NCBI GenBank assembly: GCA_046540335.1
Contig: JBKHFH010000001.1
Coordinates: 8,045-72,044 of the forward strand
DNA length: 64,000 bases
From: Thermoplasmata archaeon
GTDB taxonomy: Archaea; Thermoplasmatota; Thermoplasmata; Halarchaeoplasmatales; Halarchaeoplasmataceae
Direction of reading: 5' to 3'
In this document: positions 1 to 64,000 of the stretch, piece by piece
How positions within the stretch are numbered: position 1 is the stretch's first letter
How the letters are laid out: each line of letters begins with the position of its first letter
The notes under the pieces: model-generated
What the model was told of the DNA's origin: nothing
Seen by the model: only the letters and a program-made list of their open reading frames with translations
Database searches by the model: none
Position numbers and translations under genes: made by a program

Positions 1-103
1 GATTCATAATACCGGAAAGCACAACCCTTTTATACCACTTGGATTCTTAAGCGAAACCGCGCTATAAAACTCACTTCAGCAACATTAACATGGAGGAAAC
101 ACT

Positions 104-610
104 TTGCCTGAGGAAAAAGAAGATCAAGAAGAGGATGATTTCCAATACATCGTCCGGATGATGAATACCGACCTTGACGGAGATAAGCTAGTAGTCTATG
201 CTCTGAAAGACATAAAAGGAGTAGGCACTAGGGTCGCCGAGATGGTGGTCAACTCCACCGATGTGGATCCAAATGCCAAAATAGGATATCTAGAAGAGGA
301 AGATATAGATAAAGTTAAAAAATCTCTAGTCAATTTCACCGATCAGGCTCCATCGTGGGCCGTGAACAGAAAAAGAGACCCTGTAACTGGGGACAATGAC
401 CACGTACTCAAGAACGAGCTAGACACCGTCCACAGAGAAGATATAAACAGGATGCAGAAGATCAGTTCTTATAAAGGTATCAGACACGAGCGCGGTCAAA
501 AGGTCCGAGGGCAGAGAACGAAATCCAATGGAAGAACAGGTATGGAACTCGGAGTTGAAAAGAAGGTCGCTCGGGCTCAAGCTAGCGCAGGCGGCGAAGA
601 AGAGGAGTGA
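104..610 (+). CDS. rps13: 30S ribosomal protein S13 (uS13), with acidic C-terminal tail
   Basis: Typical S13 motifs (GVGTRVAEMV, KGIRHERGQKVRGQRTKSNGRTG). First gene of the conserved archaeal S13-S4-S11-RpoD operon. Confidence 0.9.
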   Translation: MPEEKEDQEEDDFQYIVRMMNTDLDGDKLVVYALKDIKGVGTRVAEMVVNSTDVDPNAKIGYLEEEDIDKVKKSLVNFTDQAPSWAVNRKRDPVTGDNDHVLKNELDTVHREDINRMQKISSYKGIRHERGQKVRGQRTKSNGRTGMELGVEKKVARAQASAGGEEEE

Positions 611-627
611 TCTAGAGGTGACATGAC

Positions 628-1224
628 ATGGGAGATCCAAAATTCAGTAGAAAAAAATTCGAAAAACCATCACACCCTTGGCAGGAAGAGCGTATAAAAG
701 AAGAGAACGATTATATCAGACATTATGCTCTGAAGAACAAAAAAGAATTCTGGAAAGCTAGATCCATCTTGAAGAACATACGGGCACAAGCAAGGAATCT
801 TCAAGCTCGCCTGAGGTACGGGGAAAAGCAGGCTAGAGAAGAGATGGATGCGCTTCTTGAAAAATTGAAGCATAAAGGATATCTTAAAGGCCAGGATCAT
901 ACTCTCAACGATGTTTTGAACTTGGGCGTTGAAAATATATTGAACAGAAGATTACAGACATTGGTCTATCACAAGGGATTGGCTCACTCAGCGAATCAGG
1001 CGCGGCAGTTCATCATCCACGGCCATATATCTGTCAACGGAAGAAAGGTTACGGTCCCGAGTTATATCGTTAATGAGGAAGAAGAGTCGACCATAGCTTA
1101 TTACCAAAATTCACCGCTTTCGGATGAACTCCATCCCGAGAGACCAGAAGAGGAAGTCACGCCGACTAGGATCCCAAAGATGATCGAAAATGACCAGGGT
1201 CAAGATAGCTATAATAGGAGATGA
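628..1224 (+). CDS. rps4: 30S ribosomal protein S4 (uS4)
   Basis: Archaeal S4 N-terminus ([17 protein letters not shown]) and an S4 RNA-binding domain. Operon position. Confidence 0.9.
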
Positions 1225-1613
1225 AATTTATGGGTAAATGGGGAATAGCTCACGTATACGCTTCTTACAACAATGTGATAATAACTATCACGGATATCAC
1301 AGGTGCTGAGACTCTCGCTAAATATTCAGGAGGAATGGTCGTAAGACAGGACAAAGACCAGTCATCACCTTATGCAGCGATGGAAGCAGCCGAAAAGGCT
1401 GTAAAGGAGGCAAAGGATAAAGGCGTAACTAAGTTACATGTTAAGATAAGAGCTCCCGGAGGCAGTAAATCTAGGTCTCCCGGACCAGGTTCTCAGGCCG
1501 CTATACGGGCCTTTGCCAGATCGGGTATGAAGATAGGTACTATAGAAGATGTTACACCGATACCCCATGATTCCACAAAAGCTAAAGGTGGAAGAAGGGG
1601 CCGACGTGTGTAG
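1221..1613 (+). CDS. rps11: 30S ribosomal protein S11 (uS11)
   Basis: S11 motifs ([21 protein letters not shown] ... KGGRRGRR). Overlaps S4 by 4 nt. Confidence 0.9.
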
Positions 1614-1631
1614 AGATAAGAAGGGTAAAAG

Positions 1632-2468
1632 ATGGAAATAGAAGCAAGAAAACTGGACGAAAGGAAAGCAGAATTATTGTTGTCAGACACTAATCCACCT
1701 ATGGCGAACGCACTGAGAAGAGTCTTGGTTGCTGATATACCGAAATTGGCTATTGAGGACGTCGAATTCCATCTGGGGACGATAGGTGGTGATGAGGATG
1801 AAAAGGAGTACGAAAGTGCGGCACCGCTTTTCGACGAGATAATAGCACATAGATTAGGGATGCTGCCCATCCCAACCGATCTAGAACTGTTCAGTTATAG
1901 GGACGAATGCCAGGAATGCGGCGGTGAAGGATGTCCGAACTGTACCGTGATATACAGCCTGAACAAGAAAGGGCCCTGCACGGTTTATTCTGGAGATCTC
2001 ATACCTGTGGGAGAGAACGACTTAAGACCAGTTGATGATCTCATCCCGATCGTGAAACTCAATGAAGATCAGGCTCTTCTGATGTACGCTACCGCTGAAC
2101 TCGGAACGGCCAAAGAACACGCTAAGTGGCAGCCGACGAGCGGTGTCTCCTACAAATATTATCCAGAGATAGATATCGATCAAAGTGAATGCAACGAGTG
2201 TGAAGAGTGCGTGGATGTCTGCCCTGTCGATATACTAGAGATCGAAGATGGAGAATTGGTGGTGACCGACGTAGAAAAATGCAAGCTTTGCTCCGCATGT
2301 GAAGAAGCCTGTGGCAGAGACGCTATTACCGTCGAAGGCCGCGATGACAAGTTCATACTCACCTTTGAGACCGATGGTTCTTTGGATACTGAACAAACAT
2401 TGAAGAAGGGACTCGAAGTGCTCGAGCAAAAGTTCGAGGATATGGTCGACCTCATAGAGGATATCTAG
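1632..2468 (+). CDS. rpoD: DNA-directed RNA polymerase subunit D (Rpo3) with ferredoxin-like 4Fe-4S insertion domain
   Basis: RpoD dimerisation motifs plus two CxxCxxCxxxCP cluster motifs (CNECEECVDVCP, CKLCSACEEAC) and a CxxCx5CxxC segment. Canonical position after S11. Confidence 0.88.
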   Translation: MEIEARKLDERKAELLLSDTNPPMANALRRVLVADIPKLAIEDVEFHLGTIGGDEDEKEYESAAPLFDEIIAHRLGMLPIPTDLELFSYRDECQECGGEGCPNCTVIYSLNKKGPCTVYSGDLIPVGENDLRPVDDLIPIVKLNEDQALLMYATAELGTAKEHAKWQPTSGVSYKYYPEIDIDQSECNECEECVDVCPVDILEIEDGELVVTDVEKCKLCSACEEACGRDAITVEGRDDKFILTFETDGSLDTEQTLKKGLEVLEQKFEDMVDLIEDI

Positions 2469-2652
2469 AAACTTCTGTCTATTCAATCAACAGATTTTAA
2501 ATATTTGAGATAGTTCTCTATCCACAAAAATAAGAAGAGAAAACAATTAATCTTTAGTGTGAGTGATGCAGAAAACCTTTCACACCCAACGCGAGTTACG
2601 CGGAAGTGATTTCCACTAACACGCAAGTTTCACTCGTAAACTCGTTCAACTT

Positions 2653-2664
2653 GCGAGGGTAGCC
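2653..2664 (+). repeat. Partial duplicate of tRNA-Leu nt 1-12 (GCGAGGGTAGCC), 52 nt upstream of the tRNA, embedded in an imperfect hairpin
   Basis: Exact 12-mer match to the tRNA 5' end at 2717-2728. The intervening sequence can pair GCGAG/CTCGC and CCGAGG/CCTCGG. Confidence 0.6.
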
Positions 2665-2716
2665 GAGGAATAAAATATTCCTCATTTCCCCTCGGTTTCT
2701 CGCATACGCTTCAAAC

Positions 2717-2801
<85 letters not shown>

Positions 2802-2907
2802 TTCAATTATCTTTCTGGATTTTTAGAGAAGGAGAAAAGTAAAGAGGAAATTTGTATACAACTTTATAGCTAATTAGAACCTTGCAAAAATATATGATAA
2901 GCTGTTA

Positions 2908-3099
2908 GTGAGGATATACGCCGACTCCTTCAAAAAGGATATTGCCATGGGTTATGGGGCTAGAGAATCCATAAGTAAGCTGGAGTTCCACTTTCAGGAC
3001 AACCTCCTAGCGAGGACATACAATAAGCTCAGACACATACGGCAGGGTGGTATTCTACTTCACCTGAAATTGAATCTAGATTTTGACGAGTTCGCCTGA
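2908..3099 (+). CDS. Hypothetical small ORF (63 aa) in the AT-rich spacer of the island; may be non-coding
   Basis: ORF track only. No recognisable motifs. Confidence 0.15.
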   Translation: MRIYADSFKKDIAMGYGARESISKLEFHFQDNLLARTYNKLRHIRQGGILLHLKLNLDFDEFA

Positions 3100-3400
3100 G
3101 ATCTAGCGGGAAAGACACAAGCAGGATGAAAACGAGTGGATTATAGTTGATTTAGAGAAAAAAGACTTTTATAAACTGCTTCTATTAGGATTAGCAATCA
3201 TTCACCCTTTTTTGGAAGAATAAAGCATAAGTGCAGATGATCTAATAGAGATTTACGATCGGCTGATCTCAACGAGACAAGAAATGACTTGAGTGCCGAC
3301 TAAGTTTTGATGAATGACTTGGACGAAAATACAGCAGGGTATATCGATTAAAATGACCCAGATACTGATGGATGAAAACCGATAGGTGAGAGATATAAGG

Positions 3401-3775
3401 CAGTATCACTCTTTCTCTTTGTATCCGGTTTTAGAGAGTAATTCGTCCATCTGCGCCGAATTCACACATTCCATCGCAACCTGGAGAAGGATGGCTTTAA
3501 AGAACTCTTCACCTTGATGGCTCTTTTTACATTCTGGACATATCTTTTTTTGGGGTAAATGTTTCCTGAAATCGGGATCATCTTTCATTTCATTGTATAT
3601 CTCTTCGGCAAAATCGATCAATTCGTTTCTTAACCCGGAGTCTTTAACGGCTCTCGAAACTTCTCTTCCTATACCTCTCATGTACCTGCGAGTGAAAACG
3701 AGGTCTCCCCAAACATCATCTCTGGTACCTATAGGGTTGTCCTCGTACATCGAGATCTCCTGGCAGGGCTGGTAA
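3401..3775. repeat. Direct repeat block A (copy 1), about 93-95% identical to 8031-8405. Covers the 3' half of the regulator gene
   Basis: Read directly: long collinear matching stretches with scattered mismatches. Confidence 0.85.
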
Positions 3776-4107
3776 TAACAGTACGACCTCCTTCCCATCT
3801 TATTTTTTCTTTTCTCTTCAGCTTCACCTTCCGTGGGACGACCCGGTTCGCTTTCTACATCCCGTTTTTCCTTTTTCTTATTGATTATACCTTGTCTCCA
3901 GAGATCTTTCACCGCAGAATAAATCGTAGATAGAGGCTGCCCGGTCTCTTCGGATATCTCCTGAGCCGTTATGCCTTCAAGACCGTTATTTCTGATAGCC
4001 TTCAAGCAGGCCCAAGTAGCTTCATTTCCGAGTACGTCTGCAGCCATGTCGCTGCTTACGGGGAAAAAATTGAGGTATTCCTTTTTCTCCATCGTATCAC
4101 GTTTCAT
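3406..4107 (-). CDS. Transcriptional regulator: N-terminal winged-HTH, Lys/Glu-rich linker, C-terminal domain with a CPECKK motif. Divergently transcribed from the surface-protein gene
   Basis: wHTH-like segment GITAQEISEETGQPLSTIYSAVKDLWRQGII. A C-terminal 3' fragment of the gene is duplicated at 8031-8415. Confidence 0.6.
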   Translation of the reverse strand: MKRDTMEKKEYLNFFPVSSDMAADVLGNEATWACLKAIRNNGLEGITAQEISEETGQPLSTIYSAVKDLWRQGIINKKKEKRDVESEPGRPTEGEAEEKRKNKMGRRSYCYYQPCQEISMYEDNPIGTRDDVWGDLVFTRRYMRGIGREVSRAVKDSGLRNELIDFAEEIYNEMKDDPDFRKHLPQKKICPECKKSHQGEEFFKAILLQVAMECVNSAQMDELLSKTGYKEKE

Positions 4108-4357
4108 GATTATGTAATTATATTATTTTAAATTTTTGTAATAACAAAATTATGTACCTAACGACTCGAGATTGGGTTGATATATTTTCTAGGGCATGAG
4201 AATTAAGTGAGGTAGATAAAATGAGAAGCCTAAAAATCGGGTTAGGAAGGAACCGCATGAGAAGGGAAATGAACGTAGAGATCGAATTGCAAGACGACCA
4301 GAAAAAGAAAAACTTTTTACGAAGAAGCAATAAGAAACCGTAGATAAGGTGATTAAT
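4108..4357. promoter_or_regulatory. Divergent promoter region between the regulator and the surface-protein gene. AT-rich, and contains a 40-aa upstream ORF (4221-4343, MRSLKIGLGRNRMRREMNVEIELQDDQKKKNFLRRSNKKP)
   Basis: Intergenic between divergent genes. Duplicated nearly identically upstream of the paralogous gene at 8461-8715. GGTGA Shine-Dalgarno before the ATG at 4358. Confidence 0.4.
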
Positions 4358-4432
4358 ATGAAAAAGAAAATATTTGTGTTTACTATCGCGCTTTCTCTGC
4401 TGCTCAGCGGGACGCTTGTCGTGGTCGGAGGC
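4108..4432. repeat. Direct repeat block B (copy 1), about 98% identical to 8461-8790. Covers the promoter, upstream small ORF and first 25 codons (signal peptide) of the surface-protein gene
   Basis: Read directly: about 270 nt identical from atatattttctagggcatgag to gtcgtggtcggaggcga. Confidence 0.9.
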
Positions 4433-5254
4433 GAACCGCGAGAGATGAACGAAAGGACAGAGATAAATCAAGATAGAACACCGACGGCTGAAGCCGAAGT
4501 AGATGATTCTGATCTGGGAAATATTTCTAATGAATATCCGTTCAAGGATGAGTATCCATCGGTAGGAGAGCTTTATGGATGGTATGAGGATTTGGAGAAA
4601 GAATATCCAAATTTGATACAAAATCACAGCTATGGGGAATCTTACAAGGGTTTAGATCTTTATGCGTGGGAGATAACCGCCGATAATGATACTGTTGTAG
4701 AGGAGAAGCCCACGGTTTTGGTCGATGCAACTATACATGCAAGAGAATGGTCAACCCCGCAGGTAGCGGCTTACTTCACTTGGAGACTCTTAGATGAATA
4801 CGACACAAATGAGACCATCAACTGGATTGTGAACAATAGGAGGATCTTTGTAGTTCCGATGGTGAATCCCGATGGGTATATTTACGACGGAAATGGAACA
4901 TTAGAGGAAAGAGAATATTGGCGAAAAAATCGCAATGACTCGACTCCTACAGACGCTATCGGTGTTGATCTAAATAGAAATTGGGATACCCATTGGGTGA
5001 AAGGTGATGATGAACCTTCAAATGAGACATATCATGGAGATGCTCCTTTTTCAGAAGCTGAAACTTATCACCTCAAGGAATTCATGATCGAAAATGAGAT
5101 AGATTCATATCAGAACCTTCACTCTCACTGGGGAACTTTATTGATTCCCTCTTCTAATATGACCGATCCAACACCACATGATGATTGGTACAGGGGTACG
5201 GCAGAACACACGACTTCTTTAACGACTATGTTGGGAGAGGACGAACAGTACTAA
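4358..5254 (+). CDS. N-terminal part of a secreted M14 zinc-carboxypeptidase / GLUG-repeat / PGF-CTERM surface protein: signal peptide plus most of the M14 domain, ending at an in-frame TAA (5252-5254)
   Basis: Signal peptide MKKKIFVFTIALSLLLSGTLVVVGG. M14 motifs HAREW, NPDGY, DLNRNW, HSHW. The ORF track start is GTG 4349; the ATG is at 4358. The reading frame continues in-frame past the TAA. Confidence 0.7.
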   Translation: MKKKIFVFTIALSLLLSGTLVVVGGEPREMNERTEINQDRTPTAEAEVDDSDLGNISNEYPFKDEYPSVGELYGWYEDLEKEYPNLIQNHSYGESYKGLDLYAWEITADNDTVVEEKPTVLVDATIHAREWSTPQVAAYFTWRLLDEYDTNETINWIVNNRRIFVVPMVNPDGYIYDGNGTLEEREYWRKNRNDSTPTDAIGVDLNRNWDTHWVKGDDEPSNETYHGDAPFSEAETYHLKEFMIENEIDSYQNLHSHWGTLLIPSSNMTDPTPHDDWYRGTAEHTTSLTTMLGEDEQY

Positions 5255-5275
5255 TACGGTCAACCTTATGAGGAA

Positions 5276-7840
5276 TTGGGTTATAGTCCTCCAGGGGCAG
5301 CTGATAGTTGGGTCTATGATGAAATAGGTGCACAAGCATATACATATGAGATTTACACCGGTGAGTATGAAGAAGATTTTGCTGAAGGATTCTACCCTCC
5401 AAAAGAAGACATCATGACCATCAATGAAGATCTAGATGATTCTCTTATATATCAGACCAGAGTAGCTGATGCTGATCTGGGAGATGGAGAAGATTTAGAG
5501 CATCCACCAGTCCCTTATTTGGTCTACGGTACGCTGGAAAATGAGGGGGGCGATCATCTTTCAGATATAGAGATTGAAGTAGAGAATCAAGAGACTGGGG
5601 AGAATCTATCTGTTGAGACAAACAGCAAAGGTTATTACGAACTAAATCTTGCGAATTTGATTGACCATGGTTATGAAATCGGTGACACTCTTTGCATTCA
5701 AATCGATCCAGGTACCACCATGATGAATTTTGACGTTGACGGAAACTGGGGTAAAAGGATAGACCTTGAATATACAGAGGGACCTCAAGTTACCACCGAA
5801 AGCGTATCCGCCTTGACTAACGAATCTGCAGAGTTTGAAGGTAGAGTTGAACTTGGAAATATGAGTTCCGTAGAAGGTTATTTCCAGTACCGTATGGAAG
5901 GGGAAGAGAGTTGGCAAGAAAGTGAGATAGAAGTCATCGAAGAGAATCGAACGTATGATATGGTCATAGATGGTATGGAATCAGATGAGAGCTATGAGGT
6001 TAGAGCATCTATAAAGTGTAACGAAGAGGAACAAGATTTTGGTAGGATATTGAGTTTTATAACTACGATTCATACATTAAACCTTGACTCAAGTATCGGT
6101 GGTGAAGTGATCAAACCTGGAGAGAGTGAATTTGAATATACATACGGCTCTGAGGTGACTATCGAAGCTTCTGCTGAGGAAAATTATGATTTCATCGAAT
6201 GGATCGGTGATGTCGATACAGTAGAAGATACTGAATCATCAGAAACAACGGTCGGGATCACTGATGATATAGAGATAACAGCACTTTTCCAAACAGGTGA
6301 AGGGTCTGAAGGAGATCCATACTTGATCGAAAATAGTCATCACCTGCAGAAGATGGAAGACAATTTAGAAGCTCATTATGAATTGGCTACCGATATAGAT
6401 GCGAGTGAAACTGAAGACTGGAACGATGGAAGAGGATTCGATCCAGTAGGTGATCAATATAATCCATTCGAAGGCACATTTGATGGTGGTAGGTATAAAA
6501 TCGATGACCTTCATATTAACCAAGAAAATATGGAATATACAGGTCTTTTTGGAGTCATAGGTGAAGGTAGCGAGGTAACGAATTTGGCCCTTGTAAATAT
6601 AAATGTAACCGGGAGTCATACTAGATCACATTGGGTCGGTGGACTTGCAGGAGGAAATTTAGGATTGATAAATAACACTTCCGTCTCAGGAGATGTGAAT
6701 AGTGGTGACGTCGCTGGTGGACTGATAGGGCAGGGCCCAGGCACAGTCAAAAATTCATATTCGACAGGGGATGTGACTGGAGCGCGATTTGTAGGAGGGT
6801 TGCAGGGAACGAGCAGCGGAAGTATCTTTACTTCTTACTCTTCTGCGAGAGTTGAAGGGACCGGTTCCGTCGGTGGCATTTTAGGTGGAAGTTGGGGAGT
6901 TATCGAGAACAGTTATGCTACAGGAGAAGTTGTCGGAGAAGATAATGTAGGTGGATTAGTTGGTCAGATAGGTATCCGGGTTAGAGGTTACAGTGATAGT
7001 GGCGAAGTTATCGATTCGTATTCTATAGGTAATGTTTCGGGTGATGATGAAGAAACACTCGGAGGTTTAGTAGGTTTCATAGAGCTAGGAGAGGTAACAG
7101 GTTCCTTCTGGAACGTAGAAACATCGGGGCAAGACGAATCTGATGGAGGTACTGGGCTACCCACTGCAGAGATGGTCAGAAGAGAGACTTTCACCGATGC
7201 AGGTTGGGATCTCGAAGAGAATTGGAATATCATCGAAGATGAAACTTATCCTTTCCTGCAGTGGCAAAAGGAAGATACATATCCCTACGCACCTGAACTA
7301 TACGAATTGACGATAAACATCGAAGGACAAGGCACGGTAGAAGTCTATGGAGAAGAAGTAGAAGACGGATGGACTCAAGAATACGTAGAAGGAACGGAGT
7401 TGACCCTCGAAGCGATCCCAGATGAAGGTTACGAGTTCGATGAATGGACAGGGACGGATCAGACAGGTGATGAGATAAACATAACGATGGACGAAGATAA
7501 AGATATCACGGCCCACTTCGAGGAGATCACATACAACCTGACATTTGTGGTAACAGACGAAGAGGGTGAGGCAATCGAGGGAGCAACAGTCACTGTAAGT
7601 GATGAGGAAGTGGAGACAAATGGGAGTGGCGAAGCGACCTTTGAACTTACGCAGGGAGATTACGACTACGAGGTCACCCATGACGACTATGAAAAAGAAA
7701 ATGGTATGATAGATAGCCTTGATGAAGAGAAGAAGGAAACTGTTGAACTTGAAGAGAGTAATGGAAGTCCCGGGTTTACTGTAGTACTGCTAGCACTCGG
7801 TGCGGTTATAGCCGTTGCGATCTATAAAAAGAAACGTTGA
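5276..7840 (+). CDS. C-terminal part of the same protein (same frame as 4358-5254): end of the M14 domain, transthyretin-like regulatory domain, InlB-B-repeat-like domains, DIDxSxTxxW domain, about 8 GLUG repeats, PGF-CTERM sorting signal
   Basis: Sequence from 5255 (YGQPYEELGYSPPGAADSWVYDE...AYTYEIYTGE) completes the M14 fold with Tyr248/Glu270 equivalents. GGLxG repeats. C-terminus PGFTVVLLALGAVIAVAIYKKKR. Confidence 0.7.
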   Translation: MGYSPPGAADSWVYDEIGAQAYTYEIYTGEYEEDFAEGFYPPKEDIMTINEDLDDSLIYQTRVADADLGDGEDLEHPPVPYLVYGTLENEGGDHLSDIEIEVENQETGENLSVETNSKGYYELNLANLIDHGYEIGDTLCIQIDPGTTMMNFDVDGNWGKRIDLEYTEGPQVTTESVSALTNESAEFEGRVELGNMSSVEGYFQYRMEGEESWQESEIEVIEENRTYDMVIDGMESDESYEVRASIKCNEEEQDFGRILSFITTIHTLNLDSSIGGEVIKPGESEFEYTYGSEVTIEASAEENYDFIEWIGDVDTVEDTESSETTVGITDDIEITALFQTGEGSEGDPYLIENSHHLQKMEDNLEAHYELATDIDASETEDWNDGRGFDPVGDQYNPFEGTFDGGRYKIDDLHINQENMEYTGLFGVIGEGSEVTNLALVNINVTGSHTRSHWVGGLAGGNLGLINNTSVSGDVNSGDVAGGLIGQGPGTVKNSYSTGDVTGARFVGGLQGTSSGSIFTSYSSARVEGTGSVGGILGGSWGVIENSYATGEVVGEDNVGGLVGQIGIRVRGYSDSGEVIDSYSIGNVSGDDEETLGGLVGFIELGEVTGSFWNVETSGQDESDGGTGLPTAEMVRRETFTDAGWDLEENWNIIEDETYPFLQWQKEDTYPYAPELYELTINIEGQGTVEVYGEEVEDGWTQEYVEGTELTLEAIPDEGYEFDEWTGTDQTGDEINITMDEDKDITAHFEEITYNLTFVVTDEEGEAIEGATVTVSDEEVETNGSGEATFELTQGDYDYEVTHDDYEKENGMIDSLDEEKKETVELEESNGSPGFTVVLLALGAVIAVAIYKKKR

Positions 7841-8030
7841 AGTATGGCTTGGGAGTAGAATCAAACCGTTTCCCCTTCATTTCTTTTATTTTTCTAAGAA
7901 TAAGTCCTTTCAACGTATCTAGAGTTTTTATCGCTCTCTTGCTACTGCTCAGAGGATTACTTTTTGCTGTTGTAGGCGAGAGAATAAAAAGAAAGTACAG
8001 ATAAGGGCAACCGAGAAAATGAACTATCAC

Positions 8031-8405
8031 TCTTTCTATTTATATCCGGTTTCAGAGAGCAAATCGTCCATCTGCGCCGAATTCACACACTCCACCGCCA
8101 CCTGGATAGAATGGCTTTAAAGAACTCTTCACCTTGATGGCTCTTTTTACATTCTGGACATATCTTTTTTTGGGGTAAATGTTTCCTGAAATCGGGATCA
8201 TCTTTCATTTCATTGTATATCTCTTCGGCAAAATCGATCAATTCGTTTCTTAACCCGGACTCTTTGACAGCTCTCGAAACTTCTCTTCCTATACCTCTCA
8301 TGTACTCGCGTGTGAAAACGAGGTCGCCCCAAACATCATCTCTGGTACCTATGGGGTTGCCCTCGTCTATCGAGATCTCCTGAGACGTGATAGCGGAGTA
8401 ATATT
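8031..8405. repeat. Direct repeat block A (copy 2)
   Basis: Collinear match to 3401-3775. Confidence 0.85.
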
Positions 8406-8415
8406 TCTGATAGCC
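8083..8415 (-). pseudogene. Truncated second copy of the regulator gene. Only the C-terminal roughly 110 codons are present, with no wHTH domain
   Basis: Minus-strand translation ...YQKYYSAITSQEISIDEGNPIGTRDDVWGDLVFTREYMRGIGREVSRAVKESGLRNELIDFAEEIYNEMKDDPDFRKHLPQKKICPECKK matches residues 110-220 of the 3406-4107 product. Homology ends abruptly upstream. Confidence 0.65.
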
Positions 8416-8460
8416 CCCATGCAGTTTTAGGCGGAGATCTTCTTTTTAATTCTATCAGTT

Positions 8461-8790
8461 TTCCTAATTCTGTAATTACATTATTTTATATTTTTGTAAT
8501 AACAAAATTATGTACCTAACGACTCGAGAGTGGGTTGATATATTTTCTAGGGCATGAGAATTAAGTGAGGTAGATAAAATGAGAAGCCTAAAAATCGGGT
8601 TAGGAAGGAACCGCATGAGAAGGGAAATGAACGTAGAGATCGAATTGCAAGACGACCAGAAAAAGAAAAACTTTTTACGAAGAAGCAATAAGAAACCGTA
8701 GATAAGGTGATTAATATGAAAAAGAAAATATTTGTGTTTACTATCGCGCTTTCTCTGCTGCTCAGCGGGACGCTTGTCGTGGTCGGAGGC
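8461..8790. repeat. Direct repeat block B (copy 2): promoter, upstream small ORF and signal-peptide codons
   Basis: About 98% identical to 4108-4432. Confidence 0.9.
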
Positions 8791-10346
8791 GAGGTGATGG
8801 ATGAAAGTGTTAGTAAAGATTTTAAAGAAGTTGAATCTGAGGCTACAGAAATCCAGGATTGGCACGACTTAGACGAGATAAGAGATGACTTAAGCAGCGA
8901 CTACGTTCTAGTTGACGAACTTGATGAAATACAGATGGTTATGAGGACTACAATGCTCAAAGAGAAGATCATGAAGTAGTATATTTTGCAGGATCAGACG
9001 AACACTGGAAAGACGGCGATACTATAGAAATAGAATATGGTGAAGATGAATATGATTCTGTTCTATCAGTCGAAGATGAAGAGGGCAACCCGATCAGTTA
9101 TACGGTAGAGCATCCTACAATAACAATAGAGGTGGACACCAGAGAAAGCCGTTTAGGTGTAAACTTCGAGAACGCCGTCGTAGGTTGGGAACCGATAGGG
9201 AACGATGAGAATCCATTTAACGGTACTTTCGACGGTAACGGTCATGATATAAGTGATTTAAATATAAAACGCGGTGGAACGTCCGGTATCGGAATATTTG
9301 GTTTTACCGGTCAAGAAGTTGAAATCAGAGATATCGGTCTTGTCGACTTAGAGGTGAAAGGATTAGGATACGTAGGTGGACTCGTGGGCTATAACAAGGG
9401 CAATATTTCCGATTCCTATGTAACAGGTGAGGTGAGCGGAGTTAGTTCTGTAGGCGGATTAGTTGGACTAAGCTTAGAAGGCGAGGTGAAGACCTCATAT
9501 GCGACAACTGATGTGAGCGGTATGGAGGGAATTCATGTAGGAGGACTCGTGGGACTAAGCCATAGTACGGTAAACGCATCGTATGCGACCGGTGACGTTA
9601 GTGGAGAGGGTCATTTAGGAGGACTCGTGGGACTAAGCCATAGTACGATATACGGATCGTATGCGACCGGTGATATTAACGGTGAAGAAAATGTGGGAGA
9701 ACTTGTAGGAAATAATGCAGGAATCTCGAAAGATTCTATTGAGAATTCCTATGCGACTGGTAACGTTAACGGTGAAGAATTTGTAGGAGGTCTCGTTGGA
9801 CATAACAAAGCTAACATTGAGAATTCGTATGCATCTGGGGACGTTAACGGCGAAAAATTTGTAGGAGGATTAGTAGGATTAAATTCTGCTGGACCTGGCC
9901 CAGGTTACCCTGATATGCCTTTTCCTTCAACTGTCAAAACGTCTTATGCGTCCGGTGAAGTGACCGGTGAAGAAAATGTGGGAGGACTAGTCGGATTGAG
10001 CGAGTCAGGCAATGTCACCCATTCTTACTGGGATATCGAAACTTCTGGAATTGAGGAGAGCGACGGTGGAACAGGCCTAACAACGGATGTGATGACAGGT
10101 GAAGAAGCTCCTAAAAACATGGACGGTTTTGACTTCGAAGAGGTCTGGGAGACTGTTGGGGAGGATGATGAAGATGCTGAAGAGAACGGCTATCCTATCT
10201 TACAGGAGTTGGACAGAGAAGAACAGCTCGAGGCTCAAAATATTTATGGAGATGATGACGGGATCCCAGGATTCACATCGTTACTCCTCTTAGTAGCTTC
10301 GATCATCGCAGTAGCTATCTACCAGAAGAAAAGTAAAAAGCGGTGA
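8716..10346 (+). pseudogene. Paralogous GLUG-repeat / PGF-CTERM surface protein without an M14 domain. Disrupted by a frameshift near 8930-8980: frame-1 ORF 8707-8979 carries the signal peptide, and the frame-0 ORF opens at 8928
   Basis: Identical signal peptide. N-terminal piece IQDWHDLDEIRDDLSSDYVLVDELD parallels IENSHHLQKMEDNLEAHYELATDIDAS of the paralog. The downstream frame carries WEPIGNDENPFNGTFDGNG, about 10 GGLVG repeats, and the C-terminus GIPGFTSLLLLVASIIAVAIYQKKSKKR. Confidence 0.65.
9540..9695 (+). repeat. Intragenic tandem duplication (2 x 78 nt = 2 x 26 aa GLUG units, near identical)
   Basis: ggaggactcgtgggactaagccatagtacg... occurs at 9540 and again at 9618 with few substitutions. 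Confidence 0.7.
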
Positions 10347-10489
10347 AAAGGATAGATACAACTGCTGCAACGAGAGATTAAAAAAACCCATTTCCTACTT
10401 CATTTTTTCTTATCAAAATGATGATTGAGTGAAATAGAGGATTTATTGTACAGAGATGATTTGAACAGTGGATTTGTATACAAATAGGC

Positions 10490-10511
10490 GTTAAATTCCC
10501 ATCCCTCGCAT
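10490..10511 (+). repeat. Degenerate direct repeat of the tRNA-Leu 3' end (17 of 22 nt, core cccNtccctcgcat). Candidate right boundary (attR-like) of the island
   Basis: gttaaattcccatccctcgcat at 10490-10511 versus ggttcgaatcccttccctcgcat at 2780-2802. Confidence 0.35.
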
Positions 10512-10590
10512 CTTTATTCTCTAATATTTTCTTAAAAGTATCCATAAGATAACCACCGAATCTTTAAGTATCCCAATATATAGCGGAACG

Positions 10591-11759
10591 ATGAAGAAAG
10601 TAAAACAGAAAACGGTAGCTCCAGCTTTCATATCTTTAGCTTGGTTGATCATATTTATCGGTAGATTGACTGGGCCCACCCTGTTAGTTGATATCGAGGA
10701 AAGTTTGAGTATCTCAGATGCTGAAGCAGGTATTGCCCTCTCAGCGATGTGGTTCCTCTATGGCGTCATGCAGTTCCCTGGAGGTGCTCTTTCAGACTCC
10801 TTCGGCAGGAAAAAAATCATCCTAGTTTCCATAGCTTCGTTCGGAGTAGCATCGATTCTTATAGGTACTACTCTTAACTACATAATGATGATAGTGACTT
10901 TCTCTCTACTAGGATTGGCGTTCCGGTCTTTTCCCCTCACCTAGCTTGACCATGTTATCTGAACTCTATAGAGATAAGAAGGGCAAGGCTTTAGGTATAA
11001 GATCGGGATTCGGCAGCCTTTCTGGTTTAGCTCCTATGGGTCTCCCTGTTCTGGCTTTTATGATAGGTTGGAGGAATATCTTTCTTTTCTACTCGGTAGT
11101 AGCGTTAGCTATAGGATATCTATTTTACGTTTTTGTTGAAGAGACTTTAGATGAACTCAAAAAGAGGTCCGGTCTCACCCAACTGAAGATGGGCCTCCGT
11201 TCCCTAACAGAAAAAAGAGACTTCTTTCATGTTCCTCATAAATCTGATCGTTTCATTTGCATGGATAGGGATGCTTTCCTGGTTCCCAACATATATACAG
11301 AAAAGCAAAGGCTTCAGTCCGGAGATAGCAGGAATACTTTTCTCTATAATATTATTAGGAGTAACAATTTTAAAACCGATCTTAGGGCACTTTTCCGATA
11401 GAGTGAATAAACTGTTCTTGATCCTTTTTCTGCTCATCACCGCCTCTATTTCGCTCTATCTTCTGACGATAACTGAAGGTCTCTTCTCATTAGGTATAAT
11501 CGCTTTCTTATTTTCACAGACAGGGGCTTTCTATCCGATAAGGACGTCCTATCTGACTGAAAAGTGGTACTCCAAGAACACTGGAACAAAACTGGGCGTC
11601 TTCAGATCTGGCATCATCTTGCTGGGTAGTCCGATCTCTGCGGTGATAGGATGGACTAAAACCATCTATAGTTTCGATACAGCGATTTTTCTCGTAGCTG
11701 GACTTTTATCTTTAGCCGCGGTACTGGTCCTAGGGAAGTTGATAATAGGGAGAAGATAG
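10591..11759 (+). pseudogene. MFS transporter gene disrupted by two frameshifts (three consecutive ORFs in three frames)
   Basis: ORFs 10591-10944, 10946-11401 and 11229-11759 together give about 390 aa of 12-TM MFS protein (GALSDSFGRKK motif). Confidence 0.65.
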
Positions 11760-11828
11760 ATCAAACTTAGATAACTTGTTCTAATTAACAAAAAAGATTT
11801 GTAGAATAGACTCTTTTCAAATGATAAT

Positions 11829-12581
11829 ATGATGGGAAGATTGGATAATAAAAAAGCTCTTATCACTGGTTCTTCAAGAGGTATAGGAAGAGCTATAGCA
11901 AAAAAGTTCGCAGAAGAAGGAGCTAAAGTAGGATTGAATTATCATTCTAGCGATGAGAAAGCACGTGAAGTTCTAGACTATGTCAATGATCATTCAGGTG
12001 GTCTGCTTCTCAAAGGGGATGTGAGTGAAAAAAGCGATTGTGAACGGATCGTACGGGAATTTGTAGATGAGTATGATGGCTTAGATATCCTTGTCAATAA
12101 TGCTGGGATACTAAAGTTAAAGAATTTAGAAAACTCTACTATCGAAACGTTCGATCGAACTATAGACGTCAATGTAAGAGGTCCGTTCATGATGTCTAAA
12201 TATTCCTTGGAACACCTAAAAGATTCAAACTCGGGCAGGATAATCAATATGTCATCTCATTGGGCATTCAGAGGTTCCGATCAGGCTACATCTTACGTTG
12301 TTAGTAAAACAGCACTCATCGGCTTGACCAGGGCTTTAGCTCTAGAGCTAGGACCGAAAGGTATAACTGTCAATGGTATCGCTCCTGGAACGATAGAGAC
12401 TGATATGGTCTCCGATCGCTACTCAAAAGAGGAAAAGAAGACCAGGATCAAAGAGATACCAGTTAAAAGACTTGGAAAACCAGAGGATATCGCAGATACC
12501 GCTCTCTTTTTAGCATCGGATGAAGGAGATTATGTCAACGGAGAGATCATAGGTGTCAACGGCGGGGTAACTATCCATTGA
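11829..12581 (+). CDS. Short-chain dehydrogenase/reductase, FabG-like
   Basis: TGSSRGIGRAIA cofactor motif, NNAG, and a catalytic S...YxxxK motif (YVVSK). Confidence 0.85.
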   Translation: MMGRLDNKKALITGSSRGIGRAIAKKFAEEGAKVGLNYHSSDEKAREVLDYVNDHSGGLLLKGDVSEKSDCERIVREFVDEYDGLDILVNNAGILKLKNLENSTIETFDRTIDVNVRGPFMMSKYSLEHLKDSNSGRIINMSSHWAFRGSDQATSYVVSKTALIGLTRALALELGPKGITVNGIAPGTIETDMVSDRYSKEEKKTRIKEIPVKRLGKPEDIADTALFLASDEGDYVNGEIIGVNGGVTIH

Positions 12582-12600
12582 AGTGAATTGATAAAAGCAG

Positions 12601-12685
12601 CGCCGAGAAGGGGATTCGAACCCCTGTGGTGCAAGGCACCACGAGATCTCCAATCTCGCGCCGTACCAGGCTAGGCTATCTCGGC
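12601..12685 (-). tRNA. tRNA-Ser (anticodon GGA), class II
   Basis: Minus strand reads GCCGAGATAGCCTAGCCTGGTA...CGAGA-TTGGAGA-TCTCG, then a long variable arm TGGTGCCTTGCACCACA, T-arm GGGGTTCGAATCCCC, and acceptor TCTCGGC. Confidence 0.85.
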
Positions 12686-12716
12686 ATTGCGTTGTGAACT
12701 TATGTGTATGTATTTA

Positions 12717-12788
12717 GCCGTACCAGGCTATTCTTCGGGATACCGAAGAACGAGTGGAATCCAAGATTCCGCGCTGGGCTATCTCGGC
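12717..12788 (-). repeat. Partial duplicate of tRNA-Ser nt 1-26 lying upstream of the gene, split between nt 12 and 13 by a 46-nt insert that forms two perfect hairpins
   Basis: Minus strand reads aatGCCGAGATAGCC, then CAGCGCGGAATCTTGGATTCCACTCGTTCTTCGGTATCCCGAAGAA, then TAGCCTGGTACGGC. The 3-nt upstream context (aat) is also duplicated. Confidence 0.6.
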
Positions 12789-12834
12789 ATTTTAGTTGCC
12801 ACTCAGAATAATCTAACGATAACTGATATATAAT

Positions 12835-13779
12835 TTATTTCCATCTTTTAGGGTAGTCACCAGATGGTGCGAAGACCCTTTCACTCTCAAACACTAATCC
12901 CTCTTCCATATCCAGGATCTCCCCGGCATCATATAGTGCCTCTCCTATAGCGACCCCCTCATCTTTAGCCGATATCACCGCTACTGTATCTCCTCCATGG
13001 AAATCGTCCATCTCCAAAATTCCAGGAACTGCAAGATCAGCTCCATTCAATACTGCTCCTGCCGCAGTATCTTTTATCCTGATCTTTGGGAATATGTCAA
13101 GAGCCTTTTCGTAGGGCAGCAGTACTCTTCTCAACGCTTCTTCATCTCCATCTTTGTAATATTCGTAGGCATCTCTGAGATCGTGAAGCGTTATCATATC
13201 ATCTTCAGTGAATCCACCCGCTTCCATCCTTCTCAACTGCATCATCTGGCCCCCGGGACCCATAGTTTTGCCCAGATCTTTACAGAGCGTTCGTATATAG
13301 GTCCCTGATTCACACCGGACTCTCAACAATACCTCCCTCCCGCTAACATCCAATCTTTCTATTTGATGTATAGTCCTTTCTCTTCTTTCTCTCTTCACGC
13401 CTGCCCGCACCGGAGGCATCTGATATATGGTCCCTTCGAATTCTTCTAGTATATCATCCAATCTTCCGACTTCTATTTTCCCGTAAAATCTCATAGCTGC
13501 GACGTACTCTTTAGGAGCATTATGAAGCAGATCCATCAATCTGACCGACATCCCCATACCCATCGGGAGCACACCAGTAGCATTTGGGTCTAGAGTTCCG
13601 CTGTGAGCGGTTTTTTCGTCGAACAGTTCTCTAACCCATGCGGAGACCTGATGGCTCGTAGGACCCTCGGGTTTATCTAACACCACCATAGATCTTGGGA
13701 TCATATCTTCTAAAGTTCTTTTTTCAGGTCTTTCCCCCCACTTTGAGACCGTGTTCACTTTCCTCCTAACATATCTCAT
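12835..13779 (-). CDS. cbf5: H/ACA RNP pseudouridine synthase Cbf5 (TruB family with PUA domain)
   Basis: LDKPEGPTSHQVSAWV and GTLDPNATGVLPMGMG motifs, PUA-like C-terminus. Conserved position near cmk and SecY. Confidence 0.88.
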   Translation of the reverse strand: MRYVRRKVNTVSKWGERPEKRTLEDMIPRSMVVLDKPEGPTSHQVSAWVRELFDEKTAHSGTLDPNATGVLPMGMGMSVRLMDLLHNAPKEYVAAMRFYGKIEVGRLDDILEEFEGTIYQMPPVRAGVKRERRERTIHQIERLDVSGREVLLRVRCESGTYIRTLCKDLGKTMGPGGQMMQLRRMEAGGFTEDDMITLHDLRDAYEYYKDGDEEALRRVLLPYEKALDIFPKIRIKDTAAGAVLNGADLAVPGILEMDDFHGGDTVAVISAKDEGVAIGEALYDAGEILDMEEGLVFESERVFAPSGDYPKRWK

Positions 13780-14299
13780 CTCCGATCCTCTCTATTATCT
13801 TATCTACTATCTCATCTGGATTGTGTTCGTGCGAGTCTATCAACATATCGTATACCGAAGTGTCTTTTAGATCTATGTCATAATATTCCAAATATCTTTT
13901 TCTCTCACTTCTCTCCCGCTTTTTGACTCTTTTCTTTACTTCCTCTTCACTATTTTCCTCCTCCCGTTCTGCTATCCTTTCGACTCTCACATCTAATGGT
14001 GCCTCTAACCATACTTTGAATGCGTCTTTATCAGAGCGAGAGAGCAAATGACCGGTCAACCTTGCTTCTAAAATTTTACCTTCCTCTGCCTTTTCTAACA
14101 TCCTTTCATCTACACTTCTATCGATCTCTTCGTCCCTTTCAGCTAATTCACTGAACTCTTCTAGATCCATGTCTCTCTCTTGAGCCATCTCCCGGAAAAC
14201 CTCTCCCGATGAGATGACCTCCATGCTTGTTCTTTCTGCTAAAAGCCTAGAAGCAGTGGTTGTTCCGCTCCCGGGAAGGCCGCTTATAGTGATTATTAT
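13766..14299 (-). CDS. cmk: Cytidylate (CMP) kinase, archaeal type. The P-loop lies upstream of the first ATG and the start codon is apparently non-canonical
   Basis: The ORF track starts at ATG 14224, but the same frame is open upstream and encodes EDIIITISGLPGSGTTTASRLLAERTS (the archaeal Cmk P-loop). There is no ATG/GTG/TTG between the upstream stop (about 14346) and the P-loop. Confidence 0.7.
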   Translation of the reverse strand: MIITISGLPGSGTTTASRLLAERTSMEVISSGEVFREMAQERDMDLEEFSELAERDEEIDRSVDERMLEKAEEGKILEARLTGHLLSRSDKDAFKVWLEAPLDVRVERIAEREEENSEEEVKKRVKKRERSERKRYLEYYDIDLKDTSVYDMLIDSHEHNPDEIVDKIIERIGDEIC

Positions 14300-14322
14300 A
14301 TCCTCAAAGATATTGTTTGATT

Positions 14323-15195
14323 TTAAGGTTCCTCCTCCTTGAGACGTTTTTTAAAGTCATACATCTTCAATACGACCATAAGGACTTGGGTCAGAGGTAG
14401 TGAAACCAGCATGTAAACACCTATCCACTGTGGAAATGGCATGAAGCACCAATCGAGTAACGGTTTTGTGAAATTAGCGTTAAAAGCCCACGGCACCGAG
14501 AAAGTTTGGTTCGCAAGTCCTCCTATGAATTGCCAGATCCAACCGAATATTATTAGGATCACGAACATAGTGACCGCCATAGCTTTTAACTGAGGCTTGA
14601 AACTCTTCATCGACATCTCGTTCATTTCTTCCTGCCGCTTCTCCAGCTTTTTCACTCTGCTTTGCTTGTTGGACCTCTTCGCCTCCATAAGCTCCTTCCT
14701 GAATTTACTGCTTATCTTTTGGCTTTCGGCCATCTCGACCCAGTCCATCAACTGGTCTCTGATTACAGTAGAGAAAGTGATCATTATCGAACCTGCGAGC
14801 ATCAATGTCAATATCGGATACTGTCCGTCAAAGCCAATTATTGGGTAGAGTATAAATCCAAGAGCTTCGCCAAGATCGTTCCTTAAGTCCGGTTGGAGCA
14901 TTATCAAGAATGCTGACAGTCCGAGAAATATGTAAATAAATCTTTTCAGACTGAATAAGGGTTTTGTTGAGGTGGCCTCTTCCGTTTCATCTTCCTCTTC
15001 ATCGATTTCCTCCTCCTCTTCTTCTTCTAGTTCTTCATCCAATCGGTCTCTCTTCTCGCTTTTTTCCTCAACGATCTCTTCTAATTCCTCTTCTGAGACG
15101 TCATCCTCTTTGTTTTTATATCTCGAGACTATCTCGTTGTAGAGATCTTCGGATATTTCTCCTTCAGCTAGTCTTTCGTCTAATTTCCTCAACAA
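14323..15195 (-). CDS. DUF106-family membrane protein (archaeal YidC/Oxa1/EMC3-like insertase) with an acidic N-terminal extension
   Basis: Three TM segments with a coiled charged loop (KFRKELMEAKRSNKQSRVKKLEKRQEEM). Canonical position between secY and cmk. Confidence 0.7.
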   Translation of the reverse strand: MLRKLDERLAEGEISEDLYNEIVSRYKNKEDDVSEEELEEIVEEKSEKRDRLDEELEEEEEEEIDEEEDETEEATSTKPLFSLKRFIYIFLGLSAFLIMLQPDLRNDLGEALGFILYPIIGFDGQYPILTLMLAGSIMITFSTVIRDQLMDWVEMAESQKISSKFRKELMEAKRSNKQSRVKKLEKRQEEMNEMSMKSFKPQLKAMAVTMFVILIIFGWIWQFIGGLANQTFSVPWAFNANFTKPLLDWCFMPFPQWIGVYMLVSLPLTQVLMVVLKMYDFKKRLKEEEP

Positions 15196-15239
15196 CTCTT
15201 TATCTTCGGTGATAATACAACACCTCTCAAATTTTATAT

Positions 15240-16820
15240 CTACTGGTTCCCAAAGAAGTCTCTTAGCATCGGATGCATCTCCATCATCTGTTCTTTTCCG
15301 ATCTCTTCGTACAGCTCTGTGAGTACGGAAACTGCTAGAAAAAGACTGATACCGGTCGCTCCGCCTACCGAACCGAGCAGAGTTGAACCAGCTCCCACGA
15401 TCCCTATGAAAAGGCCGCTGAAGATAGTGACCGTAGGGATGTATCTTTTCAACACTCTCCTCAAAACCCGTGGATCTCTCCTGAAACCAGGGATCTGCAT
15501 ACCGCTGTCCTGTATCTGGTCCGCCACGGACTCTGCGTCCATGTTAGTAGTCTGCACCCAGAATTTAGCGAATAGTACACAAGTTATCGCCATGAATAAC
15601 ATGTGTAATATAACTCTAGCTATTACAGACAGTTTGGAATGACTCCAGGAAACACCCTCTGGAGATAGAGCTGTCTCGTATTTAGGGGATATGAGTGGTA
15701 ATAACCATTCCTGAATTCCTTCTGGTGCGTTCAGATACCAGACCGCACCGCTGATGGGATCTGTAGAACCTTGTTGGTAGACCCCGAGCCAGTCTTGTCC
15801 TCCAAGCAGCGGGAAGTTTTGGAACGTAGGATTTGTATAGAACAGCATCGAGAACAGATTTATGTTGGCTAAGAGAGCGTGAGCTAAAATGATAGGAATA
15901 ACAGAAGCATATATCAACTTGATCGGATAGCGTCCTCTCGCTCCTCTAGCTCTACCGTGCGCTAATGGAAGCTCTATCCTGCTGCCCTGTATATATGCTA
16001 CGATCAATAATATTAATATAGTGAAGATAAGCCCCATGACAGGATTTGGAGGACCGATTATCAACCCTTCAAGCTCCCCCTGCATCAGCTCAGAAGCTGA
16101 ATAATTTCGGATGGTATAGATCGTCCTGGGGATAGTTCCGGCTGGAGCGTTAGTTTCCATTTGAGGAGCTGACTCCCAGTTGAACAGACCGGTGAAGAGT
16201 CCTTCTGAGACGCCTGCGACAATAAACAGACTTATCCCGCTACCGACCCCCCATTTGGATACGACTTCATCCATCAAGAATAAGAAGTAACCACCTATGA
16301 AGAGTTGAAGTATTATCAGTATTCTAGCTACAAGAAGACCGTTTCCCGTGAAGTAAGTTCCAAGAGTAGATACGAAAGCATCGGCGGGAACGAGGTATCC
16401 GTAAACCTGTGGAACTGCTTGTACTATCAGCATTATTATTACCAAAAACTTCTGGGTGTTCTGGAAAAGAGCCTGATCTTTCTCGTCTTTCATGTCTAAA
16501 TCGACGATCTCTGCTCCCTGGAAGAGTTGCATAATAATTGAAGCATTAACGATCGGAGTGATACCTAGATGAACTATCGAACCCATCTCTCCAGCAAATA
16601 TAGCTCTGAATTGCTCAAATAGATCTATAGATTGATCTTGACTAAGACCATAAATCAGGACATTACTCATGAGGAAATAAAGTAAAAGGATAAGGATGAG
16701 CCAAATCATCTTTCGACGGAAATGGACGTGCCCCTCGGGTTGCTTGACCGAAGGCAAACGGTCTAAAACAGGTTTCAACTTGTATAAACGGCTCTTATCC
16801 TCTTCTGCCATATAGATCAC
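15240..16820 (-). CDS. secY: Preprotein translocase subunit SecY
   Basis: 10-TM SecY architecture. Follows L15 at the end of the ribosomal-protein cluster. Confidence 0.9.
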   Translation of the reverse strand: MIYMAEEDKSRLYKLKPVLDRLPSVKQPEGHVHFRRKMIWLILILLLYFLMSNVLIYGLSQDQSIDLFEQFRAIFAGEMGSIVHLGITPIVNASIIMQLFQGAEIVDLDMKDEKDQALFQNTQKFLVIIMLIVQAVPQVYGYLVPADAFVSTLGTYFTGNGLLVARILIILQLFIGGYFLFLMDEVVSKWGVGSGISLFIVAGVSEGLFTGLFNWESAPQMETNAPAGTIPRTIYTIRNYSASELMQGELEGLIIGPPNPVMGLIFTILILLIVAYIQGSRIELPLAHGRARGARGRYPIKLIYASVIPIILAHALLANINLFSMLFYTNPTFQNFPLLGGQDWLGVYQQGSTDPISGAVWYLNAPEGIQEWLLPLISPKYETALSPEGVSWSHSKLSVIARVILHMLFMAITCVLFAKFWVQTTNMDAESVADQIQDSGMQIPGFRRDPRVLRRVLKRYIPTVTIFSGLFIGIVGAGSTLLGSVGGATGISLFLAVSVLTELYEEIGKEQMMEMHPMLRDFFGNQ

Positions 16821-17254
16821 TTTTCAGAATTCTCGGTCAATTCTCCTCCAGCATCTTTAATCTTTTCCTTTGCTTTACTGCTTGAGTTAGGAACTTTGAT
16901 ATTCATCTCTTTGGTAGGTTTACCTTTACTCAATAACTTATCGAAACCAGCTTTTTCTAAATCTATCTCGTATCCAGAATCTTCCTCGCTGGCATAACCC
17001 AGCTCTATCAGATCTTCGAGCATCTCTTCGACCTGATATATATTTATGACTTCCTCCTCTTCTATCAAATTCTGGGGCCGGGTGAAACCTTTAGGACCGA
17101 AATAATCTGGCTCATCCTTTGCAAGGGATTTCCATTTGTGTTTACCAAGGCCAGCGTTTCCTCTACCGCCTCTTTCTCCGGCACCTCTGCCGTTCTTGAT
17201 ACCTCGGCCGTGTGATCGTGAACCTCGATTTTTCTTCTTTTTCTTTTTACCCAT
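16817..17254 (-). CDS. rpl15: 50S ribosomal protein L15 (uL15)
   Basis: Gly/Arg/Lys-rich N-terminus typical of L15. Confidence 0.88.
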   Translation of the reverse strand: MGKKKKKKNRGSRSHGRGIKNGRGAGERGGRGNAGLGKHKWKSLAKDEPDYFGPKGFTRPQNLIEEEEVINIYQVEEMLEDLIELGYASEEDSGYEIDLEKAGFDKLLSKGKPTKEMNIKVPNSSSKAKEKIKDAGGELTENSEK

Positions 17255-17259
17255 GAATA

Positions 17260-17742
17260 TCAGACTTCCTGATCGGTTCCTGAGTTCAACATCTTCTGGA
17301 TAAGCGAATTTATATCGCTTCCACGATAGCCCAATGCCCCACCCATGTTATAAGCTTTTTTGATACTTTGGTAACTTCCTTTGGGTGGATTCAGTCTAAA
17401 AACCCTGTCTAATCCTTCTATATCGCTTAGTAAAACCTTATCAGATGTAACGGCTATAGCGAACTGGTCTATTTTATCATATGATGTTCTCTCACTTATC
17501 TTTTCTTCGAGCTCATCCCTTGCCATCCCTGAACTTCGTTCGAGAAGACTGACCATAGTCTCTATATCGATCTCTCCCCAAGTTATCAGATCTTTGACTT
17601 TTTTTAACATCCCTTTGTATGTAGGACTTTCCGGGATAACAGTACAGTGATTCACCGAGTTCAATCTGAGCATCTCGAGAGTGTCCTTCGTCTTTTGAGT
17701 TTTATCTCTTGAACTTTTCAATCTAACGACAGCATAAGCCAT
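17260..17742 (-). CDS. rpl30: 50S ribosomal protein L30 (uL30)
   Basis: MAYAVVRLKSS... archaeal L30 long form. Confidence 0.88.
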   Translation of the reverse strand: MAYAVVRLKSSRDKTQKTKDTLEMLRLNSVNHCTVIPESPTYKGMLKKVKDLITWGEIDIETMVSLLERSSGMARDELEEKISERTSYDKIDQFAIAVTSDKVLLSDIEGLDRVFRLNPPKGSYQSIKKAYNMGGALGYRGSDINSLIQKMLNSGTDQEV

Positions 17743-17744
17743 TA

Positions 17745-18407
17745 TCAGCCCTCCTGTTGTGAGACCTCTTCCTGGGCCCCTTCGATAATTCCCAGTTCCT
17801 CAGCCTGATCTTTTCTCACTCTCATCTCGGATGTCTTTTTCATAGCGTTGAACACAGCGAGAGCATAATTCACGGTCGTCCTCGTCTTCCCTTTCGAAAA
17901 GCCCCATACATCTCTTATTCCTGCTCTTTCTAGAATGGATTTAGCTGTGTCTCCTACAGCTAAACCTATACCGGAGGGAGCAGGTTTCAACTCGATCTCT
18001 ACAGAACCTGCTTGACCGCTCACTTCAAATGGTACGGTATGTGGTTCACCACAACCGCATTCCCAAGAACCGCATCCTCTTCTTATCCTTACCATATTGA
18101 GTTTGGCGTTGTTCATGCATTTGCGGATAGTGGGTCCGACTTCTTTACCTTTAGCGGTTCCAACACCGACATAACCGTCGTTATTGCCTATTACAGTCGT
18201 GACAGTGAATCTGACCCTTCGTCCTGAATCGGTCATCCTCTGGACCATATTCACATCGAGAACGTCGTCATCCAATTCAGGGAATAAAGCGTCGATTATC
18301 TCGGGTTCTTTGATCGGAAGTCTTGTCGCAAGAGCATCTTTCATGCTCGTGATCTCACCGCGTTTTACTTTCCTGCCCAATCTGGTCTTCGGCTCCCATC
18401 CATTCAT
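17745..18407 (-). CDS. rps5: 30S ribosomal protein S5 (uS5)
   Basis: S5 dsRBD and C-terminal domain (VGNNDGYVGVGTAKGKEV, GSVEIELKPAPSGIGL). Confidence 0.9.
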   Translation of the reverse strand: MNGWEPKTRLGRKVKRGEITSMKDALATRLPIKEPEIIDALFPELDDDVLDVNMVQRMTDSGRRVRFTVTTVIGNNDGYVGVGTAKGKEVGPTIRKCMNNAKLNMVRIRRGCGSWECGCGEPHTVPFEVSGQAGSVEIELKPAPSGIGLAVGDTAKSILERAGIRDVWGFSKGKTRTTVNYALAVFNAMKKTSEMRVRKDQAEELGIIEGAQEEVSQQEG

Positions 18408-18907
18408 GATAATTCCTCCAATCTAGATTTCACTTCATCAAATAATTCTGGTGTATCGTCATCGATGTGTTCACCTCTGATACGGCCCTCATCGGGTAGA
18501 ATGTCCGGATCGTGTGGGACGGAAATTCCTGCGTCTATCATCCCGTTGAGTGCGGAGAACAATTTTCCCCCTTTTTCAGGGTGGTTAAGACCGATGTCTA
18601 GGACCGCCTCGTCAATCCCTTTGTTCAAAGCTCTTTTTCCAGCTAAGTACCCGACGAGATAAGCGGCTGGCAGGTTAGATCCATGACCCTCCCATCCTTC
18701 TTCCATTATGTGCTCGCTGGAAGCGGATGCTTCTACTATATCTCCGTCTCTATCAAATCTGATGAACTGTACTGTGATATGCTTATTAGAAGGCCTAACT
18801 ACCGCTCTTACTTTGCCGGATTTGAGTAATTTCAATCTTTGTCTGTAATCTGTCTTGCCCTTTCTTCTCCTTTTGAGGGGCATCATGTATCTTGAACCTT
18901 CAGCCAT
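18404..18907 (-). CDS. rpl18: 50S ribosomal protein L18 (uL18)
   Basis: RRRKGKTDYRQRLKLL motif. Confidence 0.9.
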   Translation of the reverse strand: MAEGSRYMMPLKRRRKGKTDYRQRLKLLKSGKVRAVVRPSNKHITVQFIRFDRDGDIVEASASSEHIMEEGWEGHGSNLPAAYLVGYLAGKRALNKGIDEAVLDIGLNHPEKGGKLFSALNGMIDAGISVPHDPDILPDEGRIRGEHIDDDTPELFDEVKSRLEELS

Positions 18908-18909
18908 TT

Positions 18910-19392
18910 TTATTCACTTCCTTTGATCTCGTAATCTTCATCTATATAATCTTCCATCTTCAAGTGAAGGATCATATCTGCAGTATCCTCGAAAGCTCCA
19001 CCTTTCGATTTATTATAGAACTCCCGATAAGTCGATTTTTCTATAAGTCCCTCGTCTCGCAGCTTTTTCAGCTCTCTTCGCATAGACCGTATCCTTTTTT
19101 TCCAGCTGTCCTTGGAGTTTTCACGAGCATTTTTGGTCCCCTGTCTCTTACCGTAGCCCTTCCTTCTCCCCTTCTTTTTCTGTTCTTTCTTGTAGTTTAT
19201 CCTCCCGCGAGAATTGCCTTCCTTTGGCTTTTTCTTCATGACTCCTCTGTTTATCAACTCTCTCACTTCTTCACGGGTGATAGCTTCTATCACCTCGTCC
19301 AACATAGTGTCGTCTATCCAGACACGATCTTTACCGCAGTCGAGGATTTCTGCTGCCAACCTTTTTTGATATTTAACATCCATGATAATCAC
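18910..19392 (-). CDS. rpl19e: 50S ribosomal protein L19e (eL19)
   Basis: KRLAAEILDCGKDRVWIDD motif. Confidence 0.9.
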   Translation of the reverse strand: MIIMDVKYQKRLAAEILDCGKDRVWIDDTMLDEVIEAITREEVRELINRGVMKKKPKEGNSRGRINYKKEQKKKGRRKGYGKRQGTKNARENSKDSWKKRIRSMRRELKKLRDEGLIEKSTYREFYNKSKGGAFEDTADMILHLKMEDYIDEDYEIKGSE

Positions 19393-19393
19393 C

Positions 19394-19822
19394 TTATGAC
19401 GTTGGATTGAGGACTCTTATATCTTCATCCTCAGCTTTCTCTTCGATCTTCAATCTCTTTCTCATACCTACACTATGTGCGATTCTAACCGCCTGCTTGT
19501 CCGGATCGATATCTTCAAGATCATCCGTATTGTGAACAAGAACTTCTTCAAATCCAGAGGGATGAAGCCCTCTTACTTTTTTCGGTGAGCGGAAACCGAT
19601 CCTCACGTTGGAAGGTCTGTATTTCTTGTTCTGCCTTGCCTTAGAGTGTAGTCCTCGGGGTTTTCTCCAAGTATCTTTATCTAACTTGGCTCTGTAGAAC
19701 CATTCCTGATGATTGAAACTGGGTCTTCTCTCTTTGATCTTCTTCCTTTTTTTCAACATATCCTGGGTCTCTTCGTCCAGTTCGGGTTTTTTCTTTACTT
19801 CGTAATCTTCATCATCTGTCAT
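19394..19822 (-). CDS. rpl32e: 50S ribosomal protein L32e (eL32)
   Basis: WRKPRGLHSKAR ... RIAHSVGMRKR motifs. Confidence 0.88.
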   Translation of the reverse strand: MTDDEDYEVKKKPELDEETQDMLKKRKKIKERRPSFNHQEWFYRAKLDKDTWRKPRGLHSKARQNKKYRPSNVRIGFRSPKKVRGLHPSGFEEVLVHNTDDLEDIDPDKQAVRIAHSVGMRKRLKIEEKAEDEDIRVLNPTS

Positions 19823-19840
19823 CTTTGATCACCTTTTAAT

Positions 19841-20389
19841 TCACACGGGTTTGCCGGCTTTTTCGGTAATGTATATACCGTCTTGGAAGACCCGTGGGTC
19901 CGCCTTTGAGATCTTAGTGGCGGATTCGATGTTCGCCGCTGTTTGAGCGACAGCCTCTTTATCGGGCCCTCGAACCGTAATTTCGTTTCCATCGACTTCA
20001 GCTTTGGTCGATCCAATGATGTTTGCTCTTCTAGGTTTGTTCTCCCCTACGAAATTTTTGATCACAAGCTGATCCTGCTCAGGGGTGACTTCCATGGGAA
20101 AGTGGGAATATATGATTTTTAATTTGTAAACAAAGTCCTCTTGAGCACCTTTGATCATGTTCTCTATATGGGATTTAAAGGTCCCTAACTGGGCCTTCTC
20201 TTTCTTGCTCGGCGTTTCTACACTCAATACAACCTCGTCATCCTTTGCCTCTATCTTGATCGTTGGATGAGAGAAATTCTTAACTACTTTGCCGTTCTCT
20301 CCAGATACTTTCAACTCATCCTTGTCCATCTCGACCGAAACGTTCTCCGGCACCTCTACTTTTTCTTCCGAAATCAGTTCAACTGGCAT
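19841..20389 (-). CDS. rpl6: 50S ribosomal protein L6 (uL6)
   Basis: Two-domain L6 sequence. Position. Confidence 0.88.
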   Translation of the reverse strand: MPVELISEEKVEVPENVSVEMDKDELKVSGENGKVVKNFSHPTIKIEAKDDEVVLSVETPSKKEKAQLGTFKSHIENMIKGAQEDFVYKLKIIYSHFPMEVTPEQDQLVIKNFVGENKPRRANIIGSTKAEVDGNEITVRGPDKEAVAQTAANIESATKISKADPRVFQDGIYITEKAGKPV

Positions 20390-20398
20390 GATAATCCC

Positions 20399-20788
20399 TC
20401 AGTAAACATAAGCCAATAACTTTCCTCCTGCTCCTTTGCCTTTGGCTTCAGAATGATCCATAACACCTCTATTGGTGGTCAATATTAAGACACCAAATCC
20501 TTGAGCAGGAAGATATCTAGATTCATAATCTTCTATGTCAGCATTTTTGACGGACCATCTGGGTTTGATTACTTTACACTCATTGATGTTGCCATTCAGG
20601 ATAACGTTGTAAGTGCCCCCTCTTCCATCTTCATCGTATTCAAATCTCTCAAGATACCCGTTCTCCTGCATAACTCTGAGCACGCGCCCGATGAGTTTAG
20701 ACGCAGGTTTGATCTCACATTCTAACTTTCCGTTTTCTTCCGCATTGTTTATCTTTGATAACGCGTCATTCAATGGGTCATGTTTCAT
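20399..20788 (-). CDS. rps8: 30S ribosomal protein S8 (uS8)
   Basis: MKHDPLNDALSKINNAE... S8. Confidence 0.9.
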   Translation of the reverse strand: MKHDPLNDALSKINNAEENGKLECEIKPASKLIGRVLRVMQENGYLERFEYDEDGRGGTYNVILNGNINECKVIKPRWSVKNADIEDYESRYLPAQGFGVLILTTNRGVMDHSEAKGKGAGGKLLAYVY

Positions 20789-20799
20789 TTTTCTTCACC

Positions 20800-20964
20800 T
20801 CACGAGTGCTTCTTAAAACCTAGATCTTCTGCGATTTCTCTGAAGCATTGTCTACAGACGTGGAGACCATATCTTCTGATTATCCCACGCTTCCGGCCGC
20901 AGCGTCTGCAGCCCTCTTTCCTACCATAATCTTTATCTGGTTTTAGACCTTCTTCTTCGCTCAT
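20800..20964 (-). CDS. rps14: 30S ribosomal protein S14 (uS14, zinc-binding type), 54 aa. Not in the ORF track
   Basis: Hand translation: [54 protein letters not shown] (CxxC...CxxC). Sits in the gap between L5 and S8. Confidence 0.8.
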
Positions 20965-21482
20965 CCTTCATACACCTCCAGATCGAAAGCGTTCTCCATG
21001 AATTCTACAGCCTCTTCTTTGGCCATCCTGTGTTCTTCGGGGATACTTTTTGGCTGTTTCCTCCGATGTTTCACACGCTGACCGTTTCTACCGATCTCTA
21101 CGGAGATATCCATTCCGAACACTCCAATCTCAGGATCGTAGGCGGCCTCTTCAAAATCAGTATAATCGTTTATACCGAAGTTGAGATTTCCGTGATCGTC
21201 AAAACTGTTCAAAGGTAGCTGATTTTCCTTCACCCAGAAGGCTTTCTTCAGAAAGTCATAAGCTCTTTTTTTACGAAGAGTAACCTTACATCCTATAGGC
21301 TGACCTTCTCTTATACCGAATTCTGCATTCGTCGTCTTAGCAGTAGTCTCTATCGGTTGTTGACCAGTCAACATCTCTAACACGTTGAAGGCCTTCCTGA
21401 GTTTTTCGCCACCTTCACCGACGCCTATATTGATCACGCATTTGATCAACCGTGGTTTTCTCATTGGATTGTCATAATTCAT
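20961..21482 (-). CDS. rpl5: 50S ribosomal protein L5 (uL5)
   Basis: [16 protein letters not shown] motif. Confidence 0.9.
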
Positions 21483-22195
21483 ATGATACCCACCTCAGGT
21501 ATCTCGATTATCGGTTTGTCCTCTCCGATGATGAACACATAATCTTCCACGGTAGTGATATCAGATTCAAAACGTACAAAATTTGGCTGTGGACCTTTTA
21601 CTATCTCGTATTCCTCTATCGTATCCAATTCACCGATGTGATCTCCTCCTGTGATCAAAGCCATCTTTCTTTCGCTGAATTCGTAAGAATCGAGTATCTT
21701 CCGATTGGGCAACTGCAGTTTCAGTACGTCTTTGGTATTGTATTTCTTTCCGTTCTCCAGCCTCAAATTGGTACCGTCGTGAAGATTATATTGAGTGATC
21801 CCTCCTTTCAAAGTCTTTTTATCGTCTATCTTCAGGAGTTTCCATTCAGCTTGACTCTTATCGATCGGTAACAATCTGAACTCGCCTTTCTGGTCGAAAA
21901 GTACTCTATAATGCTCAGATAGAGATGGCAAAGAAATAACGTCCATTAAACCGACAGGTCTATTTTTGTCGGTTACCACCTTGCCGTCGAGCTCTACTTT
22001 CCTCTCAGCCAATATACTTTCTGCTTCCTTAGAGGTCTCGGTGTAACTAAGGATGTCCCTGAGCACAACTATGAGAGGAATACTCCTCCCTGTTGAATGT
22101 GGACCGGGACTCGGTGTAGGGGCCCAAAATGATTCTTTTGTAGGTATCCCCCACTTTTTTGTAGGTGCATTATAACGCTTGTTATGTCGGCTCAT
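21479..22195 (-). CDS. rps4e: 30S ribosomal protein S4e (eS4)
   Basis: MSRHNKRYNAPTKKWGIPTKE... S4e. Confidence 0.9.
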   Translation of the reverse strand: MSRHNKRYNAPTKKWGIPTKESFWAPTPSPGPHSTGRSIPLIVVLRDILSYTETSKEAESILAERKVELDGKVVTDKNRPVGLMDVISLPSLSEHYRVLFDQKGEFRLLPIDKSQAEWKLLKIDDKKTLKGGITQYNLHDGTNLRLENGKKYNTKDVLKLQLPNRKILDSYEFSERKMALITGGDHIGELDTIEEYEIVKGPQPNFVRFESDITTVEDYVFIIGEDKPIIEIPEVGII

Positions 22196-22569
22196 TCATT
22201 ATCCTCCTCTTTTATACCTTCAAGTTTTTCTCTTCTCCACGGATCGGAAAGATCTAGATCGGTGATCTTAAGATTTGAAGGGTGAACTCCGAAAGGTTCC
22301 TTGGATTCATCCGCCTTTTCTACGACCACGTCTTCTATGAAAACCTTTTCATTCCTTCTATCGATTTCAGCTACTGTATCTATATGACCTTTGAAGCTGC
22401 CTCTCATAACCTCTACTTCGTCTCCTTCTATAACAGGAAGGCTGTTCGTTCCCCACCTCTCTTGAAGTTCCTGGGAAAGCATGGAAGACATCATCTTTCT
22501 TTTCCTATGTTTGGGAGCGTTCTCCCTTCTTTTTCTTTGCTTCCTTGTCTTTTCACTCATGTCATACAC
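22192..22569 (-). CDS. rpl24: 50S ribosomal protein L24 (uL24)
   Basis: KOW motif (IEGDEVEVMRGSFKGHIDTV). Confidence 0.88.
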   Translation of the reverse strand: MYDMSEKTRKQRKRRENAPKHRKRKMMSSMLSQELQERWGTNSLPVIEGDEVEVMRGSFKGHIDTVAEIDRRNEKVFIEDVVVEKADESKEPFGVHPSNLKITDLDLSDPWRREKLEGIKEEDNE

Positions 22570-22570
22570 C

Positions 22571-22969
22571 TCACATTATCATCGAGGCCGTCGCGCCAAC
22601 ACGCGGCCATCTCTCTGCAGCTTCTCGGGCTACAGGACCTTTTATTTCTGACCCCTTGGTCTCGCCGTCTTCCTGAGTGAGAACTACCGCATTATCTTCG
22701 AATTCGACCATCACTCCATCGGCTCTTCTAAAAGGCCGTTTCTGACGGACTATGACCGCTCTTGTGAGCTCTCTTTTCATTTCCGGTGTGCCTTTAACAA
22801 CTGAAACCACGACCTGATCTCCTATTCCGGCTCGAGGATATCGCCTGTGAACACCATGGTAATTCACCACGGAGACCACTCTTACTACTTTAGCCCCGGT
22901 ATTATCTATACATCGAAGTTCGCTTCCGACTGAAAGTCCCTTAGTTTGATTCCCGGCAACTCCTTTCAT
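22571..22969 (-). CDS. rpl14: 50S ribosomal protein L14 (uL14)
   Basis: LRCIDNTGAKVVRVVSV motif. Confidence 0.9.
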   Translation of the reverse strand: MKGVAGNQTKGLSVGSELRCIDNTGAKVVRVVSVVNYHGVHRRYPRAGIGDQVVVSVVKGTPEMKRELTRAVIVRQKRPFRRADGVMVEFEDNAVVLTQEDGETKGSEIKGPVAREAAERWPRVGATASMIM

Positions 22970-23307
22970 TCCCTCTCACCTTTTTCGATAACGACGTAAG
23001 AAATACTTTTACTGATAGGTCTGCACTCCATTATCTTGACTTCATCCCCTTCCTCAACATCGATACAAGGGGGAAGATAACTCGGATAATGGCTCTTCCT
23101 CTTCTCGTACCTTTCATATTTGGGAATATAGTTGAAATGATCCTTTCTTATTATTACGGATTTATCCATCTGGGTAGAATCGACGGTCCCCTGCATGACC
23201 CTTCCTCTAACCGAGAGTGTCCCATGGAAGGGACAATTGTCATCATCACAGCTCTTCTCAGGGGGCGTTACTTCTACTCCTATATCGCGCGCTTCGCTTT
23301 CTGCCAT
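22966..23307 (-). CDS. rps17: 30S ribosomal protein S17 (uS17)
   Basis: OB-fold S17 sequence. Position. Confidence 0.88.
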   Translation of the reverse strand: MAESEARDIGVEVTPPEKSCDDDNCPFHGTLSVRGRVMQGTVDSTQMDKSVIIRKDHFNYIPKYERYEKRKSHYPSYLPPCIDVEEGDEVKIMECRPISKSISYVVIEKGERE

Positions 23308-23314
23308 GATATCA

Positions 23315-23584
23315 TCAACCTAATTTCTTTATTCTATTTTCTGGACGATATGTGAGTTTGTTTCCATCCAAGACGTTCTCTCGTCCTGAGATGGTCAACT
23401 TGAAACGAGTACCATCTTTTGGTATCATCTTTTCAGTTCCCGCGTCTTCTATCACAAAAGTATTTTTTGTTTCATCGATCACTCTACCTTCGAGTCCGAC
23501 GGATCCAACATCAGTTGAATCGATAACTTCAAGGTCGGCCCCGATGAATTCAAAGGTATAAACTATATCTTTAGCCATTTTCAT
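23315..23584 (-). CDS. rnp1: RNase P protein component 1 (Rpp29/Pop4 homolog)
   Basis: Rpp29 fold motifs ([14 protein letters not shown]). Conserved archaeal position between SUI1 and S17. Confidence 0.75.
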
Positions 23585-23886
23585 CTGACCTCCACTGGAA
23601 ATCCTTTCTCTTCCAGATATTCCTTGACAGTATCTATGTGATCTCCCTGGAGTTCTATCCTTCCGTCTTTAGTCGTGCCTCCGGCTGCGCACTTTGTTTT
23701 CAATTCTGACGCCAGTTCACCGATATCTATATCGCTTGTGTCTATTCCATCTACGATAGTCACTTTTTTACCGTAACGTCTTTGGTCGGTAAATATCTCG
23801 ATCTCCTGTTGTTCTCTCGCGATGTCTTCACAGATACATATCTCTTTAGGCAACCCGCAAGTTGGACACACTTCTTCCGCCATCAA
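23581..23886 (-). CDS. Translation initiation factor SUI1 (aIF1/eIF1 family)
   Basis: SUI1 motifs ([32 protein letters not shown]). Conserved position after L29. Confidence 0.8.
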
Positions 23887-24104
23887 TTTCCTCCTTTTGA
23901 TTCATTATTTTCTTCTTCATTCATTACGGTCATAATCCTAGCGATATTTTTCTTTATAGCCCTGATCCTACCAGGACTCTCAGGGGCTCCTCCCATAGCT
24001 GCGACCCCTTGTTCATGGAGCAATTCATCTCTCAATTCATAAAGCTTTTCTTCTCTCTCTTCGGCATCCATATCTCTTATATCTTCAGTTTTCAGGAGTG
24101 GCAT
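23883..24104 (-). CDS. rpl29: 50S ribosomal protein L29 (uL29). Probable start at the internal Met MPLLK rather than the ORF-track start 24176
   Basis: [15 protein letters not shown] coiled L29 motif. The Met at 24104 abuts the S3 stop at 24106. Confidence 0.8.
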
Positions 24105-24105
24105 A

Positions 24106-24807
24106 TTATTCGACCTCCTCTTCAATTTCCATCTCTTCGACCTCTTCTGTCGTATCTTCTTCACTTTCTTCTTCAACTTCTTCTTTGACCTCTTCTTCCT
24201 CTATTTCACTCTTTGGAGGTATTATCTCTATCTCATCGGGCAGTTTTGCGTTCGGATCCATTATCTTAACCGTAACCCCTATAATACCGAGTTTCAACTT
24301 TGCCTGGGAGAAACCTTCGTCCATCCATTTCTTTCTCTCTTCCCCACAGTATTTGATATGGCCATCTTGGAACTTCTCGACACGATGCCTTGGACCGCTC
24401 ACTTTTCCTGAAAGTATCACTTGACACCCTTTCGCTCCCGCATCCACTATCTTTCTTACCGTAGAATGCCCCGCTCTCCTGAAGTACCAACCTCTTTCGA
24501 GCGAAGAGGCCAGCTTCTCAGCCATGATCTGGGCATTAAGTTGAGGTCTTTTGACTTCTTGGACTTCTATCTGTGGATTGTCGAAGTCAAATTTCTCTTT
24601 GATCTCTTCAGTTATTTCGCGTATCCTTTTCCCTTTTCTTCCGATCACTAGAGCAGGTCTCTCAGTGTAGAGCGTGATCCTAGTTCCCATGGGAGTCCTA
24701 GAGATATCAGCTCCACCATAACCCGCTCTTTCGGTCTTCTCTTGAAGGAATTCCTTCAGTATGACGCGGTCCATCTTCTCTTCTATAAACTTTCTTTCTC
24801 TGGCCAC
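24106..24807 (-). CDS. rps3: 30S ribosomal protein S3 (uS3) with acidic C-terminal tail
   Basis: KH domain (GRKGKRIREITEEIKEKF) and S3 C-domain. Confidence 0.9.
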   Translation of the reverse strand: MARERKFIEEKMDRVILKEFLQEKTERAGYGGADISRTPMGTRITLYTERPALVIGRKGKRIREITEEIKEKFDFDNPQIEVQEVKRPQLNAQIMAEKLASSLERGWYFRRAGHSTVRKIVDAGAKGCQVILSGKVSGPRHRVEKFQDGHIKYCGEERKKWMDEGFSQAKLKLGIIGVTVKIMDPNAKLPDEIEIIPPKSEIEEEEVKEEVEEESEEDTTEEVEEMEIEEEVE

Positions 24808-24809
24808 TA

Positions 24810-25256
24810 TTACGCCTCCTTTTCCTCCAAAATTATTTCCAAATTAGTCGTTTTGGTATCATGAGGTGTGCTCCTGCCCATAGCTCTAGGTCTGCGTCCC
24901 TCGATGGGACTGCCTTTATGAGCAGCCAACACTTTAATCCTCAAATTATCGATATCTAATCCTTTATCTTCAGCATTAGAACGGCACTCTTCTATCTTCT
25001 CTTTCATCTTTCTGCACACCTTTTTTGGATAGCCTCCGGAACCTACACCTTTCTGATGTGCCACCCTTTTATTATGTTTCCTATAGGGTACAGGCTTTTC
25101 CTCAGCGATCACTTTTTCTAATGTATCTATAGCATCATCAACATCTTTTCCTCTGAGCATATTGCAAACTTCCATCGATTCTTTAGGAGATATCTGAAGC
25201 TCACTACCGTATGCTTTAGCGGTCTTCTCTGGATCCGGGTCCATCGTGTATCCCAT
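24810..25256 (-). CDS. rpl22: 50S ribosomal protein L22 (uL22)
   Basis: L22 fold motifs. Position. Confidence 0.88.
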   Translation of the reverse strand: MGYTMDPDPEKTAKAYGSELQISPKESMEVCNMLRGKDVDDAIDTLEKVIAEEKPVPYRKHNKRVAHQKGVGSGGYPKKVCRKMKEKIEECRSNAEDKGLDIDNLRIKVLAAHKGSPIEGRRPRAMGRSTPHDTKTTNLEIILEEKEA

Positions 25257-25267
25257 ATCTTTTCACC

Positions 25268-25684
25268 TCACTTGAGTGGTATATATTTTGAAGAACGAGT
25301 TGCTCCTATACCTGGTCCTGAATGTTCGACATTCTTTCTAGTAAGAGCGAACTCTCCAAGATAATGACCTATCATCTCAGGCTCTATTTTAACGGACTTG
25401 AACTTTTCACCGTTATGCACGGCGAATTTTTTTCCGACAAATTCTGGCAGGATTATCATCTCTCGCCGATGTGTGCGGTAAACGTCTTTGTCTTTGTTCT
25501 CCACTTTTTCGAGTAGTCTTTTTTCCTCTTTATTGAGCCCTCTTTGGACTGTTCTTCTTGCTCTCGCAGGAAGGACTTCTTTAAGCTCATCTAGTGACAT
25601 ATCCTTGAGTTCTTCAAGGGTATGACCGCGATAAGTGAATTCGCGTTTATCCCGTGAGATTCTATTATCCGCCATAATCATCAC
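25268..25684 (-). CDS. rps19: 30S ribosomal protein S19 (uS19)
   Basis: [31 protein letters not shown]. Confidence 0.9.
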
Positions 25685-26406
25685 CTTTTTTCTTTCTTCT
25701 TTTTATCCTTCTTTTTCTTCTTCGACGATAGATTACCTACCTTTCTCCCAGGCGGAGCGTTAGAAGAGACTTTAGAAGGCACGCCAACATGCTGATGATC
25801 TCCTCCACCGTGAGGATGATCGACCGCGTTCATCGCGATACCTCTGACCTTCTGCGCTCTTTTCGCCTTGCTGCGAAGACCTTTAGCCTTTTTACCCACT
25901 TTGGCTATCGGCTGTTCCGTATGTCCTCCGCCCGCGACTATTCCAACTGTAGCTCTACATCTGTTATCTATACTTTTGAATTTACCAGAAGGTAATTTAA
26001 GTACGGTTTCTTTCCTATCTTGGGCGATCACTGTTGCGCTGGTCCCTGAACTTTTTACGAGTTTACCTCCATCTAGTGGTTCCACCTCTATATTGTATAC
26101 GAAAGTTCCGACTGGTATTTGACTCAACGGTAATACGTTACCTTTTTCTATTTTGGCTTCAGGACCGACCTGTATCTTCTCCCCTACCCATAGACCGTGA
26201 TTCGCTATCACAAAGGAGGTTTCGCCGTTTTCAAACTCGACTTCAGCTAAAGGAGCGGTCCTGCCTGGTGCATGATGTATATCTATGACTTCTCCTTCTG
26301 TCTCCTGGCTCTTCGGGTATCCCGGTTTTGCTAAATGCCTGTGACTTGGCGATTGATAGGTGGGAGATCCTTTGCCCCTTCTTTGTGGAATGATTCTTCT
26401 ACCCAT
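25681..26406 (-). CDS. rpl2: 50S ribosomal protein L2 (uL2)
   Basis: [17 protein letters not shown] ... HPHGGG motifs. Confidence 0.9.
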
Positions 26407-26408
26407 AT

Positions 26409-26687
26409 TTAGAACACCCCTATCCTCATTCCTATCTCTTCAGCTGAATATTCATCCGTGAATTTAACGATCGCTCTTTTACCGTTTTTATCGATCCTGG
26501 TATTGACGTTTTCTATTTCGGCGTCGAACAATTCTTCTGCCGCATCGGCTATTTGAGGTTTGTTCGCATCGAGGTCAACGATGAACTCCAGCTTGTTTTC
26601 TTCTTCCATTTCCATCATGGTCTTTTCAGTCACATAAGGATGGTATATTATATTATGTGGAGATTCGTATTCAGCCATTATTACCAA
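26409..26687 (-). CDS. rpl23: 50S ribosomal protein L23 (uL23)
   Basis: L23 sequence. Position between L4 and L2. Confidence 0.88.
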   Translation of the reverse strand: MVIMAEYESPHNIIYHPYVTEKTMMEMEEENKLEFIVDLDANKPQIADAAEELFDAEIENVNTRIDKNGKRAIVKFTDEYSAEEIGMRIGVF

Positions 26688-27448
26688 TCCTCCAATTCGT
26701 TGATTGCTCTAACACTGAATATAGCCAATCTTCCCATATCCCCACCGGGTGCGAGATCATCTATGGTGAGATTTTTTGGATTCTTTACATCGACACCTGG
26801 AAGATTGGAGAAAGCTCTTCTACCTTTCGCTCCTTCAGGAAGAACTATCAATAGGCTAGTAGGTCTCCTATATTTTCTATCTCTCATCTTTCCTCTACCG
26901 GATCTTATGTTTTTTCCTTTTTTCGCCCTCTTGACATCCTTATAGAGACCTAAATTTTCCAATAAATCGACGGCTTCATTCGTCTTTTCAAGATCTTCGA
27001 TCCCTTTTTCGACTATGATCGGGAATTCGAGTGAATCATCATCGATCTTATGCCCTCTTTCTTCAACTATTTCTCTCCGTGTCATTGCGGCGAGGGCTGA
27101 TCTCCTAGCTTTAGCTTTAGCTTGTCTGTTGATCTTCTTTCCCAGATCCTTCTCGGGTTTGGGAGGATGAGCTTTCCTTCCCCCTCTGGTTTGAGGGCTC
27201 TCTGCTCCTCGAGCCCCTCCATACTGGGTCAGTCTCTGAACTCTAGCCATGCCCTGACCGACCCCTTCCATCTCCGTAGCGTGCCTCATGCCCGCTTCGG
27301 GTGATGGACCATACGGCTGCTTTTCGTTCGCCTCAAATGCCTCGACAGCTCTCTTTATGATGTCGGGCCGCACTTCTTCCATGAAGCTTGAAGGTAATTC
27401 TAACTCACCTTTTGTTTCTCCTTCCAAATTATAAATATTTGCCTGCAT
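26681..27448 (-). CDS. rpl4: 50S ribosomal protein L4 (uL4)
   Basis: L4 sequence. Position. Confidence 0.88.
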   Translation of the reverse strand: MQANIYNLEGETKGELELPSSFMEEVRPDIIKRAVEAFEANEKQPYGPSPEAGMRHATEMEGVGQGMARVQRLTQYGGARGAESPQTRGGRKAHPPKPEKDLGKKINRQAKAKARRSALAAMTRREIVEERGHKIDDDSLEFPIIVEKGIEDLEKTNEAVDLLENLGLYKDVKRAKKGKNIRSGRGKMRDRKYRRPTSLLIVLPEGAKGRRAFSNLPGVDVKNPKNLTIDDLAPGGDMGRLAIFSVRAINELEDW

Positions 27449-27452
27449 TCAC

Positions 27453-28451
27453 TTAACCCCCTTGACTGGATTCGGTAGATATGTAGGTAAGGTTCGGTTC
27501 GTGCACTTCATATCTCTCATCTCTCACTCCATCTCTCATGACAACTAATCTCTTCGAAGGACCTGGTATTGATCCGTGGAGTATAACATATCCATTTTCG
27601 ATGACGCCATAATTTATGAAACCACCTTCAGGTGTTACTTCTTCACCATCCTCACCGACCTTCAAGACACGTTTATTGAACTCGGTCCTTTGGTGATATC
27701 CCATCTGACCGGCTTGAGGGACGGTAGGTCTTGTGTATCCTGGTCTGAAAACACCAGTATTACCCACATTTCTCACTGATTTACTATTCTTGTGCTGAAG
27801 AAGTTTCACACCCCATCTTTTAACATGACCCTGAAAACCTTTACCTTTAGTGACGGCTGAAACGTCTATCATCCGACCTGATTCACAAAATTCTTCATAT
27901 TCCACGTTTTCGCCCAAGATATCTTCACCTTTATCTATCCTTTCCTGTATGGTCCCGCCGCCGATTCTCAATTCCATCACGTGGGGCGTCTTGCTCTGTA
28001 TACCTGAGACTTTCTCGGGTTTTGTATTTATTATTGCTCTGACTTCATCCACGAGATCTCTATCGATTTTCTCCCACATCTCTTCGGTATCGTAATGGTC
28101 TGGGATGGGCAGTCTTCGCTCAAGGGTATTGTCCACCTCATTGGCCCATACTTCACCCATTGTTCTCAAACCTTCATGGGTTTCTTCATAAAATCGAAGG
28201 CCACTAACCCTGATAGGAGGTACTTCGACAACGGTGATCGGGATCCTAACTTCCTGTCCGGAAGTAGTACTCTCATTTCTGTAGTCTACCACAAAGGCGT
28301 GGCTCATACCTGCTTTATATCCAGGAAAACCCTGTATCTTGGGTTCCCCTTTCCATTCTGGCCATGACCTTATCTTTGGAACCATGCTTTTAGCGCGTTT
28401 TCGGGGCGAATATCCCATCGAACCTCTTCTTGGATGATGTGTTTCTACCAT
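27453..28451 (-). CDS. rpl3: 50S ribosomal protein L3 (uL3)
   Basis: MVETHHPRRGSMGYSPRKRA... L3. First gene of the cluster. Confidence 0.9.
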   Translation of the reverse strand: MVETHHPRRGSMGYSPRKRAKSMVPKIRSWPEWKGEPKIQGFPGYKAGMSHAFVVDYRNESTTSGQEVRIPITVVEVPPIRVSGLRFYEETHEGLRTMGEVWANEVDNTLERRLPIPDHYDTEEMWEKIDRDLVDEVRAIINTKPEKVSGIQSKTPHVMELRIGGGTIQERIDKGEDILGENVEYEEFCESGRMIDVSAVTKGKGFQGHVKRWGVKLLQHKNSKSVRNVGNTGVFRPGYTRPTVPQAGQMGYHQRTEFNKRVLKVGEDGEEVTPEGGFINYGVIENGYVILHGSIPGPSKRLVVMRDGVRDERYEVHEPNLTYISTESSQGG

Positions 28452-28802
28452 ACATACACCTCAGTCTAGCTGACTTTGCGTATTCTCAAGACTATTTCCA
28501 ATAATCCTCGAGCACAGCTCGGTGGACTTCAAGATAGGCGTCCTGAGGTCCATTGACCGTGACGTGTTCACATAGGGATCCTAACTGGATTGCCCTTTCA
28601 CGTCTGGTCAACAGACGATGTAATGGGTCATTACAGACCTTTTGTATTTAAATGTAACGGTAACCCCCCTTCTTTTAGGAGGATATAAAATGTCAGGCGG
28701 TTATCCGGATACAAACGGCAAAGATCAATCTACAAATAATCTTTCCGCCCTAAAGCTTGATGAAGACGTAACACAAAAACCAAAATAGCAGAAAATCTAT
28801 CC

Positions 28803-29249
28803 TTGGATGGGTTTAAGCATAGTATGAAGGGTATTTACCTTCTGTTTATAGAAGTCGATGAACCCGTGTCAAAAAAAGTCGGCGCACTTGGTGAAATACA
28901 CTTTCAGGACGGAAGCTACATATATGTCGGCTCGGCCCAAAAAAATCTAGAAGCGAGGATTTCAAGACATTTCAGTTCTTCAAAAACGAAATATTGGCAT
29001 ATAGACTATCTTTTAGAAGACGAGAACCTGAAGAAAGTGATCGCTTACGAGCTAGGAGGGGAAAAAGAGTGTGAAATCGCTCAATATTTAGATAACAAAT
29101 TCACGCGCGTGTCTGATTTCGGATGTTCGGACTGCAATTGTGCATCACATCTTTTCTTTTCTAAAAAGAATTCAGATGAACTTTTGGAAGAAATAACAGG
29201 TTCGATAGATACGGAGCCCTTGAGAAGCGAAGACCTTGATATTCAGTAA
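28803..29249 (+). CDS. DUF123 / GIY-YIG (URI) superfamily nuclease-like protein with C-terminal Cys cluster
   Basis: GIYLLFIEV ... YIYVGSAQKNLEARISRH ... KYWHIDYLL pattern typical of archaeal DUF123. CSDCNC motif. Confidence 0.6.
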   Translation: MDGFKHSMKGIYLLFIEVDEPVSKKVGALGEIHFQDGSYIYVGSAQKNLEARISRHFSSSKTKYWHIDYLLEDENLKKVIAYELGGEKECEIAQYLDNKFTRVSDFGCSDCNCASHLFFSKKNSDELLEEITGSIDTEPLRSEDLDIQ

Positions 29250-29290
29250 CCTTTTTATTTAACATAGCATTGTAACAGTCTATTCGCAGC

Positions 29291-29365
29291 GGGCCCGTGG
29301 GGTAGCTTGGTCGATCCTTCGGCGTTCGGGACGCCGGTACCCGAATTCAAATTTCGGCGGGCCCA
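29291..29365 (+). tRNA. tRNA-Pro (anticodon CGG)
   Basis: Acceptor GGGCCCG/CGGGCCC. Anticodon stem CGGCG/CGCCG with loop TTCGGGA. T-arm CCGAA-TTCAAAT-TTCGG. Confidence 0.8.
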
Positions 29366-29433
29366 TCTTGTTCACTATAAATAAACTAGATCATAAGTAT
29401 GAGGATTTATCCAAAAAAAGTCAAAATATTCAT

Positions 29434-29862
29434 TCAACCTCTAGAAGACCACACACCGTCGGGTACTTCGTCGTAGACGTTCTTTTCTTTTCCGGCCTCT
29501 TTTTCTTCTTCTTTGGCTGACTTTAACTTTTCTATTATCTTATCCTTTTCGAAAAGCCAGTAATGTATCCTCCACTCTCTTCCGTCATAAAGCGTGGTCT
29601 CTTCTCGTTCTGTGGTCAAGAGACCAGCATCTTCCAGCATGTAGAATACATCTCGATCCTCTTGTTCTAGGATATTATCGATTATCCTATCGTTGAATCC
29701 AAAAAAATTCAGAACATGTTCTGCCATCATCTGGGCCGCACTTGTTTCCATACCCTCCTCGTCGATACTGTTCTTTATAGCGGTCGTCAGTTCGCTGACC
29801 TTTATTGGTTCCGTAGCCATTCCATCAAAACGAATCGATCTATCGTCTTTTCCATCAGCCAT
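29434..29862 (-). CDS. Hypothetical acidic cytoplasmic protein (142 aa)
   Basis: ORF with coding-like composition. No motif I can name. Confidence 0.4.
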   Translation of the reverse strand: MADGKDDRSIRFDGMATEPIKVSELTTAIKNSIDEEGMETSAAQMMAEHVLNFFGFNDRIIDNILEQEDRDVFYMLEDAGLLTTEREETTLYDGREWRIHYWLFEKDKIIEKLKSAKEEEKEAGKEKNVYDEVPDGVWSSRG

Positions 29863-29995
29863 AATATCTCTCTGCTTCTCTGTTAAGTATTTTTGCGTCT
29901 CTTGATATAAATAATTTGTGGGAACTCAGCTCTGAAGAAAACTTTAGAAGGGAAAAGTTTTATAAATGAGTGTTTTCGGGCCTAAAAAAAACTAT

Positions 29996-30934
29996 TCATC
30001 CGAACAATCTCTCGACCATCCAACCCTCATTGAATTCGATCAGATCCTCGTAGTTTTCACCAGTACCTACAAAGAGCATAGGCCTACCAACCGCATGTCC
30101 TATTGAAAGAGCAGCACCGCCTTTTGCGTCTGCATCTATCTTGGTTAAGATAACTCCATCGATACCAACTGATTTCTCGAATTCCTTTGCCTGTTCGACC
30201 GCATCACTTCCAGCGAGTGCGTCGCCGACGAAGATTATCATATCGGGTTCTGACACTCTTTTTATCTTTTCCATCTCGTTCATCAGATTTTTGTTGGTCT
30301 GCATCCTTCCAGCAGTATCTATCAAAACGAGATCTTTCCCTCTAGCTTCTGCGTGTTCTAGAGCGTCATAGGCCACAGCTGCAGGATCACTCCCCTGAGA
30401 ATGCTTTATGACCTTCGCACCTAATTTATTCCCGTGTTCCTGTATCTGCTCTAGCGCTCCAGCCCTGAAAGTATCTGCTGCGGCTAATACACAACTGTAG
30501 CCCTGCTCTTGCATCCTTTTCCCGATCTTGGCGATGGTGGTAGTTTTTCCCGTGCCGTTCACTCCGACAAACATTATCGAAAAGGGTTTTTTCGCCTCTT
30601 GGATTCTTTTATCGAAATCGATCGCTTCGGTTTTCAAGGCGTCCTTGACAGCCCTTTTAAGGCTCGCTTCGACCACGTCTTCAAGTTCGTATTTCCTGCT
30701 GATCTTTTTACCTACTAGGTCCCCTTTCACTCTCTCTTGGATTTCCTCGACCACTGGAAGTGCTACATCGGCTTCGAGAAGAGAAACTTTCAGGTCCCAA
30801 AGGATATCTTCTATCTTACTTTCCTTTATCTTGGAACCCCACCCGTCAACAAATGCTTCATCGGGTTCTTCTTCGATTTCTTGTTTGCTGGATTCGGTCA
30901 ATCCAGATAGTTTATCCTTGAGTTTGTCGAACAT
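29996..30934 (-). CDS. ftsY: Signal recognition particle receptor FtsY
   Basis: SRP GTPase NG domain (GVNGTGKTTTIAKIG, DTAGR, TKID) without an M domain. Conserved neighbour of pfdA. Confidence 0.88.
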   Translation of the reverse strand: MFDKLKDKLSGLTESSKQEIEEEPDEAFVDGWGSKIKESKIEDILWDLKVSLLEADVALPVVEEIQERVKGDLVGKKISRKYELEDVVEASLKRAVKDALKTEAIDFDKRIQEAKKPFSIMFVGVNGTGKTTTIAKIGKRMQEQGYSCVLAAADTFRAGALEQIQEHGNKLGAKVIKHSQGSDPAAVAYDALEHAEARGKDLVLIDTAGRMQTNKNLMNEMEKIKRVSEPDMIIFVGDALAGSDAVEQAKEFEKSVGIDGVILTKIDADAKGGAALSIGHAVGRPMLFVGTGENYEDLIEFNEGWMVERLFG

Positions 30935-30959
30935 CTTTTTTCTCAGTCAGGTTTGCTTT

Positions 30960-31427
30960 TTATTGTATTACCTGACCCCCGCCGCCTTGGGTCTGCTGCT
31001 GTTGCTGAAGTTGTTGGTACTCTTTTCTCAGCTCCTGCTCAAGTTCCTGAGCATTTTGGTTCAGTTCCTCGATCTGCTCTTCGAGCTCTTCTTTATTCTC
31101 TTTGATCTTATCCTTTTTCCTCTCGATTATCTCAAGAGCGTCATCTATCTTCCTTTCGGCAGAGAGATCTGAACCGAGTCCTATCAGAACTTGGTCGTTG
31201 TCCGTTATCTTGGAGTGCACGTAAGAGTTAGCACCTATAGGGACCATTATCTCGGTTCCTTCTTCCTTTTCCTGATATTTTTTCATCGTTTCTTTTGCTT
31301 GATTATGCTCTTCAAGGAGATCCTCGATCATGCCCTTGTGTTCTTTCAACGCTTCGACCTGACCCCTCATCTGTTCTAGCCTATTCGCCTTCTGCTGTAA
31401 TTCCATCTGATTAACCATAATCTTCAT
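30960..31427 (-). CDS. pfdA: Prefoldin alpha subunit
   Basis: Two coiled-coil arms flanking a beta hairpin (VPIGANSYVHSKI). Conserved rplX-pfdA-ftsY cluster. Confidence 0.8.
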   Translation of the reverse strand: MKIMVNQMELQQKANRLEQMRGQVEALKEHKGMIEDLLEEHNQAKETMKKYQEKEEGTEIMVPIGANSYVHSKITDNDQVLIGLGSDLSAERKIDDALEIIERKKDKIKENKEELEEQIEELNQNAQELEQELRKEYQQLQQQQQTQGGGGQVIQ

Positions 31428-31666
31428 TCCTCCTCTTCTATCTTTTCCTGTATAAGGTTGTCTTCAACATCCTCCTCATCTACTTTTTCAGTATCATATA
31501 TTTCTATATTCGTTCTCTTCACTCGATGTTTACTACCGAACAATGAATATATTTTATCTATGGCTTCTTCTTCGTTCTCACTTACCACTTCTTTTGAAAA
31601 TCTCTGCCATTCACCTTTTTTATTACTCATCCTAAACTTTCCCATCACTTTGTGTACCTTCATCAT
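31424..31666 (-). CDS. rplX: 50S ribosomal protein LX (L18Ae/eL20 family)
   Basis: MKVHKVMGKFRM...WQRFSKEV pattern. Position upstream of pfdA. Confidence 0.7.
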   Translation of the reverse strand: MMKVHKVMGKFRMSNKKGEWQRFSKEVVSENEEEAIDKIYSLFGSKHRVKRTNIEIYDTEKVDEEDVEDNLIQEKIEEEE

Positions 31667-31870
31667 CTTTCACCTTGACTGATTATGAGGATTCATTAAC
31701 TGCTGATAAGGTCGAGGGGTATTAAAAATTAACCCTGCTGTTTTTGCGTCTGTTTGACAACAATACATATATACCACGTATCCCTAAAAATCGTTTAGTC
31801 GCGGGTGTAAGACCCGCTGGAGATGTGCCCAAAATTTGGGTGAATCCAGAAACGGTAATAACGTGGTATC

Positions 31871-32497
31871 ATGGCAGAAGATATTGTTGACGAAGAAGAG
31901 GAAGAGGAATCGATGGAGACCTACCCCAGCATGTACAAGTATATAGAGAAGGCATGGGAACAACCAAAAGAGGGATATCTCAAAGAATTGCAGAGAAAAA
32001 GACTCAAACAGTGGAGAAGAGACGACAATTTTAAAAGGATAGAGAGACCGACCAGACTAGATAAGGCCCGGAAATTGGGTTACAAAGCCAAGCCAGGTTT
32101 CGTGATAGCGAGGGCGAAGGTCCGAAGAGGCAATCTGAGAAAAACTAGACCTACTAGAGGTAGAGGACCTAAAAGGATGGGCGTGAAAAAGATCACCCCG
32201 AACAAGAACCTGCAGTGGATCGCAGAAGAAAGGACTTCAAGAAATTATCCGAATCTTAGAGTGCTGAATTCGTATTGGGTCGGAGAAGACGGTCGCAAGA
32301 AGTACTTCGAAGTGATAATGGTCGACCCGGATCATCCTTCCATAAAGAACGATCCAGACATCAATTGGATCTGCGGAAAAGATCAGAAGAGAAGAGTCTT
32401 CAAGGGAAAGACATCCGCTGGTAGGAAAGCTAGAGGTCTGAGAAGTAAAGGGACGGGTGCTGAAAGATCGAGACCCTCCAAAGAGAAGACGTCCTAG
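31871..32497 (+). CDS. rpl15e: 50S ribosomal protein L15e (eL15)
   Basis: [35 protein letters not shown] ... NSYWVGEDG motifs. Confidence 0.88.
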
Positions 32498-32500
32498 GAC

Positions 32501-33556
32501 CTAATAATCTAGATCGTCGAAATCCGTGAAAGGTTCTTCTGGAGCTTTTCCAGGCTCTTTTATATATTCCAGATCTTCTTCTTTTATATCTTCCATAGAG
32601 TATTTTTCATTGAGAGCCTCTTTTATTTTTTCTTTCAACACTTCTAAATTTTCGCTTTCTAGAGCGGATATCTTCAGCCTATCGGAGTCGGATTTTTCTA
32701 GATCTGATTTGTTTTCCACTTCGATAAATTTAACATCTGGAAATTCCTTCTTTATCTCATTGTACAACTGTTCCTGTTCTTCCATCGGGTATCCGCAAGT
32801 TTCAGAAGGATCGAATAGATAGATTATAACGTCGGCGAGGCTTTCAAGAGCGCTCACCGCCTGCATCTCTATGTCGTTCCTTTCCTCTTTTGGCCGGTCG
32901 AGCATTCCAGGTGTATCTAGGAGCTGACATTTTCTGTAACCTAAAAAGAAATGACCGATACCCACCTTTTGAGTGGTGAAGGGATAAACATCTATCTTCG
33001 GCTTTCCGCTAGATATTTTCGAGACGAGTTCAGATTTACCCACATTCGGATAACCGGCGACAACGACAGTTGGATATTCAGGTCTGATGTCGGGTAAAGA
33101 ATTGAGCTTTTTTCTCGCTTCTTTCAAAAATTCCAGATTCTCGTCGACCTGTTTGAGGAAGGAATCAGTCCTTGCGTAGGCTTGTTTTCTGACTCTATCG
33201 ATCTCGTCTTCCTTTTCTAGTGAAACGACTTCTCTTGCAGCCTCCATCAATGTCCTTTTAGCTCTCCTCTTAGCCCAGTTTATTGCGCCTAAAGAATTTT
33301 TGAGATCATCCACATCTATTATTATATCGATTATATCAAAATAAAATTGAGGTAAAGTCTCTAGTGTCGGGAATTCTTCCTCGTATCTGCCGATAGTGTC
33401 TTCTATTATATGGGCAACGGTGTTCAACTTAACAGAGGCGGTTTTCTTTTTCCTCTCGACTCTATCTTTCGATTCTTTCCTCTTCTTTGAAGCTCGGCCG
33501 AATGCCTTGTCGAGTATTTCCTCAGCGTTCATCACAGGCGTGATATTGAAATCCAT
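32501..33556 (-). CDS. Nog1-family GTP-binding protein
   Basis: N-terminal NOG1 helical domain, then G1 GYPNVGKS, G3 DTPG, G4 NKSD. Confidence 0.8.
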   Translation of the reverse strand: MDFNITPVMNAEEILDKAFGRASKKRKESKDRVERKKKTASVKLNTVAHIIEDTIGRYEEEFPTLETLPQFYFDIIDIIIDVDDLKNSLGAINWAKRRAKRTLMEAAREVVSLEKEDEIDRVRKQAYARTDSFLKQVDENLEFLKEARKKLNSLPDIRPEYPTVVVAGYPNVGKSELVSKISSGKPKIDVYPFTTQKVGIGHFFLGYRKCQLLDTPGMLDRPKEERNDIEMQAVSALESLADVIIYLFDPSETCGYPMEEQEQLYNEIKKEFPDVKFIEVENKSDLEKSDSDRLKISALESENLEVLKEKIKEALNEKYSMEDIKEEDLEYIKEPGKAPEEPFTDFDDLDY

Positions 33557-33669
33557 AGTTCTTGTATTTACAGGGTGATGAATAAGGTTAACGGTCTATG
33601 AGAGTTTGTTACCTACACCGTCTGATTAAAGGAAATAGTTAAAAAGGAGTAGGTTTTTCCTTCTCCTAG

Positions 33670-34485
33670 GTGCTCCAAATGGAAGAAGGAGATCTTATCT
33701 ACGTGGATTACGATATATGGGTCGTGCCTGACAACGAAGACGAAGAACCTACTCTGTTCGATACCACAGATAAAGAGAAGGCTAAAGAAGAAGAGATATT
33801 TGATGAGGATTCCCAATATGGGCCTCGTCCGTTAAAGATCGGAGGGGAGAATATAGCCGAAGGTTTTTCAGAAGCTCTTCAGGAAGCCGAGATAGATGAA
33901 GAAGGTTCTGTTGAAGTCCCTCCTGAAAAAGGCATAGGGAACAGAGATCCAGAAAAGATAGAGCTTTACAGCAGGCGTGAAATGGAAAGGAGAGATATCG
34001 AACCGGTCCAGGGAAAACAGGTTGAGATTGACAATAGAAGAGGCAGGATTATCCAGGCTACAGCCGGAAGAGTACGTGTGGACTTCAACCATCCTTTGGC
34101 GGGTAAAACATTGCGATATGACTACAAGATAACCGAAAGACCCGAGAGCCCTGAAGAGATAGCGGAGGGCATACTCGAGATGGATTACCAAAAAGCAGAC
34201 TATGAAATAGAAGCTACAGAGGACGGTATCGACATAGTGCTGCCTGAGCAGTGCAAATACGATCAGAACTGGTTCGTAGCTAAATACAGGATAGTCGGAG
34301 ATCTGAGGGAACACCTAGAGGCGAAGAATATCCGCTTTATCGAGGAATATGTGGAGAAGGAAGAAGACGATATCGAAGAGGAATTCGAGGAGTTAGAGGA
34401 AGAAGCCGAAGAGGAATTGGAAGCGGATGATGAAGCTGAAGAGGATGAAGAATCTGCGGAAGACGAAGAAGATACCGCGGAGTAA
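33670..34485 (+). CDS. FKBP-type peptidyl-prolyl cis-trans isomerase (SlyD-like with insert-in-flap domain) and long acidic C-terminal tail
   Basis: GDLIYVDYDIWV ... LFDTT ... PLKIGGENIAEGFSEAL ... VDFNHPLAGKTLRYDYKITE. Confidence 0.8.
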   Translation: MLQMEEGDLIYVDYDIWVVPDNEDEEPTLFDTTDKEKAKEEEIFDEDSQYGPRPLKIGGENIAEGFSEALQEAEIDEEGSVEVPPEKGIGNRDPEKIELYSRREMERRDIEPVQGKQVEIDNRRGRIIQATAGRVRVDFNHPLAGKTLRYDYKITERPESPEEIAEGILEMDYQKADYEIEATEDGIDIVLPEQCKYDQNWFVAKYRIVGDLREHLEAKNIRFIEEYVEKEEDDIEEEFEELEEEAEEELEADDEAEEDEESAEDEEDTAE

Positions 34486-34534
34486 TCCCAACTCTTCTAA
34501 AAACCATTTTTTTTACAAACTCTAATGAGGGTAG

Positions 34535-34771
34535 TTGAATCCCATGGGCATGAAAGTCACATTCAAAGAATGGATCATGCTTATAATTATGGCCGTTTTA
34601 TTTATTTCTATAACATCTTATCTGATAACTTTCTATTTTGACGTATCTGGTCCGATGATCACCATGATAGCTCTTGCGATAATATTTGTAATATTCAAGC
34701 TCTATCAGTATAATAAAGGTGATGGGGAGAAGGAAGGTGATTATATGGGCGAAGATCAGAGGATCAACTGA
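34535..34771 (+). CDS. Small membrane protein (two TM helices), hypothetical
   Basis: Hydrophobic 78-aa ORF. Confidence 0.35.
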   Translation: MNPMGMKVTFKEWIMLIIMAVLFISITSYLITFYFDVSGPMITMIALAIIFVIFKLYQYNKGDGEKEGDYMGEDQRIN

Positions 34772-34893
34772 TATTGAATCTATATTGGCAAAGATATTTG
34801 CAATCATCTATGAGTGTGTAGAGGGATGATTTTTAAGGGTCTGGAGAAGTAGAGTGTTTTTACAGTTTAGAGAACAGGAAACAAGAAAAATAG

Positions 34894-34968
34894 CGGGCGT
34901 GGGGGGATTCGAACCCCCGATTTACAGCTTAGGAGGCTGTCGCCATATCCAGACTAGGCCACACGCCC
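34894..34968 (-). tRNA. tRNA-Arg (anticodon CCT)
   Basis: Minus strand reads GGGCGTG-TG-GCCTAGTCTGGATATGGC-G-ACAGC-CTCCTAA-GCTGT-AAATC-GGGGGTTCGAATCCCCC-CACGCCC-G. Confidence 0.8.
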
Positions 34969-35069
34969 TTTTTGTTAAGAGCAAGAATACACCTCATAAT
35001 TAAAATTTTACTTTAGAAGCTCTCTATCAAACGAAATATTTACAAACAACCTTATCTACTTATAATGCG

Positions 35070-35237
35070 ATGGTCGAGTTGGAACTTGAAGATGAACAGA
35101 GTGAAAACTTTGACTGTCCTGAGTGCGGTCAGGGTTGGCTCGTGGTCGATAGAGACGGTAAGGTAGTCTGTCAGAATTGTGGTGTAAAGTTCGACCGCAA
35201 GGAACTACTCAAAAACATACGGGACCGCTCTTTCTAG
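35070..35237 (+). CDS. Small zinc-ribbon protein (55 aa). Not in the ORF track
   Basis: Hand translation MVELELEDEQSENFDCPECGQGWLVVDRDGKVVCQNCGVKFDRKELLKNIRDRSF (CPxCG ... CxxCG). Confidence 0.5.
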   Translation: MVELELEDEQSENFDCPECGQGWLVVDRDGKVVCQNCGVKFDRKELLKNIRDRSF

Positions 35238-35315
35238 AGATCTTTGAATAAATCGGTAGGATAACCACCTCTAGTTTAACAAAAAAATTAAGAGGGACGG
35301 AATATTTGCAGGTCT

Positions 35316-36617
35316 ATGAACATCTCCATAATCGGTACTGGATATGTCGGTCTTGTGAGCGGAGTCGGATTAGCTAAACACGGTCACGATGTGGTTTGTG
35401 TCGATATCGACCAGGAAATAGTTGATTCTATAAATAATGCTGAACCTCCAATCTATGAAGAAGGACTAGAAGAACTACTCCAGAGAGTCATAGATTCAGA
35501 AAATTTGACCTCCACTACGGACTTGAAAAAAGCAGTGAATGAGACTGAAATAACTTTCATCTGTGTCGGCACTCCTTCCGGCAAAAAAGGTAGCATCGAC
35601 ACGACGGCCTTAAAGAAAGCCTCAGAAGACATCTCTGAAGCACTTGAATATAAAGAAGACTATCACGTGGTGGTGGTCAAGAGTACCGTAACCCCGGGTA
35701 CTACCGACAGTGTTGTTAAACCCATCCTAGAGGCTAGCGGTAAAAAAGTAGGTGAAGATTTAGGCTTGGCGATGAATCCAGAGTTCCTGAGGGAAGGCGT
35801 GGCACTGAACGATTTTCTGGAACCTGACAGGATAGTCATAGGAGGATGGGATGAGAGAAGCAGAGCTAAGACGGTAGAGGTCTACGATAGCTTCGAAGTA
35901 CCAAAACTTGTAACAGATATAAGGACGGCAGAGATGATCAAGTACGCCTCGAATGCTCTATTAGCTACGAAGATATCTTTCGCTAACGAGATGTCTCGTA
36001 TATGTGAAGAGGTCGGCATCGACGTCTATGACGTGATGGACGGAGTAGGTCTTGATCATAGGGTGAAGAGAGATTTCCTGAATGCTGGACCCGGTTTTGG
36101 AGGCAGCTGTTTCCCTAAAGATGTCAAAGCTATCAAAAACTTGGCGGAAGAAAAAGATATCAAAGCTGAACTTTTGAAATCTGTATTGTCCATAAATGAT
36201 CAGCAGCCGATCCATACCGTGGATATATTGGAAAGGGAATTGGGTGATCTTGAAGGAAAGAATGTGACTGTTCTAGGGTTAACCTTCAAGGGTGGTACCG
36301 ACGACATCAGAGAGACGAGAGCTTTACCTATAGTGAAAAGTTTGCTTGAGAGAGGAGCTAATGTAACAGGTTATGATCCAGAGGGCATGGATAATTTTGC
36401 AGAACTAATCGACGGCATAAACTACGAGGACAGTATCAAGGAAGCTCTGATAGATGCTCACGCATGTATCATCCAGAATGATTGGGAAGAGTTCACCACA
36501 CTTGGATCTGATGATTTCGGGGCGATGAGAGACAAGGTCGTTCTCGACGGTAGAAGAGTGCTCGTTGAAGATAAATTGGGCCAGGAGATCACTTATTTGA
36601 CAGTTGGCAGATCCTGA
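35316..36617 (+). CDS. UDP-glucose 6-dehydrogenase family (nucleotide-sugar dehydrogenase)
   Basis: N-terminal Rossmann IGTGYVGLV, catalytic GGSCFPKD, three-domain Ugd architecture. Confidence 0.88.
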   Translation: MNISIIGTGYVGLVSGVGLAKHGHDVVCVDIDQEIVDSINNAEPPIYEEGLEELLQRVIDSENLTSTTDLKKAVNETEITFICVGTPSGKKGSIDTTALKKASEDISEALEYKEDYHVVVVKSTVTPGTTDSVVKPILEASGKKVGEDLGLAMNPEFLREGVALNDFLEPDRIVIGGWDERSRAKTVEVYDSFEVPKLVTDIRTAEMIKYASNALLATKISFANEMSRICEEVGIDVYDVMDGVGLDHRVKRDFLNAGPGFGGSCFPKDVKAIKNLAEEKDIKAELLKSVLSINDQQPIHTVDILERELGDLEGKNVTVLGLTFKGGTDDIRETRALPIVKSLLERGANVTGYDPEGMDNFAELIDGINYEDSIKEALIDAHACIIQNDWEEFTTLGSDDFGAMRDKVVLDGRRVLVEDKLGQEITYLTVGRS

Positions 36618-36658
36618 GTCGATTAAGTTTATAAACCCGAATTAAGATGTGAGTAACG

Positions 36659-38188
36659 ATGGAAAGGTTCAGAAGGGTTCTCTGTGTTATTGGCATAGTC
36701 TTTTTACTTCTGAGTCCAATAGTTTATTTAGGTTCCGAAGATGCAGATGCCGCCCCTATCATAGGTGAAGATGACGATTACATAAAAGCGGTGGAGCCTG
36801 GTGAAGAAACCACATTTTACTGGACAGTCTATCGAAATTCGACTGATGATTTCGCCGTGAAAATAAGCATAGACGGGTTTGAAGAATCCGGGAAAACCGT
36901 TTCTCCAGATTTTTTTATACTGGATGAGGAAAATACATATAAAGTGGTGGGTTTAACAGTAGATTTACCCTTGTATCCAGACGGAGACATTAGTGAGGGG
37001 GAGATCACTTTTTCTTTTAGGCGATTGGACAAGGATGAAATCTGTTTCAGAATGACGAAAACTGCCAGAATCCAAATATCGGGTCTTCCCTCGGGAGAAG
37101 AAGCCAACACGATAGTCGGAGGCTATAGAAATCCATTACCCTCACCTCTGGACGGGCCTACGGGAGCGTTCATGTTGAACCTCTTGATCTGGTTCGGCAT
37201 CGGGATGACGGTATTTTTCGTCGTCACGCCCATAATCTATAAACTTACAAAGGAAACGCAGACTGATCTGTATAAACTGATGTTGAAGATGATAAGAAGG
37301 CCGCTCTTGATATTTATATTCCTATATGGTTTAATCAACTCATTACTCCGCCTTAGGCTACCTTTTGAACTGCGGGCCTCTCTGTTTCAGATTTATTCCC
37401 TGCTAGCTCTCGCCATAGGGGTCTATGTGGTCTATCAGATCTTCGATGGTATTTTGGATGAGATATCTTCGAGGCGAGGAGGTGAAACCTCACCCTTCGG
37501 GAGAATTCTAAAACCGATCTTCGAGAAGGCGGGTATGATAGTCATCTTTCTTGGAGGACTAATGATAGGGATGCGGATCCTTGGAATACAAGTGACCGCT
37601 CTCTTGGCAGGAGCTGGTATTCTCGGTCTCGTGGTAGCATTCGCGGCCCAGGACACACTTTCAAACTTTTTCAGTGGTGTGCATCTTCTTCTAGACAGAC
37701 CTTTCACGATCGGCGACGTTCTGGAATTGGAGACGGGGGAATACTGCAGGGTGGAAAATGTAGGTATGAGGAGCACCAAACTCTACAATATAAGAGACCA
37801 TGAGATGATCATCCTTCCTAACAACTCCATCGCCAACCAAAAGATAAAGAATCTAGCTGAGCCTGACAAGAAGAAGAGAGTCATGGTAAATGTAGGCGTC
37901 GCTTACGGTTCCGATATAGAGCGGGTTAAGAAGATACTTTACGGAGTGTTGGAAGATAATGAAAGTATAATTGAAGAGGAAGGATTCGAACCCGTCGTGA
38001 GATTCAGTGGATTTGGAGATTCTAGTCTGAATTTCAACGTTCGTTTCTGGATCGATGACTATATGAAACAGTGGGATGTGGCTAGTACTATCCGTAACAA
38101 GATCGATCATCAGTTCAGAAAAGCTGAAGTTACGATACCGTTCCCACAGAGGACCGTTTGGATGAAAAATGCTGAAAGAAAAGATTGA
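36659..38188 (+). CDS. MscS-family mechanosensitive channel with signal peptide and an extracytoplasmic N-terminal domain
   Basis: Conserved MscS pore and beta domain (LGLVVAFAAQDTLSNFFSG ... PFTIGDVLELETGEYCRVENVGMRSTKL ... ILPNNSI). Confidence 0.85.
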   Translation: MERFRRVLCVIGIVFLLLSPIVYLGSEDADAAPIIGEDDDYIKAVEPGEETTFYWTVYRNSTDDFAVKISIDGFEESGKTVSPDFFILDEENTYKVVGLTVDLPLYPDGDISEGEITFSFRRLDKDEICFRMTKTARIQISGLPSGEEANTIVGGYRNPLPSPLDGPTGAFMLNLLIWFGIGMTVFFVVTPIIYKLTKETQTDLYKLMLKMIRRPLLIFIFLYGLINSLLRLRLPFELRASLFQIYSLLALAIGVYVVYQIFDGILDEISSRRGGETSPFGRILKPIFEKAGMIVIFLGGLMIGMRILGIQVTALLAGAGILGLVVAFAAQDTLSNFFSGVHLLLDRPFTIGDVLELETGEYCRVENVGMRSTKLYNIRDHEMIILPNNSIANQKIKNLAEPDKKKRVMVNVGVAYGSDIERVKKILYGVLEDNESIIEEEGFEPVVRFSGFGDSSLNFNVRFWIDDYMKQWDVASTIRNKIDHQFRKAEVTIPFPQRTVWMKNAERKD

Positions 38189-38189
38189 T

Positions 38190-38702
38190 CTATATATCTT
38201 TCAAAATTTCCTTTATTTTTTCCTTAGCGAACTCATAATCTATCTGCCCTAGATCGAACAATCTTCCTTCATCCCCATATCTCTCGACCTGATTCCTGTG
38301 GAGCACAGCTATAACTGGTTTTTCTGCCTGGAGTAATTCATCTACTTTCTCAACGAAATAATCAGAAAAGAGTTCCATCGTACCTATCTCATCTATGACG
38401 ACAATTTCACAGTCTTCAGAGATATTATCCAGGGACCTCTCGGTGGATTCTCTCAGGTCATCCATATCGACTCTATACCTGCTCACTTTCGGTCCGTCCT
38501 CCACATCTACATGAGCTAATATACCCTCTTCTCCACTTTCTATATCGACCAGTTTGAACCCTTTTCTTTTTCCCTTTTCTCTGATATCTGGCGTTCTAAG
38601 ACCTTCAACTTTCAGATCCATTTCCTCAGCTATCTCCCCCACGAGCGTACTTTTTCCGGATCGGGGAGGCCCGGTTATAAATATGTTGTTTTTATTCGTC
38701 AT
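38190..38702 (-). CDS. THEP1-family nucleoside triphosphatase (COG1618)
   Basis: ITGPPRSGKSTL Walker A, and VIDEIGTMEL Walker B. Confidence 0.8.
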   Translation of the reverse strand: MTNKNNIFITGPPRSGKSTLVGEIAEEMDLKVEGLRTPDIREKGKRKGFKLVDIESGEEGILAHVDVEDGPKVSRYRVDMDDLRESTERSLDNISEDCEIVVIDEIGTMELFSDYFVEKVDELLQAEKPVIAVLHRNQVERYGDEGRLFDLGQIDYEFAKEKIKEILKDI

Positions 38703-39262
38703 CTTTTACCCCTTATCCAATAATGGTCCTCCCATTTTCCTTTATCAGTAATAATGAAACCGTGATCTTCCAACAGATCAACAGCTGTTTCTAATGTAAA
38801 TCTCTCATGGGAGGGAGGACCTCTTTCAGAGAGCACTTCTTTATCCCAGTCCACGACACAGATTTTACCTTGATCTTTCATCACCCTATATATCTCGTCC
38901 AATGTCTTCTTATCGTCGATCTCATGAAGGACATTTAAAAGAAAACTTTTGTCCACTTGTTCGTTTTCTATCTGTATATTCCCTTCATCTGATAGTACCA
39001 CATCTATATTCTGGCATCCTTTTTCATCACATTTATTCTTCAATTCTTTCAACATCTCTTTCTGTACGTCGACAGCGTATACTTTGCCTTCATCTGCGAT
39101 CTCGGAGAGAGGGAATGTAAGAAATCCCGTGCCCGCGCCTAGGTCCAAGATCACATCTTTACTCTCTATATCCAGTAGCGAAATGACCTCTTCAGGATTT
39201 AACCTATCCTTTCTTTCTTCAGAGTCAAGAAAAGCTGCATGTTTGGGATCATACTTTGACAT
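38699..39262 (-). CDS. Class I SAM-dependent methyltransferase
   Basis: Motif I VILDLGAGTGFLT, followed by VYAVDV. Overlaps THEP1 by 4 nt, so probably an operon. Confidence 0.8.
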   Translation of the reverse strand: MSKYDPKHAAFLDSEERKDRLNPEEVISLLDIESKDVILDLGAGTGFLTFPLSEIADEGKVYAVDVQKEMLKELKNKCDEKGCQNIDVVLSDEGNIQIENEQVDKSFLLNVLHEIDDKKTLDEIYRVMKDQGKICVVDWDKEVLSERGPPSHERFTLETAVDLLEDHGFIITDKGKWEDHYWIRGKR

Positions 39263-39338
39263 ATCCTACAATGATACTGGTGGCAAATAAATCTAACTCA
39301 CGCAAAGATTTATTTATAAATGATTCACTAATGTAAAC

Positions 39339-40160
39339 ATGACGAGGGGAACGATAATCGCGATGGGAGGTAATATAGATCTAAGACCTGATACTCCACT
39401 TTTCAAAGAATACTTCAATGTAGCTCAGAAGATAACACCAGGGACACCGACTATAGGTATAATTCCTACAGCTAGCGGAACACCAGAGATGAGTATGAAG
39501 GGTTACTCCGATCTATTCGAAAGTTACAGTTCAAAAACAGTTGTGATCGATCCTAAAAGCAGAGAAGAAGCTAATGAAGAAGAGATGATAGACAAAGTAG
39601 AAAAAAGCGACGCTTTTTTCTTTACCGGTGGTCATCAAATCCGTATAACTACACTTCTTGGGGGGACTGAATTGATGGACAGATTAAAGGAAAAATTCGA
39701 GTACGGTGCACTCATCGGAGGAACCAGCGCCGGTTCAACGTGTTTGACATCTTTGATGATAGCTGGAGATCTTTTGGGAAGGCCGTTCGTTCACGGTCAG
39801 GTAGAATTGACTCAAGGACTTGGTATCATACCTGATATGGTTATAGATACTCATTTCACCGAAAGAGGCAGATTTCCGAGATTGATACACGTTGTCAGCG
39901 AAAATCCCGGCGTGAGAGGAGTCGGGATCGGTGAAGGGACCGCTATTGTTTGGGACCTGGAGAAAGAGGAGTTTAGAGTGATAGGTAGAAATTCGGTCGC
40001 GGTGGTAGATGGAGTACACATCACTAAAAACAATGCGGCCGAATTAGAGTTGGGCGAACCTCTTTCGGTCAGCGGTGTTACAGTTCACGTTTTGGCCAAT
40101 GGAGCCCGCTTCGATTACGATAAATGTGAGATGTTCCTTCCAAAAGAAGAGGAGAGCTAA
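39339..40160 (+). CDS. Peptidase S51 family protein, cyanophycinase-like (CphB/CphE-type Ser-His-Glu hydrolase)
   Basis: Nucleophile elbow IGGTSAGS. Length of about 270 aa. FFTGGHQ motif. Resembles cyanophycinase rather than the shorter PepE. Confidence 0.65.
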   Translation: MTRGTIIAMGGNIDLRPDTPLFKEYFNVAQKITPGTPTIGIIPTASGTPEMSMKGYSDLFESYSSKTVVIDPKSREEANEEEMIDKVEKSDAFFFTGGHQIRITTLLGGTELMDRLKEKFEYGALIGGTSAGSTCLTSLMIAGDLLGRPFVHGQVELTQGLGIIPDMVIDTHFTERGRFPRLIHVVSENPGVRGVGIGEGTAIVWDLEKEEFRVIGRNSVAVVDGVHITKNNAAELELGEPLSVSGVTVHVLANGARFDYDKCEMFLPKEEES

Positions 40161-41548
40161 TCCCTATATTTGTTTTCGATCATTTTTTCCGGTTCAAATA
40201 TCTCGTCCAATTTTTCTTCCGGTAGGACTTCTTTTTCTTTTGCCAATTTTGGTATAGGTATGTCCTTTTCCATCGCCTCTTTGGCCAGTTCCGCAGCTTC
40301 TATATAACCTATCTCTGGAGACAGGAGAGTAGCTAAAGATGGGGTTCTTTTCAGGTTCTTCCGACAGACTTCTTGATTTGCTTCTATACCCAAGATACAT
40401 CTCTTTTCGAACACCGGGAGATAGCTACTGAAAAGTTTGATGGAATCTATTATATTGTAAGTCATAAGCGGGACCATAACGTTCATCTCCATCTGTCCCG
40501 CTTGGTTCGCCAGGCTAACAGCTGAATCTCTGCCCATGATCTGAAAGCAGATCATATTCAGACATTCTGCCATGACGGGATTAACTTTTCCAGGCATTAT
40601 AGAAGAACCCGGTTGGACTTCTGGGAGTTCTATCTCGGCGATCCCCGTTTTAGGTCCCGATGCGAGCAGTCGCAGGTCATTTGCGATCCGTATCAATTCA
40701 GCTGCTAAATCTTTCAGACTGGACGAGTAGTCTGCCATGAGGTATCGGCTGTGATTGAGTTCAAAAGAATTTCTCGCGGGTTCAAACTTTCTACCTAAAA
40801 GGTCGGATAGTTCTTTTATCACGGCTTCCCTGAACCCATCGGGTGTGTTTGCTCCTCTTCCTGTGGCTGTGCCTCCTATAGGTAGTTCTTTGAGATTTTT
40901 CTGTGAAGCTTTAAGCCCTTCCGCGGCTCTTTCGATCGCGGAAGAATAAGCTAGAAATTCATCCCCTAGGCTTATAGGAGTCGCATCCATAAGATGGGTT
41001 CGACCGGATTTGCCTATATCGATGAATTCTTTTCCTTTGGAGCGGAAGGCTTCTGACAGCGAACCTAGCGCATCTATTAAACCCTCTGAACTTTCTATTA
41101 TCGCGAGGTGAGATGCGGTCGGGAAAGTATCGTTGGTGGACTGAGACATGTTCACGTGATCGTTCGGATGTATCTTGTCGTAGTCCCCTTTGTTTTTACC
41201 CATCAGTTCTAGCGCTACATTCGCGATGACCTCATTTATGTTCATATGGAAGGAAGTTCCAGCACCTGCCTGATAAACGTCCACCACGAACTGGTCCTCG
41301 AAACCTCCGTTTAGTATCTCATCGCAGGCACTGATGATGTATTCACCTTTTTCCTCATCCAGTTTTCCGCATCTCATGTTTGCTTCAGCGCATGCTTTTT
41401 TCAGAACCATGTAAGAGTAGATCAATTCTGCACTTTCAGTCAATCCACTGACAGGAAAGTTTTCTACAGCTCTCTGAGTCTGTACGCCGTAGTAAGCGTC
41501 TTCCGGCACTTCCTTTTCTCCCAAGCTGTCCTTTTCAATCCTTGTCAT
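40157..41548 (-). CDS. Class II fumarase/aspartase family lyase. Context next to sdhBA suggests fumarate hydratase, but signature residues resemble aspartate ammonia-lyase
   Basis: GSSIMPGKVNPVMAE signature, VNMSQSTND, GAGTSFHMNINEV. Confidence 0.8.
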   Translation of the reverse strand: MTRIEKDSLGEKEVPEDAYYGVQTQRAVENFPVSGLTESAELIYSYMVLKKACAEANMRCGKLDEEKGEYIISACDEILNGGFEDQFVVDVYQAGAGTSFHMNINEVIANVALELMGKNKGDYDKIHPNDHVNMSQSTNDTFPTASHLAIIESSEGLIDALGSLSEAFRSKGKEFIDIGKSGRTHLMDATPISLGDEFLAYSSAIERAAEGLKASQKNLKELPIGGTATGRGANTPDGFREAVIKELSDLLGRKFEPARNSFELNHSRYLMADYSSSLKDLAAELIRIANDLRLLASGPKTGIAEIELPEVQPGSSIMPGKVNPVMAECLNMICFQIMGRDSAVSLANQAGQMEMNVMVPLMTYNIIDSIKLFSSYLPVFEKRCILGIEANQEVCRKNLKRTPSLATLLSPEIGYIEAAELAKEAMEKDIPIPKLAKEKEVLPEEKLDEIFEPEKMIENKYRD

Positions 41549-42287
41549 CCTTACTTCCCTCCAGTTCCTGCCTGGCTTTACCTATACCGAAGTTGGGCGG
41601 AACGTCTTTTGGACAGACTTTCCTGCAGTTGGTGTAGAAATCACACGCCCACCAACCGTCTTCGTAGTCCGCCAGGTCCAGTCTGTTTTCCTCTTCACTT
41701 TCTCTCGTATCCAGATGAAAGCGGTAAAGTTTCGCGAGAGCCGCTGGCCCCAAATAATCATCATTCTCGCCGTTGACTGGACAGGCTCCGAAACATGCAG
41801 CACATAGGATACAGTTGGTATAATCTTCGAGTTCGCTGACTTTATCAGGATCCATCCTATGCTCTCTTTCTGGCGTTTCTTCGGGCTTCAAGAATGGCTC
41901 TATCTTCTCGTAATTGTCGTAAAATTTCCCCATATCAACTATCAGGTCTTTTTGGACTTCCAGGTGAGGCAGAGGTTCTACTAGTATGTGCTCTTCCGAT
42001 AATCCTGCTCCCTCGTCTAGAGCTCCGTAGTGTTCCAACTCGCTCTTTTGTTCCTTCACTTTTTGGACCTGGGTTCTGCACGCCAACCTGGGAACTTTGT
42101 CGATCAGCATAGCACAGGAACCACACACCGCTCCTCTGCAGGAATACCTGAAGGAAAGAGAATCATCTATATTTTCCTGAATATGGAAAAGAGCGTCTAA
42201 GACTGTCTGGCCCTCCTCGTGTGGAACATCATAAAGGTCGTAGTCTTCTTCCTCGCCATCATATCGGTAGATTTTGAACTTCATCAA
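41535..42287 (-). CDS. sdhB: Succinate dehydrogenase/fumarate reductase iron-sulfur subunit
   Basis: 2Fe-2[12 protein letters not shown] motif and 4Fe-4S/3Fe-4S Cys clusters. Overlaps sdhA. Confidence 0.88.
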
Positions 42288-43990
42288 TACTCACGCTCCT
42301 TAACATCGAACTGTCCTAAAGTTACGTCTTCATAGCGAAGCTCGGGGCCTTCTCCGGTTTTTTCAACCATGGTGTGGTACATGTATCCCTCATCATCTCT
42401 ATCAGGATGATCTCTCCTGAAATGTGATCCTCTGCTCTCTTCTCTTTCTATAGAGCTTAAGGCGACTACTTCTGCTATATTAACCATGCTTTTCAGTTCC
42501 AAAGTTCTGACAAGGGCGGTATTGAACTCCTCGTTCTGGTTGTCGATATGGACCGAATCGTATTTTTCCTTCAACTCTCTGATCTTCGAGAGACCTTCTT
42601 TCATCGCTTCCTCTTCACGATAAACGCCGAAGTGCTCGAACATCGTTTCTCGAAGTTCGTCCATGAGTTCGCTGTAAAGTATATCTCCTTCTTCTTCAAG
42701 TAAGCGATTTATCTCCTCTTTATCTCTTTCTAGCGCCTGTTTGATCTCCTCTTCATCTTTTTCTTTTTTCTTCAGCGAGTCACCGATATCTTTTCCCGCC
42801 CTTCTTCCGAAGACCACAGTTTCCAGCAGCGAGTTACCGCCCAACCTGTTCGCTCCATGGACGCTAACGCAGGCGCACTCTCCCACTGCGTAGAGCCCGT
42901 CTATCTCGGTCTTACCATCGATGTTGACATCTATGCCTCCCATCGAATAGTGCTGGCCGGGCTGAACGGGGATCGGTTCTTCGACAGGATCAACGCCTGC
43001 GAAGTCCCGAGCGATCTGTCTTATACCGGGCAGTCTTTCATCGATCTTCTCTTTTCCCAGATGTGTGAGATCTAGGTGAACGTACTCGTCCTCGAAGGCT
43101 CTTCCCTCTTCCGCTTCGGTGATTATAGCTCTCGCAACTATATCTCTCGGAGCGAGTTCCATCGCCTCCGGAGCGTAGTCCTTCATGAACCTTTCTCCTT
43201 CCTTGTTTTTCAGATATCCTCCCTCGCCTCTAGCACCTTCTGTCATCAATATATTCGAGCCGTAAAGAGTTGTAGGATGGAACTGTATAAATTCCATATC
43301 TTCGAGAGGTACGCCGGCTTCGTAAGCTAGAAAAGCTCCATCGCCCGTGTTGATCAAAGCGTTGGTCGACCTGTTGTATATCCGCCCGTAACCTCCGGTA
43401 GCGAGAACTACGACATCGGACGAGAAACCGACGAGTTTTCCGTTTTCTATGTCCCAGGCTATCAAGCCCTTTATCTCCTTGTTTTTGGTGACCAGAGATG
43501 TGACAAAGAACTCGTTGTAGAAGTCGAGGCTCTCTGCTACGGTCTGTTCGAATAGCGTGTTCAGAAGGTTGTGGCCGGTTCTATCTGCGGCATAGCAAGT
43601 TCTCGGGACTCCAGCTCCTCCGAAGGGTCGCTGGGCTATCTTACCGTCATCTAGTCGTGAGAAAACCGTGCCCATATGTTCCAGTTCTAGCACAACATCC
43701 GGCGCTTCCTTGCACATCACCTCTACGGCGTCCTGATCCGCTAGATAATCAGAACCTTTGACCGTATCGAATGCGTGGTCCTCCCAGTTATCGTCCTCGG
43801 CCTCGGGAACGTTTCCAAGCGAAGCGTTTATCCCTCCCTGTGCAGCTACACTGTGGGAGCGCAGCGGATGTACTTTTGAAATTACCGCTACATCGGCTCC
43901 TTTCTTTCCCGCGGCTAGAGCAGCTCTTAAACCGGATAAACCTCCACCTATGACGAGAACTTCGTGATCCTTTATCTCCTTTTCTTCCAT
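42284..43990 (-). CDS. sdhA: Succinate dehydrogenase/fumarate reductase flavoprotein subunit
   Basis: FAD-binding [14 protein letters not shown]. Conserved SdhA core. Confidence 0.9.
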
Positions 43991-44150
43991 CTAATTCCAC
44001 CCTCTCTTATATCATGGGCATATCTTGATAAAAAGATTAGGGTGTGATAATGCCTTCTAAAGGACATAATTTTAATCATTTAAAAAAGAAATTAAACGTT
44101 ATTTCCTACTTTCCTATCTTTTGTGAATATTTATATATGTTGAGGATGGT

Positions 44151-44474
44151 ATGATTGAAAGAGAGGTGTCGATATTGGCAGAGAAAGGATGTGAGGAGTG
44201 CGATTATTTCGTGAAGCACGATTCTTATGATTTCATAGGGATGTGTATCAACAAGGACAGGTTGATAACCAAGAAAGAGATATGTCCCGGTCAAAAAGAT
44301 ATTGATAGGGAAAGATTGAAGGAGATACTGAAGGAGAAGGGGTGGATCTATTGTATAACCTGTAGCGAACCGATATTCTCATTGGATGAGTTGGAAGATC
44401 ATAAGAAAGGCAGACTGATCGAGAAGCGTTTCTCGGACGACGTAGCTGCAGAGGATAGTCCAACTGCTGATTGA
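44151..44474 (+). CDS. Small Cys-containing hypothetical protein (107 aa), immediately upstream of the OFOR genes
   Basis: Six Cys including CEEC and CITC pairs. Overlaps the next gene by 4 nt. Confidence 0.4.
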   Translation: MIEREVSILAEKGCEECDYFVKHDSYDFIGMCINKDRLITKKEICPGQKDIDRERLKEILKEKGWIYCITCSEPIFSLDELEDHKKGRLIEKRFSDDVAAEDSPTAD

Positions 44475-46348
44475 GGGATAATATGACTGAGAAGCTGACT
44501 ATTATCATGGGGGGAGCTCAGGGCTCGGGGTTGGAAACGACTATCCAAATATTGAGTGCCGCTTTTGCTTCATCAGGTCATGGATTTCTAGCTGATAGGG
44601 AGTACTTTTCGAATATCAAAGGAAGACACAGTTATGTTCACGCAGAGATATCTTCCGAAAAAATACCCCGCTCCGTAGAATCGAAGATCGACCTTTTGGG
44701 TTGTATGGACGCTGAAACACTGTTCACACACTTTGATGATATCAAAGAAAGCGGTTTTCTTATCTACGATACTTCAACAGAGGGAAAGACCCAGGACAAG
44801 ATAAAAAGTTTAGAAAATAAATTGAGAGAGAGATTGAAAAAAAGGTTTGAAGAACTAGACATCGAAGGAACGATCTCTTCGGTTGTGGAGTATCTCAAAG
44901 AAGAAAAAGATGTAAGTGTTGTAGAACTCGATTATCCCGAAATACTCAAAGAACTCGAGAAAGAACATGAAATATCCTCCTCACAGGCCTCCCGGTACGT
45001 CAGTTCGATACTGATAGGGGCTGTCGCAGGGCTCATGGGCATAGACAAGTCGATGGTCGATAAAGGCGTAGAAAGAAAATTTGAAGGGAAAGAGAAGATA
45101 GCGGATCAGAACAAGTGGTTGATCGATAAAGTAGCCGAGTTAGTAAAAGAAGAACATGATTCTCCTCTTGATCTTGAGACATCGCAAATAGAAGAAGACG
45201 AGTTCATGATGGTCAACGGTAACGAAGCGACCGGCATGGGAAAGATAGTTGGAGGTATGAGATTTCAGAGCTATTATCCGATCACTCCCGCCGCCGATGA
45301 GAGCTTCTTCATAGAGCAGCAGCTTGGCGAGGAACAAGATTCAGACGTTCTAGTGTTCCAGACTGAAGATGAATTGGCAGCTATAAATTCCTGTATCGGA
45401 GCAGCGCTAACAGGGACTAGGAGCGCGACTGCGACCAGTGGACCCGGCTTTGCTTTGATGGTCGAAGGTCTTGGATGGGCGGGGATATGTGAAGTTCCGA
45501 TCGTAATCACTTACTACCAGAGAGGAGGTCCAAGTACCGGTCAACCCACTAGAGGGAGCCAGGACGATCTTATGAATGCTCTTTACTCTTCACACGGCAG
45601 TTTTCCACGCATCGTTTTAGCTTCAGGTGACCATGAGGAAGCTTTCAAAGACGCAGTTAAAGCGTTCAATCTCGCAGAGAGATACCAAACGCCGGTTATC
45701 CACCTATTAGATAAGTTTCTAGCCAACTTCGTTAAGACGATCCCGATCCCCGATATGAAGGACTTGAAGATTGATAGGGGAGATCTTTCTGAAGGTGACG
45801 GATATAAAAGGTTCGATGACGGTCCTATCTCTCCAAGAGCGTTTTTGGGAGAAGAAGTGATGTGGTACACTGGCAGTGAACATGACGAGGAGGGCAACGT
45901 GAGCGAAGACCCAGTTAACAGAGTAAACATGCACGAGAAGAGGATGATGAAATTGGAGATCGCCGCCGATGAGATCGAAGATAGAGCGGTTTATTACGGC
46001 CCTGAAGATGCAGAATACCTACTGGTCGGATGGGGCTCAGTGAAAGGTACTGTCCTGGACGCGATCGAACATCTCGATGAAGATATTGGCTATCTTCACT
46101 TCCGGATATTTTCGCCATTTCCGTTTGAAAAAACAATACCGCATCTTGAAGGAAGAGAGAAGTTGATAGCTGTGGAGCACAGTTATTCACCACGTATCTC
46201 AGAGGTGATAAGTTTGAATACAGATCACCAGATAGATAACGAGATAGTAAAATATACCGGTCGGCCTATTTATAGGGACGAGTTCATCGAGTCGCTGAAA
46301 AACATAATAGACGGCTCTGATAGGGAGGTGCTGACACATGGTCCGTGA
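44471..46348 (+). CDS. 2-oxoacid:ferredoxin oxidoreductase, fused gamma-alpha subunit (two-subunit OFOR type)
   Basis: N-terminal gamma-like domain (IIMGGAQGSGLETT), then alpha domain (GNEATGMGKIVGGMRFQSYYPITPA). Confidence 0.85.
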   Translation: MRDNMTEKLTIIMGGAQGSGLETTIQILSAAFASSGHGFLADREYFSNIKGRHSYVHAEISSEKIPRSVESKIDLLGCMDAETLFTHFDDIKESGFLIYDTSTEGKTQDKIKSLENKLRERLKKRFEELDIEGTISSVVEYLKEEKDVSVVELDYPEILKELEKEHEISSSQASRYVSSILIGAVAGLMGIDKSMVDKGVERKFEGKEKIADQNKWLIDKVAELVKEEHDSPLDLETSQIEEDEFMMVNGNEATGMGKIVGGMRFQSYYPITPAADESFFIEQQLGEEQDSDVLVFQTEDELAAINSCIGAALTGTRSATATSGPGFALMVEGLGWAGICEVPIVITYYQRGGPSTGQPTRGSQDDLMNALYSSHGSFPRIVLASGDHEEAFKDAVKAFNLAERYQTPVIHLLDKFLANFVKTIPIPDMKDLKIDRGDLSEGDGYKRFDDGPISPRAFLGEEVMWYTGSEHDEEGNVSEDPVNRVNMHEKRMMKLEIAADEIEDRAVYYGPEDAEYLLVGWGSVKGTVLDAIEHLDEDIGYLHFRIFSPFPFEKTIPHLEGREKLIAVEHSYSPRISEVISLNTDHQIDNEIVKYTGRPIYRDEFIESLKNIIDGSDREVLTHGP

Positions 46349-47243
46349 GTATGGCACTGACAACTGGATAGATTGGTGTCCAGGCTGTGGTGATTTCGGG
46401 ATAGTTTCCAGCATATACAGAGCTTTTTCCGAGCTAGAACTAGAGCCCGAGATGACGGTTGTTGTCTCTGGCATTGGCTGTTCCGGTAAGATACCGCACT
46501 TCATAAACGTCAACGGAGTACATACGCTTCACGGCCGTGCTATACCCTTCGCCACCGGTATCAAGATGTCAAATCCCAACTTAGAAGTGGTCGTTAACGG
46601 AGGAGACGGCGACCTCCTAGGTATAGGCGCAGGACACTTTGTAGCGTTAGGCAGAAGGAATCTGAATGTTTTAGTGATGATGCATAATAATAGAGTATAT
46701 GGACTGACTAAAGGACAGGCCTCACCCACTTTGGCGAGGGATGAGCAGACAAAAGCATTGAACTCGCCGAACGTACAAGACAACCTTGAGCCGATCTCCC
46801 AGGCGCTAGTTTCCGGATACACACACGTGGCTAGAAGTTTCGCTATGGACTCGGATCATCTTAAGGATGCGATTAAAGCGGGGATAGAACATGAAGGTGC
46901 AGCATTTTTGGATATACTCCAGCCCTGTGTGACTTATAACGACATCCATACATCAGAATTCTTCAATGAACATATCGAAAAACTAGAGGACTGGGATTCA
47001 GAAGGTGTTGAAGAGCCCGCCGAGGCTATCACCAAAGCTAAGATAGATGAGAAGATACCCCTTGGACTTTTCTACAAAGACACCTATAAACCCACCTTTA
47101 GAGAAAGGATAACTGAGCAGATTTCCAGCTACGCTGAAAGTCCTCCTGCAAAGAAAAAGATCGAACAAGATGGAGAACCTATTATAGATCAGGATAGATT
47201 AAGATCCATGTTCGATGAGAATCTGATAAAAAGAGAAAAGTGA
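46338..47243 (+). CDS. 2-oxoacid:ferredoxin oxidoreductase beta subunit (TPP-binding)
   Basis: CPGCGDFG ... GIGCSGK ... GGDGDLLGIG TPP motif. Confidence 0.88.
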   Translation: MVREYGTDNWIDWCPGCGDFGIVSSIYRAFSELELEPEMTVVVSGIGCSGKIPHFINVNGVHTLHGRAIPFATGIKMSNPNLEVVVNGGDGDLLGIGAGHFVALGRRNLNVLVMMHNNRVYGLTKGQASPTLARDEQTKALNSPNVQDNLEPISQALVSGYTHVARSFAMDSDHLKDAIKAGIEHEGAAFLDILQPCVTYNDIHTSEFFNEHIEKLEDWDSEGVEEPAEAITKAKIDEKIPLGLFYKDTYKPTFRERITEQISSYAESPPAKKKIEQDGEPIIDQDRLRSMFDENLIKREK

Positions 47244-47255
47244 AATTCGGTTTGA

Positions 47256-47744
47256 TCACCTTTTAGGGATCTTCTCCACAGGCACCTGGATTTCACTCAT
47301 TATGTGCAGAGTTCCGCCTTCCATTTCAGGTGTCTTTTTGAATTTTTCAATCCTTTGGCCGTAAGGTTTGTAACCCTTTTTCTTTATATATTCGTAAATC
47401 TCTTCATAAGCTTCCTGGTGATCCGATGGCGTACCTTCGAATTTTTTCTTTGCCACCTTAGTAGAAGGTAAGAACTTCAACTTGTAGCCTCCACCCCCTT
47501 TTTTTCGTCTTTTTATAGGTATTCCTATATCGACTCTAAAATCGTCGTCAGAGATCTTTTTAAAATCGTCGATATAGAACGCCGCTGGTTTACCGTAGGG
47601 TTTTGCCTTCTTCTCCTTAGCCCATCGTTTCAGATCCTTGATATATTCTTTGAACGGCAACTCATCAATTGGCCCCTCGTATTCTTTGCTTATATAATTG
47701 AGTGTCTGTCTACTCTTTATTTTAACCAAATTTTCAGCCTCCAC
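47256..47744 (-). CDS. GyrI-like small-molecule-binding domain protein (tentative)
   Basis: Size of about 160 aa and a two-repeat beta-alpha pattern. Weak call from memory. Confidence 0.35.
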   Translation of the reverse strand: MEAENLVKIKSRQTLNYISKEYEGPIDELPFKEYIKDLKRWAKEKKAKPYGKPAAFYIDDFKKISDDDFRVDIGIPIKRRKKGGGGYKLKFLPSTKVAKKKFEGTPSDHQEAYEEIYEYIKKKGYKPYGQRIEKFKKTPEMEGGTLHIMSEIQVPVEKIPKR

Positions 47745-47787
47745 AACATAAAGGTGTTATAGATATATTAAATTTATGTAAACACAA

Positions 47788-49188
47788 TCATAAGAGATTT
47801 TTATTCTTATATTCGACCATCTCGGAACCCGCGGATCGCCAGTCACTTTCTGCTTCGCTCAAAATCTGCCGGGCTCTTTTTTCTGCCTCTTTTTTGATCT
47901 TTTCTTCGTCTATACCGATGAACTCCCCATCTCTCAATATCTTTTTTCCGTTGATGAAAACGTTGTCCACTTCCATACCCGTCGAGGAATATACTAGGTT
48001 TGGGAGGATATTTCGGAAGGGTTCGTGGATCGAGGGGAAAAGATTCGTTTTCTTCAGGTCTACCGTGATGATGTCTGCTTTCTTTCCTTCTTCAAGCGTG
48101 CCTATCTTATCTTCTAATCCAAGAGCTCTCGCACCAGATTTCGTGCCAAGTGTTAAAACCTGCCAAGGAGGAAGAGCTGTAGGATCACCACTTCGGCATT
48201 TGCTCAAAAGACTGATAGTCCTCATCTCACGGAATATATTATGTGATCCGTTACCTGGAACCTGATCAGAACCAAGTGAGGCATTTCCACCTAGATCTGT
48301 AAATTTCTCCACAGGAGGAACTCTGCCGTCTATCATACCTATAGAGCTGGGACAGCCCACCATACTCACACCCTTATCGACTAGGATCTCTTTTTCCTCA
48401 TCAGTGGTCCCGTGGCAGTGGGCCGCTAATAATTTTTCATCTAAAATGTCTTCTTCCTTCAGTTTCTCGACTGTTGAGCAGCCAAATCTTCTTTTGATCT
48501 GTTTTCTTTCTCTCCCACCCTGGGCTACATGCATATGGATATTCCTGTCTTTTTTCTCTGCTCTCTCCGCTATTTTTTTCAAAGTTTTCAGAGTGACCAT
48601 ATCTAGAGCCTGAGGACCGTACATTATATCCACTATATCGGAGGGGGCGTATTTTTTGAAGAGACGTTCGTTCTCTTCAAGCTGTGAATCTGAACTTTCC
48701 AACTGGTATGTTTCTCCCTCTTTATCCCCAACCTCGTTTATCGTTTCTGCTCCCACGACTCTCGCCCCGAATGGCTGATACACCTCTTCGATAGTTTCGT
48801 CTAAATCAGTTGTGAACTCTCCAAAGGTGGTGGTTCCAGATCTTAACCCCTCTATAACTCCCAATTTTGAACCGACTATCATATCATTTTTTCCCATGTG
48901 CTTAGTTATAGGTCCAAGTGCTTTATCCATCCATTCTATTTCAGGTACGTCTTGAGCTGTTCCTCTCAGTAGGGCTAGTCCGGAATGGATGTGAGAGTCG
49001 ATCAGTCCGGGCATTGTCACATGATCAGACCCATCTATTATAGTATTAAAATCATCTTCATTGAGTTCTTTCGTTTTTCCCACGAAAGATATCCTATCCA
49101 TATCTATGCCGACTGCTCCGCTCTCGATGATAGCCGGGTCGTTATTACTGAAAGTGATGAGAGTTGTGTTCTTTATAGCCAAGTCCAT
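47788..49188 (-). CDS. Amidohydrolase-superfamily deaminase (TRZ/ATZ or MtaD-like)
   Basis: Metal-binding DSHIHS near the N-terminus, HMHVAQG, conserved C-terminal Asp region. Confidence 0.75.
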   Translation of the reverse strand: MDLAIKNTTLITFSNNDPAIIESGAVGIDMDRISFVGKTKELNEDDFNTIIDGSDHVTMPGLIDSHIHSGLALLRGTAQDVPEIEWMDKALGPITKHMGKNDMIVGSKLGVIEGLRSGTTTFGEFTTDLDETIEEVYQPFGARVVGAETINEVGDKEGETYQLESSDSQLEENERLFKKYAPSDIVDIMYGPQALDMVTLKTLKKIAERAEKKDRNIHMHVAQGGRERKQIKRRFGCSTVEKLKEEDILDEKLLAAHCHGTTDEEKEILVDKGVSMVGCPSSIGMIDGRVPPVEKFTDLGGNASLGSDQVPGNGSHNIFREMRTISLLSKCRSGDPTALPPWQVLTLGTKSGARALGLEDKIGTLEEGKKADIITVDLKKTNLFPSIHEPFRNILPNLVYSSTGMEVDNVFINGKKILRDGEFIGIDEEKIKKEAEKRARQILSEAESDWRSAGSEMVEYKNKNLL

Positions 49189-49367
49189 AAAGCCACCTTC
49201 CTTTGATAATCATCTTCATCATTATAATTACCTTTTTTGGTGGAAGAACATCTCTTACTGATCTATTCACATCCTTCATCGACCTGACAAATAAGGTCAA
49301 ACTCGACCGATACGTTTAATTGGCAGTTGTTATGTGTACAAAACTGATCCCGTAATTCTATAAGTGC

Positions 49368-50216
49368 GTGATACACATGAACCTTGCTTTTGAAATTCTA
49401 CTTTGGGTTTCACTCTTACTCCTATTCCTGGGGTTCATTTGGGACTATCACAAACATATCCATAGAGCCGCAGGATATGTTCTCTATGGTTTATTCTGGA
49501 TTACCAGTATCCCATCTTATCTGAAGATCGACGATTATTTCAATGCCTTCTTCACGGCAATAGCACTGCCCGCCTTCATCTACGTGGCTTATCATGAATA
49601 TCTCTCGAAGAAGTGGGATGAGGATCCAGAGGTGATGCGGTTTTTAGCGGGAGGCGCTTCGATAGCTTCTCTGATATATTTCGGTTTCCACCGTATACCC
49701 TTATTGAGTGGTTTTTTGATAAAATCTGTTACAGAGCAGACCGTATGGGCGATGAATGCATTAGGATACGACTTCTCCGCTGGAGCGATTGATTATGCTG
49801 GAAATCCGTTATTTTATCGGACCAGTTCAGAATCGATAAATGTCCCTGTCAACGGAACGAATATCGTGATCATACTTGCTTGTACCGGGCTTCAGGCTAT
49901 CGCCGTTGCAGCTTCTTTCATTTACAGCACCGTCACGGAGAATATAAAGAAAATAAAGAGCCTGAGCGTACTCATCCCTACGATCTATATCGCTAACATC
50001 TTCCGGAATATGATGGTGCTATATCTTGTAGAGGAAGGGATATTCTCTTTCGAAGTAGCTCACAACCAAGTCGCGAAGACTTTCTCTGTACTCGTTATGA
50101 TAGTACTCTTTATAGTAGTCTTTGAGATCATGCCCAAATTTTATGATAATATAATGGAAACGGCAAAACTGCCTCTAAGAGAACCTACCCACCAGAAACA
50201 ACAGGAACGACCTTGA
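49368..50216 (+). CDS. artA: Archaeosortase A (exosortase/archaeosortase family transpeptidase)
   Basis: About 280-aa polytopic membrane protein with a Cys in the ACTG context (ILACTGLQ) and a downstream Arg-Asn (IANIFRNMM), as in exosortase/archaeosortase active sites. PGF-CTERM substrates are encoded in the same window. Confidence 0.65.
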   Translation: MIHMNLAFEILLWVSLLLLFLGFIWDYHKHIHRAAGYVLYGLFWITSIPSYLKIDDYFNAFFTAIALPAFIYVAYHEYLSKKWDEDPEVMRFLAGGASIASLIYFGFHRIPLLSGFLIKSVTEQTVWAMNALGYDFSAGAIDYAGNPLFYRTSSESINVPVNGTNIVIILACTGLQAIAVAASFIYSTVTENIKKIKSLSVLIPTIYIANIFRNMMVLYLVEEGIFSFEVAHNQVAKTFSVLVMIVLFIVVFEIMPKFYDNIMETAKLPLREPTHQKQQERP

Positions 50217-50382
50217 GACTCATCCCCTCTTCCAATTTCTCTTTAATAGGTAACGGTTTTCCTTCTGAGATCACGACGACCGAGTCCAGATGATGATCTA
50301 GTCTTTCTACTACAGTCGATACTTTACTATCTTCAGGTATCTCTAACTCTCCTTCACCTTCGATCTTCACTTTAACGGTCAT
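50185..50382 (-). CDS. Ubiquitin-like small archaeal modifier protein / MoaD-ThiS family beta-grasp protein ending in Gly-Gly
   Basis: 65 aa with C-terminus ...LKVVPVVSGG. Last gene of the 4-subunit OFOR operon. Confidence 0.65.
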   Translation of the reverse strand: MTVKVKIEGEGELEIPEDSKVSTVVERLDHHLDSVVVISEGKPLPIKEKLEEGMSLKVVPVVSGG

Positions 50383-50459
50383 GTGCTTCGGGGATTGAAC
50401 TTGAGGTATATAAATCCACAGGACAAGCCAAGGAGTTTTCTGAAGTATGGTATGCTATG

Positions 50460-50987
50460 CTACTTATTGACCTCTTCATAGCCCTTCTTTACAGCCTCGA
50501 TATTGATGCCCTTGTACTTTTCGGGAAACTCTTCACTGACCGTTTTTTTCAGAGCTTCTATGTCGATATTCTCAGAGACTCCAGCCAAAGAGCCAAGTAA
50601 AACTACGTTGGCAGCCTTAGAAGTCGCTATATTTTCTGCGATCTCCCCCGCAGGTATCTCATACACAGTCCCTTGTACTTCCGGCACGCTATGGACTCTC
50701 GAACTGTCGACTATCAGAACATCACATTGTTCAGCGGTATCAGCCCACTCATCTAATGTGTCTTGATACATAACAACCAGATAATCCGGAATATCGATGA
50801 CAAGTTCATCTAACTCTTCTTCATCGGCGATCACATCGGAATACGCTATACCGCTTCTCACAGCTGCTGAATAAGACCTCTGCTGCGCTACATGATAACT
50901 CTGTTCGATAGAGAGAGACTTACCGAGTATGGTCCCGGCACGGACCGTTCCCTGACCGGCCCATCCGCCGATCCTTATCTTCATCAT
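50460..50987 (-). CDS. 2-oxoacid:ferredoxin oxidoreductase gamma subunit
   Basis: IRIGGWAGQGTVRAGTILGK motif. Confidence 0.85.
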   Translation of the reverse strand: MMKIRIGGWAGQGTVRAGTILGKSLSIEQSYHVAQQRSYSAAVRSGIAYSDVIADEEELDELVIDIPDYLVVMYQDTLDEWADTAEQCDVLIVDSSRVHSVPEVQGTVYEIPAGEIAENIATSKAANVVLLGSLAGVSENIDIEALKKTVSEEFPEKYKGINIEAVKKGYEEVNK

Positions 50988-51781
50988 CTCGGCTCACCTC
51001 CGGCTTCTTCGATCTGTCTGTAAATCTCCTCGGTGAGTTCGGGTCTGTCTACCTCGGACAGAGTACCTACGTATATCTTGTCTGTTCCTTCTTCTTTACT
51101 TGTGTTTTCTTTGTACCATTGGAGCATCTCTTTTCCGTCCATACCCATTTTTTTACCTTTCCTAGTAGGACACTGGGTAAGGACTTCTATGAAGGAGAAA
51201 CCATCGGTCTCCATCGCTTTCTTCACTTCTTCTATCAGCTCTTTCATATGGTATGTAGTCCATCGAGCTACATGACCAGCCCCTGCTGCCTTAACCACTT
51301 CTGCGGCCTCGAAACTCGAAGAAGGATTTCCATATGGAGTGGTCAACGTGTCTTCACCGTGTTCCGTTGTCGGTGCGACCTGTCCGCCCGTCATCGCATA
51401 TAAGCCGTTGTTTATCATTAGTACGTTCATATCTATATTGTTTCTAGCTCCGTGGAGTAGATGATTTCCACCTATCCCGGCACAGTCACCGTCACCGGAG
51501 ACGACCATTACTTCTAGGTCTTTATTGCCTATCTTGACCCCGGTAGCGAAAGCGATCGCTCTTCCGTGTGTGGTATGCAGGGTATCGACTCTCCAGTGAG
51601 GTGAAGGGATCCAGGCGGCACAACCTATTCCGCTCACCGCTACTATATTCTCCTTAGAAACATCGCTCTCTTCGACCGCCCTTGACATCGAATTCAGTAC
51701 CATACCTCCGCCACACCCGGGGCAGAAAGGAGAAGGATGTCTTCTGATGTATTTTTCTTTTATATCTTTAGCTTTGATCAT
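50984..51781 (-). CDS. 2-oxoacid:ferredoxin oxidoreductase beta subunit (TPP)
   Basis: CPGCGGG ... GIGCAAW ... SGDGDCAGIGGNHL. Confidence 0.88.
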   Translation of the reverse strand: MIKAKDIKEKYIRRHPSPFCPGCGGGMVLNSMSRAVEESDVSKENIVAVSGIGCAAWIPSPHWRVDTLHTTHGRAIAFATGVKIGNKDLEVMVVSGDGDCAGIGGNHLLHGARNNIDMNVLMINNGLYAMTGGQVAPTTEHGEDTLTTPYGNPSSSFEAAEVVKAAGAGHVARWTTYHMKELIEEVKKAMETDGFSFIEVLTQCPTRKGKKMGMDGKEMLQWYKENTSKEEGTDKIYVGTLSEVDRPELTEEIYRQIEEAGGEPR

Positions 51782-52902
51782 TCTAACACCTCCTTTATCC
51801 TATCATATATCTTGTCTATAGTTGGCAGGGAATTCAACCGGTCAAAGATGTGTAGACCCCCGAATGGAACGGCTCTTTCGACTTCTATCCTGTAGCCTCT
51901 CAAGGATAATTCCGCGAGAAGGATCTCAGAGTTCTCACCGATCTCTTTTAACCTTTCTTGAGGACTCGGCCACATGACTTTAGGTCGGAAGAATCCGACA
52001 TCGTGACCTTCTTCCCTCGCCTTTTTTACGGCTCCTCTCGCTGGTCTCGACATCGAACCGTAAGAAACCACTACCAGATCAGCATCTTCAACGTGTTTTT
52101 CTTCCCAATCTTCGATATCTTCTCGGTTATCTTCTATCTTTGAAACCAATCTTCTAACAAGGTTATCTTGGGCTTCAAAACTTGAGGTGTCTCTAGTTCC
52201 GTCACCAAGGTGAGTCGAGCCTGTAACTAACAACTCTTCTCCATCACCAAAATCTGGCATAGGGGGAACATGGTCCTCCCGATCAGTATCGAAGAACTCC
52301 TTTTCGCCCTCCTCGGGTCTTCTCCTCTCTACAGTTTCTACATCTTCTCTTATCTCCACTTTTTCTCTCATGTGTCCGACTCCAGCGTCAGCTAGGAGTA
52401 TCACTGGAGTCCTGTAACTTTCAGCCAGATTGAACGCCCTTATAGTTAAGTCGAACATCTCCTGTACCGAATTCGGTGAAAGAGCGATTATCTCATAATC
52501 TCCCTGACTTCCGAAGCGGGACTGCATAACGTCTCCCGTTCCAGGTTTAGTAGCCTGCCCCGTAGAGGGTCCGGCTCGCTGAACGTTTACTATCACACAA
52601 GGTGTTTCGGTCATAACCCCGTAACCCAAGTTCTCCTGCATCAGACTGAATCCTGGACCCGACGTGGCGGTCATACTTTTTTGACCCGTCCAGGATGCAC
52701 CTATTATAGAAGCGATACTGCCTATCTCATCTTCCATTTGAACGAATCGCCCCCCGACTTTAGGTAGTTCTCTAGACAAGTGATTCATGATCTCCGAAGC
52801 GGGTGTGATCGGATAACCGGCGTAAAAACCACACCCTGCTCTTAAAGCCCCTTCTGCGCAGGCTATATTTCCTTCCATGAAATACTCTCCAGATTCTTTC
52901 AT
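51778..52902 (-). CDS. 2-oxoacid:ferredoxin oxidoreductase alpha subunit
   Basis: GNIACAEGALRAGCGFYAGYPITPASE motif. Confidence 0.88.
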   Translation of the reverse strand: MKESGEYFMEGNIACAEGALRAGCGFYAGYPITPASEIMNHLSRELPKVGGRFVQMEDEIGSIASIIGASWTGQKSMTATSGPGFSLMQENLGYGVMTETPCVIVNVQRAGPSTGQATKPGTGDVMQSRFGSQGDYEIIALSPNSVQEMFDLTIRAFNLAESYRTPVILLADAGVGHMREKVEIREDVETVERRRPEEGEKEFFDTDREDHVPPMPDFGDGEELLVTGSTHLGDGTRDTSSFEAQDNLVRRLVSKIEDNREDIEDWEEKHVEDADLVVVSYGSMSRPARGAVKKAREEGHDVGFFRPKVMWPSPQERLKEIGENSEILLAELSLRGYRIEVERAVPFGGLHIFDRLNSLPTIDKIYDRIKEVLE

Positions 52903-53126
52903 TCTTCTTCCACCTCTATTGCAAAATCGGGACAGTACAGCTCACATCTGCGACAAACGATACATTCATCTTTAGCTACAACTTCTGGAAAATAATTTCC
53001 ATATTGGTTCAGATCATCCGATTCATCGAGAACATCTTTTGGACAGATCTCTATACAGATACCGCAGCCCGTACAGAGCTCCCTATCTATCTTAATCTTG
53101 CGAGCTTCAGCCATCCTATCAATCAA
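52899..53126 (-). CDS. 2-oxoacid:ferredoxin oxidoreductase delta subunit (2x[4Fe-4S] ferredoxin)
   Basis: CTGCGICIEICP and CIVCRRCELYCP motifs. Confidence 0.85.
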   Translation of the reverse strand: MIDRMAEARKIKIDRELCTGCGICIEICPKDVLDESDDLNQYGNYFPEVVAKDECIVCRRCELYCPDFAIEVEEE

Positions 53127-53168
53127 GTCAAATACCTGATAGATATAAACCTTTTCTATGGATAATGG

Positions 53169-54443
53169 TCAGGAGGGCGGCCATCTACTCCTTTTCAGTA
53201 GATTTTTCTGCTGTTGAGCCTGCGGAGATTTAGGATCAGTTTCAGTTCCGCATCTCTTACATCTGAGTTTATTTTCATCTGTGTATTCCGACGTGGTATA
53301 TCCACAGTTCGGACATGAGTAACCTATAGTGACACCGGCCGTATGGTCTTCCGCCTCGCCAATCAATTCACTCTCTCTTTTATGGGTCCCCTCAGGTTTC
53401 TCTTCTTCTTGCCCTGACGTGATCCATCTATTGAATTTTTTGATATAAGCGTAGGTATAATAGGCTCCAACAGCCATCCAGAATAAAATAATCAATGATA
53501 AAATAGTATTGAAGTTCGGAATATACATCATCTTATCAGGTACAGATAGGAAGTCCCAAACGAAATGTACCAATATTGCAGAATGTAGACCGTCTTTGAC
53601 GAACAGATAGCCGAAGAATATCCCTGCGGGCAGTACCTGGATGACCTTCAACGGGTCCCAGTTCCATCCTGGGAGGTGCGCCATGGCGAAGATTATAGTA
53701 GATATTATGACCAGAATTACCGAAAAACGATCTTCAAAACCGAATCCGCCGAGTGGATACTTTCTGAGTTTTTTCCTTCCTTTAACAGCTGCGTATATGA
53801 CCATTGGCAGCCCTATGTAAGCCACTCTGACGATTATCTCCTCCCATACCGCGGCCTCCGTGAGACTGAAAATCCTTCTCCAGAGAGGCATCTCTAAAAA
53901 TTGACCAGGTGTTTCTATCCCTCTGCCGGTGAACTCAAGCAGTATAACGTAAAGGTAACTGATGAATATGAGGGCAGCAAAGACGGTCGCCAATCTCAGT
54001 ATCGGAGATGAAGTCTCGCTGTAATTTTTCTCTAGTTGATCGAATTTTCCGTCCAAAACAGATTTGATGTATGATACCAATCCGTCCCAACCCGTATAGA
54101 ATATCATCGCATAGGATAGTAATATAGATACGACCAAGAATAGGTAGTAAATTGCGAACGCATAACCGGTAAGTTCCGTTATCCTGAGTCCAAATGGGAT
54201 CAAGATGAACAATATGGTCCCACTGTTCAAGGTTTCTGGATATATCAAATCAGTCGAAAGGAGCAGGAGTCCAGTATTGAGTACGAGGTAACCTAGAAAT
54301 AATACTAGAGCGATAGTTGTTACCAACGCCTTCAATTTTCTTGTAATGCCTTTTTTATCGGCCGTCCTTTTAGTCGCAACGGTATAGCCGCAGTTAGGGC
54401 ATCTGCTGCCAGTCATCTCCGATGAACATAGTGGACATTCCAT
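53169..54443 (-). CDS. CPBP-family (CAAX/Abi-type) intramembrane glutamic metalloprotease with zinc-ribbon domains at both termini
   Basis: Motif 1 EEIIVR, motif 2 FAMAHL, motif 3 HFVWD. N-terminal CPLC...CPNCG and C-terminal CPNCG...CKRCG. Confidence 0.7.
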   Translation of the reverse strand: MECPLCSSEMTGSRCPNCGYTVATKRTADKKGITRKLKALVTTIALVLFLGYLVLNTGLLLLSTDLIYPETLNSGTILFILIPFGLRITELTGYAFAIYYLFLVVSILLSYAMIFYTGWDGLVSYIKSVLDGKFDQLEKNYSETSSPILRLATVFAALIFISYLYVILLEFTGRGIETPGQFLEMPLWRRIFSLTEAAVWEEIIVRVAYIGLPMVIYAAVKGRKKLRKYPLGGFGFEDRFSVILVIISTIIFAMAHLPGWNWDPLKVIQVLPAGIFFGYLFVKDGLHSAILVHFVWDFLSVPDKMMYIPNFNTILSLIILFWMAVGAYYTYAYIKKFNRWITSGQEEEKPEGTHKRESELIGEAEDHTAGVTIGYSCPNCGYTTSEYTDENKLRCKRCGTETDPKSPQAQQQKNLLKRSRWPPS

Positions 54444-54532
54444 CGGAACCGTATATTAATGGTGTGTATAAATGGTTTGCCTTCTGCTAGAAGGGTAAAA
54501 TTTTTAAAAAGAAAAAAAGAGAGGTTTTATTC

Positions 54533-56149
54533 TTACTTCTTTACTTCAGTAGGAACTATCTTTTCTAGTTCATCATCTTCTAACTTCTCTTCGAGTTGAT
54601 CTCTCAAACGGAACTTCTGTACTTTTCCTCTTCCGGATACCGGTAAACTGTCCGTGACAGTCACGTACCGTGGTACCTTTGCACTTGCTATCTCACCGTA
54701 CACGAAGTCGACTACATCCTGCGCTGTGATATCGCTGTTCTCGGTCGGAACGACAGCTGCAGCCACAACTTCACCCAGTTCATCGTCCGGCACACCCACG
54801 ACCGCGACTTCCTGGATCTCTTCATGCTCTATAAGATACTCTTCTATCTCTCTGGGGTAAACATTGAGCCCGCCGACGATCACCATATCTTTCTTTCTAC
54901 CGACTATCTTCACATAACCTCTTTCGTCCATCTCAGCGAGATCACCTGAATGAAGCCATCCGTCTTCTATCGTCTCTTCCGTTGCTTCAGGCTTGTTGTA
55001 ATATCCTTTCATAACATTGTATCCTTTGACTAGAAGTTCACCCGTCTCATCTGTTCCAACCTCCTCACCAGTATCGTCGACTATCTTGATCTCCTGATCG
55101 GGCATGACTGTTCCAACAGTTTCCACTCTGTCCTCGATCGAGTCGTCCAATCTTGTCATAGTGACACCCGGTGAGGCTTCGGTAAGCCCGTAAGTAATCA
55201 GGACATTACAGCCCATATCGTTTATCACGGATTTCATCGTCTCTACTGGGCAGCTAGAACCAGCCATGATACCTGTTCTTAGACTGCTTGTATCATAGTC
55301 CTCTTCCTTCAGTACCTCTAACTGTCTGATGAACATGGTAGGGACGCCGTGTATCATAGTCGCTTCTTCCTCTTCGACCAGCTCTAGAGCGTTGTGCGGT
55401 TCGAATTCGACAAGTGGGATCATCGTACCTCCGAATACTGTCATCAGGGTGATACTCATCACGTTGCCGAAACAGTGCGTGAACGGAACCGGTATGACCA
55501 GTCTATCTTTTTGACTGGTTTCTAAAATTCTGCCCTGATCATGTGCGTTCTTCACTATCTGATAGTGGGAAAGCATAACACCTTTCGGTTTACCGGTGGT
55601 CCCTGAAGTGTAAAGGATGAAAGTCACATCGTCTGGATCGGTCTCCTCTTTCCTCTTGAGGTAATCTTCGTCGTCTCTCCAATCTTTCCCTCTTTCATAA
55701 GCTTCATCGAAACTGAAAGAATCGAATTCTTCACTTTCTCCGTCGATCATAACGAGCGTTTCTAACTTATCCAACTCGGATCTTTTATCTTCAAGTACCT
55801 CTAAGAAGTTGTACTTTCCGTATTCATCCGTCGTTATCACCGCTTTCGTATCGGAATCGTTGAACATGTATTCTATCTCCCCGCCCTTGTACCAGGGGTC
55901 CGTAGGAACAACCACAGCGCCGATCTTAGGTACGGCGAACCAGGCGACGACCCATTCAGGTAGATTCGGGAGATAGATGGCAACTTTATCATCTCTTCCT
56001 ATCCCTCTTTTCATAAGAAAGTGCGCCAGTCTTTCCGCTTTTTCATTTAACTCCTCATAAGTGATCCGTCTGTCTTCAAATATGATAGCTTCTTCATCTG
56101 GATGTTCTTCGGCCTTATCCTGTAATAATCGGCCTATCGTTGTTTTCAT
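54533..56149 (-). CDS. AMP-dependent acyl-CoA synthetase/ligase
   Basis: YTSGTTGKPKGV AMP-binding motif. ANL superfamily fold throughout. Confidence 0.88.
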   Translation of the reverse strand: MKTTIGRLLQDKAEEHPDEEAIIFEDRRITYEELNEKAERLAHFLMKRGIGRDDKVAIYLPNLPEWVVAWFAVPKIGAVVVPTDPWYKGGEIEYMFNDSDTKAVITTDEYGKYNFLEVLEDKRSELDKLETLVMIDGESEEFDSFSFDEAYERGKDWRDDEDYLKRKEETDPDDVTFILYTSGTTGKPKGVMLSHYQIVKNAHDQGRILETSQKDRLVIPVPFTHCFGNVMSITLMTVFGGTMIPLVEFEPHNALELVEEEEATMIHGVPTMFIRQLEVLKEEDYDTSSLRTGIMAGSSCPVETMKSVINDMGCNVLITYGLTEASPGVTMTRLDDSIEDRVETVGTVMPDQEIKIVDDTGEEVGTDETGELLVKGYNVMKGYYNKPEATEETIEDGWLHSGDLAEMDERGYVKIVGRKKDMVIVGGLNVYPREIEEYLIEHEEIQEVAVVGVPDDELGEVVAAAVVPTENSDITAQDVVDFVYGEIASAKVPRYVTVTDSLPVSGRGKVQKFRLRDQLEEKLEDDELEKIVPTEVKK

Positions 56150-56226
56150 AGGTTTTACACCTCTTGGAACTGGAATAAAAATAAGAGATATAAGTGTTAT
56201 GATTCTCTATATATTTAAAATATAAT

Positions 56227-56979
56227 TTATATTTTCCTTCCTATAACAACATATCCTGTATGCCCCAGCATATCGTAAGACGGCCTTACAGAACCCTTTC
56301 TAACTACCATGTTTCTCTCTATATTTTCGAAGGTTTTTATATCTATGTAGTTCCTCTCCCTCAAGCTTGTAGTTATTTTTTCAAGTTGATTCACCGTAGG
56401 GATGTAAGAAGCAAAAAAGCTTCCGCCTTTTAGGATATCCTCAGCTGTATCTAGAGCCTTCCAGGGTTCAGGAATATCTAGAATGAAAAGATCGACTTCT
56501 TCTTCGTCCACGTCTCCCGTTACGTCCCCCTGCTTGATGGTAGTAACATCGTCCAATCCGATCCTACTCAAGTTCTTTTTAGCAGTTTTTATCGAATCCT
56601 CTTCAAGTTCATATGTGATTACTTCGCCTTCGGGTCGGACCATCTGGGATAGGACCGCGGTCAAGGCACCTGAACCTGCTCCACCTTCTACGACTTTTTT
56701 CCCGCTCGTCAGATCGCAGTATGTGGAGATCAGCCCACCGATCCTGGGAAGTATTATCTGAGCGCCCCTATCGAATATCTCCGGTATATCTTTCAAAGAG
56801 GGCTCTAAAAGATGATAGTTTTGTTTACCGAGGTCTATTTTTTCACCCCATTCAGATCCGATCAATCTTTCAGTGTTCACTATCCCTATATCAGATATCT
56901 TTTTGGTATCACCGTCAGCCAAGCAGATATGTTTATCATCTTTAGACCACAGCATCACGATATTTCCCTTTTCGATCAT
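56227..56979 (-). CDS. trmI: tRNA (adenine-N1)-methyltransferase TrmI (GCD14 family)
   Basis: VVEGGAGSGALT SAM motif. N-terminal beta-barrel domain. Confidence 0.8.
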   Translation of the reverse strand: MIEKGNIVMLWSKDDKHICLADGDTKKISDIGIVNTERLIGSEWGEKIDLGKQNYHLLEPSLKDIPEIFDRGAQIILPRIGGLISTYCDLTSGKKVVEGGAGSGALTAVLSQMVRPEGEVITYELEEDSIKTAKKNLSRIGLDDVTTIKQGDVTGDVDEEEVDLFILDIPEPWKALDTAEDILKGGSFFASYIPTVNQLEKITTSLRERNYIDIKTFENIERNMVVRKGSVRPSYDMLGHTGYVVIGRKI

Positions 56980-57101
56980 CTTCTCTCAGCTCGGATTGCT
57001 CTCAAGAGGAAAAGGATATTTAATTTTACGTATGCAGAAAGAAAAATCTTCTGACTTCCGTGCGAAAACCATTTTAAAATGTATCTATTAACCCGAAGAG
57101 T

Positions 57102-58067
57102 ATGGAAGGACAAGAGATCATAAAGGAATTCAGAGATGATTTTTATTCGATGGTCTCTCAGATCCCTGAAGGCAGAGTTACAACCTACGGTGCTTTGGCG
57201 GAAAGTCTAGGAGACAAGATCGCGGCGAGAGCCGTTGGAAAGATGTTGAATCAAAATCCAAATCTTATCGAAGTGCCTTGTCACCGGGTGGTTAGGTCGA
57301 ATGGAGAACTCGGCGGCTTCGGTATGGGCGAGGCGAAGAAAAAAGAACTTTTGAACAGTGAAGGGATCGAGATAGAGGACAGGCAAGTTTTGGACTTTGA
57401 AGAGAAATTTTTTGCTGATTTCGACTCCGACAGACCTCTGGAAGAACTCAGAGCTATACAACATAAGATAAGAAAAAAAGTTTCGCTCGAGAACCTGGAA
57501 AATGAGCCGGACCTGATCGCTGGAGTCGATGTTTCTTACTCTCATCCGGAGGCATATGCAGCTCTTTCTCTATGGTCGGAAGGCGAAGAGATAGATGTTT
57601 TTACGGTTGAAGTCGAAATGACCTTTCCCTACATACCCACCTATCTGGCATTTAGAGAAGTACCTTGTTTTCTCAAAGTTTTAAAGAAGGTTGAACCTGC
57701 TCCCGATGTGATATTGGTAGACGGTAACGGGGTTATGCACCCTAAAAGAGCGGGATCCGCTTCACATCTTGGGGTAGAAGCGGATCTACCGACCATAGGG
57801 GTCGCAAAGAGTCAACTCTGCGGCCGAGTGATAAGTGACGTAACCAGAGAGAACCGTGTCGCCGAGGTTAGAGATGATGGGGGATTGATGGGTTATGCCG
57901 TCTTGGAAGGAAATAAAGCAAAAAATCCTATATATGTCTCCCCCGGTCATCATGTTGCGTATGAAAAAGCGGTCCGTATAGTAAGAGATTACTGCAAGCA
58001 TAAAATTCCAGAACCTATAAGAAAGGCTCATAAAGAAGCTCAAAAAAGGAGGAAAAAAGATGGATAA
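57102..58067 (+). CDS. Bifunctional O6-alkylguanine-DNA alkyltransferase domain - endonuclease V fusion
   Basis: The N-terminal 90 aa carry the MGMT helix-turn-helix and active site PCHRVV. The C-terminal about 220 aa carry EndoV motifs (GVDVSY, ILVDGNG, HPKRAG). Confidence 0.8.
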   Translation: MEGQEIIKEFRDDFYSMVSQIPEGRVTTYGALAESLGDKIAARAVGKMLNQNPNLIEVPCHRVVRSNGELGGFGMGEAKKKELLNSEGIEIEDRQVLDFEEKFFADFDSDRPLEELRAIQHKIRKKVSLENLENEPDLIAGVDVSYSHPEAYAALSLWSEGEEIDVFTVEVEMTFPYIPTYLAFREVPCFLKVLKKVEPAPDVILVDGNGVMHPKRAGSASHLGVEADLPTIGVAKSQLCGRVISDVTRENRVAEVRDDGGLMGYAVLEGNKAKNPIYVSPGHHVAYEKAVRIVRDYCKHKIPEPIRKAHKEAQKRRKKDG

Positions 58068-59097
58068 AATACCGTTGTTCTTTCATGAAAAATACGGAGA
58101 TTACAGTTTTGGAAAGTTTCATCCCTTCAACCCGAACAGGTTCCCGAAGTTCATAGAAGAGATAAAAAAAGAGGAACGGATGATATCTGAAGTAGAGATA
58201 AGGGAAGCGCCTTTTGCAGACGACGAGATTCTTCAGACCGTCCATGATATCGAGTATATCAAAGAGGTTGAGGAGAAAGAGAAATCCGGCGGTTCCTTGA
58301 CCATGGATACACCTGTGAAAAAAGGTTCTCCAGATGCAGGGAGAAGAATTGTTGGAGGCAGCCTTGAAGCGGCGAAGATGATGGAGGAGCATGAATTTGC
58401 TATAAATCTGGGCGGTCTTCACCACGCTGGAAGAAGTTCCGGCGAAGGCTTCTGCATCTTTAACGATGTTGCCGTCGCTGCACAGTACCTTTTAGACCAG
58501 GGAAAAACTGTCGTCATATTCGATACTGATGCGCATCAGGGTAATGGAACCTTTGATATATTTCGCAAACATCCTAGAGTCCTTTTCATCTCGATCCATC
58601 AAGATCCCTCGACCATGTATCCTGGACGTGGATTCGTAAACGAGATAGGAGAGGGTGAAGGTAAAGGTTATAAGATAAACATACCCATGCCCAGAGATTC
58701 CAATATCGCAGATTACCATCACGCTATTAGTGAAGTCGTCGAGCCAGTAGTGGATCAGTTTTCCCCCGATGTTCTCATACGCAACGGCGGTTCTGACCCG
58801 CACCATTCGGATTCTCTCACCGACTTGGCCTTGGATATGAACGGTTTGAAGTATCTTGGGGAGAAGAGCAGGAACATGGCCAAGAAGAACAATGCAGGTT
58901 ACATCGACCTCATGCTTTCCGGATACGGTCGAAGAGTGGTAGAGGGCTGGAAAGCCATAACGATCGGAACCCTTGGTGTAGACGTCCCAGTTCCTACTGA
59001 TCAAAGGATAGGAAATCTTGATTATGAACCAAAGAAGGAATTAGTCGCCAATATCGATGAACTGAAAAAGATCCTGGAGAACTATTGGGAGCTTTAA
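58060..59097 (+). CDS. Histone deacetylase-superfamily protein (AcuC / acetylpolyamine amidohydrolase-like)
   Basis: GFCIFNDVAVA and DTDAHQGNGT metal-site motifs. Confidence 0.85.
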   Translation: MDKIPLFFHEKYGDYSFGKFHPFNPNRFPKFIEEIKKEERMISEVEIREAPFADDEILQTVHDIEYIKEVEEKEKSGGSLTMDTPVKKGSPDAGRRIVGGSLEAAKMMEEHEFAINLGGLHHAGRSSGEGFCIFNDVAVAAQYLLDQGKTVVIFDTDAHQGNGTFDIFRKHPRVLFISIHQDPSTMYPGRGFVNEIGEGEGKGYKINIPMPRDSNIADYHHAISEVVEPVVDQFSPDVLIRNGGSDPHHSDSLTDLALDMNGLKYLGEKSRNMAKKNNAGYIDLMLSGYGRRVVEGWKAITIGTLGVDVPVPTDQRIGNLDYEPKKELVANIDELKKILENYWEL

Positions 59098-59111
59098 ATC
59101 CTTATTCATTC

Positions 59112-60008
59112 TCATATTTTAGTGGTCACTTTACATCCTTTACCGGTGACTATTACCGTGTGTTCCCGCTGACTTATCAGGCCGTTCTTTCTTTCACTGA
59201 GTACGGGATAATTCATGACCACGCCAAACCTCTTAAGCCTCTGGAGCAGATTTTTATAATTACCCCCATATTCTCTGCACCATCTTCCAGCGAACGGCAG
59301 CTCGTCAAAATTTTCTTTTATCCATTCGTAAAAGTGAAGGTCCTCTCCATCGATATTTCTCTTTTTTTTCAGTCGATAGATGTCGCCAGACTCGCTATCT
59401 TTGACTCTCCCGTGACCGTCGGTAGCGAAAGGTTCTATCGCGAGTACCATACCTTTTTTTATCTTTTTCCATCCTTTGGGAACATTGGGTATAGATGTTC
59501 CCGTGTGTAGTACGTACTGTTTCACCTCGTGCCCACTGAGATTTGAGATGGGATTGAATCCTCTATCCTGGATAACTCTCTCTATGTTCTTCCCTATGTC
59601 CCTGGTTCTCACTCCTGGCCTGATGCTCTTGATAGCTATGTCCAATGCCTCCTCCGAAGCTTTGATCAGTGATCGATGCCGGTTAGTACCAATCTCTACA
59701 GTAAGAGCGTTGTCAGCTATGTAACCGTCCACATGGCAACCTACATCTATCTTGACTATATCGCCTTCCTTGAACACTTTGTCGTCGTCTTCCACGGGCG
59801 TATAATGTGCGCCTACAGAATTGACGCTTATGTTCGTGGGAAAAGCCGGTTTTGCTCCGTATTCTGCAATAACTTCTTCAGTTCTCTCTGCAACTTCGAG
59901 ATAACTGACACTCTCCTCGCAAACCTTCTTTCCCTCTTCGAGAGCTTTTCGGGCGATCTTGCCCGCCCGAATGTATTTTTTGATGATTTCAGAATCCAAT
60001 TTTATCAC
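59112..60008 (-). CDS. map: Methionine aminopeptidase, type 2 (archaeal MAP2)
   Basis: Pita-bread fold metal ligands (DVGCHVDGYIAD). Length of about 300 aa. Confidence 0.85.
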   Translation of the reverse strand: MIKLDSEIIKKYIRAGKIARKALEEGKKVCEESVSYLEVAERTEEVIAEYGAKPAFPTNISVNSVGAHYTPVEDDDKVFKEGDIVKIDVGCHVDGYIADNALTVEIGTNRHRSLIKASEEALDIAIKSIRPGVRTRDIGKNIERVIQDRGFNPISNLSGHEVKQYVLHTGTSIPNVPKGWKKIKKGMVLAIEPFATDGHGRVKDSESGDIYRLKKKRNIDGEDLHFYEWIKENFDELPFAGRWCREYGGNYKNLLQRLKRFGVVMNYPVLSERKNGLISQREHTVIVTGKGCKVTTKI

Positions 60009-60603
60009 CGATCTCTTTCGGACTTATCATTCCTTCTCTCAATATCTCGATATCTTCACCCACTTTCACCACGGTACTTCCCTTTCCATATTCGCATCTA
60101 CCGCAATTAACGTATAGTTTCACTCTTCCGTCGAGCTGTATCTTGGCGGTCTTTATCTCCATCGGAGCGGGTCTGCCGTGGATATTGGCGCTAGTAGAGG
60201 TGATCGGACCGAAATCCTCTATGATCTTTTGGGCAAGGGGATGGTCAGGAACTCTTATTCCCTCTGTTCCCTCGGATGTATCGATGACCAGTGTCAGCGG
60301 GCCCGGTAAAAATTCTTCACCTAGTTCCCATGCCAGGTCAGGCAGATCCATATATTCTGAAGCGTGATCAAGATTCGAGTAAGCTATGGATATCTTTTTA
60401 TCTGGAGGTGCTTCTTTCACCTCTCTGATTTTATCCATCATCCCTTCTTCCGATGGATTTCCTCCTAACCCATAGAGGGTCTCGGTCGGATAAACGATCA
60501 ATTCACCGTTACTTAAGACCTCGTTGACTGTAGTTATGATATATTCAGAACAGTTTGCATCACATCCGTCTTTTTCACATTTGAATTCCATTTTCTCACT
60601 CAA
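59989..60603 (-). CDS. L-threonylcarbamoyladenylate synthase, YrdC/TsaC-type (single domain)
   Basis: VYPTETLYGLGGNP motif. N-terminal Cys-rich 20 aa. Confidence 0.8.
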   Translation of the reverse strand: MSEKMEFKCEKDGCDANCSEYIITTVNEVLSNGELIVYPTETLYGLGGNPSEEGMMDKIREVKEAPPDKKISIAYSNLDHASEYMDLPDLAWELGEEFLPGPLTLVIDTSEGTEGIRVPDHPLAQKIIEDFGPITSTSANIHGRPAPMEIKTAKIQLDGRVKLYVNCGRCEYGKGSTVVKVGEDIEILREGMISPKEIGDKIGF

Positions 60604-61226
60604 AACATTTTTAGATTTTTTAGAGATTGTTTTATGTGATTTCCAGCGTTCTTTTCAACCGTAGACATATGTCCTGGATATAAACGATCGACTTCCAACT
60701 CGTTCAATCTCTCCAGCGAGTGTACGAGTTCTTCTCTATCACCCGTTGGCAGGTCGGTCCTTCCTGCTCCGCCGTTGGCGAAGACTGTATCCCCGGAGAT
60801 CAATAGATATTCTTCCCGGTTATAGAGACATATGCTTTCCTCGGTGTGGCCAGGGGTAAGGATAACTTCAAAGCTAGAAAAATCATCTATCTCTAATGTA
60901 TTGACTTCGACTGGAGAGAACTGCTTTCCAAAGCTGGCTGAAAGTATAGTGTGATCATCCCCTTCCCGAAGAGCCTCTGCTTCTTTCTTAGATGTAAATA
61001 GAGGGGCTTCAAATTCTTTGGATAGTTCCTCTGCATCACCTACATGATCTATATGTCGGTGTGTGAGCACTATGCTGTCGATCTCAGTATCTCCTACCTT
61101 ATCCTTTATCCTTTCCAGCATCCTCATTCCCGCGTCTACCAGGAAATTCCGTTCACCTTTGACTAGAAAAACGTTGGAAGAATACCCTCTTCCAAGTATA
61201 GTCTCGACTTCGACATCTTCGCTCAA
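60600..61226 (-). CDS. MBL-fold metallo-hydrolase
   Basis: HRHIDHVGD motif. Confidence 0.8.
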   Translation of the reverse strand: MSEDVEVETILGRGYSSNVFLVKGERNFLVDAGMRMLERIKDKVGDTEIDSIVLTHRHIDHVGDAEELSKEFEAPLFTSKKEAEALREGDDHTILSASFGKQFSPVEVNTLEIDDFSSFEVILTPGHTEESICLYNREEYLLISGDTVFANGGAGRTDLPTGDREELVHSLERLNELEVDRLYPGHMSTVEKNAGNHIKQSLKNLKMF

Positions 61227-61414
61227 CTGTACACCTCTATGAATTTTTCGAAGGATCGGTCGTAAGTCTCTTCTACCTCGTCGGGGAAAGCACAGGCCGG
61301 AAGCTCGTTTCTATTTAGGTGATACTGTATGCAGTCACAGCAGACACCCTTTCTAGGACATCCAGGGTAAGAACAGTTACAGATATCCAGGTTCCTCTCC
61401 TTATTGCATTCCAT
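61223..61414 (-). CDS. Small cysteine-rich protein (63 aa, 9 Cys), putative metal-binding
   Basis: CNCSYPGCPRKGVCCDCIQYH...C. Translationally coupled to the MBL gene. Confidence 0.4.
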   Translation of the reverse strand: MECNKERNLDICNCSYPGCPRKGVCCDCIQYHLNRNELPACAFPDEVEETYDRSFEKFIEVYS

Positions 61415-61528
61415 ATTCTTACCTCTTTTTAAGTCTGATAATGAACTGCATTATTTATGGTTTTTTCTAACTTTTTACGATCGGGCAAAAACGGCGAAAA
61501 TGTTAAAAGATAAGTAGTTCTGGGAAAG

Positions 61529-63460
61529 ATGATGTCGAACTTCTGTGATGACTGTGGAACACTGATGGATTTTGAGGATGGAAAACCCAGATGCCCCAAC
61601 TGTGGTGGAGGGATCGAAAGCCAGAATTTTTCTTCTGAGGGAGACGGACAATTCAAAGTAGAGGACAATTTTTTTCCCTTTAGAAATATACGCAAAGGAC
61701 AGAAAAAATTTCTAGAAGACGTAGAAGACACGTTGGAAAGGAATGGAACCATAATAGCCCATGCTCCAACAGGAATAGGCAAAACGGCAGCGGTTCTGCC
61801 TCCTGCCTTAAGAAAAAAGGACGAAAAACAAAAAATATTCTTCCTGACGAGTAAGCAGTCGCAGCACAATATTGCCGTGGAGACCATCAAAAGGATGCCC
61901 GAAAAGGTCCAGGCGATAGATGTTATCTCAAAGAAGAACATGTGTCCTAGAGAAGCTTCAAAGCTACCTTATGCCGTCTTCGAGGATTTCTGTAGCGGGG
62001 AAGGTCAGGAACGCTGCAATCTATTCACGAAGAAGATGTCTGAGGTCGTTGAAAAGCTGAAGACAGGGACCAGACACGTTTCCGAAGTGGTCCGTCTCTG
62101 CGAGTCTTACAACGTTTGCCCGCATAAAAGCGCTCTTTTAGCGGGAAAAGAGACAGATATAATCATCTGCGATTACAATTATATTTTTTCCGACATAAGG
62201 GAGAGGATTTTCGACCTTTTGGACTTAGAACTAAAAGATGCGATATTGATAGTCGATGAAGCTCACAATCTACCTGACAGGATAAGGAGCAATCTAGAGG
62301 AGAGTTTGACCATAGACGTTTTGGAAGAAGCATCTTCTCTCCTCAGAGGTTACTCTTCATCACTCAGCAGCTTCATGGGCAGATTGTCTTCGGAACTGAG
62401 TTCGATGAGTGGAGAGGATAAAAGGATATCAAAGAGATTTTTAAACGAGAAGCTTGAGATGGCGTTAAAAGGCGGTCTTTCTCAATTCGATTCCATAGAA
62501 GATCTGATAGCCGACTTGAAGATCGTTGCGAGAGATATCGTAGAGGATGATCAATCGGCTACCGCACCGATGAGAGTTTATTCGTTCCTTGATACCTGGA
62601 TGGAGGAGGGTGAGGAGATATTTCGCTCTCTCGAAGGTTCGCCGCTGAGGGTAAATGTAAAACTGATGGATCCATCTCGATTCAGCGGAAAGGTTTTCGA
62701 AAAGGTCTGTGGAGCGGTGTTGATGAGTGGAACGCTACACCCCGGGGAGATGTATGCTGATATATTGGGAATAAATGATCCAGTGATAGAGAGTTATTCG
62801 TCTCCTTTTCCAGAAGAAAACCGTAAGATAGTTAGCGTGAAGAACTTAACTACGGCCTACAAAGAAAGAGACCTGACCATGTATCAGGCTTACGCCAATT
62901 CTATAGCAGACGTAGCTAACAATATTCCGGGCAATCTCGCGGTTTTCTTTCCTTCTTATGATCTGATGAATCGGATTTTTGACAGATTGAACATGGTTCA
63001 TCTTGAGAAAGACCTGTTGATCGAGGAGAGGGAGCACTCAAAGAGAGAAAAAAAAGAGCTTGTAAATCGTTTGAAAAGTAGCGGAAATAACGTACTCCTC
63101 GGTGTCCAGGGTGGAAGTCTTTCTGAGGGCATCGATTACAACGACAATGTCCTATCCTCGGTAACGATAGTAGGTATACCGTTTCCTCCACCCTCCTTAG
63201 AGATGGAAGCTTTAGAAGAATATTACAGTAAAAAGTTTGGAGAGGAGAAAGGGTACAAATACTCTCGCATATATCCGGCGATGAATAGAGTCCTGCAGGC
63301 GGCCGGCCGACCGATAAGGAGCAAAACGGATCGCGCTCTTATCATACTGGGCGATAAGCGATTCAATTACCAAAGATACAAGAAAACTTTACCCGATTCT
63401 TTCGATTACGTAGCTGTAGATGATTTAAAAGAAGTCTGTAAAGAGTTTTTCGAGAATTGA
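61529..63460 (+). CDS. XPD/Rad3-family 4Fe-4S DNA helicase with N-terminal zinc ribbon
   Basis: CDDCG...CPNCGG, helicase motif I HAPTGIGKT, four Cys of an FeS domain, DEAH box VDEAHNL. Confidence 0.8.
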   Translation: MMSNFCDDCGTLMDFEDGKPRCPNCGGGIESQNFSSEGDGQFKVEDNFFPFRNIRKGQKKFLEDVEDTLERNGTIIAHAPTGIGKTAAVLPPALRKKDEKQKIFFLTSKQSQHNIAVETIKRMPEKVQAIDVISKKNMCPREASKLPYAVFEDFCSGEGQERCNLFTKKMSEVVEKLKTGTRHVSEVVRLCESYNVCPHKSALLAGKETDIIICDYNYIFSDIRERIFDLLDLELKDAILIVDEAHNLPDRIRSNLEESLTIDVLEEASSLLRGYSSSLSSFMGRLSSELSSMSGEDKRISKRFLNEKLEMALKGGLSQFDSIEDLIADLKIVARDIVEDDQSATAPMRVYSFLDTWMEEGEEIFRSLEGSPLRVNVKLMDPSRFSGKVFEKVCGAVLMSGTLHPGEMYADILGINDPVIESYSSPFPEENRKIVSVKNLTTAYKERDLTMYQAYANSIADVANNIPGNLAVFFPSYDLMNRIFDRLNMVHLEKDLLIEEREHSKREKKELVNRLKSSGNNVLLGVQGGSLSEGIDYNDNVLSSVTIVGIPFPPPSLEMEALEEYYSKKFGEEKGYKYSRIYPAMNRVLQAAGRPIRSKTDRALIILGDKRFNYQRYKKTLPDSFDYVAVDDLKEVCKEFFEN

Positions 63461-63471
63461 GAGAAAAAGGT

Positions 63472-63897
63472 TCAATCTTTCTCTTCCATCAAGTATTCCA
63501 TATCATCCCAAATTATCTCGTGCTTCAGATCATGTTCATCGAGGAAATTCGATATTTCGGCTGTGATATCTTCTATCTCCGATTTTTCCTCATCAATCCT
63601 CGGATAAAGATAAAATTCCACACGTTCTCTGCCGATAGGGAAGATCATACGGTAACGAGCTTCCCTATTATGGCCGACAGGTTTCCGATTGTTTTGGAGG
63701 TCCTTCAAATTTTGTCTTATCAGCATCTCGGTGTATTCTTTTTGGCTCTCATCAGGGTACTGGTCCGTCAAATCCATGAATAATCTGTAAAGTTCCGGGA
63801 AGATGGGAGCGAGATCTTTATACTCTATATCCTCTTCAAATCGGATCAAGCTGTTGTGCTTGGTTACGACCATCTCTTTATCTTCAGTGCTCGCCAT
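63472..63897 (-). CDS. Hypothetical acidic protein (141 aa)
   Basis: ORF only. Confidence 0.35.
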   Translation of the reverse strand: MASTEDKEMVVTKHNSLIRFEEDIEYKDLAPIFPELYRLFMDLTDQYPDESQKEYTEMLIRQNLKDLQNNRKPVGHNREARYRMIFPIGRERVEFYLYPRIDEEKSEIEDITAEISNFLDEHDLKHEIIWDDMEYLMEEKD

Positions 63898-64000
63898 GTT
63901 TCATTCAATTGACATTAGATATTTAAGGGTTCGTCCTCAGATCCCTCTATAGGTTCAACACAGATCGTTATATCCCTATCATCGATGGACCACACCTTCT

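Follow-up and report, generated by a model that had tools for sequence, protein, structure and literature searches.

The leaders of certain tRNA genes in hypersaline, Natronoplasma-like Thermoplasmata contain zero to five tandem units of about 50–110 nt each, located between a conserved promoter and the tRNA gene. Such units were found at the tRNA-Leu(GAG), tRNA-Leu(UAA), and tRNA-Ser(GGA) genes, and in a relative also at tRNA-Arg(CCT). Each unit opens with the tRNA 5′ end, copied over 5 to 25 nt, and continues with one or more very stable hairpins, the stem of which covaries and is often of the form RGGAAn/nTTCCY; a strand complementary to the 5′ end is usually present. We propose, with a probability of roughly 0.55, that these are internally deleted, tRNA-derived leader units arranged in tandem, which turn over by unequal recombination and gene conversion, and which would be cotranscribed with the tRNA and removed by RNase P.

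Leader units at two tRNA loci of the window

The window, i.e., the whole 64-kb stretch of DNA analyzed here, comes from a salt-lake archaeon. Two of its tRNA loci, tRNA-Leu(GAG) and tRNA-Ser(GGA), identified with ARAGORN and Rfam, carry an upstream copy (Table 1), and no upstream copy was found at the other tRNA genes of the window, tRNA-Pro (29291–29365) and tRNA-Arg (34968–34893). The recurrence of tRNA-Leu nt 1–12 upstream of the gene, reported in the original prediction, proved to be real and not due to chance: the sequence GCGAGGGTAGCC, corresponding to these 12 nt, occurs exactly twice in the window, at 2653–2664 and 2717–2728, with an expected count of 0.13 when up to one mismatch is allowed, and at least two occurrences were obtained in 0 of 100 shuffles. 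The hairpin-forming character ascribed to the leader was also supported by folding. The 52-nt stretch between the two copies gave one long hairpin (arms 2654–2672 and 2676–2694, −20.7 kcal/mol, z = −3.7), the stability of which was equaled in 0 of 200 shuffles.

The putative tRNA-Leu promoter lies directly 3′ of the rpoD stop codon and 5′ of the entire array. Its TATA/BRE motif is kept at the same place in the related L001, L002, L003, L004, L014, and L021, and the flanking spacer is unalignable. The first element of the array is a remnant that matches the B unit GCGAGTTACGCAGAAAAACCTTTCCACTAACAC located upstream of tRNA-Leu(UAA) in L071. The following B-type unit is composed of a decayed tRNA-Leu 5′ copy (GCGAGTTACGC), a hairpin (GCGGAAG-TGA-TTTCCAC, 2600–2616), and a tail ending in CAACTT, and its stem is preserved across orthologues via A-U, G-C, and G-U states. 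The motif GCGGAA..TTCCAC was found only twice in the window, both times within tRNA leaders (expected count, 0.06). In the A-type unit, the exact nt 1–12 and the hairpin GAGGAATA-AAA-TATTCCTC (2665–2683) are followed by a 3′-acceptor-like CCCCTCG (2688–2694) and by the tail CTCGCATACGCTTCAAAC.

In the tRNA-Ser leader, a copy of nt 1–12 with 3 nt of upstream context, followed by two hairpins and then by nt 13–26, had been described, and all these elements were recovered. The second copy of AATGCCGAGATAGCC, which comprises the 3 nt of context and nt 1–12, is located at 12791–12777, 103 nt upstream of the first from start to start. The 46-nt stretch that follows (12776–12731) contains the two perfect hairpins, GGAATC-TTG-GATTCC (12770–12756) and TTCTTCGG-TATC-CCGAAGAA (12750–12731), and is directly followed by an exact copy of tRNA-Ser nt 13–26 (12730–12717). 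Both perfect hairpins are present, but the interpretation of the 46 nt as an insert is less well supported, the second hairpin reaching into a second tandem unit. Unit a contains positions −2 to 12 of the tRNA in exact form (12790–12777), the linker CAGCGC, hairpin 1, the sequence ACTCG, a 3′-acceptor-like strand (TTCTTCGG, 12750–12743), and the TATC loop of hairpin 2. Unit b contains a diverged second 5′ copy, CCGAAGAA-TAGCC-TGGTACGGC (12738–12717), which takes in the stretch originally described as nt 13–26, and the 29-nt leader of the real tRNA. Because hairpin 2 consists of the 3′-acceptor-like strand paired with this second, diverged 5′ copy, two tandem units appear better supported than a single copy with an insertion. 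In L082, the derived string CCCGAAGTATAGC is common to copies a and b, and TGGAACGGC is common to copy b and the real tRNA. Across genomes, 100% of the cells of hairpin 2 are paired, with one double change and two G-U changes. The TATA-like motif of this locus is conserved in L069, L071, L075, L076, L078, L080, L082, and L088.

Table 1 Features of the tRNA-Leu(GAG) and tRNA-Ser(GGA) loci in the window, with the basis of each assignment.
Feature	Position	Strand	Basis
Putative archaeal TATA/BRE promoter GATTTTAAATATTT	2493–2506	+	Conserved motif; putative function
Truncated oldest unit, B-type remnant GTGAGTGATGCAGAAAACCTTTCACACCCAAC	2559–2590	+	Similarity to L071 B unit
B-type unit	2591–2652	+	Orthologous units in L002, L007, L008, L003, L015, L071
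A-type unit, containing the Leu copy originally described	2653–2716	+	Exact repeat, fold, covariation
Intact tRNA-Leu(GAG)	2717–2801	+	ARAGORN; Rfam tRNA, 45.1 bits
Intact tRNA-Ser(GGA)	12600–12685	−	ARAGORN; Rfam tRNA, 56 bits
Ser unit b	12688–12738	−	Shared derived strings in L082; hairpin 2 pairing
Ser unit a	12739–12790	−	Present with different loops in L071, L075, L082, L088
Putative TATA box AAATTATATATC, overlapping the cbf5 stop codon	12825–12836	−	Conserved motif; putative function

Conservation, structure, and turnover of the units in relatives

In 13 genomes, the unit types A, B, C, and D are combined in varying ways, and the types are conserved among genomes with 70–88% RpoD identity. 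The tRNA-Leu(UAA) gene of L071 is preceded by a B-C-A array, and tRNA-Arg(CCT) by an exact copy of nt 1–25 in L085, where an A-type hairpin with a TAGC flank is also found in the leader, and by a decayed copy in L084. Some relatives have no units, either at the tRNA-Leu locus (L012, L013, and L016–L020) or at the tRNA-Ser locus (L076, L078, L080, and L069). That the two copies of the window could be two independent accidents, as was first considered, is contradicted by these further examples at Leu, Ser, and Arg loci and by their conservation in relatives, which, together with the shuffles, rule out a chance origin. Both copies of the window end at the shared TAGCC, as originally observed, but this break is not general: other units break after nt 7–8 (L008 and L015), and the tRNA-Arg copy of L085 extends to nt 25. 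Targeting specific to TAGCC was ruled out by both of these observations, and targeting specific to class-II tRNAs by the tRNA-Arg(CCT) copy. A metagenome scan with Cbf5 yielded one locus only, and no CRISPR array was detected in the 64-kb window.

In A units, nt 1–12 are followed by a hairpin starting with CCGAGG and then by CCCCTCG, and GGTCC/GAGGG is found in the tRNA at the T stem. In the units of L008 and L015, GCGAGG(G) is joined to GTCC, the end of the variable arm, and D units are predicted to fold into a closing stem around three hairpins. Analysis of 13 units showed covariation in the upper stem of the A-type hairpin, with both sides changed in five of eight pairs, a score reached in 0 of 500 shuffles, and 91.6% of the cells paired. 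No covariation was observed in the lower, acceptor-like stem. The stems are conserved between species despite fully diverged loops, which argues for more than neutral debris. The same hairpin flavor (GGAAT/ATTCC, GCGGAA..TTCCAC) follows the 5′ copies of three unrelated tRNAs. A search of 438 kb with an A-unit covariance model detected copies nowhere but at tRNA-Leu genes.

Several other identities of the hairpins were considered. At E ≤ 10, the Rfam tRNA model matched no unit and no other family matched, including K-turn, H/ACA, C/D box, and riboswitch families, and no GA-GA kink-turn or box motifs were visible by eye. A role as the TATA box of each unit was rejected, as several units have loops poor in A/T (CAAAG, TGCCG) and their spacing is not constant. 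An operator for a dimeric DNA-binding protein (GGAA-N-TTCC) was also rejected, since the spacing ranges from N5 to N9 and inner positions covary, as was a MITE with target-site duplication, direct repeats being absent from the hairpin flanks. Runs of hairpins were observed in L009 and L007; in L009 (4500–4770), seven hairpins form a BIME-like series devoid of tRNA pieces. Extra hairpins were also seen downstream of tRNA-Leu in L002, L005, L007, and L017.

The arrays differ between closely related strains. L005 and L011 each contain three near-identical 71-nt units. In L090, whose rpoD is 99.2% identical, exactly 64 nt are lost, including the Leu copy initially described, and the head of the B unit is fused to the tail of the A unit at a shared GTTTC; the loss of the unit is an in-register recombination. 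In L088, 21 of the 33 differences found over 7.1 kb fall inside the 117-nt Ser module. A near-identical strain other than L090 has a damaged Ser hairpin 1 and a decayed copy a, and TGGCC is found in both copy a and the real tRNA of L075. The sequences show that the arrays gain and lose units and give rise to hybrid ones through unequal recombination, in register, between short homologies, and that the copies track changes of the parent tRNA. Gene conversion, in which the parent tRNA and sister loci take part, may account both for this tracking and for the rewriting of the Ser module in patches between strains, of which a divergent one lies at 12751–12805.

Proposed origin of the units and alternative explanations

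The distance between the putative promoter and the first tRNA-like start was compared in leaders with and without units. For tRNA-Ser, the TATA box is 28–44 nt from the first tRNA-Ser-like start when the module is present and 34–36 nt when it is not. For tRNA-Leu, about 31–38 nt separate the promoter from the first copy, with and without units alike. This equal distance places the upstream copy at the ancestral tRNA start, with the real gene displaced downstream. Archaeal termination depends on oligo-T. The arrays (2,277 nt) contain no run of at least five T and two runs of at least four, compared with five runs of at least five A and 16 runs of at least four, and T runs follow the real tRNAs. 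An attenuator, as originally suggested, is unlikely in its terminator-type form, since arrays are devoid of any oligo-T run (T ≥ 5) on the tRNA strand. Given the promoter position and the lack of oligo-T terminators, transcription would cover the entire array, giving a long and structured 5′ leader that RNase P would cut off at the real +1.

We propose that a tRNA gene, or its 5′ part, was duplicated, and that the promoter-proximal copy degenerated by internal deletion, the distal copy being the functional one. The resulting unit would be a self-folding mini-tRNA-like hairpin and not a tRNA. A free acceptor-strand copy in the leader would be a competitor of the real tRNA during folding, and this may be why the stems are kept; a local hairpin would lock each copy and render it harmless, no single unit being essential. 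The upstream copies are probably without essential function. As in remnants of a tRNA pseudogene or tandem duplication, the units have exact 5′ segments, junction strings matching CCGAGG and GGTCC, and no tRNA score. Local alignment of the unit-unique parts with the rest of the parent tRNA gave no significant similarity (p = 0.25–0.98). As no Rfam tRNA match was obtained either, descent from whole tRNA copies, and with it the proposed tRNA origin of the unit interior, rests on the short junction matches and on the layout. Moreover, plain tandem duplication does not explain the new sequence found beside the copy, relative to the upstream flank, nor the occurrence of one hairpin flavor after the 5′ copies of three unrelated tRNAs, nor the hairpin array without tRNA pieces in L009.

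An origin of the units as scars of site-specific integration is possible, if rather doubtful. The attP of an integrative plasmid or virus would copy the tRNA 5′ part, so that the old 5′ piece stays with the old promoter and the gene is rebuilt from the copy of the element; later deletion of the element bodies would leave attL, the GGAAT hairpin as a short conserved element end, and the rebuilt tRNA. The geometry fits, with a partial 5′ copy at the ancestral promoter and an intact tRNA downstream, and att-like direct repeats matching part of the tRNA gene were found (12 nt for Leu, 15 and 14 nt for Ser, and 25 nt for Arg in L085). A precedent is the pTN3 integrase, for which attB corresponds to tRNA-Leu nt 2–44 and the rebuilt gene is parted from its promoter (PMC5495485), and tRNA fragments are known as integration footprints (PMC3293823, PMC9897764). 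A common element family would also account for the same hairpin beside the Leu, Ser, and Arg copies. In addition, 3′ partial copies are found downstream of both tRNA-Leu and tRNA-Ser, and seven assemblies break at tRNA-Leu, the downstream region of which is variable.

However, the original suggestion of a footprint left by an element or a recombinase found no support, as no recombinase, element body, or attP was detected at about 30 loci or in IMG/VR. The intervals between copy and tRNA are only 52–103 nt long and contain no ORF and no integrase. The only integrase noticed, in L087, is beside tRNA-Lys, a tRNA without a partial copy. Identity blocks of 12–25 nt are far below the usual length of archaeal att sites. 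Neither the junctions nor the tRNA 5′ ends had a match in IMG/VR, a collection that may lack elements of this clade, and a viral or plasmid source was rejected, these scans being empty except for one chance match, L070, within an unrelated coding region. Finally, the recent changes consist simply of units lost in register and copied in tandem, and orthologous units with covarying stems persist across species.

Covarying stems with free loops would also be expected if the units were functional RNAs, i.e., tRNA-like leader modules akin to the “t-elements” of haloarchaea and plant mitochondria. Recognition by RNase P/tRNase Z or by a protein could then act as punctuation of the transcript, set free small hairpin RNAs, or tune tRNA maturation. 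The sense strand without oligo-T runs, the conservation of unit types at 70–88% RpoD identity, the acceptor-like or cloverleaf-like layouts, and the higher identity of the A-unit head (~94%, compared with ~64% for the tail, between the window and L001) are all consistent with such a role. Of the mismatched positions in the stems, most read as G-U on the tRNA strand (about six compared with one C-A), but this bias is not statistically significant, and the G-U versus C-A strand test on imperfect hairpins was discarded because informative cases were too few. We nevertheless regard a functional RNA as unlikely, because the copy number varies from zero to five among close relatives, some having none, the A head is lost in a near-identical strain, another strain has the damaged hairpin 1 and decayed copy a, no Rfam family matches, and the lower acceptor-like stem does not covary.

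Equally unlikely, a clade-specific process might repeatedly put a cassette, formed by a hairpin recognized by its structure (stem RGGAAn/nTTCCY) and a replacement copy of the tRNA 5′ end, into the 5′ part of tRNA genes; working tRNA-like leader RNAs would be the alternative. Such a process could involve an unknown recombinase acting on folded single strands, like integron attC or HUH enzymes, or on tRNA-like DNA. It would explain why the same hairpin flavor follows the Leu, Ser, and Arg 5′ copies, and also the patchwise rewriting of modules between 99.8%-identical strains.

It is improbable that the hairpins are REP- or PATE-like palindromic mobile repeats, mobilized by IS200/IS605-type single-strand transposases and inserted beside or into tRNA gene copies, the tRNA duplications being secondary. 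They do form a family with a conserved stem base and free loops, and the seven-hairpin run of L009, the extra hairpins near tRNA-Leu, and the TAGC-flanked A-type hairpin found in L085 within the leader of tRNA-Arg would be in agreement with mobility. Terminal-only PATEs of 52 bp are known in haloarchaea (PMC3119063). In the 64-kb window, however, such hairpins are present only in the two tRNA leaders, and perfect hairpins (21) are not clearly above the number in shuffled sequences (mean 15.3, maximum 20). The two Ser hairpins do not resemble each other, unlike the ends of IS605-type elements, and the hairpin is 0–6 nt from the break, a distance too short for an IS608-type left end. Moreover, the tRNA 5′ copies would be left unexplained.

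Finally, we attach almost no credence to the idea, raised in part originally, that the copies are parts of split, permuted, or intron-containing tRNAs joined to a downstream part by RNA splicing: although they have an exact 5′ exon-like sequence with a putative promoter in front, an intact, high-scoring tRNA gene follows every copy, related strains have no copies, inspection of the sequences and minimum-free-energy folds revealed no bulge-helix-bulge motif (3-nt bulge, 4-bp helix, 3-nt bulge) at the junctions or insert borders, and the true introns of these tRNAs are in the anticodon loop (L075, L078, L080, L082, and L071).

Significance and relation to known systems

The common view takes partial copies of tRNAs for scars of viruses or plasmids; here, they occur in small tandem arrays, conserved yet rapidly changing, within the leaders of working tRNA genes. 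If the origin by duplication and internal deletion is correct, tRNA genes can leave their promoters and be rebuilt without any mobile element, and the arrays would be a natural source of tRNA-like hairpin RNAs, as well as a reason why metagenome-assembled genomes break or are misannotated at tRNA genes. This origin also bears on models of how tRNA genes become disrupted, be it by splitting or by introns. Because near-identical strains differ so extremely at these leaders, the leaders could serve as strain markers and possibly as a window on archaeal gene conversion.

Short folds derived from or mimicking tRNAs are known as t-elements, which are processing signals upstream of 5S rRNA in Haloferax and are also present in plant mitochondrial transcripts. 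Like these, the units would be located in a longer transcript beside a stable RNA gene, and predicted folds make an acceptor-like stem with one or more arms plausible. In contrast to t-elements, the arms have stems of 6–8 bp and loops of 3–5 nt, which is not T-arm geometry, and the units are repeated zero to five times and are dispensable within a species.

The arrays also resemble tRNA fragments left by archaeal integrative elements, such as the tRNA-Leu 5′ half of the pTN3/TKV4 type or the tRNA-Thr fragment of Caldiarchaeum, in which a partial 5′ copy lies upstream of an intact copy and the old promoter is kept with the fragment; Leu, Ser, and Arg tRNAs are typical targets of integration (PMC5495485, PMC3293823, PMC9897764). 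They differ from these fragments by the short distance to the gene and the short identity blocks, by the lack of an integrase or element, and by their tandem organization, with several conserved unit types, covarying hairpins, and recombination unit by unit.

The units share with minisatellite-like tandem repeats their copy-number variation, in-register hybrids, near-identical recent copies, and concerted change, in this case with the parent tRNA. In contrast to minisatellites, a functional tRNA gene provides the 5′ end that seeds each unit, and the unit lies inside the leader of this gene and contains a structurally constrained hairpin. REP/BIME and PATE sequences are likewise extragenic hairpins in which the stem base is conserved and the loop variable, and which sometimes form runs; the sizes seen here (46–64 nt) are close to that of the 52-bp terminal-only PATEs (PMC3119063), whereas the hairpins described here are not dispersed in the 64-kb window and are bound to tRNA flanks and to copies of tRNA 5′ ends.

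Truncated tRNA copies and their unit family

Four tRNA genes were found in the 64-kb window by ARAGORN, and Rfam placed no other family near them. rpoD, encoding RNA polymerase subunit D, lies upstream of tRNA-Leu and cbf5 upstream of tRNA-Ser, each on the same strand as the tRNA. The closest relatives of the window's RpoD (85–88% identity) were hypersaline Thermoplasmata MAGs, including Candidatus Natronoplasma. The first 12 nt of tRNA-Leu, GCGAGGGTAGCC, occurred in the window only at 2653–2664 and 2717–2728 (0.13 occurrences expected at ≤1 mismatch), and the interval between the copies formed a hairpin with 19-nt arms (−20.7 kcal/mol, z = −3.7). For tRNA-Ser, AATGCCGAGATAGCC was repeated 103 nt upstream, where it was followed by a unique 46-nt stretch with two perfect hairpins and then by an exact copy of nt 13–26. 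The positions, repeats, and hairpins described in the original prediction were thus recovered. No 5' copy was found at the window's tRNA-Pro and tRNA-Arg, whose promoter regions were ordinary and A/T-rich.

Location of tRNA genes, repeat units, and neighbouring features in the window and in related loci (L numbers)
Feature	Sequence	Position	Strand	Remarks
tRNA-Leu(GAG)	window	2717–2801	+	ARAGORN; confirmed by Rfam
tRNA-Ser(GGA)	window	12685–12600	−	ARAGORN; confirmed by Rfam
tRNA-Pro(CGG)	window	29291–29365	+	ARAGORN; confirmed by Rfam
tRNA-Arg(CCT)	window	34968–34893	−	ARAGORN; confirmed by Rfam
Truncated B remnant	window	2559–2590		
B unit	window	2591–2652		GCGAGTKAYGC + GGAAR-nnn-YTTCC + CACTAACACGC...
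A unit	window	2653–2716		nt 1–12 + GAGGAAT-loop-ATTCCTC + CCCCTCG; head is the Leu copy first described
C unit				GCGAG-TAGCC-ATC + GGAGG/CCTCC hairpin + ...CTCTCGAAATTCGC...CATTTCT
D unit				108 nt; three hairpins
Palindrome	window	2851–2861		Downstream of tRNA-Leu
Non-coding segment	window	3024–3134		Downstream of tRNA-Leu
Its counterpart	L076	11159–11264		
Direct repeat	window	4095–4434 / 8453–8792		
Split ORFs	window	4349–5254 / 5276–7840		
Transporter-like gene	window	10591–11759		
eL15-Euryarchaeota leader	window	31801–31851	+	Rfam, 36.8 bits
eL15	window	31871–32497		
tRNA-Ser 3' repeats	L071	11150–11400		
tRNA-Leu(UAA)	L071	~12363–12255	−	
GCA-GRRAGGC element	L002	4302–4365		
GCA-GRRAGGC element	L005	~4330–4400		
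GCA-GRRAGGC element	L012	~4090–4150		
GCA-GRRAGGC element	L017	~4090–4150		
GCA-GRRAGGC element	L071	12255–12195	−	
Hairpin run	L009	4500–4770		
Hairpin run	L007	3874–3991		
Tyrosine-recombinase fragment	L087	16899–17450	−	183 aa
tRNA-Lys(CTT)	L087	17571–17647	+	

In 13 genomes, the spacer between rpoD and tRNA-Leu contained 0–5 head-to-tail units of ~55–108 nt. Every unit started with GCGAG..., the tRNA-Leu 5' end decayed to varying degree, and continued with a hairpin and a tail whose end formed the leader of the next unit or of the tRNA. Four unit types (A to D) recurred across species; L005 and L011 each carried three near-identical 71-nt A units, and no Leu units were found in the more distant relatives L012, L013, and L016–L020. 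With an A-unit covariance model, a B-C-A array was also located before the intron-containing tRNA-Leu(UAA) of L071. The Ser module, a leader between cbf5 and tRNA-Ser(GGA) with copies a and b and hairpins 1 and 2, was present in L071–L074 (Cbf5 75% identical), L075 (81%), L082/L083 (63%), and L088 (100%), and was not found in L076/L077, L078–L081, or L069. At tRNA-Arg(CCT), a class I tRNA, L085 carried an exact copy of nt 1–25 located 90 nt upstream and followed by GGAATCG...CGATTCC, in a hairpin-rich leader of ~380 nt, and L084 carried a decayed copy. The copies are therefore not specific to Leu and Ser, to long-arm tRNAs, or to the break after TAGCC, which had been put forward as a shared feature and which differs in other units and tRNAs. 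With a repeat family in relatives and more loci at Leu(UAA) and Arg(CCT), they are not two isolated accidents either.

The A unit folds into a 6-bp lower stem (CGAGGG/CCCTCG), a 5×5 internal loop, and an upper stem of 7–8 bp. Across 13 A units, 95% of cells in the upper stem were paired, both sides had changed in five of the eight pairs, and none of 500 shuffles matched the observed covariation; shifted registers gave ~50% pairing, and the lower stem showed no covariation. The B hairpin occurred in A-U, G-U, and G-C states across units. The Ser hairpins stayed paired in each of the four species; hairpin 2 had undergone one double change and two G-U changes. The D unit has a closing stem around three hairpins, in a cloverleaf-like outline.

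The A hairpin starts with CCGAGG, compared with GGTCC-GAGGG at the start of the T stem in the tRNA, and in units of L008 and L015 GCGAGG(G) runs straight into GTCC(G/A), which ends the variable arm; these junction strings link the units to the parent tRNA. In the Ser module, the 3' arm of hairpin 2 and the bases after it (CCGAAGAA-TAGCC-TGGTACGGC) repeat the tRNA 5' end a second time, in diverged form, and the 5' arm (TTCTTCGG) is similar to the 3' strand of the acceptor. The Ser copies reported around a 46-nt insert are thus real, but the insert does not appear to be foreign: because hairpin 2 contains a second 5' copy, the leader is better read as two ~52-nt units. The derived string CCCGAAGTATAGC, common to the first and second Ser copies in L082, marks them as paralogues. 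Similarity of unit interiors to the remainder of the tRNAs was not statistically significant, and the units had no tRNA score in Rfam; we infer that they descend from whole tRNA copies.

Turnover, position, and probable read-through of the arrays

Decisive here were two near-identical strains, both from other samples. L089 was identical to the window through the array, and L090 (rpoD 99.2% identical) lacked exactly 64 nt, the B head being fused to the A tail at GTTTC, in the same relative place in both units. Lost are the tail of B and the head of A, and with the latter the Leu copy first described and its hairpin. Such a unit-wise loss is an unequal exchange, in register, between two adjacent units, and it shows the A head to be dispensable. 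L088 was 99.5% identical to the window over 7.1 kb, and 21 of the 33 differences fell in the 117-nt Ser module, 17 of them in the 55 nt formed by the leader, copy a, and hairpin 1; copy a was decayed and hairpin 1 weakened. Point mutation cannot account for a divergence raised ~100-fold, so a diverged template must have supplied the sequence that replaced this patch. Concerted change was seen in L075, with TGGCC instead of TAGCC in both copy a and the real tRNA, and in L082, with TGGAACGGC in both copy b and the real tRNA; the copies track their parent tRNA. Unit loss, patch replacement, and tracking appear to be the marks of tandem repeats under unequal recombination and gene conversion.

Ahead of the entire array, a strong A/T-rich box was conserved (GATTTTAAATA at Leu, AAATTATATATC at Ser, and AGTAAAATTTTAATTA at Arg), within a spacer that was unalignable between genomes. 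Genomes with and without units had about the same spacing between this box and the first tRNA-like start; hence it is the most upstream copy that stands at the ancestral tRNA start, the working gene having been displaced downstream. On the tRNA strand of the pooled arrays (2,277 nt), there was no T≥5 run and there were two T≥4 runs, compared with five A≥5 and 16 A≥4 runs; T runs follow the real tRNAs. As oligo-T is the termination signal of archaeal RNA polymerase, this asymmetry argues that the arrays may be read through on the tRNA strand as a long 5' leader.

Features downstream of and beside the tRNA genes

Downstream of tRNA-Ser in L071, the tRNA 3' end and trailer, GAATCCCCTTCTCGGCGCTTTTACTTTTCA, occur three times with a period of 113 nt, each unit having two hairpins (CTAATC-agt-GATTAG and GTTAGAAGC-tac-GCTTCTGAC), as a 3'-side counterpart of the 5' units. 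The palindrome TTTGTATACAA(A) is conserved 60–170 nt downstream of tRNA-Leu in L005, L012, L017, L010, L019, L021, and L001, and is found in the window; in the first three it is followed by GGCGTTAGTT and TCCCTTCCC(T/C)CGCA, which partly repeat the T arm and 3' end of tRNA-Leu. A two-hairpin element after tRNA-Leu genes, GCA-GRRAGGC-GNNA-GCCTYYC-GAAGTAAAG-GGGGAn-loop-nTCCCC-RCA, has covarying stems (GAAAGG / GGGAGG / GGAAGG) and looks like a mimic of the tRNA 3' part. About 450 nt downstream of tRNA-Leu, L009 has a run of seven or more perfect hairpins, each different but with a GGAA...TTCC stem; they stand 5–10 nt apart, with no tRNA pieces among them.

The non-coding segment after the window's tRNA-Leu is 77% identical to one downstream of tRNA-Ser in Candidatus Natronoplasma (L076), and both lead into a variable region encoding GLUG-domain surface proteins. 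The window's surface-protein region, between tRNA-Leu and tRNA-Ser, contains a 340-nt direct repeat (97.6% identical). Judged by eye from the translations, the large surface-protein ORF has had a carboxypeptidase-like ORF split off in front of it, and a transporter-like gene is broken up into three overlapping ORFs and is likely a pseudogene. A ribosomal-protein leader lies just upstream of eL15. In L087, a tyrosine-recombinase fragment is divergent beside the 5' side of tRNA-Lys(CTT), and the 20-kb locus yielded no partial copy of this tRNA.

In nine independent assemblies (L004, L006, L008, L011, L014, L015, L018, L089, and L090), the contig stops within tRNA-Leu or its array or immediately beyond; the Leu locus thus breaks assemblies, through repeats common to other tRNA-Leu genes and/or downstream strain variation. 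Anticodon-loop introns were present in tRNA-Ser of L075 and L078–L083 and in tRNA-Leu(UAA) of L071; these tRNAs were missed by the bacterial setting of ARAGORN, and unless intron-aware tools are used, inventories of tRNA genes in these genomes will have gaps.

Origin of the units

Our favoured reading, with a probability of about 0.55, is that each unit derives from the adjacent tRNA gene by internal deletion and that the units stand in tandem within that gene's transcribed leader. The tRNA would have been duplicated and its copies then internally deleted. The array would be co-transcribed with the tRNA and removed by RNase P, and the stems may have been retained because, if left unpaired, an acceptor-strand copy in the leader could pair with the 3' strand in place of the real 5' strand.

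Hairpins of the same flavour recur at unrelated tRNAs: Ser and Arg both have GGAATC/GATTCC after their 5' copies, GAGGAAT/ATTCCTC stands in Leu as well as in the L085 Arg leader, and Leu B and Ser share GCGGAA..TTCCAC. The window has two occurrences of GCGGAA-N3-9-TTCCAC (0.06 expected), each within a tRNA leader. The hairpins may have arisen by shared descent from T arms, by gene conversion between loci, or from a common element end, or they may be recognised by a protein or enzyme; it is chiefly for these hairpins that a more novel reading is retained.

A common element family would account for the common hairpin, and the geometry is that of integration into a tRNA 5' half: the attB of pTN3 is tRNA-Leu nt 2–44, and integration disconnects the rebuilt gene from its promoter (PMC5495485), tRNA fragments being accepted footprints of such integration (PMC3293823, PMC9897764). 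It nevertheless seems unlikely that the units are integration scars, as the original prediction suggested in invoking an element or recombinase, since no integrase or element remnant was found at any locus examined, the identity blocks are very short, IMG/VR scans were empty, and the recent changes are those of repeat dynamics. Somewhat more doubtful is a role as functional tRNA-like leader RNAs, which overlaps in part with derivation from the adjacent tRNA gene; covariation and strand-specific signals speak for it, whereas a copy number of 0 in close relatives and losses within a species count against its being essential. REP/PATE-like palindromic repeats, known in haloarchaea as 52-bp terminal-only PATEs (PMC3119063), are improbable: hairpin runs without tRNA pieces exist in L009 and L007, but within the 64-kb window the hairpins occur only in the two tRNA leaders, and the tRNA copies would be left without explanation. 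Split or permuted tRNAs, also proposed earlier, and intron-bearing ones are excluded, since the genes are intact and no bulge-helix-bulge motif was visible in the sequences and folds inspected.

We found no description in the literature of this combination, namely conserved yet hypervariable arrays of hairpin-bearing truncated tRNA copies within leaders of functional tRNA genes in one archaeal clade. Each part is known on its own: tRNA fragments beside tRNA genes, tRNA-like elements in transcripts, and tandem-repeat dynamics.

Follow-up and report, generated by a model that had tools for sequence, protein, structure and literature searches.

Two blocks of sequence, A and B, each occur twice in the window (the whole 64-kb stretch of DNA that was analysed), and the pattern of identity between their copies probably reflects an old duplication of a regulatory module, followed by ectopic gene conversion between the copies and loss of the second regulator gene, as an unprogrammed process in a decaying island. 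The region belongs to an accessory surface-protein island, bordered by two tRNA genes (Table 1), of an uncultured halophilic Thermoplasmata archaeon. Pseudogenes cluster between 3.4 and 11.8 kb, outside which the window is densely coding.

Table 1. Features of the duplicated module and of the surrounding island (positions in the window; c1 and c2 are copies 1 and 2).
Feature	Position	Strand	Content or basis
tRNA-Leu	2717-2801		One border of island
Block A, c1	3404-3762		3' half of regulator gene; includes 100%-identical core 3491-3639
Regulator, copy 1, intact	3406-4107	(-)	ORF, Pfam, family alignment, AF2 model
Block B, c1	4095-4434		Regulator gene start, divergent promoter, leader, signal-peptide codons
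Bidirectional promoter/operator region	4108-4226		~120 nt, conserved (alignment, genome scan)
16-bp palindrome TTTTGT-AATA-ACAAAA (TTTTGTAATAACAAAA)	4134-4149		Inverted repeat; second copy 8492-8507
40-codon upstream ORF, gene 1 leader	4221-4343	(+)	c2 counterpart 8579-8701
Gene 1	4358-7840	(+)	Signal peptide, M14 carboxypeptidase, InlB B-repeats, GLUG repeats, CarboxypepD_reg, PGF/TM/basic tail (Pfam)
Block A, c2	8025-8382	(-)	Remnant of second regulator gene; C-terminal half only
Degenerate stretch	8383-8452		Stands for ~330 nt (3763-4094) of c1, DNA-binding-domain part
Block B, c2	8453-8792		Palindrome 8492-8507, upstream ORF 8579-8701, signal-peptide codons from 8716
Gene 2	8716-10346	(+)	Signal peptide, GLUG-family N-terminal domain, GLUG repeats, PGF/TM/basic tail
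tRNA-Ser	12600-12685		Other border of island

The blocks were defined by self-BLAST of the window and global alignment. The copies of block A are 93.9% identical over 359 columns with one 1-nt gap (E = 2e-155), those of block B are 97.6% identical over 340 nt without gaps (E = 3e-165), and self-BLAST of the 64-kb window found no third copy of either. These figures agree with the estimates made in an earlier, sequence-only reading of the region, which had also recognised both blocks as real and described their content correctly (in A, the regulator gene's 3' half; in B, the intergenic region, a 40-codon ORF and about the first 25 codons of the downstream gene), with coordinates that were off by ~15-25 nt (the right boundary of block A being farthest off, by 23 nt). 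The first 26 codons are common to both downstream genes (MKKKIFVFTIALSLLLSGTLVVVGGE) and, as had been claimed, divergence beyond the signal peptide is immediate, such that the genes cannot be aligned after 4434 and 8792; a shared 5' untranslated and signal-peptide sequence precedes otherwise different mature parts. Block B is indeed the more identical of the two, but the pattern proved to be a mosaic with a perfect core in each block: the copies are 100% identical in 3491-3639 and 4173-4434 and 89-91% identical elsewhere, the perfect identity being perhaps partly an assembly effect since the data come wholly from metagenome assemblies. The 29 mismatches among 698 aligned sites are distributed non-uniformly across the blocks, contrary to the uniform identity that had been posed as the alternative, and leave mismatch-free runs of 262 nt and 149 nt. 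In a permutation test the probability of a run of at least 262 nt was 2.5e-5, and for block A alone P = 2e-4.

Comparison of segments with relatives (L007, L006 and L003) separates the cores from their flanks. Copy 1 is 92-95% identical to L007, a relative of 91% identity, in flanks and cores alike, whereas its identity to copy 2 rises from 89-91% in the flanks to 99-100% in the cores. The trees conflict correspondingly, with the paralogues being sisters in the cores and copy 1 being closer to its L007 orthologue outside them, an outgroup position of copy 2 that could be exaggerated by the relaxed, faster evolution of a pseudogene. At positions 3432, 3640, 3686, 3687, 4093, 4094 and 4131 copy 2 has the state of L006 (at 3686 and 3687 also that of L003) and copy 1 that of L007, while the cores hold derived states common to both copies (3566, 3580, 4370 and 21 sites of the B core). 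Together, the mosaic identity and the switch of tree between segments suggest that an old duplication was recently followed by gene conversion, the copies having most likely been kept alike by ordinary copy-correction between repeats. The earlier proposal that gene conversion or recombination has acted on the module is thereby supported, on the grounds of the non-uniform mismatches, the tree switching against L007, and the different 5' end of a gene 2 orthologue at locus L011.

The regulator gene of copy 1 encodes 233 amino acids from the ATG at 4107, or 228 from the ATG at 4092, which is the start annotated in related assemblies. Its product comprises an N-terminal winged helix-turn-helix (wHTH) followed by a helical C-terminal domain, in which a C..C..SH motif is invariant. 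Pfam HTH_24 was matched with 24.4 bits (cut-off 21.9) and TrmB with 25.0 bits, just under the cut-off of 25.6; the AF2 model has a pLDDT of 87, its best Foldseek matches are wHTH regulators, and a PDB profile match to 2lvs (E = 8e-15) covers residues 31-82. Both the Foldseek and the PDB sequence matches are confined to the N-terminal domain, and for the C-terminal domain, with its PWG and C..C..SHE..EF motifs, neither Pfam nor PDB offers a relative. The family is small, with 63 clusters among 1.8 billion proteins. Pairing with GLUG genes is not general within it, a distant member (42% identical) adjoining an ABC transporter and not surface proteins.

Copy 2 of the regulator gene is a pseudogene, a point on which the sequence-only reading had not remarked. 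The DNA-binding half (about 300 nt) has been deleted, and what is left carries a stop codon and has lost 1 nt opposite 3486, at a point between 8106 and 8107. Only TATTTCTGATAGCC is still recognisable in the degenerate stretch, and a 72-codon ORF persists at 8083-8301. Codon differences between the copies of block A number 11 synonymous and 9 non-synonymous, which suggests that most of the divergence arose under purifying selection on copy 2 and argues for a second regulator that was long functional before its decay.

Along with CTCGAGATTGGGTTGATATATTTTCTAGGGC, the promoter region contains TATA-like boxes, rich in AT, around 4113-4133 and 4176-4190; it is almost unchanged in six sequences in which the coding DNA is 55-92% identical, and the full block is present in both copies. 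The palindrome within it, observed twice in the window against a chance expectation of 0.13, is invariant in 10/10 loci with the promoter and is a candidate operator of the regulator. The leader of copy 1 is 140 nt long. The upstream ORF, whose start and open state are conserved, has a purine-rich GAGGT 8 nt before its ATG. A conserved small protein was rejected as an interpretation of this ORF, with 8 non-synonymous and 4 synonymous changes relative to L007, as was an RNA element in the leader, for which Rfam gave no match down to E = 1 and a folding signal was absent (z = 0.02).

Both downstream genes are broken in this strain. An in-frame TAA at 5252-5254 interrupts gene 1 in the window and in L002, where L001 has TCA (Ser) and L007 likewise encodes Ser. 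A 1-nt deletion near 8926-8930 (GAAGAT to GAAAT, outside any repeat run) shifts the frame of gene 2, leaving ORFs at 8707-8979 and 9132-10346; across the break an intact orthologue (P0004, 77% amino acid identity) reads ..DLDEDTDGYEDY.. Neither lesion had been remarked upon previously. Recoding of the TAA and programmed frameshifting were both rejected, the sister strain having a serine codon and the frameshift being a plain deletion. Poor sequence is an unlikely cause of the pseudogenes, given that the other 48 kb are packed with intact ORFs and that identical lesions are present in an independent assembly. The description of the products as PGF-CTERM proteins held for the architecture, in that tripartite C-termini (PGF motif, hydrophobic helix and basic tail; ..GSPGFTVVLLALGAVIAVAIYKKKR and ..GIPGFTSLLLLVASIIAVAIYQKKSKKR) are present, but not for the assignment to the family, since both tails fall below the HMM cut-off: TIGR04126 (PGF-CTERM) gave 7 bits for the gene 1 tail (cut-off 24.5) and did not list the gene 2 tail up to E = 10. 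The top-scoring models were Heimdall-CTERM (19.6 bits for gene 1 and 18.9 for gene 2; cut-off 24) and Loki-CTERM (15.6 and 19.3 bits, respectively; cut-off 19.9).

An intact gene 2 orthologue at L011 has its own short promoter and different signal-peptide DNA, with homology to the window beginning at 8781, that is, in the last 12 nt of block B. The existence of such an orthologue suggests that the module was grafted onto gene 2, and the contrast may reflect either this graft or loss in the L011 lineage. The following history is proposed. A lineage-specific, two-domain winged-helix regulator is transcribed divergently from a secreted surface protein, with the palindrome as its probable operator, and the regulator gene, promoter, leader and signal-peptide codons would long ago have been copied to the 5' end of the neighbouring GLUG gene. 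The right junction of the duplicated unit would lie within the conserved ..VGGE signal-peptide codons, and genes 1 and 2 would have come under common control as a result. The second regulator may have been active for a time and then lost through deletions, as a single copy in trans would suffice. Non-reciprocal, homology-driven recombination between the direct repeats would recently have re-homogenised the two cores, with copy 1 probably acting as donor. We infer both the direction and the timing of conversion from the alignments, and the exchange itself appears to have been non-adaptive.

Elsewhere the promoter block has other partners, namely an M14-GLUG gene in L007, a PQQ beta-propeller gene in L003 and L008, and, at L009 in the genome of L008, a small GLUG gene without an adjacent regulator, this last locus having a one-A frameshift in an A6 run. 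In L007, gene 1 is fused to the gene 2 anchor. A broader reading of these loci, which we consider conceivable though unlikely, is that promoter/operator, leader and signal-peptide codons form a portable module of an uncharacterised wHTH plus C..C..SH regulator family, repeatedly grafted onto surface-adhesin genes (M14-GLUG, GLUG, PQQ propeller) of halophilic Thermoplasmata to give one regulon, with conversion, fusing deletions of the L007 type and nonsense or frameshift alleles producing strain-level surface variation; the 72-codon C-terminal-domain remnant could then serve as an anti-regulator.

The perfect cores might instead be an assembly artefact, the paralogues being real and anciently duplicated, with no recent exchange, and their identity arising from merged repeat paths. 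Every source is a MAG. The strain-level sequences (the window, L001 and L002) are all metagenome assemblies, of strains that are 99.9% identical; 9 of the 12 strain-level differences sit within the repeats, and the L001 contig ends inside block B, at 8544. Moreover, L002 differs from the window by three changes that are identical in both copies (3554/3566/3580; 8174/8186/8200) and all lie within 27 nt, as would fit a single graph bubble. Assembly from short reads can level out slight differences between repeats that are almost identical, and a collapsed bubble would give exactly such paired changes, so that the figure of 100% may be inflated. However, the flanks, with ~10% divergence, stayed separate in three independent assemblies, indicating that the contrast between core and flank is real, and cores that divergent (about 15 and 26 differences) would not merge silently. 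The window and L002 also agree in the undeleted arrangement, as does L001 over the part from gene 1 to block A/B-left of copy 2, and a true core difference of 1-2% would still leave a strong mosaic. We regard the artefact as quite unlikely.

A single recent transplant without conversion, in which the uneven identity would stem from purifying selection on promoter, leader and signal peptide and from neutral decay elsewhere, is very unlikely. It would accord with the strong cross-lineage constraint on the promoter core and with the absence of the module from the gene 2 orthologue, but the 149-nt perfect core lies in a dead regulator remnant, where selection is not expected. Leader and signal-peptide codons differ from L007 at 21/262 sites, synonymous ones included, against 0/262 between the paralogues, and the two modules within the L008/L009 genome are just 66-81% alike, so that selection on the promoter alone does not yield 100% identity. 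In the flanks, copy 2 is farther from copy 1 than L007 is and has older states shared with L006 and L003, and the synonymous leaning of the block A differences is likewise at odds with a recent origin of copy 2.

Programmed surface variation, with the B and A direct repeats as switches that, through deletion, amplification or conversion, move the one working regulator and promoter between adhesin genes and with nonsense and frameshift mutations as on/off states, is highly improbable. Gene 1 is flanked by direct repeats of 262-340 nt, which are adequate substrates and make a B-to-B deletion formally possible; the TAA/TCA polymorphism of gene 1 between 99.9%-identical strains, the L007 fusion as another structural outcome and the A6 frameshift of L009 could be read in the same way, and in Mycoplasma vsp/vpma families, too, 5' UTR and signal peptide are common to the members (PMC2268961). 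Against this, no contig joining the intact regulator to gene 2 is on record, all three strain-level assemblies being undeleted; exact-protein look-up retrieved only L001 and L002 for the pieces of gene 2 and for the 72-aa remnant, and JGI metagenomes scanned with promoter patterns gave no match. The B-to-B deletion variant envisaged in the sequence-only reading was accordingly absent from the assemblies and look-ups examined, and the only structural variant found, that of L007, differs from it. No integrase or recombinase domain was found among the ORFs and called genes of 1-16.8 kb, where the gene content is ribosomal proteins, RpoD, the regulator, M14/GLUG, MFS, SDR, Cbf5, Cmk and SecY. There are just two members, each with a complete promoter, which is not the arrangement of one expression site for silent cassettes. 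The gene 2 frameshift is not within a repeat tract, and with both genes broken there is no sign of programmed surface switching; the adjoining MFS gene has decayed too, suggesting general erosion of the island. The idea of a working cassette exchange is not sustained by this combination of separate promoters, missing recombinase and variants, and inactivated targets and second regulator; the process is an ordinary one of paralogues in a decaying surface-protein island. A mobile-element or virus origin was rejected, there being no recombinase in 1-16.8 kb, a uniform GC content of 40-45% and no match to viral contigs.

The closest parallel is the lpl cluster of tandem lipoprotein-like paralogues in Staphylococcus aureus (Tsuru & Kobayashi 2008, PMC2568036), a surface-protein island in which the recombining conserved unit comprises the 3' end of one ORF, the intergenic region together with the next ORF's 5' end, and in which segments of one locus have incongruent phylogenies. 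However, lpl neighbours are same-strand paralogues that recombine at a central conserved region in many copies and genomes, whereas here the upstream ORF is a divergent regulator and there are two copies, one decayed. The vsp/vpma/vsa variable lipoprotein families of Mycoplasma (PMC2268961 and references cited there) similarly place strongly conserved sequence, comprising the 5' untranslated region and the signal-peptide codons, before unrelated mature parts, but rely on site-specific inversion of the Xer type, with a recombinase gene alongside and only one promoter; the present repeats are direct, each with its own promoter, a recombinase is absent nearby and switching was not observed. Perfect tracts within older diverged duplicates are as expected of ectopic gene conversion, in which paralogues become closer than orthologues. 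Gene conversion is documented in archaea, for example in Haloferax volcanii (PMC11276520), where it equalises genome copies and not paralogous loci; here conversion is deduced from sequence alone. Finally, the N-terminal wHTH, the divergent target and the perfect 6-4-6 palindrome between two AT-rich boxes, kept across lineages, resemble divergent regulator-target pairs of the MarR/TrmB/ArsR-like winged-helix type, from which the present regulator differs in its C-terminal domain without Pfam or PDB relative and in the small size of its family.

Nothing in the analysis speaks for a new switching mechanism. Should single molecules bear out the conversion tracts, the locus would be a clean archaeal case in which the evolving unit is not a gene but a regulator end, a promoter and a signal peptide. 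To our knowledge, such units are well described in bacterial surface-protein clusters and hardly in archaea. A regulon that can be put to the test in a lineage of uncultured halophiles also emerges, with a small regulator family that is uncharacterised, a 16-bp palindrome that does not vary and several surface proteins as targets.

Self-comparison of the window resolved two pairs of direct repeats, blocks A and B, in agreement with the coordinates, identities and content assigned to them by the sequence-only reading; no third copy of either block occurs within the 64-kb window. The first 26 codons of genes 1 and 2 are common to both (MKKKIFVFTIALSLLLSGTLVVVGGE), and the mature parts of the two genes are unalignable immediately thereafter. 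The source names and homologues indicate that the organism, an uncultured Thermoplasmata archaeon, belongs to the halophilic 'Ca. Halarchaeoplasmatales' group (PMC11332174), and the related loci used for comparison are listed in the second table.

Features of the duplicated cassette and its surroundings (window coordinates)
Feature	Copy 1 or single	Copy 2	Strand	Content
Block A	3404-3762	8025-8382		93.9% identity, single 1-nt gap, E 2e-155; 3' half of regulator ORF
Block B	4095-4434	8453-8792		97.6% identity, no gaps, E 3e-165; first regulator codons, intergenic region, upstream ORF, 26 signal-peptide codons of plus-strand genes
A core	3491-3639			149-nt mismatch-free run
B core	4173-4434			262-nt mismatch-free run
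Regulator	3406-4107		minus	233 codons
Candidate promoter	4108-4226			two AT-rich TATA-like boxes; palindrome; block CTCGAGATTGGGTTGATATATTTTCTAGGGC; GAGGT..ATG start
Palindrome	4134-4149	8492-8507		TTTTGT-AATA-ACAAAA, perfect
Upstream ORF	4221-4343	8579-8701	plus	40 codons, within block B
Upstream ORF region	4209-4343	8567-8701		invariant GAGGT-N8-ATG start
Gene 1	4358-7840		plus	signal peptide, M14 carboxypeptidase, InlB B-repeats, GLUG repeats, CarboxypepD_reg domain, PGF/TM/basic tail (Pfam)
Gene 2		8716-10346	plus	signal peptide, GLUG repeats, tail similar to that of gene 1
MFS transporter gene	10591-11759			split into ORFs of 117, 151 and 176 aa, overlapping or adjacent
tRNA-Leu	2717-2801			island bound
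tRNA-Ser	12600-12685			island bound

Related loci from other assemblies
Locus	Source	Relation to window	Features
L002	GCA_046539565.1	1-12653, 6 differences	same lesions as window
L001	GCA_048619855.1	2716-8544, 6 differences	TCA (Ser) in place of TAA; gene 1 intact, 1160 aa
L007	JAZKSP010000031.1	91% identical	single cassette; intact 1289-aa M14-GLUG protein
L006	SRR21053862	88% identical	regulator, promoter and signal peptide as window; mature N-terminus differs
L003/L008	CAYWJQ010000012.1	77% identical	module adjoins PQQ beta-propeller; regulator with in-frame TAG
L009	CAYWJQ010000005.1 (genome of L008)	promoter block 84% identical	promoter block without regulator, before small GLUG gene
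L011	ERZ27266011	gene 2 body 84% identical	intact gene 2 orthologue (77% aa); own short promoter, different signal-peptide DNA

The further proposal that the copies had undergone gene conversion or recombination is supported, subject to an assembly caveat, by mosaic identity and by conflict between the trees of different segments. The two copies differ at 29 of 698 aligned sites, and these mismatches are clustered, leaving the two cores free of mismatches (P = 2.5e-5 for the 262-nt run; P = 2e-4 for block A alone). In the flanks (A-left, A-right and B-left) the copies are 89-91% identical to one another and copy 1 is 92-95% identical to L007, whereas in the cores identity between the copies rises to 99-100% and that of copy 1 to L007 is again 92-95%. 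At seven flank sites copy 2 has the state of L006 (at 3686 and 3687 that of L003 also) and copy 1 that of L007, while the cores carry derived states common to both copies. Since the A core is as close to L007 (95%) as copy 1 is elsewhere, the comparison suggests copy 1 as the probable donor.

That leader and signal peptide are 100% identical between the window copies is not accounted for by selection on the promoter, because the two modules of the L008/L009 genome are only 66-81% alike; conservation across lineages drops fast 3' of 4226, to 55-66% against L003 and L009. All sequences compared come from metagenome assemblies. Relative to the window, L002 carries three non-synonymous changes that recur identically in both copies (3554/3566/3580 = 8174/8186/8200); of the 12 strain-level differences, nine are located within the repeats; and contig L001, which at 8530 carries the base of copy 1, ends 55 nt past the last copy-specific site that it has in common with copy 2. 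Such patterns would be expected from ongoing conversion with varying tract ends, and also from collapsed repeat bubbles. The contrast between cores and flanks is nevertheless real, because flanks with ∼10% divergence were kept apart in three assemblies, although the exact 100% identity of the cores may be inflated by assembly.

In L007, the final 29 residues of the protein correspond to the gene 2 tail, and the 3' flank to that of gene 2. Alignment of L007 4878-5273 with window 7301-7525 and 10263-10416 reveals one gene composed of the gene 1 body and the gene 2 PGF tail and 3' flank, which could be either ancestral or the product of a deletion that took out cassette 2 along with most of gene 2. 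Homology between L011 and the window at the nucleotide level starts at 8781, i.e. with the last 12 nt of block B. In the most economical history, regulator, promoter and signal peptide would have been duplicated, or grafted, onto gene 2 long ago, before the split from the L007 lineage; L007 would then have lost cassette 2 through a deletion fusing gene 1 to the gene 2 anchor, copy 2 of the regulator would have decayed in the lineage of the window, and the two tracts would have been converted recently.

Regulator copy 2 is a remnant, in which ∼330 nt (3763-4094, the DNA-binding half) are replaced by 70 degenerate nt; it also has 1 nt deleted opposite 3486 and a stop in place of one codon. Block A has 11 synonymous and 9 non-synonymous codon differences between the copies, and copy 2 therefore evolved for long as a working gene before its decay. 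A 72-codon ORF left in the remnant (8083-8301, minus strand), which is annotated as a gene in both L001 and L002, encodes the C-terminal C..C..SH domain only. Copy 1 encodes an intact protein that matches Pfam HTH_24 (24.4 bits, cut-off 21.9) and falls just under the cut-off for TrmB (25.0 against 25.6 bits); residues 31-82 match a PDB profile (E = 8e-15), and its AlphaFold model (pLDDT 87) has winged-helix regulators as top fold matches, confined to the N-terminal domain. The C-terminal helical domain, with PWG and C..C..SHE..EF motifs invariant across the family, has no relative in Pfam or among solved structures. The family is small (63 clusters at E < 1e-3 among 1.8 billion representatives). 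In the L003 orthologue of the regulator (9765-10450) an in-frame TAG occupies a family-conserved Trp (..GNEAT*DCLK..) in three assemblies (also L004 and L005). Just beyond the regulator 3' end lie vestiges of a further GLUG-family gene, from its N-terminus (..IEIYD(W/R)LISTRQEMT*; window 3242-3292, L007 87-281, and L006), with a truncation point that differs by lineage.

Positions 4108-4226 hardly vary in an alignment of six sequences with coding DNA of 55-92% identity. The palindrome, present at two sites in the window against 0.13 expected, is identical in all 10 promoter-bearing loci. From sequence we infer that this segment is a bidirectional promoter with the candidate operator of the regulator, and control in trans, i.e. 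a small regulon, would fit the presence of the promoter block at a second locus, one without a regulator, in a single genome (L009). The small GLUG gene at that locus (4192-5195) has a PGF-like tail and a start out of frame by one A within an A6 run right after the ATG. In the window, L007, L003 and L009 the upstream ORF stays open until shortly ahead of the main start codon (∼6% per sequence by chance); its basic peptide is not conserved and evolves freely, the start and open state being kept in four lineages. The leader gave no RNA-family match and no folding signal. Window positions 31801-31851 (+) match the Rfam model of the eL15-Euryarchaeota ribosomal protein leader (36.8 bits, cut-off 33.7).

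Gene 1 is broken by an in-frame TAA (5252-5254), and gene 2 lacks one base near 8926-8930 (GAAGAT to GAAAT), as seen against the intact orthologue protein P0004. Both tails have the PGF tripartite architecture; neither reaches the TIGR04126 cut-off of 24.5 (gene 1, 7 bits; gene 2, unmatched up to E = 10), and scores against Heimdall- and Loki-CTERM models are slightly higher yet below cut-off. None of the M14 homologues of gene 1 (∼41-64% identity; full-length ones 570-830 aa) has precomputed GLUG (PF07581) annotation, and gene 1 therefore appears to fuse two types of surface protein. Two pieces of the split MFS gene (117 and 176 aa) are called likewise in the independent assembly L002, which makes it another pseudogene of the island. 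The remaining 48 kb of the window hold dense, intact ORFs, and the island shows no compositional anomaly. Some 190 nt upstream of tRNA-Leu (2523-2715), present in the window and L002 and missing from L001, hold a 12-nt copy of the tRNA 5' end (2653-2664, GCGAGGGTAGCC), so that this segment may have been left by an old insertion beside the tRNA.

Were the B repeats to recombine, gene 1 would be deleted and the intact regulator and promoter set before gene 2, which had been put forward as a surface-variation mechanism. Such a working mechanism is not supported, and several observations argue against it: no deletion junction was found in three assemblies or by exact-protein look-ups, no recombinase gene is encoded near the repeats, both cassette copies carry the full promoter, and the gene 2 frameshift sits outside any repeat tract. 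In Mycoplasma vsp/vpma systems, otherwise unrelated surface genes have a 5' UTR and signal peptide in common and are subject to Xer-type inversions at a single promoter (PMC2268961); the defining switching features were looked for here and not found. The closest described analogue is the Staphylococcus aureus lpl cluster, where the conserved evolving unit consists of the 3' end of one ORF together with the intergenic region and with the 5' end of the ORF that follows (PMC2568036). Conversion between the repeat copies would be one more case of an evolutionary process already known, set in a decaying accessory island, and the analysis has a useful by-product in a candidate regulator-operator pair.

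Follow-up and report, generated by a model that had tools for sequence, protein, structure and literature searches.

The gene at positions 4358 to 7840 of the window, the 64,000-nucleotide stretch of DNA analyzed here as a whole, encodes a surface M14 zinc carboxypeptidase of Candidatus Saliniplasma (order 'Ca. Halarchaeoplasmatales'), a halophilic archaeon of the Thermoplasmatota, and has very probably been disrupted by a recent C-to-A nonsense mutation, making it a young pseudogene or loss-of-function allele. Searches of the literature yielded taxonomic background alone. ORF analysis revealed a frame of 1160 codons on the forward strand, cut only once, by an in-frame TAA at 5252-5254 that separates the ORFs 4349-5254 and 5276-7840 within the same frame. 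The downstream part is represented in NCBI by an 854-aa ORF starting at TTG 5276. A preliminary description of this DNA had joined both ORFs into an M14 surface-protein gene of roughly 1160 aa broken by a single in-frame TAA, and this is borne out by an intact public allele of exactly 1160 aa (P0122, MFW5898625.1), retrieved by cluster look-up from a Ca. Saliniplasma sp. MAG. The locus and the joined translation are laid out as follows:

3406-4107, reverse strand: divergent winged-helix regulator, weak TrmB and HTH_24 matches
4358-7840, forward strand: whole disrupted surface M14 carboxypeptidase gene of 1160 codons, the internal TAA counted
4358-5254, forward strand: N-terminal fragment of 298 aa (NCBI MFP4142823.1 and MFP4184595.1), signal peptide and partial M14 domain
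5252-5254, forward strand: in-frame TAA with A at base 5253; contigs L005 and L002 have C there (TCA, Ser), and L003 and L004 read TCG (Ser)
5255-7840, forward strand: downstream gene part with Y309, E331, all accessory domains, and the tail
7763-7840, forward strand: C-terminal sorting-type tail SPGFTVVLLALGAVIAVAIYKKKR and stop codon, scored with CTERM models
N-terminus, forward strand: signal peptide, from the layout of the joined translation
aa 73-358, forward strand: M14 domain (Pfam)
about aa 389-431, forward strand: CarboxypepD_reg-like domain, weak
about aa 573-646, forward strand: InlB-B/Flg_new_2
about aa 720-930, forward strand: GLUG repeats
aa 982-1057, forward strand: second Flg_new_2
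aa 1064-1115, forward strand: CarboxypepD_reg
C-terminus, forward strand: PGF-type tail

On the joined translation, the Pfam model Peptidase_M14 (PF00246) matches residues 73-358 in one unbroken stretch, covering profile positions 2-282 of 286 with an E-value of 4.8e-61 and a score of 207.3 bits (cutoff 21.6). The stop, at residue 299, falls inside this match, in line with the earlier claim that the M14 domain continues across it. All motifs quoted at that time were found as well, with HAREW, NPDGY, DLNRNW, and HSHW located 5' and YTYEIYTGE located 3' of the stop. Flg_new_2 (two stretches), CarboxypepD_reg, and Glug were also matched by Pfam in the joined translation, and no Propep_M14 prodomain was detected in it. 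The protein composition is strongly acidic and halophile-like.

The N-terminal fragment carries the zinc ligands H127, E130, and H255 as well as the substrate-binding residues R189, N206, and R207, all of them aligning with their counterparts in carboxypeptidase T. The equivalents of CPA Tyr248 and Glu270 (CPT Tyr255 and Glu277) are Y309 and E331, both encoded 3' of the TAA. The preliminary description had correctly placed these two downstream of the stop but had assigned both to AYTYEIYTGE; the carboxypeptidase T alignment puts the Tyr248 equivalent at Y309, within ELGYSPPGAADSW. Each of these residues, from H127 to E331, is invariant or nearly so among 57 family members. The TAA at codon 299 splits the catalytic Glu and Tyr from the zinc site, with which a complete M14 enzyme would have them in the same polypeptide. 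Judged by its sequence, the gene is a member of the M14 family and the predicted product of this strain is an incomplete enzyme.

The C-terminal tail consists of PGF, about 17 hydrophobic residues, and a basic KKKR at the extreme C-terminus. The anchor formerly called PGF-CTERM has the motif of this class but not the profile: the PGF_CTERM model (TIGR04126) gave 8.9 bits (cutoff 24.5), which rules out canonical membership. Homolog tails reached 7.2 bits or no match with the same model. With 21.2 bits for Heimdall-CTERM (NF045529, cutoff 24) and 16.4 bits for Loki-CTERM (NF033507, cutoff 19.9), the tail is nearer to these two than to PGF-CTERM, yet under both cutoffs. The tails of the homolog P0003 (24.5 bits) and of the neighbouring GLUG protein (20.9 bits) are just over the cutoffs (Loki-/Heimdall-CTERM models). 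For the GLUG repeats (PF07581, cutoff 20.5), 29.4 bits were obtained with the whole protein and 41.7 bits, in three stretches, with the repeat segment alone. A firm number of eight repeats, as given before, could not be upheld, as about six to seven GGLxG units are visible and three are scored individually by Pfam. The architecture had also been called unusual. We found at least 57 M14 surface proteins in related Thermoplasmatota, 13 of them with a PGF-type tail; on this sequence comparison the architecture is not unusual, because the lineage has many M14 enzymes with tails of this kind.

The contig of the intact allele (L005) aligns with window positions 2716-8544 (5.8 kb) at 99.897% identity with six SNPs and has a C at 5253, restoring TCA for Ser. 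On protein level, the window differs from P0122 only at residues 5, 299 (stop versus Ser299), and 554; hence all three in-gene differences are protein-changing (I5V, Ser299 to stop, W554C). The codon is TCA also in the nearest other species (L002, 91.5% nucleotide identity), and Ser occupies the residue-299 column in 43 of the 57 family members. No stop is present at this residue in any of the 57 relatives, each having a sense codon there. Exact-pattern scans for both alleles returned no match in JGI metagenome contigs and GTDB representative genomes, and a related-locus scan of genome contigs returned the L002 contig only. In comparison to L002, dN/dS amounts to 0.15 upstream of the stop and to 0.27 downstream, the low downstream value being one that stop readthrough would produce as well. 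Lineage-specific changes in the downstream part comprise 21 synonymous and 12 nonsynonymous ones for the window, and 21 and 17, respectively, for L002. A second lesion was not found in the 3.5 kb gene. Since dN/dS is low before as well as after the stop, the lesion is recent; a long-standing pseudogene is ruled out by dN/dS together with the lineage-specific substitution counts.

Three origins of the stop had been put forward earlier, and the TCA codon shared by the nearest species and the strain of 99.9% identity favors the first of them, a very recent nonsense mutation. The second, a sequencing, consensus, or assembly error with TCA as true codon and an artefactual A at 5253, is quite unlikely. 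A lone single-base substitution in an otherwise lesion-free gene with low downstream dN/dS, and a C at 5253 in a near-identical genome, would suit such an error, and G-to-T/C-to-A changes are a known class of oxidative-damage artefacts; such artefacts, however, affect few reads and hardly ever prevail in the consensus. The TAA allele is moreover carried by GCA_046539565.1 (L006), with 99.95% identity over 12.6 kb, and by the Logan assembly of SRR19844286 (L001), in which 3736 of 3736 bases are identical and whose contig is reported in two samples. Together with the source contig, this gives three assemblies, although they may share a common read set and thus may not be independent. Their breakpoints differ between the source contig (86 kb), L006 (22 kb), and L001 (3.7 kb), and position 5253 is unique sequence away from the repeats in which the assemblies conflict. 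An error of a single assembly is unlikely because the TAA is found in three.

The third origin, programmed stop-codon readthrough or recoding, would have the TAA at 5252 sometimes decoded to yield the full-length surface protein. It is consistent only with the open frame and the purifying-type divergence across the 861 codons past the stop, and we consider it highly improbable. The stop occurs in none of the 57 relatives, the 99.9% identical strain included, and an ordinary recent knockout is preferred over unusual decoding because the latter keeps the gene intact. TAA is a normal terminator here: the 72 long ORFs of the window, ribosomal-protein genes included, end with TGA (43), TAA (18), or TAG (11), and TAA terminates 17 ORFs besides this one, with T as next base in six, some of these ordinary genes lying in the ribosomal-protein operon. 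The two examples named earlier, the genes ending at 34485 and 40160, were confirmed. An alternative genetic code was rejected on the grounds that all three stops end ordinary genes, those for ribosomal proteins included, and a suppressor tRNA in view of the ordinary anticodons of the four tRNAs in the window. The 121-nt segment surrounding and following the stop folded no better than shuffled sequences (z = +0.40), and no stimulatory RNA structure was found downstream; neither a conserved stop nor a leaky context with downstream structure marks the site. Rfam gave no match within or near the gene, and scanning for a single stop flanked on either side by an open stretch of 90 codons or more yielded no other convincing split gene. 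We know of no TAA-decoding system in archaea; selenocysteine uses UGA and pyrrolysine UAG.

A refinement of the nonsense mutation rather than a competitor to it is a mixed population, in which both alleles are present in the sampled community, the MAG consensus happens to be TAA, and the lineage still has a working copy. Intact and broken alleles in genomes of 99.9% identity, both derived from environmental-population MAGs, are in agreement with this. The intact allele nevertheless comes from another assembly, and we regard coexistence in one sample as possible, if somewhat unlikely.

The nonsense mutation itself is shown by these comparisons to be a C-to-A transversion at 5253, by which TCA, the conserved codon for Ser299, became TAA. 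Translation would therefore end after 298 residues. The resulting product would keep the signal peptide and the zinc ligands while missing the catalytic Tyr and Glu, the final part of the fold, the accessory domains, and the anchor, and should be inactive. A restart at TTG 5276 would give a product devoid of the signal peptide and presumably cytoplasmic. The gene would accordingly be a pseudogene of very recent origin, or else a loss-of-function allele that segregates within the population. From its domain content, the intact protein is presumably exported via Sec and held to the surface by its PGF-type tail, where it may trim C-terminal residues of external peptides for amino acid supply, with the GLUG and InlB-B modules probably forming a stalk or adhesion part.

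The winged-helix regulator adjoins the M14 gene also in L002, L005, and L006. Frameshifts disrupt two neighbouring genes, one for a GLUG surface protein and one for an MFS transporter, which suggests that this stretch tolerates gene loss. The MFS gene is shifted at two sites, about 10940 and about 11211-11216, and an A-run lies at 8927-8929. A further-reaching proposal regards the segment from tRNA-Leu (2717) to tRNA-Ser (12600) as a variable surface-protein island, in which interchangeable surface proteins are expressed from a duplicated cassette that combines regulator, promoter, and signal peptide. In this strain, independent small mutations would then have inactivated the M14-GLUG protease and the adjacent GLUG protein, which might reflect selection to shed surface structures, e.g., receptors of viruses or symbionts, rather than neutral decay. 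We consider this doubtful.

For annotation, the consequence is that one gene underlies both the 298-aa 'M14 family zinc carboxypeptidase' and the 854-aa 'InlB B-repeat-containing protein' at NCBI, each being half of it, and that both entries should carry a pseudogene flag; beyond annotation, the significance is small. As the case illustrates, a near-identical public allele can settle the nature of an in-frame stop in a MAG even when no reads are used, and the broken surface and transport genes clustered here hint that the cell envelope varies at strain level in 'Ca. Halarchaeoplasmatales'.

Among solved structures, the top match is carboxypeptidase T of Thermoactinomyces vulgaris (PDB 1OBR, 3PRT; MEROPS M14, subfamily A), with an E-value of 8.6e-34 and an alignment covering the entire catalytic domain. 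Both proteins have HxxE, WRKNR, DLNRN, and the second zinc His in common, as well as the Tyr in Y-x-x-x-G-x-x-D-W and the Glu in (F/Y)T(F/Y)E. The window protein extends beyond carboxypeptidase T by about 800 residues (β-sandwich, InlB-B, GLUG) and a membrane-sorting tail and, unlike it, is acidic, has no detected Propep_M14, and is truncated by the stop in this strain. Closer counterparts are the M14 family zinc carboxypeptidases of Ca. Saliniplasma and Ca. Natronoplasma (P0122, P0002-P0006), which are intact, in contrast to the window gene. P0002-P0005 share the architecture of M14, Flg_new_2, Glug, and CarboxypepD_reg at 50-76% identity. The C-terminal third differs in P0002 and P0003 (CARDB-like insert, other GLUG units), and P0004-P0006 have a transmembrane segment and a cytoplasmic Cys4 zinc-ribbon-like tail in place of the PGF tail. 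As in ordinary prokaryotic nonsense pseudogenes and strain-level loss-of-function alleles, a single-base change hit a conserved sense codon, a near-identical strain is intact, and a compensating signal is absent; the present case differs from them only in that two neighbouring genes are broken as well.

The gene for a surface M14 carboxypeptidase is interrupted by a single TAA (...CAG TAC TAA TAC GGT...), which parts two ORFs lying in the same frame, as seen in the ORF listing and confirmed by reading the DNA. The features involved are as follows.

3406-4107 (-): winged-helix regulator gene, divergently oriented beside the M14 gene
4358-7840 (+): M14 gene; 1160 codons in conceptual translation, with one internal stop at residue 299
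4349-5254 and 5276-7840: ORFs on either side of the stop
5252-5254: in-frame TAA

A Pfam search of the joined translation matched Peptidase_M14 to residues 73-358 in one stretch (profile 2-282 of 286, 207 bits, E 4.8e-61); therefore, the catalytic domain crosses the stop, as the preliminary description had proposed. The other matches are listed below.

Further Pfam matches in the joined translation
Residues about 573-646 and 982-1057: Flg_new_2 (InlB B-repeat), two stretches
Residues 1064-1115, with a weak match also at about 389-431: CarboxypepD_reg
Glug: also matched in the product

The nearest solved structure is carboxypeptidase T (3PRT/1OBR, E 8.6e-34), whose alignment with the product covers the whole catalytic domain. 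It places the zinc ligands H127, E130, and H255 as well as R189, N206, and R207 on the 5' side of the stop, and Y309 (within ELGYSPPGAADSW) and E331 (within YTYE) on the 3' side, showing that the zinc site lies before the stop and the catalytic Tyr and Glu after it. The catalytic Tyr had been placed in AYTYE, a small error which leaves the argument unaffected, Y309 still being downstream of the stop. Among 57 family members, there is little or no variation at the catalytic residues.

The nature of the stop was settled by an exact-sequence cluster look-up. The two halves of 854 and 298 aa were found in two NCBI MAGs (MFP4142822/3 and MFP4184596/5), and their 90% cluster also contains an intact protein of 1160 aa from Candidatus Saliniplasma sp. 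(P0122, MFW5898625.1). The contig of this allele (L005, GCA_048619855.1) matches window 2716-8544 at 99.897% identity; one of the six SNPs falls at position 5253, where L005 reads C instead of A, i.e., TCA (Ser) instead of TAA. TCA is also present in the nearest other species (L002, JAZKSP010000031.1, 91.5% nucleotide identity), where the regulator is syntenic with the M14 gene, and TCG in contigs from two JGI metagenomes (L003 and L004). A search with the joined protein returned many intact homologs from halophilic Thermoplasmatota MAGs; four of them (P0002, 1286 aa; P0003, 1099 aa; P0004 from Ca. Natronoplasma, 1170 aa; P0005, 1162 aa) are full-length, share the architecture, and read GEDEQY-S-YGQP at the site. 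Across the family, this column holds Ser in 43 of 57 members and a stop in none. Taken together, these alleles identify the stop as a single C-to-A transversion that hit a conserved Ser codon.

Two other origins had been considered. A consensus error at 5253 is possible but unlikely: the site lies in unique sequence, and TAA occurs in the 86-kb source contig of the window, in a 22-kb contig of GCA_046539565.1 (L006; 99.95% identical over window 1-12653), and in a Logan assembly of SRR19844286 (L001; 3736/3736 bases identical to window 4405-8140, listed for 2 samples). Their differing contig breakpoints mark these as separate assemblies, which may nevertheless draw on one read set, and the judgment was made from assembled sequence. 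Apart from swaps between two copies of a repeat, the L006 contig matches the window. Over 12.6 kb, these swaps are three SNPs per regulator copy at matching offsets (3554/3566/3580 and 8174/8186/8200), with T at all six sites in L006, a pattern that resembles an ambiguous consensus between the repeat copies in one or the other assembly.

Programmed readthrough is without support and very unlikely, most weightily because the stop is absent even from the near-identical L005 strain. All three stop codons terminate genes in the window (43 TGA, 18 TAA, and 11 TAG among 72 long ORFs), so that TAA is the normal terminator it was said to be, including for ribosomal-protein operon genes; followed by T, it ends six other ORFs. 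The RNA around and 3' of the stop folds no better than shuffles (z = +0.40), no Rfam family was found there, the tRNAs in the window are ordinary, and the window contains no other convincing in-frame split gene.

The change from TCA to TAA is thus a recent strain-level nonsense mutation in the Ca. Saliniplasma gene, which was already annotated; the feature is real, its explanation ordinary, and the first of the origins originally offered is the one supported. Its recent date is indicated by the absence of a second lesion in 3.5 kb and of any sign of prolonged relaxed selection, in dN/dS against L002 (Nei-Gojobori; 0.15 upstream, 0.27 downstream of the stop) or in lineage-specific changes downstream with L003 as outgroup (21 synonymous/12 nonsynonymous in the window lineage, 21/17 in that of L002). 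The three in-gene differences from the 99.9% identical allele, I5V, Ser299 to stop, and W554C (Trp in P0003-P0006), all change the protein and fit an early relaxation of constraint, being too few for a test.

Taxonomically, the organism falls within 'Ca. Halarchaeoplasmatales', a group of halophilic Thermoplasmatota that was described on the basis of MAGs from soda-saline lake sediment (PMC11332174). Judging by its domain content, the intact protein would be a Sec-exported carboxypeptidase without a prodomain, held at the surface by its PGF-type C-terminal tail and trimming peptides for amino-acid uptake. The 298-aa product would still be exported, yet inactive and unanchored, while a restart at TTG 5276, the NCBI-annotated start, would yield a product without signal peptide.

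Disrupted genes concentrate at 4.3-11.8 kb, the remainder of the window looking intact.

8716-10346: GLUG surface-protein gene, next after the M14 gene (ORFs 8707-8979 and 9132-10346)
10591-11759: MFS transporter gene, broken across three reading frames
10591-10944: MFS part, PF07690 profile 4-99
10946-11401: MFS part, PF07690 profile 107-203
11229-11759: MFS part, PF07690 profile 1-168

The GLUG gene shares the signal peptide of the M14 gene and likewise a PGF-type tail. It carries a 1-nt deletion in or beside the A-run 8927-8929, also present in L006; adding one A restores ...DELDENTDGYEDYN..., colinear across the repaired site with an intact 538-aa homolog (P0123, 78% identity). The spread of PF07690 over three frames implies at least two frameshifts in the MFS gene; the first lies near 10940, and the A6 run at 11211-11216 is a possible site of another. 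A cassette comprising the regulator 3' half, the intergenic promoter region, and the signal peptide is duplicated ahead of the GLUG gene (8025-8382 and 8453-8792 versus 3404-3762 and 4095-4434; 93% and 97.6% identity). About 260 nt encoding the winged-helix (HTH) half are missing from the second copy of the regulator, of which a 72-aa ORF (8083-8301) is the remnant. This clustering fits a dispensable, variable envelope locus; adaptive shedding of surface proteins there is speculative.

Between tRNA-Leu and tRNA-Ser (2717-12685), synteny with L002 and L003 ends at the M14 gene, suggesting a variable surface-protein island. The gene adjoins a 1306-aa S8 peptidase with InlB-B repeats in L002 and is flanked by pheT and a PQQ β-propeller gene in L003. 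Directly upstream of tRNA-Leu (2717-2801), L005 has 37 nt of unrelated sequence (56-92) in place of 193 nt in the window (2523-2715), an indel or small insertion. The M14 gene itself looks mosaic, with 91.5% nucleotide identity to L002 up to about 6516 and a GLUG-repeat region (6516-7296; alignment columns 700-1000) whose protein is nearer that of L003 than that of L002, suggesting recombination within this region. Elsewhere, an eL15-Euryarchaeota ribosomal protein leader (RF03144, 31801-31851 (+), 36.8 bits versus a gathering score of 33.7) sits upstream of ORF 31871-32497.

An anchored carboxypeptidase had been regarded as unusual. Related MAGs contain at least 57 M14 surface proteins, 13 of the 57 with a PGF, hydrophobic, and basic tail and others with different C-terminal modules; the architecture is unremarkable within the lineage. 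The more distant orthologs P0004-P0006 (Ca. Natronoplasma and others) end without a PGF tail in a transmembrane segment and a cytoplasmic Cys4 zinc-ribbon-like tail (CPECD...CENCSHAE), an alternative way of anchoring the same ectodomain. Membership in PGF-CTERM was not upheld, the tail failing the canonical PGF_CTERM model (8.9 bits versus a cutoff of 24.5). The best-matching model, Heimdall-CTERM (21.2 versus 24), and Loki-CTERM (16.4 versus 19.9) also score below their cutoffs, which related tails barely attain; archaeosortase processing is plausible.

Follow-up and report, generated by a model that had tools for sequence, protein, structure and literature searches.

Does this stretch of archaeal DNA encode an archaeosortase A (ArtA) together with the surface proteins that such an enzyme would process? 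Protein sorting by ArtA through PGF-CTERM signals has been described since 2012 and has been characterized experimentally in Haloferax volcanii. By analogy with the H. volcanii enzyme, the ArtA examined here would be a polytopic membrane cysteine transpeptidase. Its targets would be secreted proteins that end in a PGF motif, a transmembrane (TM) helix, and a basic cluster, which it would cut close to the PGF motif and leave covalently lipid anchored at the cell surface. The DNA analyzed here, a stretch of 64 kb referred to as the window, comes from an organism related to "Candidatus Natronoplasma" and "Candidatus Saliniplasma." A sequence-only reading of the window had paired an artA candidate with two genes for PGF-tailed proteins with GLUG repeats and had seen in them a direct test of substrate-enzyme pairing. 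The features discussed below are collected in Table 1.

Table 1. Positions of the features discussed, numbered from the first nucleotide of the 64-kb window
Feature	Position	Strand	Remarks
GLUG gene 1 (M14 carboxypeptidase/InlB-B-repeat/GLUG/CarboxypepD_reg)	4349..7840	+	Signal peptide, PGF tail; interrupted by TAA at 5252..5254
PGF-type C-terminal sorting signal 1 (candidate)	7766..7837	+	SPGFTVVLLALGAVIAVAIYKKKR; end of ORF 5276..7840
GLUG gene 2 (GLUG-repeat surface-protein gene)	8707..10346	+	PGF tail; frameshift at about 8929 in the A-run GATGAAAT
PGF-type C-terminal sorting signal 2 (candidate)	10263..10343	+	IPGFTSLLLLVASIIAVAIYQKKSKKR; end of ORF 9132..10346
300-nt direct repeat	4081..4380 and 8439..8738		95% identical; upstream region and signal-peptide start of both GLUG genes
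Two-gene OFOR (fused gamma-alpha, then beta)	44471..47243	+	Pfam POR, POR_N, PFOR_II, TPP_enzyme_C, PFO_beta_C
artA (archaeosortase A)	49368..50216	+	GTG start; 282-aa reading, used for residue numbers
Cys172 codon (motif LACTG)	49881..49883	+	Predicted catalytic nucleophile, from conservation; equivalent to H. volcanii Cys173 via P0066 C174
Arg213 codon (motif NIFRN)	50004..50006	+	Equivalent to H. volcanii Arg214; P0066 R215 in the same column
His232 codon (motif AHNQVAKT)	50061..50063	+	Third conserved polar residue, from conservation
SAMP2/ThiS-like gene, 65 aa, ends VVSGG	50185..50382	-	Convergent with artA, overlaps its last 32 nt
Four-gene OFOR (delta, alpha, beta, gamma)	50460..53126	-	Pfam Fer4, POR_N, TPP_enzyme_C, POR

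The Cys and Arg-Asn motifs that had drawn attention to the 282-aa ORF are present in its translation, as ...IILACTGLQ... (Cys172) and ...ANIFRNMM... (Arg213-Asn214). The profile search that the sequence-only reading had proposed as a check was run against NCBIfam. On TIGR04125, the archaeosortase A model, the window protein reached 143.4 bits (cut-off of 75, E value of 8.8e-42), with residues 11 to 266 aligned to profile positions 1 to 260 of 271. None of the other archaeosortase and exosortase subfamily models of NCBIfam reached its cut-off with this protein, and all remained far below (heimosortase, or heimdallarchaeosortase, 41.2 versus 130; ArtH, 41 versus 200; paceosortase, 26 versus 80; ArtE, 22 versus 95; Xrt models likewise below cut-off). 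The signature region is common to the window protein and bacterial exosortases (EpsH/XrtA): residues 168 to 256 scored 48.8 bits on the exo_archaeo signature TIGR04178 (cut-off of 23), and the conserved Cys/Arg/His are shared. In contrast to those enzymes, however, the window protein reached only 15.9 bits on Pfam Exosortase_EpsH (gathering score of 25.7) and fell far below the cut-offs of the exosortase subfamily models, and the signal found with it is PGF, not PEP. Judged by these profiles, the ORF encodes archaeosortase A, as had been proposed.

This identity was already known, since the exact protein carries that name in public databases. A search of 5.8 billion proteins returned an identical 279-aa protein from NCBI (GCA_046539565.1), entered as "MAG: archaeosortase A [Thermoplasmata archaeon]," and 66 close homologs also named archaeosortase A. 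Homologs with 50 to 78% identity belong to "Ca. Natronoplasma," "Ca. Saliniplasma," and other halophilic Thermoplasmatota, and a scan of GTDB species representatives found related genes throughout the Thermoplasmata and in marine Poseidoniia. Because NCBI starts the identical protein at ATG 49377, 9 nt downstream of GTG 49368, and homologs are 277 to 281 aa long, this ATG is probably the true start of artA.

The sequence-only reading had further expected a Cys-Arg-Arg triad, to be confirmed by alignment with H. volcanii ArtA (HVO_0915). That protein belongs to the same TIGR04125 family and is likewise a polytopic membrane protein; its Cys173, Arg214, and Arg253 are critical for activity by mutagenesis (PMC9263693). 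We placed these positions via a proxy, the haloarchaeal-type sequence P0066, which has C174, R215, and R254 at identical spacing. P0066 is named "archaeosortase A (PGF-CTERM-specific)" by JGI. The Cys (173 in H. volcanii, 172 in the window protein) and the first Arg (214 and 213, respectively) are common to both enzymes, but the Arg253 column is occupied in the window protein by Asn233, a variable position next to His232, and no Arg lies near Asn233. The expected triad was thus borne out at two of its positions and failed at the third.

Conservation across the family points to His232 in place of the second Arg. Cys172 is conserved in all 84 ArtA sequences from Thermoplasmatota and elsewhere and in 151 of 154 family representatives; Arg213 is conserved in 83 and 152 and His232 in 82 and 129 of the same two sets, in which N210 is invariant and K237 near-invariant. 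Among the 154 representatives the third site takes two covarying states, His-x...Lys (129 sequences) and Asp-Arg...Gln (about 20), and the sequences in the latter state are all of the longer haloarchaeal type, with Asp-Arg at columns 232-233. Because the Asp-Arg state is confined to those roughly 20 haloarchaeal-type sequences, the alignment marks an Arg at the third site as a feature of the haloarchaeal lineage that does not define the ArtA family. By the same alignment, the conserved polar set of the window enzyme is Cys172-Arg213-His232, the majority state of the family and its predicted triad. PMC4343526, citing Haft et al. 2012, likewise gives the conserved set of the whole family as Cys/Arg/His. 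Since most ArtA sequences have His at the third site, Cys-Arg-Arg as defined in H. volcanii is unfit to serve as a criterion of ArtA membership.

The window enzyme differs from the haloarchaeal type in several other respects. It is about 24 to 27% identical to P0066, it has 279 to 282 aa compared with 303 aa, and it does not have an insertion of roughly 20 residues that separates motifs 2 and 3 in the haloarchaeal type. At the third site, His232-Asn233...Lys237 stands against Asp-Arg253...Gln. The window enzyme has the His-type third motif, the majority form among the 154 representatives. Its length of 279 aa is similar to that of methanogen-type ArtA, for example, the 277 aa encoded by Methanosarcina acetivorans artA (834 bp, located next to pssA/pssD) (PMC7157517).

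No solved structure of an ArtA homolog was found. An AlphaFold2 model of the window protein (pLDDT of 90.5) is a polytopic helical bundle, in agreement with the description of the ORF product as a polytopic membrane protein. In the model, C172, R213, and H232 stand at the ends of helices 170-187, 192-222, and 228-254 and on the same side of the bundle, and a K/R-rich loop (residues 188 to 191) and the C terminus lie opposite to them. Read with the positive-inside rule, this arrangement of helices would put the three residues on the presumed extracytoplasmic face.

We then asked which proteins of the window carry a signal that such an enzyme might recognize. ORFs from all six frames of the 64-kb window were scanned for PG[FYWLM] within 40 residues of the C terminus, and only two real ORFs ended with PGF, a hydrophobic stretch, and a basic cluster. 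Both carry Glug repeats by Pfam. The tails, which the sequence-only reading had described as PGF plus TM plus KKKR/KKSKKR, could be read directly and have this tripartite architecture: SPGF-TVVLLALGAVIAVAIY-KKKR in tail 1 and IPGF-TSLLLLVASIIAVAIYQ-KKSKKR in tail 2. PGF-CTERM substrates of H. volcanii (the S-layer glycoprotein and HVO_0405) likewise combine PGF, a TM helix, and a basic cluster, and the N-terminal signal peptide of H. volcanii-type substrates is also found in the ancestral form of the window GLUG genes. The tails are conserved in homologs: 12 of 57 archaeal M14 homologs end in this type of tail, and the tail of P0217, an intact homolog, is nearly the same as tail 2.

The PGF-CTERM model itself, TIGR04126, had also been put forward as a check, and on the GLUG tails it gave a negative outcome. 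With a cut-off of 24.5, tail 1 scored 8.6 bits and tail 2 did not match; nine tails from clade homologs (11 tails in all with the two of the window) scored 11.7 bits or less. The Lys-rich tails are in this respect unlike H. volcanii PGF-CTERM. Models for other signals came closer. Tail 1 scored 20.8 bits on Heimdall-CTERM (cut-off of 24) and 16.9 bits on Loki-CTERM (cut-off of 19.9), tail 2 passed Loki-CTERM with 20.9 bits, and of the further clade tails two passed Loki-CTERM and one passed Heimdall-CTERM, with none near the TIGR04126 cut-off. Such matches would be expected if the enzyme belonged to another archaeosortase class, one paired with Loki- or Heimdall-CTERM signals and not with PGF-CTERM. 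We consider this extremely unlikely, given that the ArtA model assigns the enzyme 143 bits and the heimdallarchaeosortase and ArtH models, whose cut-offs are 130 and 200, only 41 each, and given that the tails contain a literal PGF motif. Because the window ArtA fails the heimdallarchaeosortase model and the other subfamily models, we put the cross-matches down to composition: the tails are Lys/Ile-rich here and Arg/Ala-rich in haloarchaea, which probably explains them. Short C-terminal HMMs are strongly swayed by composition.

The low TIGR04126 scores would also fit a second alternative, in which the PGF tails simply hold their proteins in the membrane as ordinary C-terminal anchors and escape processing, with ArtA working solely on other proteins, for example, an S-layer protein. 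Consistent with this, substrates are rarely found near artA, with 2 PGF-tailed ORFs within 10 kb of the gene across 80 related loci (about 20 kb each). However, PGF placed directly before the helix recurs on proteins of different architectures in species sharing 45 to 76% identity, a conservation that is expected of a recognition motif and not of a plain anchor, and permutation of PGF blocks processing in H. volcanii according to work cited in PMC9263693. We therefore regard unprocessed anchors as very unlikely. The architecture of the tails and their conservation across differently built proteins of the clade support a role as sorting signals. We propose that the cognate signal of the clade is a Lys-rich PGF variant, [IT]PGF[TS]...AVAIYKKK, found on M14 peptidases and GLUG surface proteins. 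Halophilic Thermoplasmata-type tails, being Lys-rich, go unnoticed by TIGR04126, and putative ArtA substrates of halophilic Thermoplasmatota are therefore underannotated. One substrate candidate of the clade is labeled by PGAP only as "InlB B-repeat-containing protein."

Neither of the two tail-bearing genes in the window is intact as assembled. In GLUG gene 1, the two halves (4349..5254 and 5255..7840) lie in one frame and are separated by the TAA at 5252..5254. The first half encodes the signal peptide and a Peptidase_M14 domain (181.6 bits), and the Pfam match extends as far as the stop codon, which falls inside this domain. The position of the TAA is occupied by Ser in 43 of 56 homologs (QYSYGQP), and a change from TCA to TAA requires a single base. 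Relatives carry intact, full-length homologs of this gene, among them P0217 (1286 aa), P0218, and P0219. Recoding of the stop codon was rejected as an explanation, as the TAA occurs just once, where a Ser codon is conserved, and in-frame splits are absent from all other genes.

GLUG gene 2 is interrupted differently. Its first ORF, 8707..8979, starts MINMKKKIFVFTIALSLLLSGTLVVVGGE and is in another frame than the ORF 8928..10346, and the homolog P0225 aligns over the junction in two frames. The gene encodes eight Glug repeats (105.8 bits by Pfam), and its signal peptide is identical to that of GLUG gene 1. The 300-nt repeat shared by the 5' regions of both genes indicates a local duplication. 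As a result of the frameshift in this gene and the TAA in the other, the signal peptides that begin at 8707 and 4349 are cut off from their tails; intact homologs carry signal peptide and PGF tail on one polypeptide.

Sequencing or assembly errors, or minority variants, could in principle produce the same picture, in which case both GLUG genes would be intact and would encode current ArtA substrates. The nature of the lesions is compatible with this reading: the frameshift falls in a short A-run (GATGAAAT), the TAA is one base away from the conserved Ser codon, and apart from the lesions each gene has long open frames, a signal peptide, and an undamaged tail. Against it, the NCBI MAG GCA_046539565.1, a different assembly (departing from the window by 6 SNPs over 9.5 kb and by 10 over 20.8 kb, with a different contig structure), has the same two disruptions and identical split gene calls, and the 854-aa downstream fragment is also recorded in a Logan read-level assembly. 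In addition, a generally error-prone assembly should have left further clearly split genes in the window, and none were seen. Look-ups of the 87-aa N-terminal fragment of GLUG gene 2 and of a 526-aa protein encoded mid-window returned no record. We consider intact genes unlikely. Since the same lesions are present in a second, near-identical but independent assembly, they are probably real, and both GLUG genes of the window are probably pseudogenes, one through a nonsense mutation and the other through a frameshift.

The proposal that these genes allow a direct test of substrate-enzyme pairing is weakened accordingly. Both are disrupted, neither yields a PGF-tailed product with a signal peptide as assembled, and the two substrate candidates of the window are unsuitable for a pairing test. 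With both PGF-tailed genes inactivated, the current substrates of ArtA would be encoded elsewhere in the genome. Overall, we hold it to be very probable that the window encodes a functional ArtA of a halophilic Thermoplasmata archaeon that recognizes a Lys-rich PGF signal, that the substrate genes in the window have been inactivated, and that the substrates in current use lie outside it.

The artA gene and the GLUG tails co-occur in the window but do not form a cluster. The GLUG genes are about 39 to 44 kb from artA on one molecule, and in GCA_046539565.1 they are on different contigs from artA. A tRNA-Ser gene (12600..12685) spans the point in the window where the contig of the NCBI MAG ends. 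We considered whether the window might be a concatenation of contigs and rejected this, given the SNPs relative to the NCBI MAG and the read-through of tRNA-Ser at the MAG contig end. That substrates adjoin artA as a rule was also rejected, the 80 related loci having only the two PGF tails.

Around artA, the genes are ordered as follows: the two-gene OFOR, a GyrI-like gene, an amidohydrolase gene, artA, the SAMP2/ThiS-like gene, the four-gene OFOR, and a gene for an Rce1-like intramembrane protease. The placement of artA between two OFOR operons and convergent with a SAMP-like gene, as previously described for the window, was read in the sequence. A functional link of artA with OFOR or with the amidohydrolase was rejected, as neither is a conserved neighbor in 25 related loci. 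A motif scan of the 64-kb window for CDP-alcohol phosphatidyltransferase detected no pssA or pssD; linkage of the two to artA is seen in Methanosarcina but not in haloarchaea (PMC7157517).

The convergent neighbor is a different case. The SAMP2-like protein scored 28.0 bits on Pfam SAMP2 (cut-off of 27) and 23.8 bits on Pfam ThiS (cut-off of 22.5) but 26.2 bits on the NCBIfam SAMP2 equivalog model, whose cut-off is 70. Its codons for VVSGG and the stop are opposite the artA codons for ...THQKQQ.... Of 25 loci from the halophilic clade (ArtA 50 to 60% identical), 19 have the convergent, 3'-overlapping pair; in those 19 loci, an ORF of 63 to 100 aa ending in VVSGG overlaps the last 23 to 32 nt of artA, and the pair is kept although the flanking genes on both sides differ between loci. 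It is absent from 55 more distant loci of Thermoplasmatota and Poseidoniia. In comparison with methanogen-type ArtA, the window enzyme thus has, instead of pssA/pssD, a 3' overlap with a SAMP2-like gene that is restricted to the halophilic Thermoplasmata clade.

On the simplest reading, the overlap itself makes the two genes hard to separate; a functional or antisense link between them would be speculative. A bolder view would be that the halophilic Thermoplasmata have a distinct flavor of ArtA, combining a His-type enzyme, a Lys-rich PGF signal beyond the reach of present curated models, and a real coupling to the SAMP2-like gene for a ubiquitin-type modifier. If so, the overlap could reflect antisense regulation or a functional link between sampylation and the anchoring of surface proteins, and not plain genome compaction; we think this very improbable.

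The window had also been described as part of an acidic proteome. Its 39 proteins are moderately acidic, with a median pI of 5.09 and a D+E content of 16.9% compared with 11.4% for K+R.

Columns equivalent to residues 232, 233 and 237 of the window's archaeosortase A (ArtA), which span the third catalytic motif, were compared in a family alignment of 154 representatives. The motif takes two covarying states. His-x...Lys is found in 129 representatives, while Asp-Arg...Gln, the haloarchaeal type, is found in about 20 and includes the position of Haloferax volcanii Arg253. From the aligned sequences, these two covarying states across the family indicate that the experimentally tested Arg is a lineage-specific replacement.

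In halophilic Thermoplasmata, 19 of the 25 loci compared have a convergent SAMP2/ThiS-like gene that overlaps the last 23 to 32 nt of artA, although the flanking genes differ among them (window and loci L007-L029). The convergent gene was absent from 55 more distant loci. The overlap may also explain the conserved P-x-H-Q-K-Q-Q motif at the ArtA C terminus.

The Lys-rich PGF tails of halophilic Thermoplasmatota score at most 11.7 bits on the curated PGF-CTERM model TIGR04126 (cut-off, 24.5) and instead reach or pass the cut-offs of the Loki-CTERM and Heimdall-CTERM models. Such tails will be missed or mislabelled by automated annotation; PGAP describes one PGF-tailed protein only as an InlB B-repeat protein.

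Both PGF-tailed GLUG genes of the window are disrupted (see table). In the first, a TAA falls inside the M14 domain at a position where Ser is conserved in 43 of 56 homologs, and a single base change suffices to convert TCA to TAA. The split is also present in GCA_046539565.1, a separate NCBI assembly of a near-identical strain, from which the window's strain differs by ~0.05% SNPs; the window's assembly is the more contiguous of the two. In the second gene, the exon-like signal-peptide start (8707..8979) and the body (8928..10346) lie in different frames, the site of the frameshift is a GATGAAAT run, and one homolog matches both sides of it, each in its own frame.

The upstream regions and signal peptides of both genes are covered by a direct repeat. 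Two triplets of SNPs relative to the NCBI assembly (~3554..3580 and ~8174..8200) are spaced exactly 4620 nt apart, which suggests that this repeat is part of a longer duplication, now partly decayed, to which the regulator fragment also belongs.

Features in the region of the GLUG genes and around artA
Feature	Position	Strand	Remark
TrmB/Lrs14-like regulator gene	3406..4107		
300-nt direct repeat	4081..4380 and 8439..8738		95% identity
In-frame TAA	5252..5254		Splits M14 carboxypeptidase/GLUG/PGF-tail surface-protein gene 4349..7840 (+)
PGF tails	7766..7837 and 10263..10343		Compared with homologs P0217-P0259
Regulator gene fragment (TrmB/Lrs14-like)	8083..8301	-	
Second GLUG/PGF-tail gene	8707..10346	+	Frame junction ~8925..8931
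tRNA-Ser(GGA) gene	12600..12685	-	Coincides with end of NCBI contig JBKHGS010000028.1
SAMP2/ThiS-like gene	50185..50382	-	Tail VVSGG; convergent with artA, 3′ ends overlapping
Rce1-like (CPBP) intramembrane protease	53169..54443	-	424 aa

The Rce1-like protease gene lies directly upstream of the four-gene 2-oxoacid:ferredoxin oxidoreductase cluster, and its product has a C-terminal CxxC zinc-binding-like segment with a weak match to ECs_2282. Separately, two contigs with Thermoplasmata-type or Poseidoniia-type artA (L014 and L046) carry the labels "Candidatus Aenigmatarchaeota archaeon" and "Candidatus Neomarinimicrobiota bacterium"; each is probably a MAG contig that was mis-binned or mislabelled.
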